Below, in pieces: positions 1 through 56,349 of a stretch of DNA of 56,349 bases. Each line of letters opens with the position of its first letter. The stretch's first letter is position 1. The stretch covers positions 1 through 56,349 of the IMG/VR virus record IMGVR_UViG_3300020477_000031; one strand, given 5' to 3'. The notes below the pieces were generated by a model, which was given only the letters and a program-made list of their open reading frames with translations, made no database searches and had not been told where the DNA came from. Position numbers and translations under genes: made by a program. This DNA comes from a virus. Its lineage: Duplodnaviria > Caudoviricetes.

Positions 1-2392
1 GTTATTTGAAGTCAATGAAGCTAATGTTACTAAATCTTTGGCAAAAGCAGCTATTGGTTGGAAGTCACGACCTTATATATTTTTTATAGTAGATAAAAAT
101 GGTAATGAAGTAGTTGGTGGTGAAGCGAAACAAGCAAGAACAGCTTATAATAATATGCATGATATTCTAAAAGACCAACCATATAAAAGAGGTGATTTAG
201 CTATTATTGATAAAAGAAATATGAAAATTATAAATCCAGCAAGCATATGGGGGAGTCAAGGATTTCAAGGATTTAAAAATAAATCAATAATGAAAAAATT
301 GGGTTTGAAAGAAATAGAAGTTCCAATTAAAATTGGCGATACGGTTCTAATGGGTAAGTTTAAAAATAAAAAAGTTGTTATTAAATCTATTGATTGGAAT
401 GAAAAGGGTGATTTGATGATAAATGGAAGGCCGGCATTAAAGTTTAGAATGTTAAAAACGGATGTTGAGGAAGATGTTAATGTTACCAAGAAAAAAGGAA
501 AAGATGGGGGTGATTATCGTGACTATGATGCCGAATCTGATTCTGATTGGGAACAACCTGCTAGAGGTGAAAATTCTAAATATGTCAATCAAAAGAAATT
601 AAAAAAAGAAACTATTGAAGATTTTCTTGTTAAATTTGATATAAAAGATATAATTGATGAAGTTAATAGCACAACATCTACTGGTGGTGCAGCTATCGTG
701 GATGATGGACCAAGTGCATTTGTGGGTGGTATTGGAGGTTATGCTGGTAGAAATAAAAAATTGGCACAACAATTGGGATTTGATGTTGTCAATTATATTT
801 TTGATGTCGATGTGGAAAGTGTACCCCCTACAAAAAATGATTTAGAAAATGATAGGGTAGATTCAGTTTCATATTTTCCTGCAGGTGATGCTAATGTATT
901 GACACCAAATAATCAACAAGATTTGGCTGGATCGAAGGCTATGAAAATTTGGAAAAATTATATAAAAAATGTAGCAACAACAGCTGGTATGAAATTATTA
1001 CAATATATGGATAGTGATGAAGAAAAAATTGCTAAAAAAGATTCCGTAGATTTATTAAAAACACAAAAACAAGATTTAAAAAAAGAAAGTATTTTAACTA
1101 AGGATTGGTGGGGAAAAATAATTAATGAAGAATTAGTTGCAAAAAATGTTTTAAAACCAAGAAGGAAGGAGTTATTACTTATGGGAGGAGCTTATGGTCA
1201 CATGGCACATCCTTTTGATGACAAAGATTTAACTTTTGGTGATTTGAAAAAAATTATCACATTAGGTTTAGGTGGTCAATTAAATAGAGAAGATAATGTT
1301 ACGGAAAAACTTGATGGGCAAAATCTTATGGTTTCTTGGATAGATGGGAAGTTAAGAATAGCAAGAAATAAAGGACATATAAAGAATTTTGGAAAAACAT
1401 CATTAGATGTCAGTGGTATAAAATCAAAATTTGAAGGTAGAGGTGAAATAGCAAACGCATTTAATTTTGCTGTTACAGATTTATCTAAATCTATAAAAGG
1501 TTTATCACAAAAACAAAAAGATAAAATTTTTGATAATGGTAAGAATTGGATGAATTTAGAAGTAATGTGGCCAGCATCAGCAAATGTAATTGATTATGAT
1601 GTTACTCAAATTGTATTTCATGGTGCGTTAAAATATGATGAAAGTGGAAGTGTGATAGGTAGTGTTACAGATAGTGCTAGAATGTTAGCTGGTATGATTC
1701 AACAAATCAATCAACATATTCAGAAAAAATATTCAATAGGAAAACCAGTTGGTTTAACAATCCCAAAACATCAAGATTTCGGTAAAATGAAAAAGAAATT
1801 TTTATCAAGATTACAGAAATTACAATCTAAATTTGGAATGAAAGATAATGATACTTTAGCTTTATATCACCAATATTGGTGGGCTGATTTTATTAAAAAG
1901 AAAAATAAAAAAATAGATTTAAAAGTGTTAAAAGGATTAATAAACAGATGGGCATTTTTTAATAAATCATATTCAATAGGCAATATGAAAAAAGATATAA
2001 AAGATGAGAAGTTTTTACAATGGGCATTGAAATTTGATAAACAAGACCATGCTAGACAAGTAAAGGAAAACATGAAACCTTTTGAAGTTCTTTTCTTTGA
2101 AGTGGGAGCTGAAATATTGAAAAATGTTCAAGGATTCATAGCAGCAAATCCAGATAAATCGGTTCAAAATGTTAAGAAAAAATTATCAGCAGCTATATCA
2201 GATGTAAAGTCCGGTGGTGATTTAAAGAAATTAAATAGGCTGAAGGTTCAGTTAGATAGATTGAATGCTATCGGTGGGTTGGATTCAATAGTTCCTTCAG
2301 AGGGAATTGTGTTTAAATATAAGGGAAACACTTATAAATTTACAGGAGCTTTTGCTCCAGTAAATCAAATAACAGGTTTAATGAGTTTTTAA
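1..2392 (+). CDS. 5'-truncated modular protein with C-terminal ligase-like nucleotidyltransferase domain (DUF6267-like)
   Basis: The frame is open from the window start, so the TTG at 38 is probably not the real start. The C-terminal part begins LLLMGGAYGHMAHPFDD and carries VTEKLDGQN (KxDG motif I), EGIVF (motif IV) and YKFTG (motif V-like). Confidence 0.65.
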   Translation, partial: LFEVNEANVTKSLAKAAIGWKSRPYIFFIVDKNGNEVVGGEAKQARTAYNNMHDILKDQPYKRGDLAIIDKRNMKIINPASIWGSQGFQGFKNKSIMKKLGLKEIEVPIKIGDTVLMGKFKNKKVVIKSIDWNEKGDLMINGRPALKFRMLKTDVEEDVNVTKKKGKDGGDYRDYDAESDSDWEQPARGENSKYVNQKKLKKETIEDFLVKFDIKDIIDEVNSTTSTGGAAIVDDGPSAFVGGIGGYAGRNKKLAQQLGFDVVNYIFDVDVESVPPTKNDLENDRVDSVSYFPAGDANVLTPNNQQDLAGSKAMKIWKNYIKNVATTAGMKLLQYMDSDEEKIAKKDSVDLLKTQKQDLKKESILTKDWWGKIINEELVAKNVLKPRRKELLLMGGAYGHMAHPFDDKDLTFGDLKKIITLGLGGQLNREDNVTEKLDGQNLMVSWIDGKLRIARNKGHIKNFGKTSLDVSGIKSKFEGRGEIANAFNFAVTDLSKSIKGLSQKQKDKIFDNGKNWMNLEVMWPASANVIDYDVTQIVFHGALKYDESGSVIGSVTDSARMLAGMIQQINQHIQKKYSIGKPVGLTIPKHQDFGKMKKKFLSRLQKLQSKFGMKDNDTLALYHQYWWADFIKKKNKKIDLKVLKGLINRWAFFNKSYSIGNMKKDIKDEKFLQWALKFDKQDHARQVKENMKPFEVLFFEVGAEILKNVQGFIAANPDKSVQNVKKKLSAAISDVKSGGDLKKLNRLKVQLDRLNAIGGLDSIVPSEGIVFKYKGNTYKFTGAFAPVNQITGLMSF

Positions 2393-2422
2393 ACTATTTA
2401 TATATATAAATAAGAGGGTATT

Positions 2423-2929
2423 ATGAGTAGTAAAAGTAGAAATATAGAAAAAGTTAAAAGTATGTTAAAAGGTACTTATGTACCAGAACGTAAAATTCAA
2501 GTGGCTACACATATCGATGAAAATGTGCATGAAGGTAGAAAAATTGGTGAAACATGGGAAGATTCTGATGGTGTAAAATGGGAACAAAAAAATGGTTATA
2601 GGATGAAAGTTTCTAAATTAGCTGATAGAGGTATAGCTGATAAATGTAATACATGTGAATATTATATTATAAAGGAATGGGATAAACAATCTTATAATGG
2701 ATTTGGTAATTGTATGAAATGTCAAATAGATTTTGAATCAAAATTAAAATTATATCCAATTAAATATAATAGTTGGGTTAGATTGATGGAATTAAATAGA
2801 ATGGATTCTATTAATGCTGAATTTGAAAAAATTATATTTGAAAAGAGTGATGAAATAAGTCCATTTGATATGACAATTGTAAATGCAATAGCTAACGAAA
2901 ATAGGAAAGATGGGGGAATTAAATTATGA
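2423..2929 (+). CDS. hypothetical protein with two CxxC pairs (Zn-binding?)
   Basis: CNTC and CMKC; GAGGG upstream. Confidence 0.6.
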   Translation: MSSKSRNIEKVKSMLKGTYVPERKIQVATHIDENVHEGRKIGETWEDSDGVKWEQKNGYRMKVSKLADRGIADKCNTCEYYIIKEWDKQSYNGFGNCMKCQIDFESKLKLYPIKYNSWVRLMELNRMDSINAEFEKIIFEKSDEISPFDMTIVNAIANENRKDGGIKL

Positions 2930-3105
2930 ATTTAGCAAGTAAAAAATTATTATGTGCAGGTGTATGTTTTTTAGCAGCAACTGCTTTCGTTGTTTTGGGA
3001 AAAGCTGAGTTTCAAGCTTGGGCTGATTTCACTAAATGGATATTTGGTATCTATGCGGCAGGTAATGTTGGTGAACATGCATCTAAAACATTAAGTACTA
3101 AATAG
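2926..3105 (+). CDS. 59-aa two-TM membrane protein, holin-like (not in ORF track)
   Basis: MNLASKKLLCAGVCFLAATAFVVLGKAEFQAWADFTKWIFGIYAAGNVGEHASKTLSTK*. ATGA overlap with the upstream stop; abuts the next ATG. Confidence 0.7.
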   Translation: MNLASKKLLCAGVCFLAATAFVVLGKAEFQAWADFTKWIFGIYAAGNVGEHASKTLSTK

Positions 3106-3390
3106 ATGGATCCATATACTAAATATTATGATTTAATTTTAGAATGTGATAATCTCGATGAAGCTAAGAAAAAATGGGTAATTCGCAAAGGTAAGGCTAA
3201 GAAAAAAACATTTTGTCCACCTGGTCAAAAGGAAAAGGCTGGTAGATGTGTTCCGATGAAATCAAAGGAAAGATCTAAGAGAAAAATGAAAGCTAAAAAA
3301 TCTGCTTTAAAGAGAAAAAGTAAGATGACAAGAATAAATAAAAAAAGAAAAAAATCCATGAAAAAAAGAAAATCTCGTGGTTGGAAATAA
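3106..3390 (+). CDS. very basic K/R-rich small protein (putative DNA-binding head protein)
   Basis: Short acidic N-terminus ending LDE, followed by a K/R-rich body. Confidence 0.6.
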   Translation: MDPYTKYYDLILECDNLDEAKKKWVIRKGKAKKKTFCPPGQKEKAGRCVPMKSKERSKRKMKAKKSALKRKSKMTRINKKRKKSMKKRKSRGWK

Positions 3391-3392
3391 CT

Positions 3393-3848
3393 ATGATTAA
3401 GTTAAAAAATTTAATTAATGATTGGAATGATAAATCATTCGAAAATGCACCAAAAAGATGGAGCTCTAAGTATGGTGAATCCTTAACAGAATTTGAAAAA
3501 ATGGGCGGTAAGGATATTGTAACTGAAGGAAAGAATGAATACGCTTCTATCTACAATATGAAAGAAGAAATGAAAGAGGGTAAGTTTGATCCAAAGAATC
3601 CAAGTATTAATGTACATGGACTTGGTGTATATAGTCTAAAATTATTAGAAAAGGCAATTAAGAGAGATTTGGTAAGTGCTGCTAATGATTTGGGATTTGA
3701 ATCAGGAGCAAAAAATTTGAATTATCATTTATATGGAAAGCATAAACCATTGCAATCTAAAATAAAAGGATTGTGGGAAGTGTATCAACAAATGAATACA
3801 TCTCAGTATAAAAGAGCTGTAACTATGTATAAGAGGAAAAAAAGATGA
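3393..3848 (+). CDS. hypothetical protein with MIKLK leader
   Basis: ATG at 3393 (MIKLKNLIN) matches the leader family and follows the upstream stop. Confidence 0.6.
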   Translation: MIKLKNLINDWNDKSFENAPKRWSSKYGESLTEFEKMGGKDIVTEGKNEYASIYNMKEEMKEGKFDPKNPSINVHGLGVYSLKLLEKAIKRDLVSAANDLGFESGAKNLNYHLYGKHKPLQSKIKGLWEVYQQMNTSQYKRAVTMYKRKKR

Positions 3849-4075
3849 AATTAACTAAATCAAAACTTAAAGAAATTATTAAAGAAGAAATTAAATCTAT
3901 GCTTAGTGAAGGATTTGAAATAGGCTCTGAAACTGATAAAATAAAAAAATCACAAATATCTAATCAACTTGGGTATAAGATGGTCGGTGAAGTAGATAAA
4001 CCTACATTCGATTTAAGAAAATCATCACAAAGGGGAGATTCAAAATTTCCAAGTGGTAATTTGAAGGAGAAATAA
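3845..4075 (+). CDS. hypothetical protein with MKLTKSKLKEIIKEE leader
   Basis: Leader shared with 13044 and 13411. Confidence 0.65.
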   Translation: MKLTKSKLKEIIKEEIKSMLSEGFEIGSETDKIKKSQISNQLGYKMVGEVDKPTFDLRKSSQRGDSKFPSGNLKEK

Positions 4076-4077
4076 TC

Positions 4078-4392
4078 ATGAAAGCATTAAAATGGATATT
4101 AGGTATATTAGCTGGTTTAAGTGGTGTAATTGCACTTTTTGCGGGAAACAAAAGTAGTAAAAAGGTAAAACAAATTAAAAATGATATTAAAAGTAATGAA
4201 GAAAAAACTAAAAAAATAGATAAAAAGATTGAAGAATATAAAACTGGACAAGCTGCATTAAAAGAAACACAAAAAAATTATGCAAAAGCGATAAAAGAAA
4301 TGAAAAAGAAAAAAGAATATAAACCTAAAGATGTAGGTGCTAAAGAAGCAGCTGATTTTTTAAAAAAATATTCTAAAAAAGGTAAAAAATGA
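4078..4392 (+). CDS. N-terminal TM plus coiled coil, i-spanin-like
   Basis: WILGILAGLSGVIALFAG followed by a K/E-rich helix; overlaps the next gene. Confidence 0.5.
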   Translation: MKALKWILGILAGLSGVIALFAGNKSSKKVKQIKNDIKSNEEKTKKIDKKIEEYKTGQAALKETQKNYAKAIKEMKKKKEYKPKDVGAKEAADFLKKYSKKGKK

Positions 4393-4775
4393 TTAAAAAA
4401 ATAGTATCAACTATATTAATAATATCTTTAATTACTGCACAAATACCATGTGATGGTCATTGTTTTTCTGATGAAGAAGTTCAATCGTTAAGAAATTCAA
4501 TATTGACATTGGAAAATTCAGATAGTTTGAATACAGAAATTATCGAAAAATTAGAAAAACAAATATATATGTATATACAATATCAAACGAATGATAGTGT
4601 TATGATTTCTTTATATGAGGAAAAAATTGATTTGTTAGAAAAAAGAGTAGATTTATACAAAGATTTGACAAAAGAAGTTAAACCAAAATGGTACGAAAAT
4701 AAATATCTTTGGTTTGGATATGGTGTAATCAGTATAATTTTACCAACATGGGTGTTAGGCAATGTCACAAAGTAA
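4389..4775 (+). CDS. signal peptide, coiled coil and C-terminal TM; spanin-like partner
   Basis: Hydrophobic N-terminus, CDGHC, coiled coil, then PKWYENKYLWFGYGVISIILPTWV. Confidence 0.45.
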   Translation: MIKKIVSTILIISLITAQIPCDGHCFSDEEVQSLRNSILTLENSDSLNTEIIEKLEKQIYMYIQYQTNDSVMISLYEEKIDLLEKRVDLYKDLTKEVKPKWYENKYLWFGYGVISIILPTWVLGNVTK

Positions 4776-6378
4776 ATTAAAACAAGCGATTAAACGAGAA
4801 TATATAGAGTGTGTACAAAATCCAATACACTTTATGAGAAAATATTGCACAATTCAACATCCCAAAGAAGGTAAAATAAAATTCGATTTATATGATTTCC
4901 AAGAAAAATGCTTAACAGAATTTACAAATAATAGATATAACATAATTCTTAAATCAAGGCAATTAGGTATATCAACTCTTTCAGCTGGATATGCATTATG
5001 GACAATGTTATTTCACAATGATAAAAATATTCTTGTGATTGCTACTGGTAAAGATGTGGCAAAAAATCTTGTTACTAAAGTACGTGTGATGTATGATGGT
5101 TTACCTACTTGGTTAAAAACCAATACGGAAGAAATAAACAAATTATCTATACGATTTACAAATGGTTCACAAATTAAAGCAATCGCTTCTAATGAATCAG
5201 CTGGTCGTTCTGAAGCATTATCACTTTTAATAATTGATGAAGCTGCGTTTATTGATAAGGTAGATGTAATATGGACTGCGGCGCAACAAACACTAGCAAC
5301 TGGTGGTGATTCAATAGTTCTTTCTACACCCAATGGTGTGGGTAATTGGTTTCACAAACAATGGGTTGGGGCAGAAGATGGAACGAATGAATTTAATACT
5401 ATAAGATTACATTGGACCAATCATCCAGATAGAGATCAAGATTGGAGAGATGAACAAGATAAGGTATTAGGTCCATCACAAGCGGCACAAGAATGTGATG
5501 CTGACTTCCTAACTTCTGGACAATCAGTTGTTGATCCAGCCATATTACAATGGTATAAAGATACTATGGTTTCCAAACCTGTTTTGGAAGAAGGTATCGA
5601 TAGGAATTTGTGGATATGGGAACAACCAAATTATACTAAAGATTATATAGTGGTTGCTGATGTGGCTCGTGGTGATGGTAAAGATTATTCAGCTACACAA
5701 GTGTTTGAAGTGGAAAATATGGAACAGGTTGCCGAATATAAAGGACAATTATCTACAACTGATTATGGTCATTTTTTGATAGATTTAGCGACTAGATATA
5801 ATGATGCTTTATTGGTGGTGGAAAATAATAATATTGGGTGGGCTACATTACAAACTATTATTGATAGAGGATACAAAAATTTATTTTATCAATCAAAAGA
5901 TATGCAGTATGTTGATACTGAAAATCAAATAAACAATAAGTATAGATCTCAAGATAGAAGTATGGTAGTTGGTTTTTCAACAACATTGAAAACAAGGCCA
6001 CTTATTATAGCTAAGATGGAAGAATATACAAGAGAAAAAATGGTTAAATTACATTCAAATAGACTTTTGGATGAATTATTCGTTTTTATTTATAAAACTG
6101 GTGTATCTCAATCTAAAGCGGAAGCAATGGATGGATATAATGATGATTTGGTTATGTCATACTCTATAGCTCTATGGATAAGAGATACAGCGTTGAGGTT
6201 ACAAAAAGACAAGAACGATCAACAAAGATTTATGATGGATGCTATGTTAGATAACAATGGTAATAAGGATTACACTGCAGGATTTAGTGTCGGTAATAAT
6301 AATAAACCTAAATCAAATCCATACGAAGTGGAACTCAGTGATGGTGAAAAAGAAGATTTAAGATGGCTCATAAGGTAA
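4762..6378 (+). CDS. terL: terminase large subunit (T4 gp17-like)
   Basis: LYDFQ Q-motif, KSRQLGIST Walker A, LLIIDEAAF Walker B, STPNG, nuclease VADVARG...DYS and NDDLVM. Confidence 0.96.
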   Translation: MSQSKLKQAIKREYIECVQNPIHFMRKYCTIQHPKEGKIKFDLYDFQEKCLTEFTNNRYNIILKSRQLGISTLSAGYALWTMLFHNDKNILVIATGKDVAKNLVTKVRVMYDGLPTWLKTNTEEINKLSIRFTNGSQIKAIASNESAGRSEALSLLIIDEAAFIDKVDVIWTAAQQTLATGGDSIVLSTPNGVGNWFHKQWVGAEDGTNEFNTIRLHWTNHPDRDQDWRDEQDKVLGPSQAAQECDADFLTSGQSVVDPAILQWYKDTMVSKPVLEEGIDRNLWIWEQPNYTKDYIVVADVARGDGKDYSATQVFEVENMEQVAEYKGQLSTTDYGHFLIDLATRYNDALLVVENNNIGWATLQTIIDRGYKNLFYQSKDMQYVDTENQINNKYRSQDRSMVVGFSTTLKTRPLIIAKMEEYTREKMVKLHSNRLLDELFVFIYKTGVSQSKAEAMDGYNDDLVMSYSIALWIRDTALRLQKDKNDQQRFMMDAMLDNNGNKDYTAGFSVGNNNKPKSNPYEVELSDGEKEDLRWLIR

Positions 6379-6410
6379 AAGGTTATAATTTAATTAAATA
6401 AGGGGAAATA

Positions 6411-8180
6411 ATGGCTGATAATATTTTTAATAGATTGGGAAATTTATTCCAATCAAATATTATTCTTAGAAAAAGAGATGATGATAAATTAGTTGTAAAA
6501 GATTTGAATTTATCACAAATCGGCTTGACTAATAATATGGTGGATAGATTCAATAGATTGATGAAATCTTCTTATCATGGAGGATCCTATGCTAAGACAC
6601 AACAAGCTACTTATATTATGCAGAGACATGAATTATTCAGAGATTATGAATTGATGGATAATGATCCTATTATATCTTCGGCTTTAGATGTTTATGCTGA
6701 TGAATCTACAGTAGATAATGTGTCAGGTGAAATATTAAATATTAAAACTGAAAATAGAAAGTTATATGAAATATTACATAATTTGTTTTATGATATATTA
6801 AACATAGAATTTAATTTATGGTCTTGGATACGGAATTTAAGTAAATATGGAGATTTCTTTTTACAACTTGATATAGTAGATAAATATGGTGTTGTAAATA
6901 TTAAACCATTATCTGCTTACGATGTTGAAAGATTGGAAGATCATGATGAAATGAACCCTAACTTAATTCAATTTGTTTTATATGGTGATAGCAAAGAATT
7001 GAAAGAATCATATGAAGTTGCACACTTCAGGATGTTATCTGATGCTAATTATTTACCTTATGGTAAATCTATGATAGAAGGTGCTAGAAGAGTATTTAAA
7101 CAATTAACTCTTATGGAAGATGCTATGTTGATTCATAGAATTATGAGAGCTCCAGAAAAAAGAATATTCAAAGTAGACATTGGAAATATACCACCCAATG
7201 AAGTTGAAAACTTCATGAATAAAATGATAAATAAAATGAAAAAAACACCTGTTATTGATAATAAGACTGGTGAATATAATTTAAGGTATAATATACAATC
7301 TGTAACTGAAGATTTCTTTTTACCTGTTCGTGGTGGTGATAGTGGAACATCAATAGATACATTACAAGGATTGTCTAATGATGGTCAAATAGATGATATA
7401 GAATATTTAAGAAATAAACTTATGGCAGCTTTAAGAATACCAAAAGCATTTCTTGGATATGAAGAAGGTGTTGGAAGTAAAGCAACACTTGCAGCAGAAG
7501 ATGTTAGATTCGCGAGAACTATTGAAAGAGTACAAAAGATTATTTGTTCTGAATTAGAAAAAATTGCAATTGTTCATTTATATACACAAGGATTTGATGA
7601 TAAAGAACTTTTAAATTTTGAATTGGAATTAACAAACCCGTCAATGATTCATATGCAGGAAAAACTTGAATTGTTAACACAACAAGTTGATGTGGCTAAT
7701 AATATTATTGAAAATAAAATATTATCTCGTGAATGGATATATGAAAATTTATTTGAATTTAATAAACATGAAAAACATAGTGTTAAAGCACAAATAATTG
7801 AAGATCAAAAAGATAAATTTAGATATTCACAAATAGAAATGGAAGGTAATGATCCAGCAAAATCTGGTGAAAAGGTTGATACTGAAGGTGATTCTATGCA
7901 AGAAGGTGACTGGGGAGGTTCTGAAAAAGATCCTGCTAAATTTGATATTAATCCTCATGGTGCCAATAAGGAAGATTTAAAAAAGGCTACATCTTATGAT
8001 AGAGAACGATATGGTAAAAGAGATTTTAAACATGGAAGTCCATTACATCCTGGTAAAGGAGCTACTTTAATGAAGTCCGAATCCAGATTTAGTGGTATTT
8101 TAGGTGATTTGAAAAAGAAATATGATAAGAAGATTAAATCTGCTAGTATTTTAAATGAAGAATCATTAATTGATGATTAA
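6411..8180 (+). CDS. portal protein (T4 gp20-like)
   Basis: LMEDAMLIHRIMRAPEKRIFKVDIGN, EDFFLPVRGG, DIEYL..KL.AALRIP. Confidence 0.95.
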   Translation: MADNIFNRLGNLFQSNIILRKRDDDKLVVKDLNLSQIGLTNNMVDRFNRLMKSSYHGGSYAKTQQATYIMQRHELFRDYELMDNDPIISSALDVYADESTVDNVSGEILNIKTENRKLYEILHNLFYDILNIEFNLWSWIRNLSKYGDFFLQLDIVDKYGVVNIKPLSAYDVERLEDHDEMNPNLIQFVLYGDSKELKESYEVAHFRMLSDANYLPYGKSMIEGARRVFKQLTLMEDAMLIHRIMRAPEKRIFKVDIGNIPPNEVENFMNKMINKMKKTPVIDNKTGEYNLRYNIQSVTEDFFLPVRGGDSGTSIDTLQGLSNDGQIDDIEYLRNKLMAALRIPKAFLGYEEGVGSKATLAAEDVRFARTIERVQKIICSELEKIAIVHLYTQGFDDKELLNFELELTNPSMIHMQEKLELLTQQVDVANNIIENKILSREWIYENLFEFNKHEKHSVKAQIIEDQKDKFRYSQIEMEGNDPAKSGEKVDTEGDSMQEGDWGGSEKDPAKFDINPHGANKEDLKKATSYDRERYGKRDFKHGSPLHPGKGATLMKSESRFSGILGDLKKKYDKKIKSASILNEESLIDD

Positions 8181-8286
8181 TTTTTTAAATAATAATAATA
8201 TAAATAGTGATAAAATCAAATTATTTAATAAAACAATTATATTTATATATGAAAAATTGTATTTACAAGTATTGGAGATATAAATT

Positions 8287-9171
8287 ATGAGAAAAAAGAT
8301 AAAACATTCTAAATTAAAAAATACTGCTATAATTTTTGAGTGCTTGGTTAGACAAATTACAGCGGATATTTTTGAAAAAAAGAATGGGAGTAAAGCTGCT
8401 AATATAATAAAGAAATTCTTTAACGAAAATACTGAATTGGGTAAAGAATTGGCTTTATATAATGTATTATCCAATGCAAAATTTAAATCGGATAAAAAAG
8501 CTGATTTTTTAATAACAGAATCTATAAAAGATTATAAATCTATAGTAAAATCTAAATTAAAAAAAGAAAAATATAATTTAATAAATGAAATTAATAGAAA
8601 TTATAATATAGATAAATTATTGTCTTCCAAAATAGATGAATATAAGGTTTATGCATCAATTTATAAATTATTTGAATATGGTGAATCATTGAAACCAAAT
8701 GATAAGACCGAAATATATTTTAATATATTGGAAAATATAACTACCAATAATAAATTAAATAATTTAAAAATGAAAGAAATGATTTCTTCCAAAAAAACTT
8801 CTGATGTGATGAATGATTCTGATTTAAGGATTTTAACATACAAAACATTATTAGAAAAATTTAATGATAAATATTCTAGTTTAAATTCAAATCAAAGACA
8901 ATTATTGAGAGCTTATATCAATAATATAAGCAATTTAAATTCATTGAAGGAATATATACAAAAAAGGATACCAAATTTAAAAGAAAATTTAAAGAAACAT
9001 TTAAAAACTGTTGATAATAAAATTGTTAAGATAAAATTAAATGAATCTATTAATATATTATCTGGTTTATGTAAATCTAATAAAAGTTCTGTCAATGATA
9101 AGACAGTCATAACTATGTTAAGATATTATGAACTTTTAAAAGAGTTGAAATTACATGAAAATAAGAAATAA
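8287..9171 (+). CDS. conserved hypothetical head-module protein
   Basis: Long ORF with a GGAG SD and a TATTTAT box upstream; lies between portal and protease. Confidence 0.65.
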   Translation: MRKKIKHSKLKNTAIIFECLVRQITADIFEKKNGSKAANIIKKFFNENTELGKELALYNVLSNAKFKSDKKADFLITESIKDYKSIVKSKLKKEKYNLINEINRNYNIDKLLSSKIDEYKVYASIYKLFEYGESLKPNDKTEIYFNILENITTNNKLNNLKMKEMISSKKTSDVMNDSDLRILTYKTLLEKFNDKYSSLNSNQRQLLRAYINNISNLNSLKEYIQKRIPNLKENLKKHLKTVDNKIVKIKLNESINILSGLCKSNKSSVNDKTVITMLRYYELLKELKLHENKK

Positions 9172-9475
9172 AAAGGAATTAAAGGAATTAGTCAAAAATT
9201 TATTTGAAGAAATAAAAAAGGACGAAGAAGAAATAGAAGAAGTTAATGTTACTTCTGATATAGAGGGGTATAATACCCCATTTGCTTTTAGTGGTAAAAG
9301 TGGTGTAGATAAAAAGAAAAGAAGACGATATTCTACTAATAGTACTGGTTATAAAATGGTGAACGAAGAATTAGACAGTAAAGATTTATCTTTAATTAAA
9401 ACTTTGATACGTGATGTTATTTCTGATGTATTACGTGATATTTGGTTAAAGAGAAACGCATGGAAGGGGAAATAA
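9155..9475 (+). CDS. hypothetical protein (ELKELVK leader, GYNTPFAF motif)
   Basis: Overlapping operon ORF. Confidence 0.6.
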   Translation: MKIRNKKELKELVKNLFEEIKKDEEEIEEVNVTSDIEGYNTPFAFSGKSGVDKKKRRRYSTNSTGYKMVNEELDSKDLSLIKTLIRDVISDVLRDIWLKRNAWKGK

Positions 9476-9478
9476 GAT

Positions 9479-9838
9479 ATGGCATATGTAAATTCAGATT
9501 CAATAGTAGGACATCCTTTATCTGGATCTAATAAAACTGTACAGGCACAACGTGAATATACTTTGGATCCACATGTAAAAACACCAACTGGTAATGTGGT
9601 TGAAGTAAGACCAGCTTCTGTTATAATAAAAGAAGGTGTGGATGTGGGTGATATATCATTTAATTTTACAACTACTGGATCCGTTGGAAATACCATTGGT
9701 ACTGATGATGGATCTTGGGTTAATTTTGGTCATAAATTTACTGGATCTAATGCAGAATTGGATATACAACCGACAGCTTGGAAGGGTAGTGTGTTACAAA
9801 CTGCTGGTGCTGTTATATTTGTCTATAAAAAAGTTTAA
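9479..9838 (+). CDS. small beta-rich virion protein (decoration-like?)
   Basis: G/S/T/V-rich with repeated xGS motifs, like the structural proteins. Confidence 0.5.
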   Translation: MAYVNSDSIVGHPLSGSNKTVQAQREYTLDPHVKTPTGNVVEVRPASVIIKEGVDVGDISFNFTTTGSVGNTIGTDDGSWVNFGHKFTGSNAELDIQPTAWKGSVLQTAGAVIFVYKKV

Positions 9839-9849
9839 AGGAGTATAAA

Positions 9850-10476
9850 ATGTCAAAACAAATATTAGTAGATTACATACCATTTGAAGTGGAGCCAGAA
9901 CAAATTAATGAATCTATAACACGTAATGGTGGTAAATTAATTGTTTCTGGTGTTCTTCAAAGAGCTAATGCAAAAAATCAAAATGGTCGTATATATCCAA
10001 GAGAAACCCTAATGAGAGAAGCTGATAAGTATGCACAAGTTCAAATTAGAGAAAGAAGAGCTCTTGGTGAACTTGATCATCCTGATTCTTCTGTTGTGAA
10101 TTTAAATAATGTATCACATAATGTTAGAGAGATGCATTGGAAAGGTGATGATTTACTTGGAACGGTTGAAGTTCTCTCTACTCCAGCTGGGAATATATTG
10201 AAAGAATTATTCAAGTCAGGTATTAAACTAGGTATATCATCGAGAGGTTTAGGTTCGGTTGAAGAATTAAGTGAAGCTGAAGATGGTGAAAATCCAACTG
10301 TAAAAGTTAAAGATGACTTTGAATTGATTGCATTTGATTTTGTATCGAATCCATCTACACAAGGTGCTTTTTTATCACCTATGAGAGAAAGTGTGGGTGA
10401 AAATAATTCAGTTAATAAATGTGGTAAGTATTGTAAAGTAGAATCTATTATAAATGATATACTTCGTGGAGAATAA
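9850..10476 (+). CDS. prohead core protease (T4 gp21-like)
   Basis: NQNGRIYP, ALGELDHP, VSH, GISSRGLGS, FDFVSNPSTQGA. Confidence 0.96.
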   Translation: MSKQILVDYIPFEVEPEQINESITRNGGKLIVSGVLQRANAKNQNGRIYPRETLMREADKYAQVQIRERRALGELDHPDSSVVNLNNVSHNVREMHWKGDDLLGTVEVLSTPAGNILKELFKSGIKLGISSRGLGSVEELSEAEDGENPTVKVKDDFELIAFDFVSNPSTQGAFLSPMRESVGENNSVNKCGKYCKVESIINDILRGE

Positions 10477-10478
10477 TT

Positions 10479-10784
10479 ATGAAATATAGAGATATCATAG
10501 GAATACGTAAGAAAGAAGAAAAGAAGATTGTTAAAGAAAATAAAATTGTTAAGATAAATGAAACTTTGGATTCCATTAAAGACGAATTTGGTTATGTGAA
10601 TGAAACAGTTCCTTATGGAAAACATGATAAAGTTAAATTTAGAAAGTTTATGGATATGGCATTAAAACATGCTGGGACTGATCCTCATGAAATAGCCAAA
10701 TCACTATTTCGTTTAGGTATTCCAAATAAATTTATTAAAAAAATAGGTGATGTTTTTGCTGCACAAGTTAAGGGAATGGGATAA
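10479..10784 (+). CDS. hypothetical protein
   Basis: Operon-coupled ORF with a GGAG SD. Confidence 0.6.
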   Translation: MKYRDIIGIRKKEEKKIVKENKIVKINETLDSIKDEFGYVNETVPYGKHDKVKFRKFMDMALKHAGTDPHEIAKSLFRLGIPNKFIKKIGDVFAAQVKGMG

Positions 10785-10785
10785 A

Positions 10786-11859
10786 ATGCCAGCCAAGTCA
10801 CAAGCACAGCAAAAATTTTTTGGTGTAGTAAAGGGTATCCAACAGGGTACTGGCAAGGGTACTGGTAAAGCTAAAAAAGCAGCTAAATCAATGAGTAAAA
10901 AAGATGTTGATGATTTTGCTTCAACAAAACATAAAGGATTACCTAAAAAAGTGAAAAGGGAAACAAAAGTAAGAAATTTAATTCTGAAGATGGTTCGTGA
11001 GATTATGAGTGAAGAAAAACTTACAGAAAAGGCCAAAAGAGATTACAAAGCAGAATATAAGAAATTTCAATCATCTACTAAATCAAAGAAATATAGAGCT
11101 GAATTAAACAAATACAATAGACAAAAAGGAACTTATGGTAATGGTGATAAGAAAGATGCATCACATAAAGGAGGAAAGATTGTGGGATTTGAAGAACAAT
11201 CAAAAAATCGTGGTAGGAAAGAGAAAAGTAGATTGAAGAAAGAAGGAAAACTTACACCAGAACAACAGTTAAGAGAAATTATTAAAAGTGTGATAAAAGA
11301 ATCTTTTTATACAATAGGAGCTGGTGGGTTAAGCAAAATAGAAGAAGGTGTTGTTCACATAGCAGTTAATTCACCATATTATTTAGGTGCATCTATGGAT
11401 CCAGATTTAATTATTGTAACTAAAGTGGATGATACATGGATTGAATATGTTAAACCTATATGGGATAATAAGAAAAAATTGAAAATCGAAAAACCAATCG
11501 GTGAAAGTTTAATTACAGATGGTACAAATACTTGGTTGAAGACTTATGGTAAGTATTCTGAAAATAAACAATATGCTGATACAATGAAAAAGAATTTAAA
11601 TGGTCAAAAAGGACCAAATAACGGAAAAGTTAAACCATCTGATTATGATAGATATGTATTAACTATTAAAGGTAAAAAAGGTTCGGGTGATGTTTATGGT
11701 ATCGCTAAGAATTGGGGTGTAACTGGTCGTTGGAATGGTAAGAGTGGCGAAGATACAGAAATGGAATTAGAATTGTATAAAATTTATATTCCACTATTGA
11801 AAAAGAAATATTCAAAAGAATTGACAATTGCTAAACAGAGGAAAGGTGAATTGAGATGA
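10786..11859 (+). CDS. modular polyprotein: DUF3008-like MPAKSQAQQ domain, HNH-like RDY..EY...DASH...SKNR domain, and an unknown domain
   Basis: The in-frame ATG at 10786 follows the upstream stop. Domains are separated by helical linkers (MVREIMSEEKLTE, QLREIIKSVIKE). Confidence 0.6.
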   Translation: MPAKSQAQQKFFGVVKGIQQGTGKGTGKAKKAAKSMSKKDVDDFASTKHKGLPKKVKRETKVRNLILKMVREIMSEEKLTEKAKRDYKAEYKKFQSSTKSKKYRAELNKYNRQKGTYGNGDKKDASHKGGKIVGFEEQSKNRGRKEKSRLKKEGKLTPEQQLREIIKSVIKESFYTIGAGGLSKIEEGVVHIAVNSPYYLGASMDPDLIIVTKVDDTWIEYVKPIWDNKKKLKIEKPIGESLITDGTNTWLKTYGKYSENKQYADTMKKNLNGQKGPNNGKVKPSDYDRYVLTIKGKKGSGDVYGIAKNWGVTGRWNGKSGEDTEMELELYKIYIPLLKKKYSKELTIAKQRKGELR

Positions 11860-12323
11860 TTAAATTAAAGTCACTTATAAGAGAATCGAAACTTATTACG
11901 GAAGCTACTCGTTGGGCAGTTGGTGTTGAAATGCCGAATGGTAAGATTACATCTGTTTATGGACATTACGATGGTTATCCAGAATATGTTGGCAAATTAT
12001 TGAAAAAATATTATAGTCAAGGTGCTGGTAAAGTTAGAGATTTGGTAAAACTTGGTAAACAAGGTATTTCTACTCTAGGGAAGAATTTGGGTAAGAAACA
12101 TGATTTTAATATGCCATATGATGAAAAAGAAAAATTGGGATATACTACTTTTTATGGTAGAGATAGAGGTGAAAAGGGTAATATGACTTCTAAATATAAA
12201 AATATGGAAGAATTTGGTAAGAAATTTACTAAAAGTGGTGGTGCTGAATTTGGATATATTTGGTCTGTAAATGATAGAAAGTGGTATGTATTTGATTACT
12301 ACGGAAAAAAGAAAGAATTATAA
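11856..12323 (+). CDS. hypothetical protein, MIKLK leader plus YGHYDGYPEYVG domain
   Basis: The YxHxDGYP motif is common in phage hypothetical proteins; it follows the leader ending LITE. Confidence 0.65.
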   Translation: MIKLKSLIRESKLITEATRWAVGVEMPNGKITSVYGHYDGYPEYVGKLLKKYYSQGAGKVRDLVKLGKQGISTLGKNLGKKHDFNMPYDEKEKLGYTTFYGRDRGEKGNMTSKYKNMEEFGKKFTKSGGAEFGYIWSVNDRKWYVFDYYGKKKEL

Positions 12324-12577
12324 TGATTAAATTAAAAGATTTATTAAAAGAAGCTAAACAAACTCAATTCCAAATACCAATAAGAGATCAACGGAGTGTG
12401 ATGAAAATTTTAAGGACATCCAAATCACAAATGGTTGGGAAATACAAAGAAGGCAGACATTATGATTTTGGTGTTGGTAAAGGTGCTACATTTATTTTAG
12501 CTGTAGATAAAAAATTAGAAGATGAAATACTATCTACTTTAATACAAAAGGGTATTAGGGGTATAAGAACAGTATAA
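12323..12577 (+). CDS. hypothetical protein with MIKLKDLLKE leader
   Basis: TAATG coupling and leader motif. Confidence 0.65.
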   Translation: MIKLKDLLKEAKQTQFQIPIRDQRSVMKILRTSKSQMVGKYKEGRHYDFGVGKGATFILAVDKKLEDEILSTLIQKGIRGIRTV

Positions 12578-13047
12578 TGAAATTAACGGATTTAATAAAG
12601 AAACAGGGTGATATTATACGTAAAGAGACCGGAATATATGAAGTACATACAACCACTTTTACAAAAGATGAAATGGGAAAACTTCATAAAGATGGGAAGT
12701 TAGAAAAAGATGGGCATCTTTATATTTATAAAGAGAATGTAACTGAAGATTGGGCATCGGCTAATCCAAAATGGTCTTCAAAAGAAGCTAAGATTATAAT
12801 GGATCAAAGTGTTAGAGAATATGCAAAAGTATTGAGAAAAGCTCAATATAAAATAGTTAAAGATTGGATGAGAAAAGCTAAATCAGGAGTACTTGATTAT
12901 TTTGATATTAGTAAAGGTATAAGAACTGGAGATGTGTCAAGGGCATATCAATATGAAACAGATTTTCTGGCTGATATGTTGCAAAAAGATAAAATTATAG
13001 ACAGATTTAGAAAGTATTTCGGTGGTCGTAAGGGGAAAAAGAGATGA
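12577..13047 (+). CDS. hypothetical protein with MKLTDLIK leader
   Basis: TAATG coupling. Confidence 0.6.
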   Translation: MKLTDLIKKQGDIIRKETGIYEVHTTTFTKDEMGKLHKDGKLEKDGHLYIYKENVTEDWASANPKWSSKEAKIIMDQSVREYAKVLRKAQYKIVKDWMRKAKSGVLDYFDISKGIRTGDVSRAYQYETDFLADMLQKDKIIDRFRKYFGGRKGKKR

Positions 13048-13406
13048 AAATAACAAAATCACAATTAAAAGAAATTATTAAAGAAGAACTCCAACGATTG
13101 AATGAAGCTACAAAAACATACAAGGGTACTTTTGAATATAATCCAAACGACCCATATAAAGCTGGACAAGCGTTTGAAGAATTGTTTGATGGTGCAGACC
13201 ATGGATATAGTGAAAGTTGGGATTCTTATGATTGGAATGATGATGGTAACTGGGATAAAGCGGTAGAAGAATATCATAAAGAAATGTTTAAGATTGTTGA
13301 TGGGTATTTAACTGCTAAGAAAAAAGCTGATTCATTTTGGAAAACAAAAGAAAAAATATTTAAGAAATGGCGTAAAACTGATAAAAGTAAAGGGGCACCA
13401 GGATAA
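13044..13406 (+). CDS. hypothetical protein with MKITKSQLKEIIKEE leader
   Basis: ATGA coupling and leader motif. Confidence 0.65.
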   Translation: MKITKSQLKEIIKEELQRLNEATKTYKGTFEYNPNDPYKAGQAFEELFDGADHGYSESWDSYDWNDDGNWDKAVEEYHKEMFKIVDGYLTAKKKADSFWKTKEKIFKKWRKTDKSKGAPG

Positions 13407-13410
13407 GATT

Positions 13411-13860
13411 ATGAAACTAACAAAATCACAATTAAAAGAAATTATTAGAGAAGAACTTAAACTTACAGAGGATTACAAAAACTCTAAATGGGAAGTATAT
13501 GTTGGTGATGATGCTTATGGTAAGAATAGAAAAGTTGTGAAAGTGGCTAAATCTAAAAGAGCTGCAACTATTCTTTACAATAAATTAATTAAGACAGATA
13601 AGTATTTTGAAGTTGGTATGAGAGCAGTTACAGAAGGAATAGGTGAAGGAAAACTTAACGAAGTTGGTATTAATGTATCATCAAAACCATTCAAAGCTTG
13701 GCAAGAACATGGTGATTATATTAGAAAATTAAATAGAGATTCAATGTGGGCTGCTAAAGCATTTCCATATAAGAAAAAAGAAGCTATGGAAATACGAAAA
13801 CTTACAGAAAAATTATACAATTTGATTGAAATAATCAAAGGTCAAGCTATAGATTTATAG
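13411..13860 (+). CDS. two-module hypothetical protein with MKLTKSQLKEIIREE leader
   Basis: Leader motif; internal EGKLNE junction. Confidence 0.65.
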   Translation: MKLTKSQLKEIIREELKLTEDYKNSKWEVYVGDDAYGKNRKVVKVAKSKRAATILYNKLIKTDKYFEVGMRAVTEGIGEGKLNEVGINVSSKPFKAWQEHGDYIRKLNRDSMWAAKAFPYKKKEAMEIRKLTEKLYNLIEIIKGQAIDL

Positions 13861-13869
13861 AAAAGGATA

Positions 13870-14190
13870 ATGATAATGGCAACTAACAAAGATTTATTAG
13901 AAAAACTTGATACAATACAAGAAAAGGTATGTAATCAAGATATAGAACAAATCAAAAGTGATTTGAAAGAAATTAAAGAGATATTGTTGGATCCAGAAGA
14001 TGGTTTAGTTGTTAGAATTAACAAAAACACATACTGGAGAAAAACAATGACCGAAAGTGAAACAAATTTCGATGTCATTAAGGATGATGTTAAAGAATTA
14101 AATAATTTTAAAGAAAATGTAACAAGGGCAATGTGGATTATATATACCGCAGTGTCAGGATTAATAATTAAATTAATTTGGGGAGATTAA
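13870..14190 (+). CDS. coiled-coil protein with C-terminal TM (XhlA-like architecture)
   Basis: Heptad region followed by AMWIIYTAVSGLIIKLIW. Confidence 0.55.
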   Translation: MIMATNKDLLEKLDTIQEKVCNQDIEQIKSDLKEIKEILLDPEDGLVVRINKNTYWRKTMTESETNFDVIKDDVKELNNFKENVTRAMWIIYTAVSGLIIKLIWGD

Positions 14191-14639
14191 TGTCTTTTTT
14201 AGAAAAGGCCGAAAAAAATATGAATAATTATCTTTTGATAAATGAGATAAGTACGGTGACTACTGCAGGTGGTTTTTCTGGTAGATCAGGTCAAGAGATA
14301 GATACTACATATGTAGGACCTTTTAACCCTGAATATGGTGATATTGGCAATCTTTTAAACAATCAGATAATTGATAGAGATAATAAGGTGAAACGGAATA
14401 ATGAAGTTACTCCCGAAATTGATCCTGAAATGAAATATTTAGATTTGGATATATTGGGTATAGAATATGATAAAAATGAAATGAAAGCTGATGAAAAAAT
14501 ATTTGTAAATGATACAAATGACATGAAAGTTGTTGATTTGGATATAGATTATGATAAAATTAAATTAAATTCAAAAAATAAAATATTTATAAATGATACT
14601 AACGATTGGAAGTATATTTATAACAATAAAAGGAAATAA
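14190..14639 (+). CDS. hypothetical protein with internal KIF(V/I)NDTND repeat
   Basis: TAATG-coupled start at MSFLEK; duplicated 9-aa motif. Confidence 0.55.
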   Translation: MSFLEKAEKNMNNYLLINEISTVTTAGGFSGRSGQEIDTTYVGPFNPEYGDIGNLLNNQIIDRDNKVKRNNEVTPEIDPEMKYLDLDILGIEYDKNEMKADEKIFVNDTNDMKVVDLDIDYDKIKLNSKNKIFINDTNDWKYIYNNKRK

Positions 14640-14644
14640 AAATT

Positions 14645-15205
14645 ATGGCAAAAGTAAGAATTAATGAATCAAGTTTAAGAAAAATTATACGAAATGTAAT
14701 CCAAGAACTTACTGGTTTAAATGTTGGATTGGGTGGTGCTAAGCCACGAGGGTATAAATCAGTTGCAACAAAATCGGCCAAAAAAGCATACGATACATCA
14801 GATAGTGAATATAGTAAAAAATCTTCAGATTATTTATCTAAGAAAGATGTATATGATAAAGTGAACTTAGCCAAGAAATATAGAAAGGCTCAACGGGGTG
14901 GTGGTTATCTATATACTTCGGATGTAACTACGGCTAAAAGAGGTGGATATACGGAAAATCCAGAATGGACATCAGCTGATAGTGATCTACGAACTGCGTC
15001 AGGTGATAGGGATAAGGCAAAAGCTGACCGGTCTAGTAAACAAGTAACCTATAAAACAAGTATTGACACTGATGTTGCAAAAACTAAAGCACAAACAACA
15101 GCAAAACCACCTGTAGCTTCTTCAGCCGCGTGGGCGAGTGGTAAGGGTATTACTGGTAAAGGTAAAGGACGTGGCAAGGGTAAAGGTAAGAAGAAACAAA
15201 ATTAG
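14645..15205 (+). CDS. basic K/A/G-rich protein with GKGKGRGKGKG tail
   Basis: INESSLRKIIRNVIQE leader and a low-complexity basic C-terminus. Confidence 0.6.
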   Translation: MAKVRINESSLRKIIRNVIQELTGLNVGLGGAKPRGYKSVATKSAKKAYDTSDSEYSKKSSDYLSKKDVYDKVNLAKKYRKAQRGGGYLYTSDVTTAKRGGYTENPEWTSADSDLRTASGDRDKAKADRSSKQVTYKTSIDTDVAKTKAQTTAKPPVASSAAWASGKGITGKGKGRGKGKGKKKQN

Positions 15206-15229
15206 AAAATAATATATGGAGATAAAAAA

Positions 15230-15745
15230 ATGGCAAAATTAAAAAAAATATTAGAAGAAATAGCATTCGGTATGGATGAGCCTAAAGTTAATAAACATGA
15301 AGTTATTGAAGGCGTTTCTAAATATTCTTCTGTTGGTAGACAATTATATGGTGAAAATAATTTTGTATCCATAGCTGAAGAATTGATTAAAATAGCTGAA
15401 TCAGCACATTCACATATTATTGGTGAACAAGGTGATTGGTTTGATAAAGTAACTGTGAATAAAAACATGAAACAATTAAAAGGTAGTGTTGTCGAATTTA
15501 AAAAAGTTGCAGCTGAAGCTAATTCTATAAACCAAAGACTTACATCTCTATATGAAGATATGGGTCATATACTAAATAGGTATTATGATATATCTGAAGC
15601 TGACGAAGGTGATATGGATAATGATGGTGTTAACGAACCAGATGATGAAGAATATCTTCAAAATAAAAGAGATGCTATCACTAAAGCAGTTAAAGGTGAA
15701 TCTAAAAAAGTTGGTATACCATCTATTGGTCTTTCAAGACGATAA
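15230..15745 (+). CDS. hypothetical protein (MAKLKKILEE leader, DMDNDG acidic loop)
   Basis: GGAG SD; DxDxDG Ca-binding-like motif. Confidence 0.6.
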   Translation: MAKLKKILEEIAFGMDEPKVNKHEVIEGVSKYSSVGRQLYGENNFVSIAEELIKIAESAHSHIIGEQGDWFDKVTVNKNMKQLKGSVVEFKKVAAEANSINQRLTSLYEDMGHILNRYYDISEADEGDMDNDGVNEPDDEEYLQNKRDAITKAVKGESKKVGIPSIGLSRR

Positions 15746-15754
15746 TGAAATTAT

Positions 15755-16108
15755 ATGGATGCCCAACCTATAAATATAAGGACTTTGGTTCATCATATAG
15801 AACATTTAGTTTTATATAGTCTTATTTTATGGCAAATAACTTTATCTATTTGGTTATTATTGAAATGGGTATCCAAAAATATAAAGTTTAATTTTAATTC
15901 ACAACCAATTGTTGTCAGTGGTGGTGAAAATAATAATAGTGTTGAAACTTTTACTGAAAAAACTAAAAAAAATATGGGAGTTATTGATGTAGAAGTAAAA
16001 AAAGAGATATTTATAAGTGACGCTGATAAGTCTGATATAAAGATGGATGAAGTTAAAAAAGGTAAAGTTAAAACACAAAAAGAAAAATTAAGGAAATTGA
16101 GAAAATAA
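15755..16108 (+). CDS. membrane protein, paralog of 23334..23675
   Basis: N-terminal TM; C-terminal IDVEVKKEIFI...KLRKLRK. Confidence 0.6.
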   Translation: MDAQPINIRTLVHHIEHLVLYSLILWQITLSIWLLLKWVSKNIKFNFNSQPIVVSGGENNNSVETFTEKTKKNMGVIDVEVKKEIFISDADKSDIKMDEVKKGKVKTQKEKLRKLRK

Positions 16109-16119
16109 ACGGGAGAAGT

Positions 16120-16533
16120 ATGATGCCTAGATATAATAGAAGGCCAAAAAGAAGTTTAAATCGTAGAACAATGGCTAGAAAACGTCGTTCTGTTTCTGCT
16201 CCAAGAAGAAGTAATAGAAGAATGGCTGCTGGATATTCAAAACCAGGTGCAAGAAGACGTGGTAGGATTGCTTCTAGAAGAAGAATGTCATCTCTTAGGA
16301 ATACAAGAGCTAGACGAATGAATTCTTCATCAAGGATATCCGCTAGAAGTGTTAGAAGAAATTCAGCTCGTAGAATTGGTACTAGTCATGGTGATATAGG
16401 TGGTATGCTTCGTGATTTGAAAAAAGGTACGAAAGCATCAAAGGGTCCAACTGTAAGAGGTGGACAACATCTTAGATTTAAAAGAGTTTCGCAGAAAAAT
16501 AGAAAAGGTTATCAAGTATTAACAAACGTTTAA
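16120..16533 (+). CDS. protamine-like Arg-rich protein
   Basis: Roughly a quarter Arg, only two Asp and no Glu; GGGAG SD. Confidence 0.65.
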   Translation: MMPRYNRRPKRSLNRRTMARKRRSVSAPRRSNRRMAAGYSKPGARRRGRIASRRRMSSLRNTRARRMNSSSRISARSVRRNSARRIGTSHGDIGGMLRDLKKGTKASKGPTVRGGQHLRFKRVSQKNRKGYQVLTNV

Positions 16534-16548
16534 GTTTAGGGGGTTATA

Positions 16549-17577
16549 ATGGCTAAAGGTTTAGATTGTGGTACATCATTTTATATATGTGCAACAGATG
16601 ATAGTATCAAAAAACAGAGGAATGCATTTTTGACTGTGGATGGAGACCCTAACCAGGTTAAACGTATGCTCAAAAGACAAAAAATTCCATTTGTACAAAA
16701 AGGAAATAAGATTCATATAGTTGGCCAACATGCTTTCAATTATGCTCAAATATTTTCATCTACAGAATTAAGAAGGCCAATGTCACAAGGTTTATTGAAC
16801 CCACAAGAAAAAGATGCTTTACCAGTATTGAATGCTATTATAGGTGAATTATTAGGAAAAGCTGGAGAAAATGAAGTATGTGTTTATTGTGTACCATCTA
16901 AACCTATTGATCAAACTCGTGAAGTGTCGTATCATGAAGATGTGTTGAAACAAATTATAGATACTTATGGATATAAAACTAAAGTAATTGAAGAAGCGGT
17001 TGCAATTGGATATGAAGGATTGATTGATGATGATTTAACTGGTGTTGCTATTTCAATGGGAGCTGGAATGTGTAATATATCAGTTATGTATCAAGGTATG
17101 TCTGCATTATCATTTTCAGTGGCTCGTGGTGGTGATTGGATTGATCAAAATGTTGCAAATGATACTGGTTCATCGAAAGCTAAGGTTCAATCGATTAAAG
17201 AGAGTTCAAATAATTTAGATTTAACTAAATCAGCTATAAATGATATCTATCAAGAAGAAAGTGAAGAATATAGTACTATACATGCAATCCGTTCTTATTA
17301 TGGTGCACTTATAAATTATTTATTGGTAAATTTAAAACATCAGTTTGAAAATACAGCTGATGTACCACAGTTTCCAAATGCAGTACCAATTGTTATAGGT
17401 GGTGGAACATCACTGGTTAAAGGATTTTTGGATGTGTTTAATGAACAGTTTAATCAAGATGATTTTCCAATTCAAATTAAAGAAATAAGATTAATTGAAG
17501 ATGCTCACACCGCCGTTTCTCGTGGTTGTTTAAGTGAAGCACAATTAATAGAGGAGGACGAAGATGAAATTGACTAG
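16549..17577 (+). CDS. actin-like ATPase (MreB/ParM/FtsA fold)
   Basis: GLDCGTS (phosphate 1), IEEAVA (connect 1), ISMGAG (phosphate 2), RGGDWID, IKE, VIGGGTS (adenosine), AVSRGC. Confidence 0.88.
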   Translation: MAKGLDCGTSFYICATDDSIKKQRNAFLTVDGDPNQVKRMLKRQKIPFVQKGNKIHIVGQHAFNYAQIFSSTELRRPMSQGLLNPQEKDALPVLNAIIGELLGKAGENEVCVYCVPSKPIDQTREVSYHEDVLKQIIDTYGYKTKVIEEAVAIGYEGLIDDDLTGVAISMGAGMCNISVMYQGMSALSFSVARGGDWIDQNVANDTGSSKAKVQSIKESSNNLDLTKSAINDIYQEESEEYSTIHAIRSYYGALINYLLVNLKHQFENTADVPQFPNAVPIVIGGGTSLVKGFLDVFNEQFNQDDFPIQIKEIRLIEDAHTAVSRGCLSEAQLIEEDEDEID

Positions 17578-18274
17578 AAATCAACTTAAAGAATTGGTAA
17601 GGCAATCAATATCTGAATTGGATATGAAAAAGGCAAAAGCTAATATAAGAAAAACAGATTTGTATAAATCATATGGTGATTTCATGCCGGGATTAAAAGA
17701 TGATACAGATGAAGCAGTTGCAAAAGTTGCTTCAAAAGTATTCCCAACAATAAAACAAATGGCTAAAAAAGCCGCAAAAAATCCTAAAATTAAAAAAGCA
17801 GCAGTTGCTGGTGCCGGTGAATATGTTAGAAAGAAAGTAAAAAAAGAAGGTGGACCTGGTAGTGGTAGAAAAAAAGATGATGATGGATTTGATGTAGGTG
17901 GTCCTGCATACCCAAATGTACCAAAAGGTGCTAAAACTTCAAAACAAGCTAAAAAAATGTTGAAGAAAAAGAAAGTGAAAGAATCTGTTAAAAAATCAAT
18001 CAAAACAACTGTAAAAGAAGTTAAACAATGGATGAAAACATTGGAAGAAAATAGATATAGAAAACTTGTTAATGCAGATTGTCGTAGAGTATCTTGGTTG
18101 GTAAATAATAATTTGGCTGAAGATTATGATCAAATGCCAATTTCAATGCAAAAGAAATGGCCTAAAGCTCAATATGGTAAAGAAAGATATTTAGCTAAAG
18201 AATTTATAAAACATAAGAAAGCTGAACAAAAATTAAGAGAATCGATAAAAAGAATAGTTGAGAGGTTAATATGA
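17564..18274 (+). CDS. basic modular hypothetical protein (MKLTRNQLKELVR leader, EGGPGSG motif)
   Basis: Leader motif; ends QKLRESIKRIVERLI. Confidence 0.6.
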   Translation: MKLTRNQLKELVRQSISELDMKKAKANIRKTDLYKSYGDFMPGLKDDTDEAVAKVASKVFPTIKQMAKKAAKNPKIKKAAVAGAGEYVRKKVKKEGGPGSGRKKDDDGFDVGGPAYPNVPKGAKTSKQAKKMLKKKKVKESVKKSIKTTVKEVKQWMKTLEENRYRKLVNADCRRVSWLVNNNLAEDYDQMPISMQKKWPKAQYGKERYLAKEFIKHKKAEQKLRESIKRIVERLI

Positions 18275-18501
18275 AAAAAAGAAAAAGGGGTAATGAACTC
18301 ACAGGTTTACAAGTAAAGGTTTTTAATAATAATATAGAAAAGGCATTAAGAAAATTTAAAAAGAAAGTCAAAGATAGTAATTTGATGTTAGAATTGAAAA
18401 ATATATCACATTACGAAAAACCATCCGAAAAAAGACGAAAAAAAAGAAATTTAGCTAAATCACGTCAAAGATATAGACAAATTAAGCAAAATAACTATTA
18501 A
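18271..18501 (+). CDS. rpsU: ribosomal protein bS21
   Basis: V.V.NNNIEKALRKFKKKV...L.ELK...HYEKPSEKRRKK, the classic bS21 signature. Confidence 0.92.
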   Translation: MKKRKRGNELTGLQVKVFNNNIEKALRKFKKKVKDSNLMLELKNISHYEKPSEKRRKKRNLAKSRQRYRQIKQNNY

Positions 18502-18661
18502 TTTTTAATAAAAATTAATTATTTTTTATTAATTTTTATATTTATATGTGAACAATCCTCAATACACCGTTCATTTATACGGTGTCTAAATATTCGATTA
18601 AAATATTAAACTTTCTAATAAGTTTAGATTCCAATAGTAAAAAATTATAGGAGAATTAATT

Positions 18662-19837
18662 ATGTCTGATTTATTAAAAGAGGCTATTGCAGATGCTAAG
18701 GCTGTTCGTGAAACTGCATTGAAAAATGCAAAGATAGCGTTAGAAGAAGCATTTACGCCAAAAATTAAATCTATGTTGTCTGCCAAACTTCGTGAAGAAG
18801 AACCTTTTGAAGACGAAGAGGAATTTGGTGGAGAAGAGGAAATTCCTGCTGAAGAACCTGTTGCTGAAATACCTGCAGCAGAACCTGAATTGGAAGTTCC
18901 TGGTGAAGAAGTTCCTGAAGATGAAGTTGAAGAAAACATCATTGAACTTAATGGTCAATCTTTTCGTTTAGTTCCAGTTATGTCTGAAGAAGAAGATGAA
19001 TTTGGTGGGGAAGAAGAACTTCCTGCTGAAGAACCTTTTGAAGACGAAGAAGATGAACTGGATCTTGAATCTGTGATAAAAGAGCTTGAAGGTGAAATCG
19101 AAGAAGGTGAAGAAGAAGTTGATGAAGGTGCCGAAGTACCTGGAGATGGTCACGAAAAAAATGTTGAAGGTGATGAAAAACCTGAACATGTTGGCGGATC
19201 AATTGAAGGTGGTGGACCACTGAAAGAACAAGAAGACGAAGACGAAGACGAAGACGAAAAAGTTTATGAAATTAATTTAAATGAACTAGAAGATGAAGAT
19301 GAAGAAGAAACTGTAGATGAACAATCTGATTCATCTGATATTGGTAACGGAGATAATGTAGTTGATGTTGCTGATGGCAGTGATGAAGAAGATCCTGGTA
19401 AAAATGAAGATAAACCACTTGATGGTAAACCATTTGACGGTGTCGGACCATTTAAAGAATCTTATCAATCTGTAGTAGCTAGTTTAAATGAACATAAAGA
19501 AGCTGTTAAGTTTTTGAAAGATAAACTTCATGAAGTGAATATTCTTAACGCAAAATTATTGTATACAAACAAGTTATTCAGAGAATTTGTGTTAGCTAAT
19601 GATGAAAAATATAGAATAGTAGAAACATTTGATAGAGCCCAAACGGTTCGTGAAATTAAATTAGTTTATACTACATTAGCTGAAAGTTATTCAAAAGCTC
19701 CAAATGTTAGTAAGAATAAACTTAAAGAATCAGCTAGTTCTAAATCTGGATCAACAAAACCTCAAAAGAAAATTATTTCTGAGGAATCAAATGTTGCAGA
19801 TAGATTTAAATTCTTGGCTGGTTTAGGAAAGAAATAA
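18662..19837 (+). CDS. prohead scaffolding/core protein (gp22-like)
   Basis: Very acidic, lies just upstream of the MCP; LLKEAIADAKAVRE N-terminus and LHEVNILNAKLLYTNKLF coiled coil. Confidence 0.85.
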   Translation: MSDLLKEAIADAKAVRETALKNAKIALEEAFTPKIKSMLSAKLREEEPFEDEEEFGGEEEIPAEEPVAEIPAAEPELEVPGEEVPEDEVEENIIELNGQSFRLVPVMSEEEDEFGGEEELPAEEPFEDEEDELDLESVIKELEGEIEEGEEEVDEGAEVPGDGHEKNVEGDEKPEHVGGSIEGGGPLKEQEDEDEDEDEKVYEINLNELEDEDEEETVDEQSDSSDIGNGDNVVDVADGSDEEDPGKNEDKPLDGKPFDGVGPFKESYQSVVASLNEHKEAVKFLKDKLHEVNILNAKLLYTNKLFREFVLANDEKYRIVETFDRAQTVREIKLVYTTLAESYSKAPNVSKNKLKESASSKSGSTKPQKKIISEESNVADRFKFLAGLGKK

Positions 19838-19870
19838 TTTTTAATTTTAAATTGTAAAGGAGATTAGATC

Positions 19871-21547
19871 ATGAGTGATACTAATTATATCAAAGACGCC
19901 CTATTGGATTCGGGGTATCATAGAAAACTTAAAGAAGAATCCAAAGGTCTCGTTAACAAATGGGATAAAACAGGACTATTAGAAGGATTAGACGGTAGTT
20001 ATGAAAAGTCTGGTATGGCTATTTTATTAGAAAATCAAGCCAAACAACTTTTAGATGAAGTGAATGCTACATCAACTACTGCAAATTCTGAAGAATGGTC
20101 TGGTGTTGCACTTCCATTAGTTAGACGAATATTTGCTGAAATATCTGCACAAGATTTTGTGTCAGTTCAACCAATGAATTTACCATCTGGTCTTGTATTT
20201 TATATGGACTTTAAATATGGATCAAATCGTGCTGGTGATGTAAATACTGAATCTATATATGGTACAACTGGTCCTAAATCACCATTTCAAGGTCAAGGTC
20301 AAACAGAAAATAGTTCTCCATTTCCTGAAGGTGGTTTCTATGGTGCTGGTCAGTATGGATATACACATGCTAGTGCATCTACACCAGCTCATGGTACTGG
20401 TGCTGCAGCTGCAACTTTAGCTCAGTTAGATTATGATTCTGATTATTCAGCATCTAATGCTGGTAATTTGACAGCAGTTACATTTGTTGGTCTGGCTACA
20501 GCTTCAAATGCTGATTTATCTTCAGTTAAAGCTTGGACATTCTATTCATCTTCAACAGCTGGTACTGATGATGGGTTATATACTAAATTAGGTACTGGTG
20601 GTGTAATACCACAATTTACTAAAGTATCTGGTAATGATGTAACTGTAGTCATTAAAGATACAGCTCAAGATCTTGTTGATACACCTGCAGATACGATAAA
20701 AACTACTGTTTGGTTTTTACAAACTCCACAATCACATGATCGTGGTGATTTTGAAGATAAGACTGGTGGTGGAATAAAAGGAACTGATATTGATATTCCT
20801 GAAGTAAGCCTTGACTTGAAATCAGATACCATAGTTGCTAAAACTCGTAAGTTAAAAGCTGTATGGACACCTGAACTAGCTCAAGATTTAAATGCTTATC
20901 ATTCAATTGACGCTGAAGCAGAATTAACAGCAATGTTATCTGAATACATTTCAATGGAAATCGATTTAGAAATCCTTGATATGATATCAAAAGATGCAGT
21001 TACTGTTGATTATTGGTCAGCTAAAGTTGGATTCCAATGGGATGGAACATCAGCATTTACTGATAATAGTGGTCAAGCTTCATTAGCTTACACAATTAAT
21101 GAATGGTGGCAAACACTTGGAAATAAAATCCAAAAAATGTCAAATAAAATTCATCAATTAACACTTCGTGGTGGTGCTAACTTCTTAGTTTGTTCTCCAC
21201 AAGTTGCTACTATTCTTGAATCAATTCCTGGATATAATGTAACAACAGATGGTACACAATCCCAATTCGCTATGGGCGTACAAAAAATAGGTAATCTACA
21301 AAATAGATGGACTGTATATAAAAATCCATATATGACAAGTAATGAAATTCTTGTCGGATTTAGAGGTAATAATTTCTTAGAAACTGGTGCGGTATACGCT
21401 CCATATGTTCCATTGATTATGACTCCTCTTGTATATGATCCAGATAACTTCACTCCAAGAAAAGGTGTGATGACAAGATACGCTAAGAAAATGGTTCGTC
21501 CTGAATTTTATGGTAAAATATATGTACACGGTATTGAAACTGTATAA
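19871..21547 (+). CDS. major capsid protein (T4 gp23-like)
   Basis: LLENQ, VQPMNLPSGLVF, AKTRKLKAVWTPELAQDLNAYHSIDAEAEL, YAPYVPL, FTPRKGVMTRYA. Confidence 0.97.
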   Translation: MSDTNYIKDALLDSGYHRKLKEESKGLVNKWDKTGLLEGLDGSYEKSGMAILLENQAKQLLDEVNATSTTANSEEWSGVALPLVRRIFAEISAQDFVSVQPMNLPSGLVFYMDFKYGSNRAGDVNTESIYGTTGPKSPFQGQGQTENSSPFPEGGFYGAGQYGYTHASASTPAHGTGAAAATLAQLDYDSDYSASNAGNLTAVTFVGLATASNADLSSVKAWTFYSSSTAGTDDGLYTKLGTGGVIPQFTKVSGNDVTVVIKDTAQDLVDTPADTIKTTVWFLQTPQSHDRGDFEDKTGGGIKGTDIDIPEVSLDLKSDTIVAKTRKLKAVWTPELAQDLNAYHSIDAEAELTAMLSEYISMEIDLEILDMISKDAVTVDYWSAKVGFQWDGTSAFTDNSGQASLAYTINEWWQTLGNKIQKMSNKIHQLTLRGGANFLVCSPQVATILESIPGYNVTTDGTQSQFAMGVQKIGNLQNRWTVYKNPYMTSNEILVGFRGNNFLETGAVYAPYVPLIMTPLVYDPDNFTPRKGVMTRYAKKMVRPEFYGKIYVHGIETV

Positions 21548-21587
21548 CTATAAATCATAAATAATAAAGGGTTAAACCTTAAATAAG

Positions 21588-21619
21588 AAAAAGAGCTATC
21601 AAATGATAGCTCTTTTTTT
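21588..21619 (+). terminator. intrinsic terminator after MCP
   Basis: AAAAAGAGCTATC-AAAT-GATAGCTCTTTTTTT hairpin with U tract. Confidence 0.9.
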
Positions 21620-21666
21620 ATATGTATGATATTTATAATCGGTAAGTACTATTTTTGGAGAATTTA

Positions 21667-22857
21667 ATGGCAGATAAATTTCAATACACATATTCAGATC
21701 CTACGATAAGCACTAATGCATCTGGTTCTACACCATATGGTATATACGATTCAGATTCAACATTTGCTACTGAAAGTATTAATGTGTGTAAATTTGTTGC
21801 TAGGAGATTAGGACATCCTGTAATGCAACTTGAATTTGATTCAGGTTCAATTTATGCTATGTTTGAAGAATCTGTATCAGAATATTCATTACATGTTAAT
21901 AATTATAATATAAAGAATTGGATGTGGAATCAATATGGTTCTGATGCTAAAATAACTGGATCTCTTGGTACTGGTACTTTACAAACACAGCATCCTAATA
22001 TGGGTACAAGTATAGTTTTATCGGAACAATACGGACAAGCTGCTGTAATAGGTGGTAATGTTAATTTGTATAGTGGATCTATCACTTTGTCAAAGGATGT
22101 ACAAGAATATAATTTACAAGAAATTTATAGTTCATCACTGGCAACTGCTGGTAGTGAAAATAAAAGAATTTCTGTACAAAGGGTTTATAACTATGGACCT
22201 TCAGCTATAACACGATTTTATGATCCATTTGTTGGTGCTTATGATCAAAGAATGATGTTGGATGAATTTGGTATGTCTTCATACGCACCAGCAGCTACAT
22301 TTATGATGAGTCCAATTTATTATGATATTTTAAGGGCTAATTCTATAGAAACTAGTGATAAAATAAGAAGATCTAATTATTCTTTTGAAATAAATAATAA
22401 TAAAGTTAAAATATTTCCACGACCAAGTGATAACGATGATGGTTTAAAAGTATGGTTTGAATATCAAATTAAAGATGAATTAAATTCTACTACTAGGGAC
22501 TATACATCAAATGGTATTTCTGATCCAAGTAATGTACCTTATAAATTTATTGAATATCAAAGTATTAATGCACCAGGTCGTCAATGGATACGTAAATATA
22601 CACTGGCATTATCAAAAGAATTATTGGGTATTATCAGAAGTAAATATGCGTCTATGCCAATCCCTAATGGCGATGTAACACTTGATGGTGAAGGTTTGAA
22701 GGCCGAAGGGAGAGAAGAAAAACAACAATTGTTAGATGAATTAAAAGAATTTTTAGAATCTGTTTCATTAACAGAAAAAACGAAGGCTGAAGCGGAAGAA
22801 GCTGAAGCAAATCAACAAGTATTAAATAAGGCACCACTAAACATTTATATAGGATAA
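21667..22857 (+). CDS. neck protein / head-tail adaptor (gp13-like)
   Basis: RRLGHPVMQLE, WIRKYTLALSKELLGIIRSKY, PNGDVTLDG, ends IYIG; ATG at 21667 has a GGAG SD. Confidence 0.85.
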   Translation: MADKFQYTYSDPTISTNASGSTPYGIYDSDSTFATESINVCKFVARRLGHPVMQLEFDSGSIYAMFEESVSEYSLHVNNYNIKNWMWNQYGSDAKITGSLGTGTLQTQHPNMGTSIVLSEQYGQAAVIGGNVNLYSGSITLSKDVQEYNLQEIYSSSLATAGSENKRISVQRVYNYGPSAITRFYDPFVGAYDQRMMLDEFGMSSYAPAATFMMSPIYYDILRANSIETSDKIRRSNYSFEINNNKVKIFPRPSDNDDGLKVWFEYQIKDELNSTTRDYTSNGISDPSNVPYKFIEYQSINAPGRQWIRKYTLALSKELLGIIRSKYASMPIPNGDVTLDGEGLKAEGREEKQQLLDELKEFLESVSLTEKTKAEAEEAEANQQVLNKAPLNIYIG

Positions 22858-22861
22858 CATT

Positions 22862-23332
22862 ATGGCAACTAAACCATTTTTTGTACCAAGTAAAGAAGTA
22901 AGTTTTATTGATTCTGTAAATGAAGAATTGATTGATGCGGTTGTTGGCCAATCAGTTGATATTTATAAAGTATCTTTAGATGAAACTAATTCTAATATTT
23001 ATGGTGAAGCTGCAGATGGTATCAAAACATTCGAAAAAGGATTTAGAGTTAATTGCTTGATACAATTTAATGCACCTGAAACATTACAAGATGAATTCGG
23101 GCCAGATACAAATTCAAGTATTGAATTATTTTTTCATAGAAATTCCTTGAGTGGTTCTAATTTTTATCCTGAAATTGGTGATATAGTGGATTGGAATGAT
23201 TTCTATTGGGAAATGAATTCTGTTACAGAACCACAATTAATAAGTGGTCATTATGATTATAAACATCAAGTAGTAGCAACAGCGCATAGAACTAGATTGT
23301 CTAATGTTAATTTTGAACAAAGGGTGATGTAA
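22862..23332 (+). CDS. neck/head closure protein (gp14-like)
   Basis: NIYGE, YPEIGDIV; follows the gp13-like gene. Confidence 0.75.
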   Translation: MATKPFFVPSKEVSFIDSVNEELIDAVVGQSVDIYKVSLDETNSNIYGEAADGIKTFEKGFRVNCLIQFNAPETLQDEFGPDTNSSIELFFHRNSLSGSNFYPEIGDIVDWNDFYWEMNSVTEPQLISGHYDYKHQVVATAHRTRLSNVNFEQRVM

Positions 23333-23333
23333 T

Positions 23334-23675
23334 ATGTCAGTTAAACCTTTAAAAGTTGGGAAAAGTTTTTTTATACAAAGTAATTTGAAAAAACAAGTTA
23401 ATAAACCAGTTCATAAAGTTGAAAAAATACAAGAACAAAAAAATCAAAGCATTGATATAAATGACTTGATGGGGAAATTAATCAATAAAATAGATAATAT
23501 ACCAACTAATGTTTATGGTGAAAATTATAAAAAGACTGATGTGATAGATGTTGATATTAAAAAACAAATTTTGATAGATAAAGTTGATAAAAATGCAGTT
23601 AAGTCACAAGTATTTGAAGGTAAAGTTAATAATAAAGTTGATAAACTAAGAAACCTAAGAAGAAGGAATAAATAA
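23334..23675 (+). CDS. hypothetical protein, paralog of 15755..16108
   Basis: C-terminal IDVDIKKQILI...KLRNLRR. Confidence 0.6.
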   Translation: MSVKPLKVGKSFFIQSNLKKQVNKPVHKVEKIQEQKNQSIDINDLMGKLINKIDNIPTNVYGENYKKTDVIDVDIKKQILIDKVDKNAVKSQVFEGKVNNKVDKLRNLRRRNK

Positions 23676-24544
23676 TGTCAGTTAAAGAAATAAAAACAGG
23701 AATAAAAGAACCTATAATTCCAGGTCCAAATCAAGTTGATTCTGTTAATAGAGCTGAACAAGTATCGAGAAAGAATTATAAAAATAGAAGTGGTAATAGA
23801 GAATCTACAGTAACACCTGGACTTAATTTTTCAACAGATAATGAAATAAATATAAAGGATTTGGATACAGTCGTTATCAGTCATATGAAAAATATAATGA
23901 AAATAAAAATTAATATTAACAATGAAATGGTTGATTTACCAATTTTATATGGTAATGAAGAAAGATGGGCATCAGCCAGAAAAAATGGTTTGTTGCGAGA
24001 TAAAAATGGATCTTTAATTTTACCACTATTGATGTTGAAAAGAACTGTAGTGGAATTTAATGAAGAAATACCATCTTATAAACATGATTTGACTAATGAA
24101 TTTGTACAAGTTGTTAGGTCTTCATCATATTCTCAAGATAATATATATTCCAATTTTAATTTACAACAAGGTATAAGTCCTGTTAATGATGTAGTTGTTA
24201 CTGGTTTACCTCAACATGTGATATGTAATTATGAATTTATAATATGGACACAATATATAGAACAGATGAATAATATAATGGAAGAATTTATAAGTCAACA
24301 TGGTGTTTATTGGGGAGATAAAACATCTTATAGATTTTTGTGTAGTGTTGATGGTGGGTTGAATGATGCATCTGAGATAGATCAAGCGGGTGATAGAGCG
24401 GTTAAAACTAATTTTAATTTATCGTTGAAGGGATATTTATTGCCAAGAATTATTAAAAATGTTGTTGAAAAGAAAAGGTTTAATGCCCGTAAATTTTCTA
24501 CACCAAAAAAGATTGTTTTTGAAGAAAAAATTGAACTTTCGTAA
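23675..24544 (+). CDS. tail terminator / sheath stabilizer (gp15-like)
   Basis: LPILYGNEERW, LPLLML.R, YEFIIWT.YIEQMN.I.E, LKGYLLP. Confidence 0.8.
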   Translation: MSVKEIKTGIKEPIIPGPNQVDSVNRAEQVSRKNYKNRSGNRESTVTPGLNFSTDNEINIKDLDTVVISHMKNIMKIKININNEMVDLPILYGNEERWASARKNGLLRDKNGSLILPLLMLKRTVVEFNEEIPSYKHDLTNEFVQVVRSSSYSQDNIYSNFNLQQGISPVNDVVVTGLPQHVICNYEFIIWTQYIEQMNNIMEEFISQHGVYWGDKTSYRFLCSVDGGLNDASEIDQAGDRAVKTNFNLSLKGYLLPRIIKNVVEKKRFNARKFSTPKKIVFEEKIELS

Positions 24545-24595
24545 AATAAGTATATATTTATATATGATTATTAGTATAAGTTACAGGAGGTTATA

Positions 24596-24868
24596 ATGTC
24601 AGAAGAAATAAAATTCACTGATAAAGAAGTGGAATCTTTGAAGGAATTACAAAAAAATTATTTGAAGATTCAAAATGAATTTGGTCAAATAACAATTACT
24701 AGAGTTAATTTAAAAAAACAATTAGAAGAATTAGATAAAATAGAAACTGAAAAACAACAGGAATTTGAAAATATTCAAAATAATGAAAGAGATATCGTAG
24801 ATGAACTTACGAAAAAATATGGACAAGGAACTCTTGACCCATCCACAGGAATTTTCACAAAAAAATAG
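24596..24868 (+). CDS. small coiled-coil protein
   Basis: GGAGG SD; ends KYGQGTLDPSTGIF. Confidence 0.7.
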   Translation: MSEEIKFTDKEVESLKELQKNYLKIQNEFGQITITRVNLKKQLEELDKIETEKQQEFENIQNNERDIVDELTKKYGQGTLDPSTGIFTKK

Positions 24869-24952
24869 ATCATATCTATTATAATTGTAATTGTTTGACA
24901 GTAACATTTGATATTTATTAATGTATAAAATTAAATATTTAGGAGAAATAAT

Positions 24953-27319
24953 ATGGCAGAAAGAATAGTAAGCCCAGGTGTATTTACTAATGAAATTGAT
25001 GTCTCGTTCCTACCTGCAGCTATATCAGAGCTGGGAGCAGCATTAATTGGTGTATGTGATAGGGGACCAGCATTCACACCAACACAAGTAGAAAGTTTTG
25101 CAGATTTTGAAGTGAAATTTGGTTCAGTTAATAAAGATCTTTATTTGCCATATGCAGCTAAAAGTTATTTAAAAAATTCTGGTACAGCTACAATTGTTAG
25201 AGTACTTGGTACTCAAGGGTATACAGTAAAACATGGTATACAATTAGCTGTTACTGAAAGTAGTGGTGATACAATTTTATGTTCTTTATACCCACAAAAA
25301 AATACAGCACAAACTGAATTTGATTTAGCCGCTGTTGTTACTGAATCTGCTACAGGTGATAGTTTGAATCAAGTTGGTAGTTTTGTTGTTGATTGGGTTG
25401 GTGATGGTAGTAATTTATCACCTACTATGTCTTTGAATAGTGCTGACAGTAATTATGTATTAGATGTATTGGGTGGATCTCCTAATACAGCTTACGCAAC
25501 TAATGTACCTGCATATGTTCATGCTATATGGAAAGAATCCGCAGATAGTTTTAATAAAACTGGATCTATATCTTTTTATACTGGTAGTGCTTCTAGTATA
25601 ACATATGGTACAAGTACTAATGGGTATGCAGCTGCTCAAACACCAATGATAACTGGTCCTCAGGCTGGTTCGGGTGATGCTGTTGAATTATTTAGATTTA
25701 AAACATTATCTGATGGTGACGCATCTAATCAATTTATAAAAGTTGGTATATCTAATATCAGAGGAGCTGCTGATGTTGCTGGTTCTGATTTTGGATCTTT
25801 TGATGTTATTGTTAGAACATTTGATGATACTGATAAGAAAGCTAATGTATTAGAAACATTTACGGCTTGTAATTTAGATGCATCTTCACCTAATTATGTT
25901 GTTAGGAAAATTGGTGATATGGTAAGTGCTTATGATTTTACTACATCTAAAGTTAATGTTACTGGTGATTATGAAGTTAAATCGAAGTATATAAGAGTAA
26001 CAGATGTAAATGATCAAATAAAAAATGGTATAATTGGTGAAACTCTAAATCCATTTGGATTTAAAGGGTATGCAGCACCTATTAATTCTGGTTCAGATCC
26101 AAATGCAACTGAAATGGCAAGCTTAGTCACAAGAAATATACCTGATATGCCTTATTTATTAAATCAATCTGGTAGTGATTCTACATTTAATTCTAAATAT
26201 TATCACGGTGTAGCTTTTGATAGTTCATCTAGAAAAAATGATATTTATCCATATTTAAATGCGACTGTAGATACGACACATTTAAGTAGTTCAAATTTTG
26301 CATTGGATACACATGTTGGATTAACTATCAATTCATCACTTAATAATAAGAAATTTATTATGGGATTCCAAGGCGGATTTGATGGTTGGGATCCAAGATA
26401 TAATGGTGGAGCTTATCATGGTTTAGGAAAGGCTAATCCAGCAAATACAAATGATAATTCTGATAATGATATAACATCTTGGAAAAATGCTATAGCTACT
26501 GTTTCTAATCCTGATGAAATTGATATTAATATGTTGGTGATGCCAGGTATAACAATTAAGAATCACGGAAAAGTTTATACTAACGCTCGTGATATGGTTG
26601 AAGATAGAGGTGATACATTCTTGGTGGTTGATCCAGGTGGATATACTAACACTTTAGCTGAAGTAAAAGATGCGGTATCAACTGAAGATACAAATTATGT
26701 AGCAACTTATTATCCATGGGTTAAGATTCGTGATGAAATAAGTGACTTAAATGTTTGGGTACCTCCTTCTGTTGTATTACCAGGTATAATTGCTTATACA
26801 GATAAAGTATCACATCCATGGTTTGCACCAGCTGGTTTAAATCGTGGTGGATTGACTGAAGCACTTATGGCAAAAGAGAGACTGACTCATGATGAAAGAG
26901 ATACACTTTATGAAGGCAGAGTTAATCCAATTGCATCATTCCCAGGTGAAGGTGTGGTAGTTTGGGGTCAAAAGACTTTACAAACTAAACCATCGGCACT
27001 TGATAGAGTGAATGTAAGACGATTATTGATAGCTTTAAAGAAATTTGTAGCTTCAACATCAAGATTCTTGGTATTTGAACAAAATAATTCATCATTGAGA
27101 AATAGATTTTTAAATATTGTTAATCCATATTTGGAAACTGTACAATCTCAAAGTGGATTGAATGCATTCAGAGTTGTAATGGATGATTCTAATAATACAC
27201 CAGATGTGGTTGATAGAAATGAATTGAAGGGTCAATTATTTATTCAACCAACTAAAACAGCTGAATTTATTGTATTAGACTTTATCGTACAACCAACTGG
27301 AGCTTCATTCCCTGAATAA
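24953..27319 (+). CDS. contractile tail sheath (gp18-like)
   Basis: SPGVFTNEID, YYPWV, PWFAPAGLNRG, LYEGRVNPI, WGQKTL, RVNVRRL, FEQN, P.KTAEFI. Confidence 0.96.
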   Translation: MAERIVSPGVFTNEIDVSFLPAAISELGAALIGVCDRGPAFTPTQVESFADFEVKFGSVNKDLYLPYAAKSYLKNSGTATIVRVLGTQGYTVKHGIQLAVTESSGDTILCSLYPQKNTAQTEFDLAAVVTESATGDSLNQVGSFVVDWVGDGSNLSPTMSLNSADSNYVLDVLGGSPNTAYATNVPAYVHAIWKESADSFNKTGSISFYTGSASSITYGTSTNGYAAAQTPMITGPQAGSGDAVELFRFKTLSDGDASNQFIKVGISNIRGAADVAGSDFGSFDVIVRTFDDTDKKANVLETFTACNLDASSPNYVVRKIGDMVSAYDFTTSKVNVTGDYEVKSKYIRVTDVNDQIKNGIIGETLNPFGFKGYAAPINSGSDPNATEMASLVTRNIPDMPYLLNQSGSDSTFNSKYYHGVAFDSSSRKNDIYPYLNATVDTTHLSSSNFALDTHVGLTINSSLNNKKFIMGFQGGFDGWDPRYNGGAYHGLGKANPANTNDNSDNDITSWKNAIATVSNPDEIDINMLVMPGITIKNHGKVYTNARDMVEDRGDTFLVVDPGGYTNTLAEVKDAVSTEDTNYVATYYPWVKIRDEISDLNVWVPPSVVLPGIIAYTDKVSHPWFAPAGLNRGGLTEALMAKERLTHDERDTLYEGRVNPIASFPGEGVVVWGQKTLQTKPSALDRVNVRRLLIALKKFVASTSRFLVFEQNNSSLRNRFLNIVNPYLETVQSQSGLNAFRVVMDDSNNTPDVVDRNELKGQLFIQPTKTAEFIVLDFIVQPTGASFPE

Positions 27320-27410
27320 TAATTGAATGAAATATTGAATTTTTTTTATTATATTTATATTTATAGATATGAAAGTATAAATGTAATTAATCATAAACGG
27401 GAGATATATA

Positions 27411-27899
27411 ATGGCAACATTGATTGATGCTAATGATGCGATGTTTACTCCATTTGAGCCGAAATTAAAAAATCGGTATATAATGTTGATAGATGGCATA
27501 CCATCTTATTTAGTGAAGGCTACTCAAAGACCTACTATTAATTTCGAAGAAGTTGAACTTCATCACATGAATGTTAGGCGATATATAAAGGGTAAAGGTA
27601 ATTGGGATCCTATTACTGTAACATTGTATGATCCAGTTGTTCCTTCAGCTGCTCAAGCAGTTATGGAATGGGTTAGATTATCTCACGAATCAGTAACTGG
27701 TCGTGATGGATATGCTGATTTTTACAAGAAGGATATTTCATTTCAAGTGTTAGGACCTGTCGGTGATATAATAGAAAGTTGGAAATTAAAAGGTACTTGG
27801 GTACAAAATGCTACATTTGGTGATTTGGCTTTTGAAGATAGTACTCCTGTTGAAATTACTGCAACTTTACGATATGATTACGCTATATTAGAATTTTAA
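27411..27899 (+). CDS. tail tube protein (gp19-like)
   Basis: EPKLKNRY, W.PITVTLYD, YKKDI, W.LKG.W, LRYDY; follows the sheath gene. Confidence 0.92.
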   Translation: MATLIDANDAMFTPFEPKLKNRYIMLIDGIPSYLVKATQRPTINFEEVELHHMNVRRYIKGKGNWDPITVTLYDPVVPSAAQAVMEWVRLSHESVTGRDGYADFYKKDISFQVLGPVGDIIESWKLKGTWVQNATFGDLAFEDSTPVEITATLRYDYAILEF

Positions 27900-27922
27900 T
27901 ACACTCACATATCACATCACGC

Positions 27923-27957
27923 AAAAAAAGGACTTATTTATTAGGTCCTTTTTTTTT
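27923..27957 (+). terminator. intrinsic terminator after tail tube
   Basis: AAAAAAAGGACTTA-TTTAT-TAGGTCCTTTTTTTTT. Confidence 0.88.
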
Positions 27958-27995
27958 ATTTGGTATATTTATATATATGAAATTGGAGAAAGAAT

Positions 27996-28256
27996 ATGTC
28001 AATAGATAAGAAAATACCAACTGGACCTGATATTTATGGTGGCGGTGATGGATTACCAGATTGGATGCAATTTACAATAACAGCTGGTATGTTTGGATTA
28101 TTGGTATGGATACTATACTTACTATTTCACCCAACATTACAACTTGACGATACACACAGAGATTTACTGAATATTTTATTGGGTAGTTTTATAGCTTCAT
28201 TTGGTAAATGTATAGATTTTTGGTTTAGGCATTCAAAGAAAAAAGAGAGTAAATAA
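27996..28256 (+). CDS. holin (two TM helices)
   Basis: Two hydrophobic helices and a basic C-terminus; TAATG-coupled to the endolysin. Confidence 0.75.
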   Translation: MSIDKKIPTGPDIYGGGDGLPDWMQFTITAGMFGLLVWILYLLFHPTLQLDDTHRDLLNILLGSFIASFGKCIDFWFRHSKKKESK

Positions 28257-28738
28257 TGTTAACAAAATTTGATGATATAATAGATATAGTTATAAAACAC
28301 GAAGGTGGATACGTAAATGATCCAACTGATTTGGGCGGAGAAACTAAATACGGTATTACAAAAAGATTTTATCCGGATATTGATATAAAAAATTTAACAA
28401 AAGAACAGGCTAAGAAAATTTACTATGATGATTATTGGGTAAAGAATAAAGTACCTCAGATGCCTGATAATCTGAAACACATATATTTTGATATGTGTAT
28501 CAATCAAGGAAAAGGTACAGCAGTAAAAGTGTTGCAACGAGCTGTTAATTCAAAAGGTGGTAATTTGAAAGTGGATGGTGGATTAGGACCAATGACAATT
28601 GAATCGATCAATAAATACAAACCTTGTGATAATAGAACTCGTTGTTATAGATTAAAACACTATTACGATTTAGTTAATAAAAAGCCCGAACAAGAAAAAT
28701 TCTTATTTGGATGGTTTCGTAGGGCATTAGAAGTATAG
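28256..28738 (+). CDS. endolysin, glycoside hydrolase family 108 with PG-binding domain
   Basis: HEGGYVNDPTDLGGETKYGIT, LQRAV, VDGGLGPMT, FLFGWFRR. Confidence 0.93.
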   Translation: MLTKFDDIIDIVIKHEGGYVNDPTDLGGETKYGITKRFYPDIDIKNLTKEQAKKIYYDDYWVKNKVPQMPDNLKHIYFDMCINQGKGTAVKVLQRAVNSKGGNLKVDGGLGPMTIESINKYKPCDNRTRCYRLKHYYDLVNKKPEQEKFLFGWFRRALEV

Positions 28739-28750
28739 GAGAAAAAAGTT

Positions 28751-28930
28751 ATGAGTACTACAGAGTTATATAACGAAATTAATGATTTATTTGAAACATT
28801 TCAAGAAAACCATAGAAGTTTTACAGAAAAAGGCAATAAAGCTGCCGGTGGTAGAGCTAGAAAATCTATTGGTGAAATAAAGAAATTAGTTACTGATTAT
28901 AGGAAAGCTTCTGTTTCTGAATCAAAATAG
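28751..28930 (+). CDS. Hc1-like 'histone H1' small protein (not in ORF track)
   Basis: MSTTELYNEINDLFETFQENHRSFTEKGNKAAGGRARKSIGEIKKLVTDYRKASVSESK*; KGNKAAG.RARK signature; AGGAG SD. Confidence 0.8.
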   Translation: MSTTELYNEINDLFETFQENHRSFTEKGNKAAGGRARKSIGEIKKLVTDYRKASVSESK

Positions 28931-28949
28931 TTAATTAAAGGAGGTTTCA

Positions 28950-29720
28950 ATGCCAACCAAAAGTAATAAGACGAAATATCCGTCAGAAGTTATAGATTTA
29001 CCAAGTGAAGGAAAATTATATTCAAAAGATTCTCCCTTAGCATCTGGTAATATTGATATTAAATTTATGACAGCTAAAGAAGAAGATATTCTTACATCAC
29101 AAAACCTTATCAAAAAGGGTGTTGTTATGGATAAGTTATTGGATTCATTGATATTAACTGAAGGTGTAACTTCAAATGATTTGATATTGGGTGATAAGAA
29201 TGCTATTATGGTAGCATCAAGAATACTTGCGTATGGACCTGAATATACAGCAGAAATAACAGATCCATCTACAGATGAAAAGTTATCACATACATTTAAT
29301 TTATCAGAATGTGATTATAAAAAGTTACCAGATGATATTTCATATGATGGTAATAATGAGTTTGAAGTAGAATTACCTGTATCAAAGGATAAACTCAAGT
29401 TTAAGTTGTTGACTGGTCATGATGAAAAAAAAATTAGTTCTATAATAGCGGCTAATAAAAAAATGAGAAGTAATGTTTCACCAGAAATAACAGCTAGATT
29501 AAAAACAGCAATTATATCTATAAATGGTGATGATTCAATGGGTGTTATAAATTCTTATGTAGATAATATGTTATCTCGTGATTCATTATTTTTGAGACAA
29601 GAAATACAAAGAATAACTCCCGATATTGAACTTTCACAAACGATAGATTTGGGAGGTGAGATGGTGCAGGTAGATATACCCCTAACCATCGAATTTTTTT
29701 GGCCTAACATCAAAACATAA
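28950..29720 (+). CDS. baseplate hub assembly / tail chaperone (T4 gp26-like)
   Basis: IDLPSEGKLY, MTAKEEDIL, L.LGDKNAI..A.R..AYG, ends FFWP. Confidence 0.85.
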   Translation: MPTKSNKTKYPSEVIDLPSEGKLYSKDSPLASGNIDIKFMTAKEEDILTSQNLIKKGVVMDKLLDSLILTEGVTSNDLILGDKNAIMVASRILAYGPEYTAEITDPSTDEKLSHTFNLSECDYKKLPDDISYDGNNEFEVELPVSKDKLKFKLLTGHDEKKISSIIAANKKMRSNVSPEITARLKTAIISINGDDSMGVINSYVDNMLSRDSLFLRQEIQRITPDIELSQTIDLGGEMVQVDIPLTIEFFWPNIKT

Positions 29721-29889
29721 ACCCATATTACACGATGAATTGTTTACACTTTCATATTACAGTGAAGGTGCGTTTACTCATGCAGATGTCTATGCCCTAC
29801 CAATTTATCTGCGAAGATTTTATATGAAAAAATTAGTAGAAGTCAAGAAAAAAGAAAAAGAAAGTTTAACCAAAAAACACAAAAAATAA
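29694..29889 (+). CDS. frameshift-extension ORF of the tail chaperone (+1/-2 frame)
   Basis: FFGLTSKHKPILHDELFTLSYYSEGAFTHADVYALPIYLRRFYMKKLVEVKKKEKESLTKKHKK*; the frame opens just before the T7 run. Confidence 0.7.
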
Positions 29890-29934
29890 TTATTTAGATA
29901 TTTATTAGTGTAATGGAGTATTGGAGAATTATTT

Positions 29935-30195
29935 ATGCTAAATAAAAAATCATATATGAATGAAAGTGTAATTCTAAAAGAATCATTTTTTGATAAACTT
30001 ATGAAATTTCTTAAAAGGAAAACTAAAGAACATAATGATGTAAAACTGAAAAAAATGATAAAAAGGAGTGGTATTTTAAAGAATATAGATACCATAAATT
30101 CGGAGAGAGAAAAATTAGATAAAGCTTTTGAAAAACAATTTGGTGTAAAAATAAAGAAAAAAACATATGGTTTAGATGACTTTGTTAAAATTTAA
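29935..30195 (+). CDS. hypothetical protein
   Basis: Has its own TATTTAT box and GGAG SD; ILKE motif. Confidence 0.6.
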   Translation: MLNKKSYMNESVILKESFFDKLMKFLKRKTKEHNDVKLKKMIKRSGILKNIDTINSEREKLDKAFEKQFGVKIKKKTYGLDDFVKI

Positions 30196-30212
30196 TTTTT
30201 AGGTGAATATTA

Positions 30213-32384
30213 ATGGCTAATAGAAAATTTGTAAAAGATTTAAAAGATGTACAAGATTTATCCAAAATGATGGATAAAATGGTTGGCCAGTGGGATAAAC
30301 TTTCTGATGCACAAAAACAAAATGTAGATTTGGTTAAAGATTATGCAGAAGGGATGAAGGAAAGTAAAAAATATAGTAAAGAAAATTTGGATAGTGCGTC
30401 AAACTTATCTAAAACCGCGAAAGTTGCATTAAAAGGTGGTGTTAATAGAAATAAATTACATTTAGCCGGGTTGAAAATAAAACAAAAAATGTTTGGTATT
30501 GATACAGCAAATCAACAATCCTTGGCAAAACAAGCCATAGCTATGAAAAAGGCAAATAAATCTGGTAGTAGAATGATGGGTAGTATGAAATCTGTGGGTA
30601 AGTTTGTTTCTGGTATAGCTATGAAATTGGCTGCATGGTTAGCTCCACTGTTGTTAATAAAGAAGATATTTGTAGGTTTTTCGAAAACTATAGATGATGC
30701 TGGTCAAAGCTTTGGAGCTATTGGGTTAAAATCTGAAAAATTGCTGGGAGTTTATAAACAATCCGATAATGAATTAAGAGGTATGGGATTGAATATGAAT
30801 GATGTTGCTGGTGCTGTGGATTCCATGGTATCTGGTATGGGTTTGAGTAATGCTGAAGCTATAAAGATGGCAGTTAATACTGGAAAATTAAGTAAAAATT
30901 TAGGTATAAGTACAGATACAGCAGCTAAACTTATTGAAAACTTCACAATGTTATCTGGTTCCACTGAAGAACAAGCTGTTCAACTTACAAATGCTGTGGG
31001 AATAATGTCCGGTTCTGCTGGTGTTTCACCACAAGTTGTATTAAGAGATATGGCTGATAGTCAAGAAACTATTGCTAAATTTGGAACAAAAAGTGCTGCT
31101 AATATAGCCAAAGCTGCAGTGAATGCTAGAAAATTTGGTAATAATTTAGGTACAGCTGAAAAAATGGCAAGTAGTTTATTGGATTTTGAAACTTCCATAG
31201 CTAAAGAAATGGAAGCTTCTGTATTGATAGGAAAACAATTAAATTATAATACAGCTAGACAAAAAGCATTACAAGGTGATCTTAGTGGGGCAATGGAAGA
31301 TATAGTAACTCAATTGGGTGGAGCAGCAGAATTTGAAAAAATGAATGTTATTCAGAGACAAGCTTTGGCAGATTCTATAGGTGTAAGTGTTGGTGAAATG
31401 GCCAAGTTTATGAATAAACAAGAAGAAGTTAATGATTTGGCAGAAGCTGGTGCAGAAGAAATGGAAAATATGAAACCAGAATTTAATCCTGAAGATGCTA
31501 TGTCAGCAATGACACAAATGCAAAATTCATTTGACCAATTAATGTCAACACTTCAAAATGAATTAGGTCCTGTTTTGGAAAATATAGCACAAACACTATT
31601 TGGTTGGTGGGAAACATTGACTAAATCTGAAATCGTGGTGAAGGGTATAAAATTTATTGGTGATGGATTAGCAACCATATGGGAAGGATTGACAACTAAG
31701 ACTGGTGAATTAAATGAAGAATTAAAAGGAAAAACAGAAGCTATTTTAGAGAGGGTGAAAAGTATACTCAAAGCTGTTTGGGAAATTTTAAAACCTATAG
31801 TTGATATTTTTATTGAAATGTTACCTAGTTGGGAACAATGGGGAAATATGGCGTTGGCAGTTTTGGATACGGTTGATGGACTTCTTAAAATAATACAAGG
31901 TATTATAACTTTGGACTGGGGATTGATGAAAGAAGGTTTTAAACAAACCTTTGAAGGTATGAAAGAATTTATGATAAATGCATTTACAAATACATTCAAT
32001 GTTATAGCTGATTTGTTTAGGGGTTTAGGTAATGTTATAGTTGAAGGATTAGAAGCAGCAAAAACTGCAATTTCTGATGCAATAATGTGGCCATTTAATA
32101 AAGCTAAAGAAGCACTTGAATGGTTGTGGCCAGGATCACCATCACCATTAGCTGATGCTATAGCTCAAGGTTTGGTATATGGTGGACCTAAAATAGAATC
32201 AGCTTTAACAGAACCATTTGAATCTGCTGCATTGAAAACATCAACTACTACTACTACAAATACTGGTGGTGGGAATGAAGGAACTATTGCTGTTGCAATT
32301 AGAGATGCTCTGAATGGTTTGGAATTAAAAACTACAGTTACAAGAGAACAACTTAATTTTATATTAACGCCTTCTAATAGTTAG
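30213..32384 (+). CDS. tape measure protein
   Basis: Helical, A/M/K-rich, LLDFETSIAKEMEA..L.G, W-spaced C-terminal repeats; sits after the chaperone. Confidence 0.85.
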   Translation: MANRKFVKDLKDVQDLSKMMDKMVGQWDKLSDAQKQNVDLVKDYAEGMKESKKYSKENLDSASNLSKTAKVALKGGVNRNKLHLAGLKIKQKMFGIDTANQQSLAKQAIAMKKANKSGSRMMGSMKSVGKFVSGIAMKLAAWLAPLLLIKKIFVGFSKTIDDAGQSFGAIGLKSEKLLGVYKQSDNELRGMGLNMNDVAGAVDSMVSGMGLSNAEAIKMAVNTGKLSKNLGISTDTAAKLIENFTMLSGSTEEQAVQLTNAVGIMSGSAGVSPQVVLRDMADSQETIAKFGTKSAANIAKAAVNARKFGNNLGTAEKMASSLLDFETSIAKEMEASVLIGKQLNYNTARQKALQGDLSGAMEDIVTQLGGAAEFEKMNVIQRQALADSIGVSVGEMAKFMNKQEEVNDLAEAGAEEMENMKPEFNPEDAMSAMTQMQNSFDQLMSTLQNELGPVLENIAQTLFGWWETLTKSEIVVKGIKFIGDGLATIWEGLTTKTGELNEELKGKTEAILERVKSILKAVWEILKPIVDIFIEMLPSWEQWGNMALAVLDTVDGLLKIIQGIITLDWGLMKEGFKQTFEGMKEFMINAFTNTFNVIADLFRGLGNVIVEGLEAAKTAISDAIMWPFNKAKEALEWLWPGSPSPLADAIAQGLVYGGPKIESALTEPFESAALKTSTTTTTNTGGGNEGTIAVAIRDALNGLELKTTVTREQLNFILTPSNS

Positions 32385-32394
32385 GAGATAAAAA

Positions 32395-34440
32395 ATGGGC
32401 TTGCAAAATTTAAATAGTGCATTTGATGATATAGTTAGTAAACTTAGTGACAGTAAGTTAGAAACAACGGCTAAGGCACCAATCCCAGTTAATAGAGAAA
32501 AATTAACTACTTTATGGGAACAAAGTGCGTTAGAAACTGATGAATATAAACCTGTACAATTGGGTAGAGGTGATTATACATTTAGTACTTTATTCACAAA
32601 CGATCAAAAAGTAAAAGTTGATAGACCAACAGGAATGTTACCAGGTAATTCAAGATTAAATTTAAATCCTGGTGGGTTTAAATTACTTCATCAATCTGGT
32701 TTCAGAGGTGATGAACCATATGTTATAAGTAGAATAAATGAAAATAGATTCTTATATAAAACGAAATATTCTTCAAGATTTTTACCATTAGGTAGAGCTA
32801 CACAAGATGTGGAAAGATTGGGTAAATTTGTATTATCAGCAGCTGGTATAACATGGATGGTAAAAGAAAATATACTTTCCAGATTTAATACTTATTCTCC
32901 AAAATTATATAATCCACTCTCATTAGGATCTGCTATACCATTAGTTGCGGGTGTTAAATTTAGAATGTCTAGAGGTTTTTTGGTTGATGAAGGTAAATAT
33001 CCATTTCATTATGTGATGGAAAATCCAAAAACTTTATTTAATGCTGATGAATTGACAAATCCTGGTATGGTGGGATTCGTTACTGCTGGTAATATGGCTG
33101 CAGGTTATAATACTATGGGTGGAAATTTATATCAAGCTGCTGGGTTAAATGTATTAGGTGGTCCACCAGACTTTACTAATGTTGGTATAGCACCACACGA
33201 TAATCCAATTACATATTTTCTTGGAGCTGGTGTTTCTAATTTAGAAAGAACTTATAGATCTTCTGAATGGACACGAACATTTTATGATAAAAAGGCTGAA
33301 GGTACTAAAATATTAGGTGGTGATGTGGAAATAACTGGTAGATCAGCTGATTTGGTTTTAGGGCAATATTCTGTGTTAGGTGCTACAAATTATATACAAT
33401 TTAGAAATTTAATAGAATCTTTGCCAGCTGCTGGTGAAGTACCAACGAGTGCTGATGTAATGAAAAGGCCTTCAGCTAAAAAGTTACAAGCACCATTGGC
33501 TACATTGGGTGCACTTGGTAAGAATAATGCTTTGATAAAAAAATTAGATGAATTTGCTAGTAAAGGTACAACAGATGCTGAACATGATAAAGTTAATAAC
33601 AATATAGAATTAACTAATGAAGATGAAACATTAGATAATAAATTAAAACCATTTCTTAAATATAGTGAACGACCTGAATCTGATACTGGTAAAAATGTGG
33701 ATAAAAATTATACAAAAAATAAAGTACCAAGTGATTATTACCCACATCAATTAGATCCAAGAGTTCAAAAAACTCCACTAAAAAGTTTACCTGGAGATTT
33801 GATGACTGTGATGCCCGTTAAACCTGGTGGTACTATAAATGAAGCTTATTCAGAAGAATCTATTACATCAGAAATGTTGGAAGAAGAAAAGAATGGTTAT
33901 TTACTTTATTTTAAAGATTTAAGGGATAATTCTTATTTGTTTTTTAGGGGATATGTTGAAGGGTTAACTGAAACTGTAACTCCAAATTGGCCTGGAACTG
34001 CATATGTTGGTAGAAGTGATCAAGTTTTTTCTTATGAAAATACTGAAAGGACTGTTGATTTTACATTACAATTATTTGCACAAACAAGTAGTGAATTGGA
34101 TGCTATTTATGATAAAATTAATAAGTTAACTTCATTTTGTTATCCTCAATTTAAAAAGGATAGTGTTAATTTTGATACTAAACTTAGAAGTAAACCACCA
34201 CTCTTAAAATTTAGATTTGCAGATTTATATGGTAAAAAAGATAATGAAATTTTAGGATTTATAAAGTCATTGACATATGCTTTCCCAGAAACTTCACCAT
34301 GGGAGATAGAAAGTGGTAAGAGAGTACCAAAACATGTTACTGCTACTATATCATATCAAGTTATTCACAATGAAATTCCTAATATGACTACACAATTTTA
34401 TGGTAAAGAAATAACAAATAATATTCATCATATTGATTAA
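32395..34440 (+). CDS. baseplate/tube initiator protein (gp48/gp54-like C-terminal domain)
   Basis: FRGYVEGLTE...W....YVGR...FSYENTER.V.F, PPLLKFRFADLY, GFIKSLTY, PWEI. Confidence 0.75.
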   Translation: MGLQNLNSAFDDIVSKLSDSKLETTAKAPIPVNREKLTTLWEQSALETDEYKPVQLGRGDYTFSTLFTNDQKVKVDRPTGMLPGNSRLNLNPGGFKLLHQSGFRGDEPYVISRINENRFLYKTKYSSRFLPLGRATQDVERLGKFVLSAAGITWMVKENILSRFNTYSPKLYNPLSLGSAIPLVAGVKFRMSRGFLVDEGKYPFHYVMENPKTLFNADELTNPGMVGFVTAGNMAAGYNTMGGNLYQAAGLNVLGGPPDFTNVGIAPHDNPITYFLGAGVSNLERTYRSSEWTRTFYDKKAEGTKILGGDVEITGRSADLVLGQYSVLGATNYIQFRNLIESLPAAGEVPTSADVMKRPSAKKLQAPLATLGALGKNNALIKKLDEFASKGTTDAEHDKVNNNIELTNEDETLDNKLKPFLKYSERPESDTGKNVDKNYTKNKVPSDYYPHQLDPRVQKTPLKSLPGDLMTVMPVKPGGTINEAYSEESITSEMLEEEKNGYLLYFKDLRDNSYLFFRGYVEGLTETVTPNWPGTAYVGRSDQVFSYENTERTVDFTLQLFAQTSSELDAIYDKINKLTSFCYPQFKKDSVNFDTKLRSKPPLLKFRFADLYGKKDNEILGFIKSLTYAFPETSPWEIESGKRVPKHVTATISYQVIHNEIPNMTTQFYGKEITNNIHHID

Positions 34441-34448
34441 GGATTATA

Positions 34449-34724
34449 ATGGCAAATAGATATGAAAATACTAAAATAACTAAAGATAAAAATGGAATTA
34501 ATAAGTATGATACCACAATTTATAATAAAATTCCAGAAAAAAATGATGACATATATTTAATGTCTACGGAAGGTGATAGATTTGATTTATTAGCTAATCA
34601 ATATTATGGTGATCCACATCTTTGGTGGTATATAGCTAAAGCTAATAATATGAAATTTAATAATATAGAAGTTGGAAAGGTCATACGAGTACCCGCCACT
34701 ACAGAATTTGCTGAAGGTAATTAG
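34449..34724 (+). CDS. LysM/gp53-like baseplate wedge protein
   Basis: EGDRFDLLANQYYGDPHLWWYIAKAN...G.VIRVP. Confidence 0.85.
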   Translation: MANRYENTKITKDKNGINKYDTTIYNKIPEKNDDIYLMSTEGDRFDLLANQYYGDPHLWWYIAKANNMKFNNIEVGKVIRVPATTEFAEGN

Positions 34725-34726
34725 TT

Positions 34727-37213
34727 ATGAATATAAGTGACAGAGTTTTTGGTTCTGATTTTAGTCCCGAAATTAAAAAAAAATTATTGGCAAGACAGGC
34801 TATAACTGAAAATGCAAAAGCAAATGAATCTATTTTATCTGACATAGGAAAACATAATTTTAATGGTGAAGCTGAACTTTCATCTAGAAAGGTTTGGGCT
34901 CGTATGTGGACAGCTGTTTCTGTCTATCGTGTGGAAAATGCAGGTTCTGAAAATCAAGTAGCTAGTGATCCATTAGAAGTTAAAGTTTATGCCGTTGGTA
35001 ATAACAATTTAAGTGATTATGAACAAAATAATACATCCGCAAATGAATCTATAATGGCGGATTTTTTATCTAATAATGATTATATGAAACCAAACGCTGG
35101 TATAACCAACATATCCTCTGAATTGACTGGGTATCTAGGTACTATAAAGAATACTACAGTTAATTTTAAAGTATTTAACTATTTTGATTATGATAATATA
35201 GTAACTAATTATTTTTTAAAACCTGGTGCTACTGTATTTGTAGATTGGGGATGGGATACATCTTTAGCTTACGATCCTCTGGAAGAATTTAAAAAGAATT
35301 CTTCACTTTCTAATATAGAAGAATTTTTATATGGAAGTCCAACTAATCCTAATGGGTTAGTACAAAAATCTAAAGGTGATTTAGAAGTTGTTTTTGGTTA
35401 TGTAACTAAATATGATGCCAAAGCTAACTCGGATGGTAGTTTTGATTGTACAATAACTATTACTTCTAAAAATTATGCTATAATTGACCATGATCAATCT
35501 GGTTTAGTAAAATTGGATAATCTATTTAAGAATACTATTACAGATTTAGCTTTAAAACGATTGGCTGAAGAAATGGGATTGGCTGAAATATATGATTTGG
35601 ATTGGATAATATCATCAAAAAAAGGTGGTCAGTGGAGAAAAGCTGTTGCAAAGAGTGTAGCTTCTACTGAAACTAAATTATCACATCAAACTACAGGATT
35701 TAAATATCCAGTTATACCAGAAGCTTCTTATAAGAGTGGTATATACTTTCAATATTTAGATGATGATGTTGGTGATAAAAAGAAAAAAATACCAGATTTA
35801 AACAATAATATGTATGTTACTATAAAATTCTTTGAAGATGAATTTATGAATAATACATTGGGTATTAAAATGGACAATTCTGACAATGATGTGGGTTTTA
35901 ATTCTGAAGGCCAATATGTAAAATTCAATGAAAATTTATATAAAAAACAATTATATACGAAAAACAAATCTTCTTTACATTTTTTATATCCTGATAGAGA
36001 TATAGATAAAGTCAAATCTTCTGGTAGTGTTCCAATAAGAGATTTATTTATAAAAGTTAGTTTAATTAATAGTGAATTTTCTATAAATACGGATATAAAG
36101 GTAGCACTTAAAAATATATTAGATAAGATATCAGGTGATTCATTGGATGTGATGAAATTGAAATTAATGTCTATAAATAATGGTAATGGCTTTTCTATTG
36201 TTGATATAAATAACCCACTGATATTATCAGATATAAAAAATAGATATGATTTGGGTGAACGTAAAAAGGAAGCTTCTAAAGAAAAGAATTTTGATGATTT
36301 ATTTATGTTTAAACCATATTCTCCTAATTCTATGGTATCATCAATAGATTTGACATTAACTACACCTAATAGTGGGTTAGCTAATATGATAGCTATTCAA
36401 TCACTGGGTGGTGATAAGAAAACATTTCCAATATCAGAAAATATATTAAATAATCTAGCTTTAAAATCATTAAATATTGATGGTGATATACACTATGAGC
36501 ACTTACCTACTGTTGATAAATCTGAAAATAGGGTAGAAAAACAACAAAAAAATGAAGTCATTATACCATCACAAGTTACGATGGAAATAGAAGGTGAAGA
36601 TAATGATTCTGAAATTTTAAATACTATTGATAAATTTTATCAAGGTGGATCAGCAGAGTCTGTTGATTTTGTAAAAAAACTGAATGAAGATTATAATTAT
36701 GCTGTTAGTGCATCATCTGCTGTTAAAGTATCTAAATCTGAAAAAGATCAATTTTCTGATGAAGTTGCAGATGATACAGTAGTGACTACATCTCCTAGTA
36801 GATATTTTGAACATAAAGTTAGAAAACATATGGTAACTGGTGGTAATTATACACCCATATTACCATATTCCTTATCATTTTCTATATACGGTATATCAGG
36901 TATATCACCTGGTAATTCATTTAGAGTTGATTATTTACCTAAATTACAAAGAGAAAAATCATTTTTTTGTATTACTAAAGTTACACATGATATTAGTACA
37001 TCTACATGGACAACTAAAATAGATGCACAAATGCGAATGAGAAGTGATAAACCTCTTACAGAATCACATATAATAAGTACACCTCCCATTAAATTATCTA
37101 AAAAGGCTTTGAAGGGTATGGGTTATAGTAAAGAACAAATTACTGATATATGGGAAAATAATTTAAATTGGGAAGAAATACCCCCAGATCCTCCAGAAGT
37201 AAAAACTGCATAA
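34727..37213 (+). CDS. baseplate hub protein (gp27/VgrG-like)
   Basis: FLKPGATVFVDWGW, DGSFDCT, SIYGISGI.PGNSF.VDYLP, F.ITKVTH.I...WTT.I; position in the tail module. Confidence 0.7.
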   Translation: MNISDRVFGSDFSPEIKKKLLARQAITENAKANESILSDIGKHNFNGEAELSSRKVWARMWTAVSVYRVENAGSENQVASDPLEVKVYAVGNNNLSDYEQNNTSANESIMADFLSNNDYMKPNAGITNISSELTGYLGTIKNTTVNFKVFNYFDYDNIVTNYFLKPGATVFVDWGWDTSLAYDPLEEFKKNSSLSNIEEFLYGSPTNPNGLVQKSKGDLEVVFGYVTKYDAKANSDGSFDCTITITSKNYAIIDHDQSGLVKLDNLFKNTITDLALKRLAEEMGLAEIYDLDWIISSKKGGQWRKAVAKSVASTETKLSHQTTGFKYPVIPEASYKSGIYFQYLDDDVGDKKKKIPDLNNNMYVTIKFFEDEFMNNTLGIKMDNSDNDVGFNSEGQYVKFNENLYKKQLYTKNKSSLHFLYPDRDIDKVKSSGSVPIRDLFIKVSLINSEFSINTDIKVALKNILDKISGDSLDVMKLKLMSINNGNGFSIVDINNPLILSDIKNRYDLGERKKEASKEKNFDDLFMFKPYSPNSMVSSIDLTLTTPNSGLANMIAIQSLGGDKKTFPISENILNNLALKSLNIDGDIHYEHLPTVDKSENRVEKQQKNEVIIPSQVTMEIEGEDNDSEILNTIDKFYQGGSAESVDFVKKLNEDYNYAVSASSAVKVSKSEKDQFSDEVADDTVVTTSPSRYFEHKVRKHMVTGGNYTPILPYSLSFSIYGISGISPGNSFRVDYLPKLQREKSFFCITKVTHDISTSTWTTKIDAQMRMRSDKPLTESHIISTPPIKLSKKALKGMGYSKEQITDIWENNLNWEEIPPDPPEVKTA

Positions 37214-37260
37214 AAACGTTGTTTTGTATTATATAATATTTGTAACGTAAAGTATGATAT
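37212..37260 (+). promoter_or_regulatory. putative early/host-type promoter (AAAAACGTTG box)
   Basis: AAAAACGTTGTTTTGTATT is identical to 53419-53437; a related copy lies at 37502. Confidence 0.55.
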
Positions 37261-37266
37261 GAAACA

Positions 37267-37341
37267 CGAGATGTAGCGAAGTCCGGTTATCGCACTTGCT
37301 TTGGGAGCAAGGGATCGTAGGTTCAAATCCTACCATCTCGA
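37267..37341 (+). tRNA. tRNA-Pro(UGG)
   Basis: Acceptor CGAGATG/CATCTCG, anticodon arm CTTGC-TTTGGGA-GCAAG, T arm GTAGG-TTCAAAT-CCTAC; followed by CTA, not CCA. Confidence 0.93.
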
Positions 37342-37350
37342 CTACAAATG

Positions 37351-37468
37351 GGGGATGTATTGGTATCGATTGGGCTTGTTTAACACGGAGTGGTGTTAAA
37401 TGACATTAGTTGACTCAATGATATGTCATAATAAGTTCAAGACGGCGGTTCGATTCCGCCCATCTCCA
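37351..37468 (+). ncRNA. minimal tmRNA-like RNA (tRNA-like domain with ~50-nt internal insert)
   Basis: GGGGATG/CATCTCC-A acceptor with G3:U70, stemless D loop TATTGGTATCGA, 11-bp P2, GAC linker, GGCGG-TTCGATT-CCGCC T arm. Confidence 0.85.
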
Positions 37469-37544
37469 CTATTGTTACAAACTGTTACAATTTATTTTAC
37501 GAAAAACGTTGTAAGATCGGCCAGAATGTGTTAACGTATATTGT

Positions 37545-39719
37545 ATGGTTAACGATAAAAGAAAGGCATTTATGAGTTTTAATTCAAGAGATTTTAAGGG
37601 TTTCACTTTTCGTAGTGGCCCAGCTAAAAAGAAAGAAAATAAATCGTTTTCTTCTTTTTGGGATAATTCATCCGACAGTTATGATGTTGATGAATTTTTA
37701 GGTTTAGATAGTGATAAACCTAAAGGTAAAGATTTAGTTGCTTTGGCTGGTTACAAAAGAGCCATTGGTAACTTTGTTAATATTGTTACTGGTGAAAATA
37801 TTCCTGTTACTTTTAATTCAAGAGATGAAAGTTATACTGATGGTAAAAAAGTTGTCATTGGTTCTAACTTGAATGATAAGAATTTTGATGTGGCTGTTGG
37901 TTTAGCACTTCACGAAGGTAGTCATATTAAACTATCTGATTTTAATTTATTAGCTAATTTAGAAATGAATATTCCAGCTGAAATATATGTTTTGGCTGAA
38001 AAAGTTGGTGTTGATAGGATGACTACTGTTAGTACTGTTAAATCTATTCTTAACTATGTTGAAGATAGAAGAATTGATAGTTTTATTTTCAGAACTTCAC
38101 CTGGTTATAAAGGTTATTATCATTCAATGTATAATAAGTACTTTTATTCAAAAAACATTGATAAAGGTTTGTTGTCGGCTGAATTTAGAACCGAAACTAT
38201 TGATTCTTATTTATTCAGAATTATTAATCTTCATAATAAAAATCGTCAATTGGGAGCTCTTAAAGGTTTAAAAAATATTTATGACTCTATTGATTTAAAA
38301 AACATTAAATTCGTAAAAGATACGAATGACGCTTTGAATATAGCTATTGAAGTTATAACTTTAATTCTTTTAAATATCGACCCAATTAAAACTGAAAATG
38401 ATTCACAAAATGAATCACAAAGTCAACCTGGTGGTTCTTCTGATGACAATACAATGTCAGATGAAAAATTTGAAGATTTACTTGATTCTATTGAAAATGG
38501 TAATGGAAGTTCAGATGAATCAGAAAATGGTAATGGAACTTCTGTTCAAATTCCTACTGATAATCCTTCTTCTGGTAATATGTCAAATGATGATGGTTCT
38601 GAACCAGTTGAACTATCAGATAGACAAAAATCTTTATTGAAAAAAGCTTTTGAAAAACAAGAAAAGTTTATGGATGGTGACATCAAAAAAACTATGTTGT
38701 CTAAAAAAGATAAAACTGATGTTTCATCTATTGATGAAAGTAATTCTACTTATGAAACTGTTGGTGGTGGTATTAATACTAGTCATTGGAATTCTAAAGT
38801 TGGTAATGGAACTAAATGTTTGGTTGTTAGAAATCTTACTCAAGGATTGATTGATACAGGTGTTTTCAGATGTGCTACTTCTTGGAATCAATCAAATTAT
38901 AATCGTAATTCTGATTATAGTTATAGTAGAAGAAATTATAATTTTGTTGAAGAAGGTTTAAGACTTGGAACTATGTTGGGTAGAAAACTTCAGGTTAGAG
39001 GTGAAGAATCATCATTGAAATATACAAGAAAAGATACTGGTAGATTGGATAAGAGATTAATTTCTGAATTAGGTTTTGGAAACTCTAATGTCTTTAGTCA
39101 AACTTTCACTGAAAGATATAACAAAGCTTACTTACATATTTCAATTGACGCTTCTGGTTCTATGTGTGGTGATAAATGGAACAAAGCTATGACATCCGCA
39201 GTCGCGATGATTAAAGCTTGTGATATGGCTGGTAACATTGATGTGGTGGTTTCAATTAGAACTACTCACGGTGATGGGAGAAATGATGTTCCAATGATTA
39301 TGGTTGTGTTTGATTCACGAAAAGATAAATTACAAAAAGTTAGAGCTTTGTTTCCAGCATTGGATGTTTCAGGTACTACACCTGAAGGTTTATGTTTTGA
39401 AGCGATTATGAAAGATTTAATTCCTGGTAATTCTAATCAAGATAGTTATTTCATTAATTATTCTGATGGACAACCTTACTACTCTAATTCTGAAATTTAT
39501 TATGGTGGATTTGAAGGTGAAAGACACACCAGAAAAATGGTTAATGATATGAGAAATATGGGATTGAATGTTTTAAGTTATTTCATTGGTGGTGATTATG
39601 AAAGTGAAAGAGATAATAAAGCTTTTACAAATATGTATGGTAAAGATGCTTCATTTATCAACGCTACCAATATGATGCAAGTAGCAAAAACAATGAATGA
39701 AAAATTCTTAGAAAAATAA
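37545..39719 (+). CDS. HExxH metallopeptidase-like plus VWA domain protein
   Basis: GLALHEGSH...NYVEDRRID, acidic linker, IDASGSM MIDAS motif, GTTPE, SDGQP. Confidence 0.8.
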   Translation: MVNDKRKAFMSFNSRDFKGFTFRSGPAKKKENKSFSSFWDNSSDSYDVDEFLGLDSDKPKGKDLVALAGYKRAIGNFVNIVTGENIPVTFNSRDESYTDGKKVVIGSNLNDKNFDVAVGLALHEGSHIKLSDFNLLANLEMNIPAEIYVLAEKVGVDRMTTVSTVKSILNYVEDRRIDSFIFRTSPGYKGYYHSMYNKYFYSKNIDKGLLSAEFRTETIDSYLFRIINLHNKNRQLGALKGLKNIYDSIDLKNIKFVKDTNDALNIAIEVITLILLNIDPIKTENDSQNESQSQPGGSSDDNTMSDEKFEDLLDSIENGNGSSDESENGNGTSVQIPTDNPSSGNMSNDDGSEPVELSDRQKSLLKKAFEKQEKFMDGDIKKTMLSKKDKTDVSSIDESNSTYETVGGGINTSHWNSKVGNGTKCLVVRNLTQGLIDTGVFRCATSWNQSNYNRNSDYSYSRRNYNFVEEGLRLGTMLGRKLQVRGEESSLKYTRKDTGRLDKRLISELGFGNSNVFSQTFTERYNKAYLHISIDASGSMCGDKWNKAMTSAVAMIKACDMAGNIDVVVSIRTTHGDGRNDVPMIMVVFDSRKDKLQKVRALFPALDVSGTTPEGLCFEAIMKDLIPGNSNQDSYFINYSDGQPYYSNSEIYYGGFEGERHTRKMVNDMRNMGLNVLSYFIGGDYESERDNKAFTNMYGKDASFINATNMMQVAKTMNEKFLEK

Positions 39720-39729
39720 GGAGATAGTA

Positions 39730-40179
39730 ATGAGTAGAATAATTAATATTATTATTTTGTGTATGTTGGCCATAGGTTGTTCGGATAATATGTCCAATCA
39801 AAATTCAATAGAATATGAATTTACTGTTGAAACTGGATTGCCATTGGATGGAAATGGATATTATCATTTTGTTATGGAAACCTATGGTACATCACAAGCA
39901 TTAACTAAATTTACAGTTCATACAAATAATCCAATAACTCAATTTGTTTATTGGGATTGTGATACTCAATTTGATTATCAATGGCAAAATCAAAATTTTG
40001 ATGTGGATATAATTAATCATTCATCTTATACAAATGATGTTGGTGATGCATTTACTATGTTTGGTCCTCAAATATCCATGGTTGGTGATACAGTTACTAT
40101 ATATGTTGGTTATGTTGATTATGAATATGATATAGAATATAGTGAATATTTTTATGTTATATTAGAAATTGATGAATAA
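39730..40179 (+). CDS. lipoprotein
   Basis: Lipobox MSRIINIIILCMLAIG|C. Confidence 0.7.
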   Translation: MSRIINIIILCMLAIGCSDNMSNQNSIEYEFTVETGLPLDGNGYYHFVMETYGTSQALTKFTVHTNNPITQFVYWDCDTQFDYQWQNQNFDVDIINHSSYTNDVGDAFTMFGPQISMVGDTVTIYVGYVDYEYDIEYSEYFYVILEIDE

Positions 40180-40187
40180 ATAATATA

Positions 40188-41435
40188 TTGTTTGCATTAA
40201 TTCCAATATTTTCGGATCCATTTTTACATCCATATCATCATGATAACGATTTATCTCTATTATATGTACGCCATTATGGTGATAGGGAAGGTAGAATGAT
40301 ATGTATAAATCATCCAGATTGTGGTGATAAGGAATCCATCGATGATATAAAAAACAATAATGTGAATTTTTATCTAACGCCTGATAAGAAAAAACTTATG
40401 AATATATTTCCTGATACAAGATTGATTGATGTGAATATGATGACTTGGTTGAAAACAAATAAACCATTAAATTTTGAAGATATAAGAATAAATGCATACG
40501 ATTTTTTCCACAGTAAATATTATAATGTCAAAAATTTAAATTTAATAATACCATTGGTTAAACATAAAGAATATTGTGATAGAGTCTTTGACAGAATTAC
40601 CGAAAATATACATCAAGTTTATGAAGTGATGTATACAGAAGCTATAGAAGCATTTAGTTCAATAGAAAAAAATGGTATACGAGTAACTAATGATGTATGT
40701 GATATATTTGATGAAAGGGTAAGAAAACATATATCCAATGGTAAGTTATATTCTCAATATAATTTATGGACATCTACAGGAAGACCAAGTAATTCATTCG
40801 GTAGTGTTAATTTCGCTGCATTAAATAAAGAACAGAGAAAGGCATTTATACCTGAAAATGATATGTTGGTTGAATATGATTATGATGCTTATCATTTAAG
40901 ATTGATTGGTGAATTGATTGATTATAAATTTGGTGATGAATCTGTACATAAACATCTTGCAGAATTTTATGGGTGTTCATATGAGGAATCAAAGGCAAAA
41001 ACATTTAAATTATTGTATGGTGGTATTAGTAGTGAAATAAGAAAATCTATACCTTTTTTTGACAAGACACAAAATTTTATGGATAATTTGTGGGAAAAAT
41101 TTAATGGTGCTAATTATATAAAAACTTATATTTATAATAGAAGAATAAAGTTTTCAACAGATTTAACAAAAAATAAGTTATTTAATTATTATATTCAATC
41201 TTTTGAAACTGAGCATAATATAAAAAGAATCGTTGAAATACAAAAAATCTTAAAAGATTATAAATCCAAAATGGTTTTATACGGATATGATTCATTTTTA
41301 ATAGATTTTGATATTTATGATGGGATAGATTTATTGAAATTAATAAAAAGTGAATTACAGGGTGATAATTATATGGTAAAAATTAAATCTGGCAAACAAT
41401 ATAATAAATTGAAAGATATTACACATAAATTATGA
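40188..41435 (+). CDS. compact family A DNA polymerase
   Basis: TSTGRPS, motif A DYDAYHLRL, motif B KAKTFKLLYG, NYYIQ, motif C YGYDSF. Confidence 0.85.
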   Translation: MFALIPIFSDPFLHPYHHDNDLSLLYVRHYGDREGRMICINHPDCGDKESIDDIKNNNVNFYLTPDKKKLMNIFPDTRLIDVNMMTWLKTNKPLNFEDIRINAYDFFHSKYYNVKNLNLIIPLVKHKEYCDRVFDRITENIHQVYEVMYTEAIEAFSSIEKNGIRVTNDVCDIFDERVRKHISNGKLYSQYNLWTSTGRPSNSFGSVNFAALNKEQRKAFIPENDMLVEYDYDAYHLRLIGELIDYKFGDESVHKHLAEFYGCSYEESKAKTFKLLYGGISSEIRKSIPFFDKTQNFMDNLWEKFNGANYIKTYIYNRRIKFSTDLTKNKLFNYYIQSFETEHNIKRIVEIQKILKDYKSKMVLYGYDSFLIDFDIYDGIDLLKLIKSELQGDNYMVKIKSGKQYNKLKDITHKL

Positions 41436-43318
41436 TTGATTTTAAAAACACAATAAATAATATAGTAGATGAATGGTCTAATAGAGTATATAATGGTCAG
41501 CCTGATTTTAAGGATCCTGGGCATATATTAACGTTAAGAGAAGTATTGACTGACTTCAAATTTAAAGATAATGTTATAAATGAACTTATAAATAATATTA
41601 TAGAATCCAATGAATTTTATGCTAAAAGCAAAAGTAGTGGTAAAGTTGTTAAATTTTTGAGTAAGGATAGTTGGGAAGATGCTATAAAATCTGGTTCACA
41701 TGAAAAAGTTGATTCTGGTTCAGTTAAAAAGAAATCAACTGAAAAACCTTCTGTGGATAAAAAAGATGATGGGAATAAATCTGAAAAACCTCAATCTAAA
41801 AGTGTTGGTGATAAAACTCCACCACAAAATAAATCATGGAAAGATGAACCAGAAACTGGTGATATTGCTCATGATTTAAAAGTTGATGCGGATAAGAAAA
41901 CGGAATTGATGAAGTTGAAAAAAATAGAATCATTGTCTAATGAAGATGATACTATTACAGATAAACAATTAATGATGACTAAAACTGATGCATTGAATCA
42001 AGCATTGTCAACTGAATCTAAAGATGTTGGTGCCGGTACTGCTGAGTCTAGAGCTGGTGAAGCTATGGTACATAAAGGTCTGCGTATGTTGAAAGATGGG
42101 AAATCTGTTGATGAAATTAGGGGATATTTTGATGATCTCGTCAATTCGAATGATCATGTATTAAATAGTAAAGAAGGTAAAAAATGGGTAGGAGCTTCAC
42201 TATCTACAATAAATAGAATAGATAATGAAATAGGTATAGATAATATAAAAACTGTATCATGGGATACTAAAGTTGGTAGACAATCTATAGGAGTTGATCC
42301 AAATTTAGAAACATCATCTGATATGTTTGTACAAACTAATGAAGGTAATGTTATAGGATTATCACTTAAAAAATCTGGAGCTGTATTTTTAGCTAACAAG
42401 GGTTGGGCTAAAGAATCTAAAAGATTATTGAGTGATTTAAAAGATTCACTTTCACCAGAAGCATACAATCAATTGGATAAATCTATGTCAATTCAATCTT
42501 ATAACACCAGTTTATCTAATAAATTTAAAGATATAACATCTAATATAGATAGTAGTTATATAAATGATTTATTTAATAGATTGCAATCGGAAGATGATAA
42601 AATTATAACTAAATATTTTGGTTCTAGTAAGAAACGTGAAAAATATTTTGAATTATTAAGAAATCCAGATGATTTATTGAATGCTGCTAGGACTGGTAAT
42701 TTAAATGGTAATCAAAAGAAAGTTATAGCTAAATTAACTTCGGTTTATGATAAAGATAGATATAATCATTTAAGACGTGTTGATTCCGAACTTACTGGTA
42801 ATACATTTAAAACATTGAATAATTATCCAGAAGCTAAATTCGCTATGAAAAAACATATAGTAAAATCTATGCATATATCAGAAACATTGTCTTTGAATGA
42901 AAATATAAAACAAGGTGGTGTTAGTGGATTTATGACTCTTTATGGAATTGAACCTGATGGTGCTGTTTTAAATGAAGAAAAATTAGTTGATTTATTTGGT
43001 TCAAAATTTGCTAGTATATTGGGAGAAGTTAGAGCAGGTACTATGGATATTAATGATTTGGAGAATGTTATTATGGAATCTATAGAAATGGATTATGAAA
43101 CTGGCAATATATTATTTAAACATGAAAATAATAAAAAATATCCATTATTTTTTATGAAAGCTAGAACTCGGGGTATTGGTGCTAGCCCAACTATGGAAAT
43201 GGCACAAACTCCACTTATGGCTTACGCACTTAAAATGGGAACATTTAATTCAGATAAATGGCCATTGGATATACAACAAAAATTTAAAAAACATATAATA
43301 TCAGCAGAAGAATTATAA
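41432..43318 (+). CDS. hypothetical protein, possible PD-(D/E)xK nuclease fold
   Basis: AGEA...SSDMFV...GLSLKK pattern following an N-terminal EWSNRV..GQPD domain. Confidence 0.45.
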   Translation: MIDFKNTINNIVDEWSNRVYNGQPDFKDPGHILTLREVLTDFKFKDNVINELINNIIESNEFYAKSKSSGKVVKFLSKDSWEDAIKSGSHEKVDSGSVKKKSTEKPSVDKKDDGNKSEKPQSKSVGDKTPPQNKSWKDEPETGDIAHDLKVDADKKTELMKLKKIESLSNEDDTITDKQLMMTKTDALNQALSTESKDVGAGTAESRAGEAMVHKGLRMLKDGKSVDEIRGYFDDLVNSNDHVLNSKEGKKWVGASLSTINRIDNEIGIDNIKTVSWDTKVGRQSIGVDPNLETSSDMFVQTNEGNVIGLSLKKSGAVFLANKGWAKESKRLLSDLKDSLSPEAYNQLDKSMSIQSYNTSLSNKFKDITSNIDSSYINDLFNRLQSEDDKIITKYFGSSKKREKYFELLRNPDDLLNAARTGNLNGNQKKVIAKLTSVYDKDRYNHLRRVDSELTGNTFKTLNNYPEAKFAMKKHIVKSMHISETLSLNENIKQGGVSGFMTLYGIEPDGAVLNEEKLVDLFGSKFASILGEVRAGTMDINDLENVIMESIEMDYETGNILFKHENNKKYPLFFMKARTRGIGASPTMEMAQTPLMAYALKMGTFNSDKWPLDIQQKFKKHIISAEEL

Positions 43319-43722
43319 TGAAGACACAATTATTAGCCACATTTACATCTAAAAAATCTATTGATGATACTATTGAATTAATTAAAAAGTATTATGATAT
43401 AGCTTTTGGTAAAATATATGTATTTCAAAATGAAGAAAAAACATCAGATTTTATATGTACATATAATGTTATAATCGGTGAAGGTAAAGAAGTTGATTAT
43501 AATATATTAGAAAATACAATTTCTATTCATAGGAAAAAATATTCTAACACTTTATATACAATCAATGCATTAAATGAAGTTATCAAAAATCTCAATAATG
43601 GTGTGTTGGACACATCTTTTAATATACCATGGGAAAATTTTCAAAATATGTTATTGGTTGTAAATAAAGAAGGTTTGTGTAGGATATCAACACGAATTTT
43701 TAAAATTCATAAATTAAATTAA
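43318..43722 (+). CDS. conserved hypothetical protein (HRKK..NTLYTINALN)
   Basis: TAATG-coupled ORF. Confidence 0.65.
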   Translation: MKTQLLATFTSKKSIDDTIELIKKYYDIAFGKIYVFQNEEKTSDFICTYNVIIGEGKEVDYNILENTISIHRKKYSNTLYTINALNEVIKNLNNGVLDTSFNIPWENFQNMLLVVNKEGLCRISTRIFKIHKLN

Positions 43723-43801
43723 AAAAAAATAAGCGTTTTAGTTTATATATATATATTTATATAAAATGAAAGTTTTAATCAAATTAAGGAGATTATAGGT
43801 T

Positions 43802-44692
43802 ATGAGCGAAGCATCGAAAAATAAAAAATCAACAGCTAAAGTGGAGAAGCATGATCTTCTTTATATAATGAGTAATTCATGTGGTTGGTGTAAAAAATCA
43901 CAACCGGTTGTGGATGAACTTGTTAAAGAAGGTGCAAAAATAACAACTTTAGATGTTCAAAATCCAGCGGATCAAGCTAAAATTAATGAAGTAAAACAAA
44001 AGTATAATGCACAATGTGGTACACCATTTTTCATTGATGCTGAAACTGGTAATCAAGTTTGTGGATTTAGAGAAAAAGATGTTTTACAAAAATGGGTAAA
44101 TGGTGAAGAAATTCCAAAACCACCTCAACCTAAATCACCTCCACCTCCACCTCCATCACCTGATAAAATAGATGATGAAACTGCTATAAAAGAGTGGAAA
44201 GGGAAGTATGAAGTTTGGTCTAAGGAAAATGATCATTTACCTAAAATAATGCCAGCAGATACTATATTGACTAGGGTTAAAAAATCATATGAAGCTAGAC
44301 AAAATCAACAAGGAGCTCCTGGAGCACCTGGAGCACCTGGTCAATTAGGTAATGCTCCGTCTGATCCTAATGTTAAAATCAATAGTAAGTTTTATTATCA
44401 ATTTATTAATAATAAAAAAGAAATGGTTATGGCAGATACAGCTTATATAAATTCATTAAAACATCAATATTTACAACGTGAATCTGATGGTCTATTAAGT
44501 AAAGTTGTTGGTGATACTAATTTTAATAAACCAGCTGTACAACCTAATAAACCAGCTGTACCACCCAAGAAGGCTAATGTAAATGGTAAAGTAAAAGAAC
44601 AATTGAGTAAGATGAAAAAAGAACAAGCCAAAAACAAAAAAGAAGCCAATAAAAAAAGTAAGAAAAATACTAAAAAAATAGCAGGTGTTTAA
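43802..44692 (+). CDS. thioredoxin/glutaredoxin-fold protein with Pro-rich extension
   Basis: CGWC active site, CGTPFF cis-Pro loop, then poly-Pro and GAPGAPGAPG. Confidence 0.75.
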   Translation: MSEASKNKKSTAKVEKHDLLYIMSNSCGWCKKSQPVVDELVKEGAKITTLDVQNPADQAKINEVKQKYNAQCGTPFFIDAETGNQVCGFREKDVLQKWVNGEEIPKPPQPKSPPPPPPSPDKIDDETAIKEWKGKYEVWSKENDHLPKIMPADTILTRVKKSYEARQNQQGAPGAPGAPGQLGNAPSDPNVKINSKFYYQFINNKKEMVMADTAYINSLKHQYLQRESDGLLSKVVGDTNFNKPAVQPNKPAVPPKKANVNGKVKEQLSKMKKEQAKNKKEANKKSKKNTKKIAGV

Positions 44693-44694
44693 TT

Positions 44695-45204
44695 ATGTCT
44701 AGAAGTGTAAGATTTTCTTCACTTTGGCAAAGTTTAATAGATGATGGATTTGATGTAGGTACTTTCGATGAATTTTCTAAAAAAATGGAAGATTCATCAA
44801 AGTCTTCATCTTTAGAATCATTTTTGAAATCTGAATATAATTTAGATGATCAAGACATAGATAGAATTGTCAAAATGGAAAAGATGTTGGAAGAAGAAGA
44901 AGCTTCCAAAACTAAATTCCCATCAATGTTTAAGATGGGACGGAATTTAGTTAAAGATACTTGGACTGGTATGAAGGCCAAAGCCAAGGGTTATAATTGG
45001 ATGGTATCCGCAGAAAAGGCTGATGAAAGATTAGAAATTTGTAGGCAATGCCCGTTTTTTAAATACGATCAAGTTAATCCAGAATCTGGTGTAGCTGATG
45101 GTAGATGTTTAAAGTGTGGATGTTTTATGAATGTAAAAGCACACTGGGCTCATGCAGAATGTCCTATTGGAAAATGGGGAAAATGTGAAGAAATAAAGAA
45201 ATAA
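44695..45204 (+). CDS. protein with Cys-rich C-terminus (DUF6171-like)
   Basis: RLEICRQC...RCLKCGCF...K......CPIGKW. Confidence 0.65.
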   Translation: MSRSVRFSSLWQSLIDDGFDVGTFDEFSKKMEDSSKSSSLESFLKSEYNLDDQDIDRIVKMEKMLEEEEASKTKFPSMFKMGRNLVKDTWTGMKAKAKGYNWMVSAEKADERLEICRQCPFFKYDQVNPESGVADGRCLKCGCFMNVKAHWAHAECPIGKWGKCEEIKK

Positions 45205-45310
45205 AGCTTGACTTATATCACTTTTTTGATATATATTATAGGAAATGGTTATATGGTTTTATGTAAACCATAAATAATAAATAATAACAATAAAACACAG
45301 GAGAATATCA

Positions 45311-46078
45311 ATGGATATTTCAAAAATAAAAAGTCGACTGAATCAGTTGCAAAAAACAAATTCCAATACTAATAGTTTTTGGAAACCTGCACCAGGTAAA
45401 ACAGTAATCAGAATAGTTCCTTATAAATTTAATAAAGAAAACCCTTTTCAAGAATTGTTCTTTCATTATCAATTAGGTAATAAAACACATTTATCACCTG
45501 CTTCGTTTGGAAGACCAGACCCAGTTGAAGAATTTTCTAATAAATTAAAATCAACAGGTGTAAAAGATGATTGGATTCAAGGTAAAAGACTTGAACCTAA
45601 AATGAGAACTTTTGCTCCAGTTATTATTAGAGGTCAAGAATCTGAAGGTGTTAAATTTTGGGGATTTGGTAAAACAGTTTATCAAGAATTGTTATCAATC
45701 ATAGCTGATCCTGATTATGGTGATATTACAGATCCAATGAATGGTCGTGATATTATGGTTGAAAGACAAACACCAGCGGAAGCAGGTAATCAGTATGGTA
45801 AAACTACAATTCGTGTTAAACCGAATATGACACCGATAACTGAAGATAAGGGTATGTTAGAAAACATATTTGAATCTCAAGTTGATATTACTGAACTCTA
45901 TACCGAACCTTCTTATGATGAATTGAAAGAAGCTCTTCAGAATTATTTAAATCCAAGTGATGAAAATTCTTCCGAAGGTAATTCAGATGATTCTACATCA
46001 TCAAAGAGTGTTACTGAAACATCTACTGAAAAAACAGAAGATGTTGAAGATGCATTTGATAAATTATTTAATGAATAA
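45311..46078 (+). CDS. single-stranded DNA-binding protein (gp32-like)
   Basis: FWKP..GK..IRIVP, WGFGKTVY, DITDP..GRD, acidic tail ending DAFDKLFNE. Confidence 0.88.
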   Translation: MDISKIKSRLNQLQKTNSNTNSFWKPAPGKTVIRIVPYKFNKENPFQELFFHYQLGNKTHLSPASFGRPDPVEEFSNKLKSTGVKDDWIQGKRLEPKMRTFAPVIIRGQESEGVKFWGFGKTVYQELLSIIADPDYGDITDPMNGRDIMVERQTPAEAGNQYGKTTIRVKPNMTPITEDKGMLENIFESQVDITELYTEPSYDELKEALQNYLNPSDENSSEGNSDDSTSSKSVTETSTEKTEDVEDAFDKLFNE

Positions 46079-46195
46079 TTAACTTCAATAAATTGTAGTG
46101 AGTGGGATGAAATTACACACAAGAAATTTTGCACTTAAATAACGAATATTCTTAGCATCACTCTCCCGCTCATAACATCATAAGGGGAAAATAAC

Positions 46196-47320
46196 ATGTC
46201 TAAACAACGTGATGATTTGGCTGGTATTATTCAGTCAGAATTAAATAAACAATTCAAACACCAACAAGTTGCCTATTTTTTAGGTGGAGATAATGAAACT
46301 CCGACTGATATAAGAGGATTCGTTTCAACCGGATCCTCTATGTTAGATTTAGCGATAGCAAACAAACCTAATGGTGGATTAGCTGTTGGTAGAATAACAG
46401 AGTTGAATGGTTTAGAAGGTAGTGGTAAATCACTAATTGGAGCACATGCCTTAGCTGATTGTCAACGTAAAGGTGGTGTCGCAGTTTACATAGATACAGA
46501 ATCTGCCGTATCAGAAGAATTTCTTCAAGCTATAGGGATAGACACATCAACTATGTTATACGTACATCTTGAAACAGTTGAAGAAGTTTTTGATACAGTT
46601 GAAACAATTGTTACAAAGATTCGTGAATCGAATAAAGATAGGTTAGTTACCATACTTGTTGATAGTTTAGCAGCTGCTTCTACAAAGGTAGAAATGGAAG
46701 CTGACTTTGATAAAGATGGGTGGGCTACTGCTAAAGCAATTATTATAAGTAAGGCAATGAGAAAGATTACTCAAATGATTGCAAGACAAAAAGTATGTCT
46801 TATATTTACGAATCAGTTACGACAAAAACTTGGTGTAATGTTTGGTGATCCTTGGACCACAAGTGGTGGTAAAGCTCTCCCATTTCATTCATCAACTCGT
46901 GTTCGGTTAAAGAATGCTGGGCAAATCAAAGATACCAAAAAGAATACCATAGGTATAAAAATCAAAGCACAAGTAATTAAAAACAGATTAGGTCCACCAA
47001 TGAGGACTGCTGATTTTCAATTATATTTTGATAAAGGTATTGATGATTATGGTAGTTGGTTAACTGTGATGAAAGATCATAAACTTGTTAAATCAGGTGG
47101 AGCTTGGTATACATTACAACATGTGGATACAGATACAGGTGAACTTATTAAAGAATATAAATTTCAATCGAAGGATTTTGAAGACCTCATGGATAATAAT
47201 CCAGATTTGAAACAATATTGTTATGATAGAATATGTGGAGCTTGTATTCTTAAATACGATTCAAAACAACTTGGTGTTGATGATGTAGTTGAAACTGATG
47301 AGGTAGTGGATGAGCTTTAA
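46196..47320 (+). CDS. recA: RecA/UvsX recombinase
   Basis: STGS..LD.AI, GLEGSGKS, YIDTE, VDSLAA, TNQLR, SGGKALPFHSS.R. Confidence 0.95.
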   Translation: MSKQRDDLAGIIQSELNKQFKHQQVAYFLGGDNETPTDIRGFVSTGSSMLDLAIANKPNGGLAVGRITELNGLEGSGKSLIGAHALADCQRKGGVAVYIDTESAVSEEFLQAIGIDTSTMLYVHLETVEEVFDTVETIVTKIRESNKDRLVTILVDSLAAASTKVEMEADFDKDGWATAKAIIISKAMRKITQMIARQKVCLIFTNQLRQKLGVMFGDPWTTSGGKALPFHSSTRVRLKNAGQIKDTKKNTIGIKIKAQVIKNRLGPPMRTADFQLYFDKGIDDYGSWLTVMKDHKLVKSGGAWYTLQHVDTDTGELIKEYKFQSKDFEDLMDNNPDLKQYCYDRICGACILKYDSKQLGVDDVVETDEVVDEL

Positions 47321-48377
47321 TAAGGCAGATTTGAATGAAAAATTCATATCATTTCTTGACCAAGTTAAAGATGAAAAACATAAACCAATAGTAAATCTTA
47401 ATGATAGAGTTTTAATCGTGGATGGCCTGAATACTTTTATTCGGGCTTTTTCCGTTAATCCAGCAATTAATGATGATGGATTACATATAGGTGGTTTAAT
47501 CGGGTTTCTTAAATCATTGAGGTATACATGTGATATTTTGAAACCATCGAGATGTATTATAGTATTTGATGGTAAAGATGGTTCTAAAAGGCGTAGAAAA
47601 ATATACCCAGAATATAAAGCCAATCGTAAAGTTAAAAAAAGATTGAATAGGAATGTGGATTGGGGTACAGCACCTGCAGATGAGGAGGAATCAATGAAGT
47701 TACAAATGGGGCGGTTGATTGAATATCTCGAACAACTACCCCTTTCATTGATTTGTATTGACGGTATAGAAGCCGATGACGGAATGGCTTATATTTCACA
47801 ACAACTTTTACCAGAGAGTGATGTTATATTAATGTCTACAGACAAAGACTTCTTACAATTGGTGGATGATAGAGTTAAAGTTTGGTCACCAACAAAAAAG
47901 AAACTTTATAATAAGAAAGCTGTATTTGATGAATATGGTATACATTCCTGTAATGTTTTAACTTACAGAATATTGGATGGTGATAAATCGGATAATATAG
48001 GCGGAATAAAAGGTGCTGGACTTAAAAGCTTGAAAAAATTCTGCCCACATATTTCTCTAGAAGAAAAATTTGATGTTAAGGATTTGTTAAATTTTGTAGA
48101 AAAATCAGATTCTAAAATAAAACTCTTGGAAAATATAAAAAATGGTAGTAAATTAGTGAAAAGGAATTACTTACTAATGCAACTATCTAATGTGAATATA
48201 TCAAATAATACGAAACTTAAAATACAAGGATCTATTGATAGGGATATACCACATTTGGTGAAATATAAGTTTCAAGCTATGTTTTTAAGTGATAAATTAT
48301 CTACACAAATTAAAAATTTTGATGATTGGATAATGGAATTTACAAGACTTGATAAATTTAGAGGATTAAATGGCTGA
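47310..48377 (+). CDS. 5'-3' exonuclease / flap endonuclease (T4 RNase H-like)
   Basis: LIVDG.N, VFDG, YPEYKANR, EADD, STDKDFLQL, GDKSDNI.GIKG.G. Confidence 0.93.
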   Translation: MSFNKADLNEKFISFLDQVKDEKHKPIVNLNDRVLIVDGLNTFIRAFSVNPAINDDGLHIGGLIGFLKSLRYTCDILKPSRCIIVFDGKDGSKRRRKIYPEYKANRKVKKRLNRNVDWGTAPADEEESMKLQMGRLIEYLEQLPLSLICIDGIEADDGMAYISQQLLPESDVILMSTDKDFLQLVDDRVKVWSPTKKKLYNKKAVFDEYGIHSCNVLTYRILDGDKSDNIGGIKGAGLKSLKKFCPHISLEEKFDVKDLLNFVEKSDSKIKLLENIKNGSKLVKRNYLLMQLSNVNISNNTKLKIQGSIDRDIPHLVKYKFQAMFLSDKLSTQIKNFDDWIMEFTRLDKFRGLNG

Positions 48378-49731
48378 TAGATTACAAGAATTTGGACATA
48401 ATTTTCAGATAAAATCTGTTGTTTGTTTGATGACAAAACCCAACTTCATTGAACAAATTATAGATATATTGGATGAAAGTCATTATGATAATGACAGTTT
48501 AAAATGGATAGTAAAAGAATGTAAACAATATTTTAATGATTATAAAAAACCTATAACACTTGATGTATTTAAAGTTAATATAAATGAAATAGAAAATGAT
48601 GTATTAAAGACTACTGTTGTTGAAACTCTTAAAGAAATATATAGATATATGGAAGCACCAGATTTAGATTTTGTTCAAGATAAGTGTATAGATTTTTTTA
48701 AGAACCAAACATTAAAAAATGCTATTGTTCAATCTGTTGATATATTGGAAACGAAGGGTGATTATGAACAAATAAAGAATATCATTGATAATGCTATGAA
48801 AGCTGGTACGGAAAGAAATATAGGTCATGAATATATAGAAGATATAGAACACAGATATTCTGAAATGGCTCGTAATACTACTGAAACTCCATGGGATGTT
48901 ATTAATGATTTAACACAAGGTGGTTTGGGTGGTGGTGAACTTGGTGTGATCGTGGCACCAGCTGGTATTGGTAAAACTTGGATATTATGTGCTCTTGGTG
49001 CTGGTTCTATGAAAAAGGGAGCTAATGTTGTTCATTATACATTAGAATTAAATGAAGCGTATGTTGGATTGAGATATGATTCTATATTTACAGGTATAGC
49101 CAATCAAAATCTTAAATATCACAAAGATGAAGTTAAGTCGGCTATTGAAAATGTAGATGGTGATTTGGTAGTAAAATATTTCCCAACTAAAACTGCATCT
49201 GTGCATACTTTAGGTGCACATTTACAACAATTGAAAATGTTGGGTAAAGATTTTGATATGGTAGTTGTTGATTACGGTGATATATTGAGAGATACAAGAG
49301 GTGGTTCTGAAGTTAGGCACGCTCTTGGAAACATATATGAAGATTTAAGAGGATTGGCTGGTGAATTTGATGTACCAATATGGACAGCTTCACAAGCTAA
49401 TCGTTCGGCGTTAGATGAAGATGTCATTGAAGCTACGAAAGTTTCTGAATCATATCAAAAAGTGATGACTGCAGATTTTGTAATTTCATTATCGAGAAAA
49501 GTAGAAGATAAGATAAGTAATACTGGTAGATTTCATGTCATTAAGAATAGATTTGGTCCTGATGGATTGACATACCCAGCTAAAGTTAATACCAATAATG
49601 GTACTGTTGAAATATTTGAAAGTACTACTGTGGATGGTAAAGAAACACAAAATAAAATTGATAACAGAGATAATTTAACGAAGAAATTGTTGGCCAGTAA
49701 ATTTGAAGATTTAATGAGTACTGATGGGTAG
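48370..49731 (+). CDS. DnaB-like replicative helicase (gp41-like)
   Basis: APAGIGKT, YTLEL, VVDYGD, WTASQANR, KNRFGPDG. Confidence 0.93.
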   Translation: MADRLQEFGHNFQIKSVVCLMTKPNFIEQIIDILDESHYDNDSLKWIVKECKQYFNDYKKPITLDVFKVNINEIENDVLKTTVVETLKEIYRYMEAPDLDFVQDKCIDFFKNQTLKNAIVQSVDILETKGDYEQIKNIIDNAMKAGTERNIGHEYIEDIEHRYSEMARNTTETPWDVINDLTQGGLGGGELGVIVAPAGIGKTWILCALGAGSMKKGANVVHYTLELNEAYVGLRYDSIFTGIANQNLKYHKDEVKSAIENVDGDLVVKYFPTKTASVHTLGAHLQQLKMLGKDFDMVVVDYGDILRDTRGGSEVRHALGNIYEDLRGLAGEFDVPIWTASQANRSALDEDVIEATKVSESYQKVMTADFVISLSRKVEDKISNTGRFHVIKNRFGPDGLTYPAKVNTNNGTVEIFESTTVDGKETQNKIDNRDNLTKKLLASKFEDLMSTDG

Positions 49732-49763
49732 GATATATGTGGTATAAAATAAGAGCAAGAGAT

Positions 49764-49907
49764 ATGAGTATGTTTAAACCAGAAGGTAAAGTTTTAGAAT
49801 TTTATTTGGGTGCAGATTCGAAAGAAAAATTAGATGAAATTTTAAAAGAAAAATCTGAAATAACAGATATTGAGTGGATTAAAGAGGAACCAAACGCATT
49901 TGAATAA
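49764..49907 (+). CDS. 47-aa hypothetical protein (not in ORF track)
   Basis: MSMFKPEGKVLEFYLGADSKEKLDEILKEKSEITDIEWIKEEPNAFE* fills the gap between helicase and ASCH. Confidence 0.45.
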   Translation: MSMFKPEGKVLEFYLGADSKEKLDEILKEKSEITDIEWIKEEPNAFE

Positions 49908-50250
49908 AATATTACATCTTAATTTATATAGAAAATACTTTGACGAAATAGCCAATGGAACTAAAACTATTGAATATAGAGATAAGACTGACTATTGGAA
50001 AAAAAGAATTGAAAATAGAGAATATGATGTTATAAAATTTAGAAATGGTTATGCTAAGAATGCACCAACAATGCTAGTTGAATATAAAGGTTGGGGTATA
50101 GATGTTTTTACTGGTGACTATGAATTATATTTAGGGAAAGTTTTAGAAGTTAATTACCAAGATGATTATATATTTAATACTGAATTTGGTAATGGTAAAA
50201 CAGTAGAAGAAATGAAAGAAATAGATAGGAAAAATCGTTATGGAAAATGA
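49900..50250 (+). CDS. ASCH domain protein
   Basis: YFDEIANGTKTIEYR (GxKxxExR), FRNGY; probable TTG start at 49900. Confidence 0.85.
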   Translation: MNKILHLNLYRKYFDEIANGTKTIEYRDKTDYWKKRIENREYDVIKFRNGYAKNAPTMLVEYKGWGIDVFTGDYELYLGKVLEVNYQDDYIFNTEFGNGKTVEEMKEIDRKNRYGK

Positions 50251-50321
50251 AATAATAGGTTATATAGAAATACCAGAAGATTATTGGACATATTCACATA
50301 ATGTAGAATATATTGTGGTGG

Positions 50322-50897
50322 ATGATTAGATTAGAACAAGTAAATACTGATGGTCAAAAAAAGGTTGTGAAATATTTGATAGAAAATTATCATTCATATG
50401 TACCATCATCAAAATCTGTTGGTAGAAGAATAGATTGGTTGATATATGATGATGATACATTTCCACTTGAAGCTGTTGGTATGATTGGTATAGGTTCTTC
50501 TGTATATCCACCTCCAAAAGCTATGTTAGAATTTATGGGATTATCTAAATCAGAATATAAAGATGTGTTTAACACTGTTTCCAACAATTGGAGATTCTGT
50601 ATGAAGAAATTTATTAAGAATGGTGGAACACAAATATTAAAACAAGTTAGACAATTAGCACCAAAGGCTTGGAAAGAAAAATATGGTGATGATTTAAAAT
50701 ATTTAATTACATTTGTTGGCGGTGGTAATAATGGGGCAGTATATAAAGCTGATAATTGGTTTATGGTTGGTAAAACGGCTGGATTACCAAAACATAAAAT
50801 GGTATCAATGAAATGGAATACAGGTGAAGAACTTAAAGAAAAGTTTGTTAAACCAACAGGTGAAAATAAAAAATTAATATTTATGAAAAGGTTATAA
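50322..50897 (+). CDS. Mom/DUF4338-like GNAT-fold DNA modification protein
   Basis: IENYHSY, GRRI, NNWRF, W..KYGD, GAVYKADNW..VGKT.G. Confidence 0.7.
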   Translation: MIRLEQVNTDGQKKVVKYLIENYHSYVPSSKSVGRRIDWLIYDDDTFPLEAVGMIGIGSSVYPPPKAMLEFMGLSKSEYKDVFNTVSNNWRFCMKKFIKNGGTQILKQVRQLAPKAWKEKYGDDLKYLITFVGGGNNGAVYKADNWFMVGKTAGLPKHKMVSMKWNTGEELKEKFVKPTGENKKLIFMKRL

Positions 50898-50898
50898 G

Positions 50899-51528
50899 TT
50901 GAAAGTAAGTGAATTTACAATAGAACCTGTTATTAAGAAGGCAGTTACACCTTTTATTGAAAAATGGCATTATTCACATTATGCTGGTGGTATACAACAT
51001 AAACAATGTTTTGGGTTATATTCACCTGATGGTCCTTTTGGATTACCACGAATGATTGGTGCTATGATATATGGACAACCAGCAATGCCGGATACAGCTA
51101 AAAAATATAATCCAGATGATCCGATGAAATGTTGGGAGTTACGAAGATTATGCTGTATAGATGACACACCTACAAATACAGAAAGTTATTTTATAGGACA
51201 AACATTGAGATGGATAAGACAAAATACAGATATAGAGGTTATTATATCTTATTCTGATTTACATCAGGGGCACGAAGGAACTATTTATAAAGCAAGTAAT
51301 TTTATAAATTTAGGTCAAACATCACCAGCGAAAGTGTTGATGGTTGATGGTAAAGAATATCACCCGAGATCTATGAATAATAAACATAGACCTTATGGAA
51401 GAGAATTAAAAAGAAGATGGGATAATAAAGATGAAAATATATTTTATGTGGATAGGAAACCTAAAAATATTTTTGTTTATTATTTAAATAAAAAAGTTAA
51501 AAAGAAATTATTGAATCAATATTTATAA
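50899..51528 (+). CDS. Mom-like adenine modification protein
   Basis: FIEKWHYS, ELRRLC, NTESYFIG..LR, ISYSD..QGH.GTIYKASNF..LG.T. Confidence 0.82.
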   Translation: MKVSEFTIEPVIKKAVTPFIEKWHYSHYAGGIQHKQCFGLYSPDGPFGLPRMIGAMIYGQPAMPDTAKKYNPDDPMKCWELRRLCCIDDTPTNTESYFIGQTLRWIRQNTDIEVIISYSDLHQGHEGTIYKASNFINLGQTSPAKVLMVDGKEYHPRSMNNKHRPYGRELKRRWDNKDENIFYVDRKPKNIFVYYLNKKVKKKLLNQYL

Positions 51529-51560
51529 TTGATTCGCCGAAAATATAGGAGTTACAATTA

Positions 51561-53417
51561 ATGGACATTTCAAAACAAATTTTATCAGATATAACAGTTT
51601 ATATGAAATATGCTAGGTATTTACCTAACTTAAAAAGAAGGGAAACATGGGAAGAATTAGTTACTCGTAACAAAAAAATGCATGTGAAAAAGTATCCAGA
51701 ATTAAGGAAAGAAATAAATAAAGCTTATAAATTAGTTTATGATAAAAAAATATTACCATCAATGAGAAGTATGCAATTTGCTGGTAAGTCGGTAGAAATA
51801 TCACCCAACAGAGTTTATAATTGTGCTTATCTTCCAATAGATAATTGGCAATCATTTTCAGAGGTAATGTTTTTATTACTTGGTGGAACTGGAGTTGGTT
51901 ATTCAGTTCAAAAACATCATGTAGAAAAATTACCAGAAATCCACAGACCTAATCCAAAAAGAAAAAGAAGATTTTTAATTGGTGATTCAATTGAAGGTTG
52001 GGCAGATGCTGTAAAGATATTAATGAAATCATTCTTTTATGGTGGTTCACACATCAAATTTGATTTTTCAGATATAAGACCAAAAGGTGCTGAATTAGTT
52101 ACAAGTGGTGGTAAAGCACCTGGACCACAACCACTGAAAGAATGTATTGTAAAAATTCAAGGTATATTAAATCAAAAAGAAAATGGTGATAAATTAACAA
52201 CATTAGAAGTTCATGATATCGTATGTTATATAGCAGATGCTGTGTTGGCTGGTGGTATCAGAAGAGCTGCTTTAATATCATTATTTTCTGCGGATGATGA
52301 TTCTATGATTTCCAGTAAATATGGAAATTGGTGGGAGGAAAACCCACAAAGAGGTAGAGCTAATAACTCTGCTGTACTGGTTCGTTCAAAAGTTACCGAA
52401 GATTTTTTCTTTGATTTGTGGGAAAAGATTAAATCAAGTGGTAGTGGAGAACCAGGAATTTATCTTACCAATGACAAAGATTGGGGAACTAATCCTTGTT
52501 GTGAAATAGCATTAAGGCCATACCAATTCTGTAATCTAACAGAGGTGAATGTATCAAATGTTGAATCCCAAGATGACTTAAATGAAAGAGTTAGAGGTGC
52601 AGCCTTTATAGGAACTCTACAAGCAGGATATACAGAGTTTCATTATTTACGACCGGTATGGCAAAGAACTACTGAAAAGGATGCTTTGATTGGTGTATCT
52701 ATGACAGGTATTGCATCAAACAAAGTATTAGACTTAGATGTGACAAAAGCTGCGAATGAAGTTAAAAAAGAAAACAAAAGAGTTGCTGATATATTGGGTA
52801 TAAAATCAGCAGCTAGATGTACAACTGTAAAACCTGCAGGAACAACATCATTGACTTTAGGAACTTCAAGTGGTATTCATGCCTGGCATAATGATTTTTA
52901 TATCAGAAGAATAAGAGTTGGTAAGAATGAAGCTATATATGACTATTTATTAAAGAATCATCCTGAATTAGTTGAAGATGAATACTTTAGACCACATGAT
53001 ACGGCTGTTATATCTGTTCCACAAAAAGCACCTGAAGGATCTACATTAAGAACTGAATCAGCATTCCAATTATTAGATAGAGTAAAATTCATTAGTGAAA
53101 ATTATGTTAAAAAAGGTCATAGAAGTGGTATGAATACACATAATGTATCTGCTACAATATCAGTACAAGAGAATGAATGGGACGACATAGGTCAATGGAT
53201 GTGGAATAATCAAAAAGCTTATAATGGTTTAAGTATATTACCTTATGATGGTGGAACTTACAAACAAGCACCATTTGAAGATTGTGAAGAAGCTACTTAT
53301 GAAAAGATGATGGAATCTTTAAAACAAGTAGATTTATTTAAAATAATAGAAGAACAAGATGACACTGATTTAAAAGGTGAAGTCGCGTGTTCAGCGAATG
53401 GATGTGAAATAGTTTAA
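51561..53417 (+). CDS. nrdJ: class II (B12-dependent) ribonucleotide reductase
   Basis: KYAR, RRETW, PSMR, NCA, LGGTGVG, GGIRRAA, TNPCCEI, CNL, VKPAGT, C-terminal ACSANGC. Confidence 0.93.
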   Translation: MDISKQILSDITVYMKYARYLPNLKRRETWEELVTRNKKMHVKKYPELRKEINKAYKLVYDKKILPSMRSMQFAGKSVEISPNRVYNCAYLPIDNWQSFSEVMFLLLGGTGVGYSVQKHHVEKLPEIHRPNPKRKRRFLIGDSIEGWADAVKILMKSFFYGGSHIKFDFSDIRPKGAELVTSGGKAPGPQPLKECIVKIQGILNQKENGDKLTTLEVHDIVCYIADAVLAGGIRRAALISLFSADDDSMISSKYGNWWEENPQRGRANNSAVLVRSKVTEDFFFDLWEKIKSSGSGEPGIYLTNDKDWGTNPCCEIALRPYQFCNLTEVNVSNVESQDDLNERVRGAAFIGTLQAGYTEFHYLRPVWQRTTEKDALIGVSMTGIASNKVLDLDVTKAANEVKKENKRVADILGIKSAARCTTVKPAGTTSLTLGTSSGIHAWHNDFYIRRIRVGKNEAIYDYLLKNHPELVEDEYFRPHDTAVISVPQKAPEGSTLRTESAFQLLDRVKFISENYVKKGHRSGMNTHNVSATISVQENEWDDIGQWMWNNQKAYNGLSILPYDGGTYKQAPFEDCEEATYEKMMESLKQVDLFKIIEEQDDTDLKGEVACSANGCEIV

Positions 53418-53418
53418 A

Positions 53419-53460
53419 AAAAACGTTGTTTTGTATTGTCGATCAGTAATATATTTAAGT
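53419..53460 (+). promoter_or_regulatory. putative early/host-type promoter
   Basis: AAAAACGTTGTTTTGTATT; TTG-N21-TATATTTA. Confidence 0.55.
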
Positions 53461-53493
53461 ACTAAATTAAATTATAAATTTTAAAAGGTTAAT

Positions 53494-54873
53494 ATGTCAT
53501 ACACAACTAACGGAGCATTACAACACGAATCATCAGGAAACAAATGTTTAGATTTATTTTCTGTAATTGGTAATTTACGGGAGTGTAGTCGTACAGATGT
53601 ATTGGAACGATTTGAACAAGCATTTAATGAAAATCCAAAATTAGCTACACAGGTAGCATATTGGGCAAGAGCCGCACGACAAGGTTCAGGTGAGCGTAAA
53701 ACGTTTTATACGATTTTGGATGAGTTAGCAAAGACATCACCTGAGTTCGTTGCTAACAACGCTAATACTTTGGCATCATTAGGATATTATAAAGACCTAT
53801 TGAGGTACTTTAACATTGATGGTGTTGTGACTGCTTTTGCCCAAGCAATTAAATCAAAACATAGATTAGCTTGTAAGTGGGCACCTCGTAAGGGTGAGAA
53901 CGCTCGTAAGTTAAGAGATGAGTTAGGTTTCACTAATAAACAATATCGTAAATGGATTGGTGAACATTCAGAAACCGTTGAGGATTTGATGAGTAGCAAA
54001 CTGTTCAGTAGTGTAAACTATTCATCTGTTCCTGGTGGAGCTATGAGGAAATACAAAGATGCCTTTATGAAAAGAGATTTGGCTAGATTTGATGAATGGA
54101 AGAATGATAAAAACACAACAGCTGCTGTATCAGCCACATATCCTCATCAAGTTATAGAGGTAGCTGCTGGTGATGAAGCATTAGCAGATAAGATGTGGAA
54201 CAATTTAGAAGATTTTATAGTTGAAGGTGAGAACATTTTACCAATGATTGATACAAGTGGTAGTATGATAGGAATGCCTTTACAAGTAGCAATATCACTT
54301 GGTATGTATTTGGCTGAAAAAAACAAATCAGAATTTAAAGATACATTTTTAACATTTAGTGAAAGTCCAGAATTGGTTAGATTAGAAGGTCATGGTGTTG
54401 CTGATAGAATGAGAAACATTGGACAAGCTAATTGGGGAATGAATACAGATTTCACAAAGGCTTATGATTTGATATTACAAAGTGCTGTAACTTATAATGT
54501 AGATAAGAGTTCAATGCCAACTATGTTATTAGTATTATCAGATATGCAGTTTGATGATTCACAAGATGGTTGGAATAGTAATGTACCAAAAGTTCACTTT
54601 GATGACATTAAAGCTAAATTCAATAAGAGTGGTTATGAGATGCCAAAGTTAGTTTTCTGGAATCTTAATAGTTATAGTGGGAACCAATCTACAATGAATG
54701 AAGATGGAGTTTGTATGGTTTCAGGGTTTTCACCATCTATAATGAAAGCAATATTAAGTTGTGAAGATTTCAATCCAATGAATGTCATGATGGAAGCTCT
54801 TGAACCAATAGAGTTAGATTATACAAATTTAAAAGAAAAATTAGATATTGATTATCAACAGGAGGTATTATGA
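53494..54873 (+). CDS. DUF2828 / TROVE-like plus VWA protein
   Basis: TTNGA...SSG..CLDLF, R.G.GER, KWAPR, IDTSGSM, WGMNTD, SDMQFD, FWNL, SGFSP. Confidence 0.85.
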   Translation: MSYTTNGALQHESSGNKCLDLFSVIGNLRECSRTDVLERFEQAFNENPKLATQVAYWARAARQGSGERKTFYTILDELAKTSPEFVANNANTLASLGYYKDLLRYFNIDGVVTAFAQAIKSKHRLACKWAPRKGENARKLRDELGFTNKQYRKWIGEHSETVEDLMSSKLFSSVNYSSVPGGAMRKYKDAFMKRDLARFDEWKNDKNTTAAVSATYPHQVIEVAAGDEALADKMWNNLEDFIVEGENILPMIDTSGSMIGMPLQVAISLGMYLAEKNKSEFKDTFLTFSESPELVRLEGHGVADRMRNIGQANWGMNTDFTKAYDLILQSAVTYNVDKSSMPTMLLVLSDMQFDDSQDGWNSNVPKVHFDDIKAKFNKSGYEMPKLVFWNLNSYSGNQSTMNEDGVCMVSGFSPSIMKAILSCEDFNPMNVMMEALEPIELDYTNLKEKLDIDYQQEVL

Positions 54874-54953
54874 ACGAAATGCTTATATTTGGTTTAGTAG
54901 TAACAGGTTTAATTTTAATAGCTTGGTTAGCTGAAAAACAACAGAATAAATAG
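54870..54953 (+). CDS. 27-aa single-TM peptide (not in ORF track)
   Basis: MNEMLIFGLVVTGLILIAWLAEKQQNK* with a strong AGGAGG SD and ATGA overlap. Confidence 0.6.
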   Translation: MNEMLIFGLVVTGLILIAWLAEKQQNK

Positions 54954-54956
54954 ATA

Positions 54957-55009
54957 GTATTTTTTACAAGGACTTTTTATAGTAAAATGGTATTTTTTAC
55001 AAGGACTTT
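54957..55009. repeat. 20-bp direct repeat x2
   Basis: GTATTTTTTACAAGGACTTT at 54957 and 54990. Confidence 0.9.
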
Positions 55010-55087
55010 AAGTTAAATGGAAATACTTAATATACATAGTATGTCTAATATTCTATACTTACTATACAGAATAAATAAAAAGAAAGA

Positions 55088-55429
55088 TTGATGGAAAAAG
55101 AAACAGTAGGAAAAATAGAACAATTGACTGAAACAAAAACAGTTGAATTAACTGATATTGCTCCTTATATGGATGACAGGGAATTAACTGATGAGGTATT
55201 GGAAGAACTTGGATTTAATAGAGTTGAAATGACAATGGAAGAAACTGGAGCTGAAGATTTCTATTACTATGAATTGGAATTATTTCCAAATGATATTAAT
55301 GGTGATTTGACTTTACTTTCATCTGACAACAATAAAACAAAAGTTGTTACATTATATCCATACGACAAACCAGAGTTCAAAACTGCTGGCGGGATTAAAA
55401 CACTATTGATGGCAATGAAGGGTGAATAA
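55088..55429 (+). CDS. acidic hypothetical protein
   Basis: LTDEVLEELGF motif typical of small phage genes. Confidence 0.6.
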   Translation: MMEKETVGKIEQLTETKTVELTDIAPYMDDRELTDEVLEELGFNRVEMTMEETGAEDFYYYELELFPNDINGDLTLLSSDNNKTKVVTLYPYDKPEFKTAGGIKTLLMAMKGE

Positions 55430-55431
55430 GG

Positions 55432-55590
55432 ATGATTAAATATATTCTATCACATATTTTATACTATCTCGGAGATTTATGTTGTAAGTTACATCTCTAT
55501 ACACTATATCAGAAATTTATGGAATGGTCAGTAAAGTTAGACCCAGAATATAAAGTATGGAAGAAACCAGAAAAAGATTATTGGATATGA
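55432..55590 (+). CDS. 52-aa hypothetical protein (not in ORF track)
   Basis: MIKYILSHILYYLGDLCC...KDYWI*; ATGA overlap with the next gene. Confidence 0.5.
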   Translation: MIKYILSHILYYLGDLCCKLHLYTLYQKFMEWSVKLDPEYKVWKKPEKDYWI

Positions 55591-55844
55591 AAATTAAGTC
55601 AGTAATTTGTCCGTATTGTAAGGACATAATATATTCAAGAGCACGCTACGACTTCAGGTCTTGTGGTTGTGGTAAAACATCAGTTGATGGTGGCAATGGT
55701 GATAAAGATAATTGGGAATATGAAAGAGTAGTATATTCCAACGATGAATTACCTGAAAGTATTCAAGTTGAAGTAGATACAACACCACAAGAATTGTATG
55801 ATGATTGGAATTATAGAAAAAATAAGTTTGGAATAATAAATTAA
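55587..55844 (+). CDS. Zn-ribbon hypothetical protein
   Basis: CPYCKDIIYS...DFRSCGCG..SVDGG. Confidence 0.7.
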   Translation: MKIKSVICPYCKDIIYSRARYDFRSCGCGKTSVDGGNGDKDNWEYERVVYSNDELPESIQVEVDTTPQELYDDWNYRKNKFGIIN

Positions 55845-55895
55845 TCGTTATACACAAAAATCTATGTTAAAAGATAATATATTAATAGTTAGGAA

Positions 55896-56201
55896 TTGAA
55901 AATGAAAACAGCATTTCATTTAGAAAACATATTTGCAGTTCAATGTAGATTGGTTGGCGCTGACTATAACAGCGTAGATAGAACCAAACAAGATTGGTAT
56001 CTTGAATATCAATGGGATGAAGAAACAGAAAAACAATTTGAAGATTGGATGACGGACTATCTACATAAGTTACCAAAGGCACAATTAGAATTATACAATC
56101 GTAAGTATATGAGAAAAGATGAATGTAGAGAAGCAGTTAAAATGTTTCTACTTTCATATGGATGGAAAATGAAAACAAGTTGGAGGACAGAAAATGTCTG
56201 A
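55896..56201 (+). CDS. hypothetical protein
   Basis: Operon ORF with AGGA upstream. Confidence 0.55.
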   Translation: MKMKTAFHLENIFAVQCRLVGADYNSVDRTKQDWYLEYQWDEETEKQFEDWMTDYLHKLPKAQLELYNRKYMRKDECREAVKMFLLSYGWKMKTSWRTENV

Positions 56202-56349
56202 AAAAGGTAAACCAGCTAAAGATGGTTATACAAAAAACTTTTGGGGAGAAACAATAGAATTAAAATCATTTTCAACTGGTGTGTTTGTAGAATTACCAGA
56301 AGAATTATTAAAAGAATTAAAGTGGAAAGCTGGTGATGAAATAGAGGTA
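56194..56349 (+). CDS. AbrB/MazE-like DNA-binding protein (3'-truncated)
   Basis: GGAGG SD; ...GVFVELPEELLKELKWKAGDEIEV swapped-hairpin signature. Confidence 0.65.
   Translation, partial: MSEKGKPAKDGYTKNFWGETIELKSFSTGVFVELPEELLKELKWKAGDEIEV

Follow-up and report, generated by a model that had tools for sequence, protein, structure and literature searches.

A tmRNA-type RNA reduced to its tRNA-like domain in a marine T4-like phage, a tentative decoy for SmpB

A 118-nt RNA of a marine phage was confirmed by sequence analysis as a real tmRNA-type RNA that keeps the tRNA-like domain (TLD) alone. It lies in the window, by which we mean the whole stretch of 56,349 nt that was analysed, and is a further example of a known phage TLD-only form. 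Like the RNA of mycobacteriophage DS6A, this mini-tmRNA may act as an alanine-charged decoy for SmpB and stalled ribosomes, a reading to which we assign a probability of roughly 0.45. The initial annotation had taken a phage TLD-only tmRNA for a novelty. This premise had to be given up: such an RNA is on record for DS6A (PMC4131195, PMC11915505), and because of this precedent the mini-tmRNA belongs to a kind already known.

Identity and fold of the mini-tmRNA

The Rfam tmRNA model (RF00023) matched the window at 37351-37471 (+) with 62.7 bits (E 3.6e-22), above its gathering score of 47 bits, and was the top match of the tRNA/tmRNA clan at this place. The alignment spans model positions 1-374. 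Both TLD halves were aligned in standard order, and 38 nt of RNA replace 290 model positions between the two ends. Model alignment, sequence and fold agree on a TLD with a 7-bp acceptor with G3:U70 and discriminator A, a stemless D loop (GG...UCGA) and a T loop of GGUUCGAnUCC type. Neither an mRNA-like domain with resume codon and tag frame nor the PK1-PK4 ring was recognised; the fold gives two simple hairpins. This is the architecture of TLD-only (CDS-less) phage tmRNAs of the DS6A type, and all 25 columns invariant across 22 short forms (see below) are present. Alignment and fold thus bore out the initial reading of a tmRNA-derived RNA with intact TLD and without pseudoknot ring, and the fold also lacks an anticodon arm, as had been stated. 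The following features were assigned:

37351..37468 (+): mini-tmRNA, 118 nt up to discriminator A (RF00023, minimum-energy fold)
37351-57 with 37461-67 (+): acceptor GGGGAUG/CAUCUCC with G3:U70, and discriminator A (sequence, alignment, fold)
37358-69 (+): D loop, stemless, ending UCGA (sequence, fold)
37370-79 with 37431-40 (+): P2, 10 bp with one bulged base (minimum-energy fold)
37380-99 (+): hairpin 1, UAACAC/GUGUUA (fold)
37400-29 (+): hairpin 2, UGACAU/AUGUCA (fold)
37402..37413 (+): candidate frame GAC AUU AGU UGA (D-I-S-stop), in 5' arm and loop of hairpin 2
37441-43 (+): GAC linker (sequence)
37444-60 (+): T arm GGCGG-UUCGAUU-CCGCC (sequence, fold)
37469..37471 (+): 3' trailer CUA in the place of CCA (sequence)

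The acceptor with G3:U70, stemless D loop, GAC linker, T arm and two hairpins of the initial annotation were all read again in the sequence. P2 stood as a helix, its length being 10 bp with one bulged base in the minimum-energy fold instead of 11 bp. The RNA measures 118-121 nt in total (121 nt with trailer). The trailer CUA is common to the mini-tmRNA and the neighbouring tRNA-Pro, CCA is encoded by neither, and the last 25 nt of the two RNAs (37320-44 and 37447-71) are 80% identical. The GC content is 0.43, compared with 0.30 for the window.

The whole RNA folds with -39.5 kcal/mol (z -3.2). For the inner 71 nt (P2 and two hairpins), -21.1 was obtained versus -11.08 +/- 2.32 for shuffles (z -4.32), and 0/500 shuffles were equally stable; such stability is not expected of a random deletion scar. 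A kiss between the two hairpin loops through GAGU:ACUC had been overstated. The pairing comprises only 4 bp and was equalled in 42/2000 loop shuffles in a test chosen post hoc, after the sequence had been viewed, and the signal is weak.

Other RNA classes were tried in the same region. ARAGORN called neither a tmRNA nor a tag at the mini-tmRNA. The mt-tmRNA model RF02544 (cut-off 65 bits) had no match at 37351-37471, its best window scores of 15.2 and 13.5 bits lying at other places, and membership in this class was rejected. The alpha_tmRNA model did not match the window, and the cyano_tmRNA model reached 14.6 bits with the T arm only. A two-piece tmRNA was not recognised either: runs of the permuted models RF01849 and RF01851 gave no permuted or second piece in the window, which holds ~31% of the genome. 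A tRNA-Ala was rejected on a fold without D stem or anticodon arm; the sole tRNA called by ARAGORN in the window is tRNA-Pro.

Further short tmRNA-like RNAs and the candidate tag frame

By pattern scans, 23 further short tmRNA-like stretches were obtained from IMG/VR (11), metagenome contigs (3) and bacterial contigs (9). These short forms (L003-L005, L017-L036) measure 102-133 nt and consist of TLD, P2 and a small variable insert. The Rfam cut-off was exceeded by 18 of the 20 stretches scanned. Across the 22 aligned short forms 93.4% of cells pair, versus 47-58% with partners slid, and the covariation score was 0.655 versus 0.179 and reached by 0/500 shuffles. The two inner hairpins of the window RNA stand outside this covariation support because no close homologue was found. 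INPHARED yielded none, with matches to the tRNA-Pro part alone, and none came from IMG/VR (TLD patterns and inner-hairpin pattern) or JGI metagenome contigs. In a literature search these short forms were not found described; the sequence tables of PMC11915505 could contain additional CDS-less RNAs of phages.

ARAGORN called 0/19 Rfam-passing short forms, and its one short call (L027) is a copy unlisted by the scans. ARAGORN-based phage surveys report tmRNA in 2.3% of phage genomes (PMC9004378). As ARAGORN misses 19 short forms and the window RNA, TLD-only tmRNAs may be an under-counted way to act on host rescue. In 4/5 bacterial assemblies checked, a full-length tmRNA accompanies the short form, which fits a modulator and not a replacement. 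Scans of 111 ORFs lying no farther than 3 kb from 19 short forms gave no recurring family and no SmpB, RF-1 release-factor or peptidyl-tRNA hydrolase family, and SmpB was absent from five further records.

The initial annotation had noted a resume-like context followed by a frame that would add A-D-I-S. On this basis the RNA could be a minimal tagging tmRNA without pseudoknots: hairpin 1 would stand in for PK1, GAC (37402) would be the resume codon with UGA three codons on, and the chains, tagged with A-D-I-S and no degron, would escape proteolysis. The context UUAAAU|GAC fits UA(A/G)NN|G, a motif that also precedes the resume codon of the full-length tmRNAs of two relatives (L014, L015) and occurs in a 133-nt family of short forms. 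In this family a 5-codon frame, GCC-TTY-NNN-NNN-ACG-TGA, is kept in 3/3 sequences and starts at nt 51 (nt 52 in the window RNA), and in one member ARAGORN calls a tmRNA with the tag AFNAT. Against this, ARAGORN gave no tag for the window RNA, the frame sits within a hairpin stem, and no homologue was found in which its conservation could be followed. A resume-like motif (UA[AG]NN|G plus in-frame stop) with a short frame occurs in 6/22 short forms versus 3.6 +/- 1.6 in shuffles, and 35/300 shuffle sets reach 6; the A-D-I-S frame is therefore indistinguishable from chance. In full-length tmRNA the ring of pseudoknots, which leads the reading frame past the 30S beak, spans 81 x 97 A (PMC8363625); ~50 nt, or two hairpins of 7 bp, would not suffice for a structure of this size. 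Three short forms (L005, L021, L023) fold as a TLD with one long hairpin, and together with the 83-nt DS6A form they argue that the function of the class cannot need a tag frame. Minimal tagging is accordingly considered very improbable. If it were true, the window RNA and the 133-nt family would together show that a template switch can be achieved with much less RNA than the ~350-nt ring implies.

Phage, locus and relatives

The source is a fragment (~31% complete) of a marine T4-like myovirus with 30% GC, filed as an IMG/VR virus record. Judged by the relative G002, the entire genome would measure ~170 kb, and outside the window it may contain a full-length tmRNA, which would weigh against the decoy reading. 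Among the 68 ORFs scanned are a T4-type portal, Gp23 capsid, sheath and prohead protease, in agreement with the phage origin initially proposed, and ribosomal protein bS21 is also encoded. The closest cultured relative is a Flavobacterium phage with a 51.5% identical capsid; no tmRNA was found in this closest cultured phage, Flavobacterium phage immuto. The mini-tmRNA lies on the coding strand of 67/68 ORFs.

Assembly support was taken from contigs of public DNA runs. Contigs from two studies (X1 record 1, X2 record 10) contain tRNA-Pro and the first 94 nt of the mini-tmRNA with zero differences; X1 is possibly the source sample. A separate short contig, with an overlap of only 3 nt, covers the 3' part. 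One X2 contig skips 37343-37470, and a variant with 3 differences in 84 nt was present in a run of another study (X5 record 28). The neighbourhood comprises:

37212..37248 (+): promoter-like element, AAAAACGTTGT, ~18 nt, then TAACGT, upstream of tRNA-Pro
37267-37342 (+): tRNA-Pro, anticodon UGG (ARAGORN; Rfam tRNA 69.6 bits)
37472..37494 (+): 23-nt motif TTGTTACAAACTGTTACAATTTA, TGTTACA twice, 10 nt apart, directly 3' of the mini-tmRNA
37502..37537 (+): promoter-like element, second copy, upstream of a 724-aa gene
37545-39719: 724-aa gene, downstream of the second promoter-like element

tRNA-Pro is just upstream of the mini-tmRNA, as had been noted, with a spacer of 8-9 nt in place of 10 nt. 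The upstream promoter-like element begins at the stop codon of an 828-aa gene. Its 11-nt repeat AAAAACGTTGT is at 37212 and 37502, and the window contains exactly two matches to AAACGTTGT-N(15-25)-TAACGT (37212 region and 37504-37537), with 0/100 shuffles giving any. The promoter role is treated as putative, because a sigma-70 consensus scan did not call the element. The 23-nt motif precedes the promoter region of the 724-aa gene and has a single occurrence in the window. In one relative (G002, locus L016), a homologous tRNA-Pro is followed at once by the identical 23-mer, without mini-tmRNA, and close variants of the motif lie upstream of the 724-aa homologue at three loci (L006, L007, L008). 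No tRNA or tmRNA was found upstream of the relatives of the 724-aa gene at 7/7 loci examined.

The RNA might have no role in trans-translation at all and serve as an attachment site, or as a tRNA-like processing or stability element for neighbouring transcripts. Integration at tmRNA genes is frequent and pieces of such genes can occur in phages (PMC9004378, PMC10865867), and the RNA abuts a conserved, regulatory-looking motif. An attP needs the 3' part only, however, and here the whole TLD is present with both acceptor halves paired. The 68 ORFs contain no integrase catalytic domain (best integrase-like match N-terminal SAM-like, 21.6 bits, below the cut-off of 27), and DS6A integrates at tRNA-Lys, not tmRNA (PMC10865867). 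Such a role is hardly credible.

Full-length tagging tmRNAs were found in three related phage fragments (G001, G003, G005). The possibility raised at the outset that relatives carry a full-length tmRNA was thus correct as to the relatives and wrong as to the place, as these genes are at other loci. They measure 320-342 nt, score 87-90 bits, do not encode CCA and have tags ending AYA, such as GNTYNFAYA (L015, ARAGORN) and GNYTNYNVAYA (L014, manual reading). The tag ends in AA after L, M or Y in 22/22 cellular tmRNAs that were sampled from G015's phylum, and the AYA ends hint that the phage tags tend to depart from the canonical degron. One near-complete relative has no tmRNA. The phage group hence holds three states (full-length tagging tmRNA, none, TLD-only), a natural series on whether phages want rescue, tagging, or neither.

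These relatives also bear on the view that the mini-tmRNA arose recently by deletion from the full-length tmRNA of the lineage and is a functionless pseudogene that has not yet decayed. Besides the existence of full-length tmRNAs in relatives, the TLD speaks for it: L014 is the closest TLD among 28 full-length tmRNAs compared, sharing 49/66 compared positions (26 cellular tmRNAs at most 46), and the unusual U-A first pair of P2 is common to both. This identity ranking is weak and biased for loci picked by a window-derived pattern; the pattern-selected short forms L025 and L027 are slightly above L014. The presence/absence difference (G002, the skipping X2 contig) and the singleton sequence in the collections searched would fit a deletion as well. 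On the other side, the inner 71 nt fold into a clean three-way junction (z as above), unlike a random joint, and every conserved TLD position is intact. No significant likeness of the inner 71 nt to the relatives' tmRNA interior was detected (103/300 and 215/300 shuffles reach the score), and descent from this interior was rejected, the local alignment being no better than shuffles. The locus differs too: sequences flanking the relatives' full-length tmRNAs have their only window match in the endolysin gene (28247-28755), a place without tmRNA. Finally, many unrelated phages have RNAs of this architecture with covarying helices, and the X5 variant comes from another study's run. A deletion derivative is quite improbable.

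Decoy, tag-less rescue and known systems

The DS6A "TLD only" tmRNA is reported to inhibit tmRNA in E. coli, upon expression there and not in an infection, and SmpB titration by a decoy has already been proposed for it (PMC4131195, PMC11915505). For the mini-tmRNA an analogous course is the most likely of the readings considered. It would be transcribed together with tRNA-Pro from the weak promoter-like site, cut by RNase P at the 5' end, trimmed at the 3' end and supplied with CCA. Host AlaRS would charge it with alanine, G3:U70 and A73 being present, and host SmpB and EF-Tu would bind the charged RNA; the window holds no SmpB or RF-1-type release factor (ORF scan and six frames), which points to the use of host factors. 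About 70 nt of P2 and two hairpins would occupy the place of the mRNA-like domain and pseudoknot ring, and therefore no reading frame would be offered to the ribosome. By competing for SmpB and stalled ribosomes with the full-length tmRNA of the host, the mini-tmRNA would then lower tagging and proteolysis during infection. If the decoy reading is true, a 118-nt RNA would be a compact natural inhibitor of trans-translation.

The main rival is tag-less ribosome rescue, which we regard as unlikely. Charged RNA and SmpB would enter stalled ribosomes and the nascent chain would be transferred onto the alanine. There would be no template switch; release would occur by drop-off and peptidyl-tRNA hydrolase, or a host ArfB-type factor would resolve the complex, freeing ribosomes for phage mRNAs and leaving the product unmarked for degradation. 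The full-length tagging tmRNAs of three relatives suggest that the lineage gains from trans-translation and has no need to block it, which counts against the decoy and for rescue, and their AYA tag ends differ from the AA ends of the 22 cellular tmRNAs. Peptidyl transfer to a TLD-only tmRNA is reported in vitro (PMC3895274), a finding that also speaks for the decoy, a functional role is attributed to CDS-less tmRNAs of jakobid mitochondria and some plastids (PMC11915505), and the phage bS21 is another sign of acting on translation. On the other hand, no release factor, ArfB-type domain or SmpB was found in the window (ORF scan and six frames), and no such gene recurs beside 19 other short forms (111 ORFs). 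The sole experiment on a phage TLD-only form, in the account of PMC4131195, gave inhibition. Rescue, if true, would be a case of rescue uncoupled from degradation outside organelles.

The nearest known system, on which the decoy reading is modelled, is the DS6A RNA, located at JN698994 28478-28560 (tmRNA Website ID 11587). Both RNAs are phage-encoded, have a complete TLD with G3:U and a GGUUCGAUUC-type T loop, lack a tag frame and pseudoknots, and are detected by the tmRNA model via their two ends. The DS6A RNA has 83 nt, with room for little beyond its one short hairpin, and 43.2 bits, under the cut-off, whereas the window RNA has 118-121 nt, P2 with two hairpins and 62.7 bits. DS6A is a temperate siphovirus of Mycobacterium and the window derives from a 30% GC marine T4-like myovirus. 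No SmpB was found in the window, which covers about a third of the genome. Only 34/66 compared TLD positions are shared, so the two forms probably arose independently.

With full-length one-piece tmRNAs (including those of G001, G003 and G005) the window RNA shares the TLD and the first P2 pairs, and CCA is unencoded as in the relatives; it differs in having no mRNA-like domain, tag or PK1-PK4. CDS-less tmRNAs with little beyond the TLD are described from jakobid mitochondria and Mallomonadaceae plastids, with SmpB encoded elsewhere (PMC11915505). These organellar RNAs are the sole tmRNA of their compartment, whereas the phage host is expected to own a full-length tmRNA. The other short forms differ by inserts without sequence kinship, some with a single long hairpin, and several are cellular, beside a normal tmRNA. 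They are alike in their surroundings, as L033 and L023 lie in tRNA clusters and the window RNA adjoins tRNA-Pro.

Identification and fold of the short tmRNA

The whole window was scanned with ARAGORN and, at gathering thresholds, with Rfam. Two RNAs were found by Rfam, a tRNA and a tmRNA (RF00023). A single gene, the tRNA-Pro, and no tmRNA were called by ARAGORN. Of the two programs proposed in the initial annotation, the Rfam model thus supported a tmRNA and ARAGORN did not. Features of the locus were as follows.

37267-37342, + strand: tRNA-Pro(UGG), ARAGORN; Rfam tRNA 69.6 bits
37351-37471, + strand: tmRNA RF00023 match (mini-tmRNA), 62.7 bits, cut-off 47, E 3.6e-22
37370-37379 with 37431-37440, + strand: P2, 10 bp with one bulge, minimum-energy fold
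37380-37399, + strand: hairpin 1, minimum-energy fold
37400-37429, + strand: hairpin 2, minimum-energy fold
37545-39719: gene of a 724-aa protein, just downstream of the mini-tmRNA

The match covers model positions 1-374, with 38 nt in place of 290 model positions. The model-aligned ends contain every landmark listed initially: the acceptor GGGGAUG/CAUCUCC with G3:U70 and discriminator A, a stemless D loop ending in UCGA, the GAC linker and the T arm GGCGG-UUCGAUU-CCGCC. The RNA is a genuine tmRNA reduced to its tRNA-like domain (TLD), as the initial annotation had identified it. Two measurements were corrected: tRNA-Pro and the mini-tmRNA are 8-9 nt apart (not 10), and P2 has 10 bp in the minimum-energy fold (not 11).

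The minimum-energy fold (-39.5 kcal/mol, z -3.2) contains four helical elements beside the acceptor, namely P2, two hairpins and the T arm. Folded on their own, the inner 71 nt reach -21.1 kcal/mol vs -11.08 +/- 2.32 in shuffles (z -4.32; none of 500 as stable), and GC content is 43% vs 30% for the window. CCA is not encoded; the 3' trailer is CUA, as after tRNA-Pro. The mini-tmRNA has no mRNA-like domain and no pseudoknots, its insert is compact and stable, and its TLD is intact with the AlaRS identity pair. That such an RNA is a remnant which has not yet decayed appears improbable. The proposed kissing loops are a weak candidate: GAGU:ACUC would pair over 4 bp, a length reached by 42 of 2000 loop shuffles in a test chosen after seeing the sequence, and the pairing has no comparative support.

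The phage, the locus and its relatives

The window, an IMG/VR virus record of 56,349 bases (estimated completeness ~31%), carries 67 of its 68 ORFs on the + strand. Pfam matches among the 68 ORFs include T4-type terminase, portal (Gp20), prohead protease, Gp23 capsid, sheath and baseplate proteins, as well as gp32, RecA, a DnaB-type helicase and ribonucleotide reductase. Further matches were as follows.

16549-17577: volactin-type actin, 256 bits
18271-18501: ribosomal protein bS21, 55.3 bits
28751-28930: Hc1 histone-H1-like protein, 67.7 bits
50313-50897: DruA-like protein, 40.5 bits
50899-51528: Mom-family protein, 129.6 bits

Together with the mini-tmRNA, bS21 suggests that the phage intervenes in translation at more than a single step. 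Neither SmpB nor an RF-1-type domain was found in the window (68 ORFs by Pfam, and six frames). The closest cultured capsid match is Flavobacterium phage vB_FspM_immuto (51.5% identity), and a Bacteroidota host is therefore plausible.

For assembly support, window 36700-38100 was compared with contigs from public marine DNA runs. A 2,808-nt contig of run X1, which may be the source sample, spans 36700-37444, and a 157-nt contig of run X2, from another study, spans 37288-37444, both with zero differences. Each connects tRNA-Pro with the first 94 nt of the mini-tmRNA. A second X1 contig (37442-37598) carries the 3' part and overlaps the other two by only 3 nt. Across 37361-37444, 3 differences were seen in a contig of run X5, which belongs to a third study. 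Among the contigs listed, all three over the 5' part stop at 37444, the first T-arm base, which we interpret as a branch point from words common to other tRNA-like genes. One X2 contig omits 37343-37470 and represents a relative without the mini-tmRNA.

Searches with the 724-aa protein gave seven related IMG/VR loci (43-70% identity), none with a tRNA or tmRNA upstream of the homologue. Five records from these loci were searched whole for tmRNA.

G001, 70 kb: full-length tmRNA, 89.9 bits, at another locus
G002, 168.8 kb, 95% complete: no tmRNA above cut-off
G003, 51 kb: full-length tmRNA, 89.9 bits, at another locus
G004, 55 kb, 29% complete: no tmRNA
G005, 17 kb: full-length tmRNA, 86.8 bits, at another locus

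With the window, the phage group therefore includes members with a full-length tagging tmRNA, with none and with a TLD-only form, three states in all. The initial annotation had set against its own reading the case that relatives carry a full-length tmRNA here; as worded this does not apply, because the copies in G001, G003 and G005 lie at other loci. The full-length tmRNAs measure 320-342 nt, and two tags were read.

L014 1501-1820, - strand: full-length tmRNA of G001, tag GNYTNYNVAYA, read by eye
L015 1503-1842, - strand: full-length tmRNA of G005, tag GNTYNFAYA, ARAGORN

Both tags end in AYA, vs AA in 22 of 22 cellular tags sampled from the phylum of G015, a bacterial assembly with a short form, where AA follows L, M or Y. 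AA is also final in the four tags of bacterial assemblies G016-G019, the preceding residue over all 26 being L, M, Y or A. The AYA-ended tags may be weaker degrons. These tags, and the working tmRNAs of other lineage members that carry them, fit ribosome rescue without tagging as the role of the mini-tmRNA, a reading that we rank second, as rather unlikely.

In G002, tRNA-Ala is followed by tRNA-Pro, and 4 nt further by the 23-mer TTGTTACAAACTGTTACAATTTA (L016 1661-1683). In the window this 23-mer recurs unchanged after the mini-tmRNA (37472-37494); the mini-tmRNA thus makes a discrete difference of ~128 nt in the interval from tRNA-Pro to the motif. Three related loci have variants of it upstream of their 724-aa homologue (L006 and L008, ~3916-3938; L007, ~3924-3946). 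The motif has the form TTGTTACA-N3-TGTTACAATTTA, with TGTTACA twice, 10 nt apart. It is kept across the phage group, after tRNA genes and immediately ahead of promoter-like sequences; a transcription factor might bind it, or recombination at it might move the tRNA cassette. An 11-nt repeat, AAAAACGTTGT, stands on both sides of the cassette (37212 and 37502). Followed by ~18 nt and TAACGT it forms a promoter-like pattern with only two sites in the window and no match in 100 shuffles; neither site was called by a consensus promoter scan.

The last 25 nt of tRNA-Pro (37320-37344) and of the mini-tmRNA (37447-37471) are 80% identical, CUA trailer included, and recombination between them could remove or add the mini-tmRNA. 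Its TLD ends are nearest to L014 (49 of 66 compared positions vs at most 46 for 26 cellular tmRNAs), and P2 opens with a U-A pair in both, where most cellular tmRNAs compared have C-G. This hints at descent from the lineage's own tmRNA, with later remodelling. The inner 51 nt did not resemble the interior of the relatives' tmRNAs significantly more than shuffles did (103 and 215 of 300 shuffles reached the observed score).

Short tmRNA-like RNAs in other phages and bacteria

A broad pattern, with 26 TLD positions fixed and a 55-85-nt middle allowed, matched 11 stretches in IMG/VR and 9 in bacterial genome contigs. A narrower, window-like pattern matched 3 in metagenome contigs. Of 20 stretches scanned, 18 exceeded the Rfam tmRNA cut-off.

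Bit scores (Rfam tmRNA) of contig stretches with short forms
L004: 72.5
L005: 71.7
L017: 53.7
L018: 67.3
L019: 62.1
L020: 65.6
L021: 61.6
L022: 65.1
L023: 49.0
L024: 74.6
L025: 66.2
L027: 72.7; second copy 66.8
L028: 59.0
L030: 49.3
L033: 62.9
L034: 60.8
L035: 59.8
L036: 58.3

L003 and L031 fell below the cut-off. Outside the 20 were L026 (short form identical to that of L025) and L029 and L032 (poor acceptor stems); these three and the second L027 copy were omitted from the alignment. The 22 aligned forms were the mini-tmRNA, 11 from IMG/VR, L025, L027, 7 from genome contigs and mycobacteriophage DS6A. In acceptor, P2a and T arm, 93.4% of cells pair, vs 47-58% with partners slid by 1-3 columns, and both sides change in 14 of 20 pairs. 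The covariation score was 0.655 vs 0.179 +/- 0.021 in shuffles (0 of 500 reached it). Six pairs were fixed by the search pattern, and the signal comes from 13 free pairs (acceptor pairs 5 and 6, three T-arm pairs and all eight P2a pairs).

Inserts vary: L005, L021 and L023 have one long hairpin on the TLD, and several others two hairpins as in the window. Some forms lie within phage DNA-replication or packaging regions or tRNA clusters, others in cellular surroundings (L031 near SecA, L034 beside a hibernation-factor gene, L030 directly after 23S-5S rRNA).

L030 3777-3899: short TLD-only tmRNA, 4.18-Mb Chloroflexia contig, closing a 23S-5S operon, ~90 nt past the 5S rRNA

A normal tmRNA (144-203 bits) accompanies the short one in four of five bacterial assemblies checked (G016-G019); the fifth, G015, has the short form only. 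No gene family recurred among 111 ORFs around 19 short forms. There is evidence that such forms are frequent among uncultivated phages and that bacteria, too, have them alongside normal tmRNAs.

Two side observations were made. L021, a viral contig of 64% GC, has a row of six hammerhead ribozymes of type II (9828-12349; 40-55 bits), all on one strand, which lie ~1.1 kb upstream of its 102-nt mini-tmRNA. By eye, a GCCCA insert motif is common to the unrelated L003, L004, L017, L018, L022, L024 and L033 (e.g. AAGGCCCA, CGCCCAAGUG); it opens a frame GCC CAA GUG plus stop in L018 and L033, the other five having no in-frame stop.

Possible roles and relation to known tmRNAs

The initial annotation had also proposed a resume-like frame encoding A-D-I-S.

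37402-37413: candidate frame GAC AUU AGU UGA, preceded by UUAAAU, inside a hairpin stem

UUAAAU|GAC fits UA(A/G)NN|G, the resume-codon context in both L014 and L015 as well as in a 133-nt family without pseudoknots.

L025 2793-2925, - strand: 133-nt family member
L027 5295-5427, - strand: 133-nt family member
L027 7473-7605, - strand: 133-nt family member

The two L027 copies lie 2 kb apart, beside CRISPR-associated genes. The frame GCC-TTY-NNN-NNN-ACG-TGA is kept in all three sequences (tags AFNAT, AFTET and AFSET), and ARAGORN calls one member a tmRNA with tag AFNAT. The context and this five-codon frame speak for a minimal tagging tmRNA. However, a resume-like context with a short frame occurs in 6 of 22 aligned forms vs 3.6 +/- 1.6 in shuffles (35 of 300 reach 6), and the window's frame lies in a stem; the proposed tag frame is not enriched, and tagging through it is very improbable. 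Pattern searches of IMG/VR and metagenome contigs gave no close homologue of the mini-tmRNA for testing frame conservation.

We tentatively favour a decoy (rough probability 0.45). The mini-tmRNA would be co-transcribed with tRNA-Pro, processed like a tRNA and given CCA; from its identity pair it would be alanylated, and host SmpB and EF-Tu would bind it. Two outcomes could follow from there, rescue without tagging or, more probably, the decoy: the mini-tmRNA would compete with host tmRNA for SmpB and stalled ribosomes, and tagging would decrease. The decoy fits the class, in which some forms are too small to contain a frame and bacteria retain a normal tmRNA alongside the short form, and is the sole reading with experimental precedent, a DS6A-like TLD-only RNA being reported to inhibit tmRNA when expressed in E. 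coli (PMC4131195, PMC11915505). Roles other than those considered here are the least probable. The value of the locus lies in a three-state tmRNA series inside one phage group, and in the indication that ARAGORN-based surveys miss short tmRNA forms of uncultivated phages and bacteria.

By ARAGORN, 2.3% of phage genomes are reported to encode tmRNA (PMC9004378). Around the 30S beak, the tmRNA pseudoknot ring has dimensions of 81 x 97 Å (PMC8363625), and a TLD-only tmRNA is reported to accept peptidyl transfer in vitro (PMC3895274). The implied novelty of the kind is superseded by an entry "Mycobacterium phage DS6A (TLD only)" in Hudson, Lau and Williams (2014). A table in PMC10865867 gives tRNA-Lys, not tmRNA, as the DS6A integration site, and the DS6A TLD is therefore not an attachment site. 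Beyond DS6A, no description of a short phage tmRNA was found in the papers searched, whose supplementary tables may hold more. The mini-tmRNA is a further TLD-only tmRNA of the kind known from DS6A, whose element (JN698994 28478-28560, 83 nt) scores 43.2 bits, below the RF00023 cut-off, whereas the mini-tmRNA, at 62.7 bits, lies above it.
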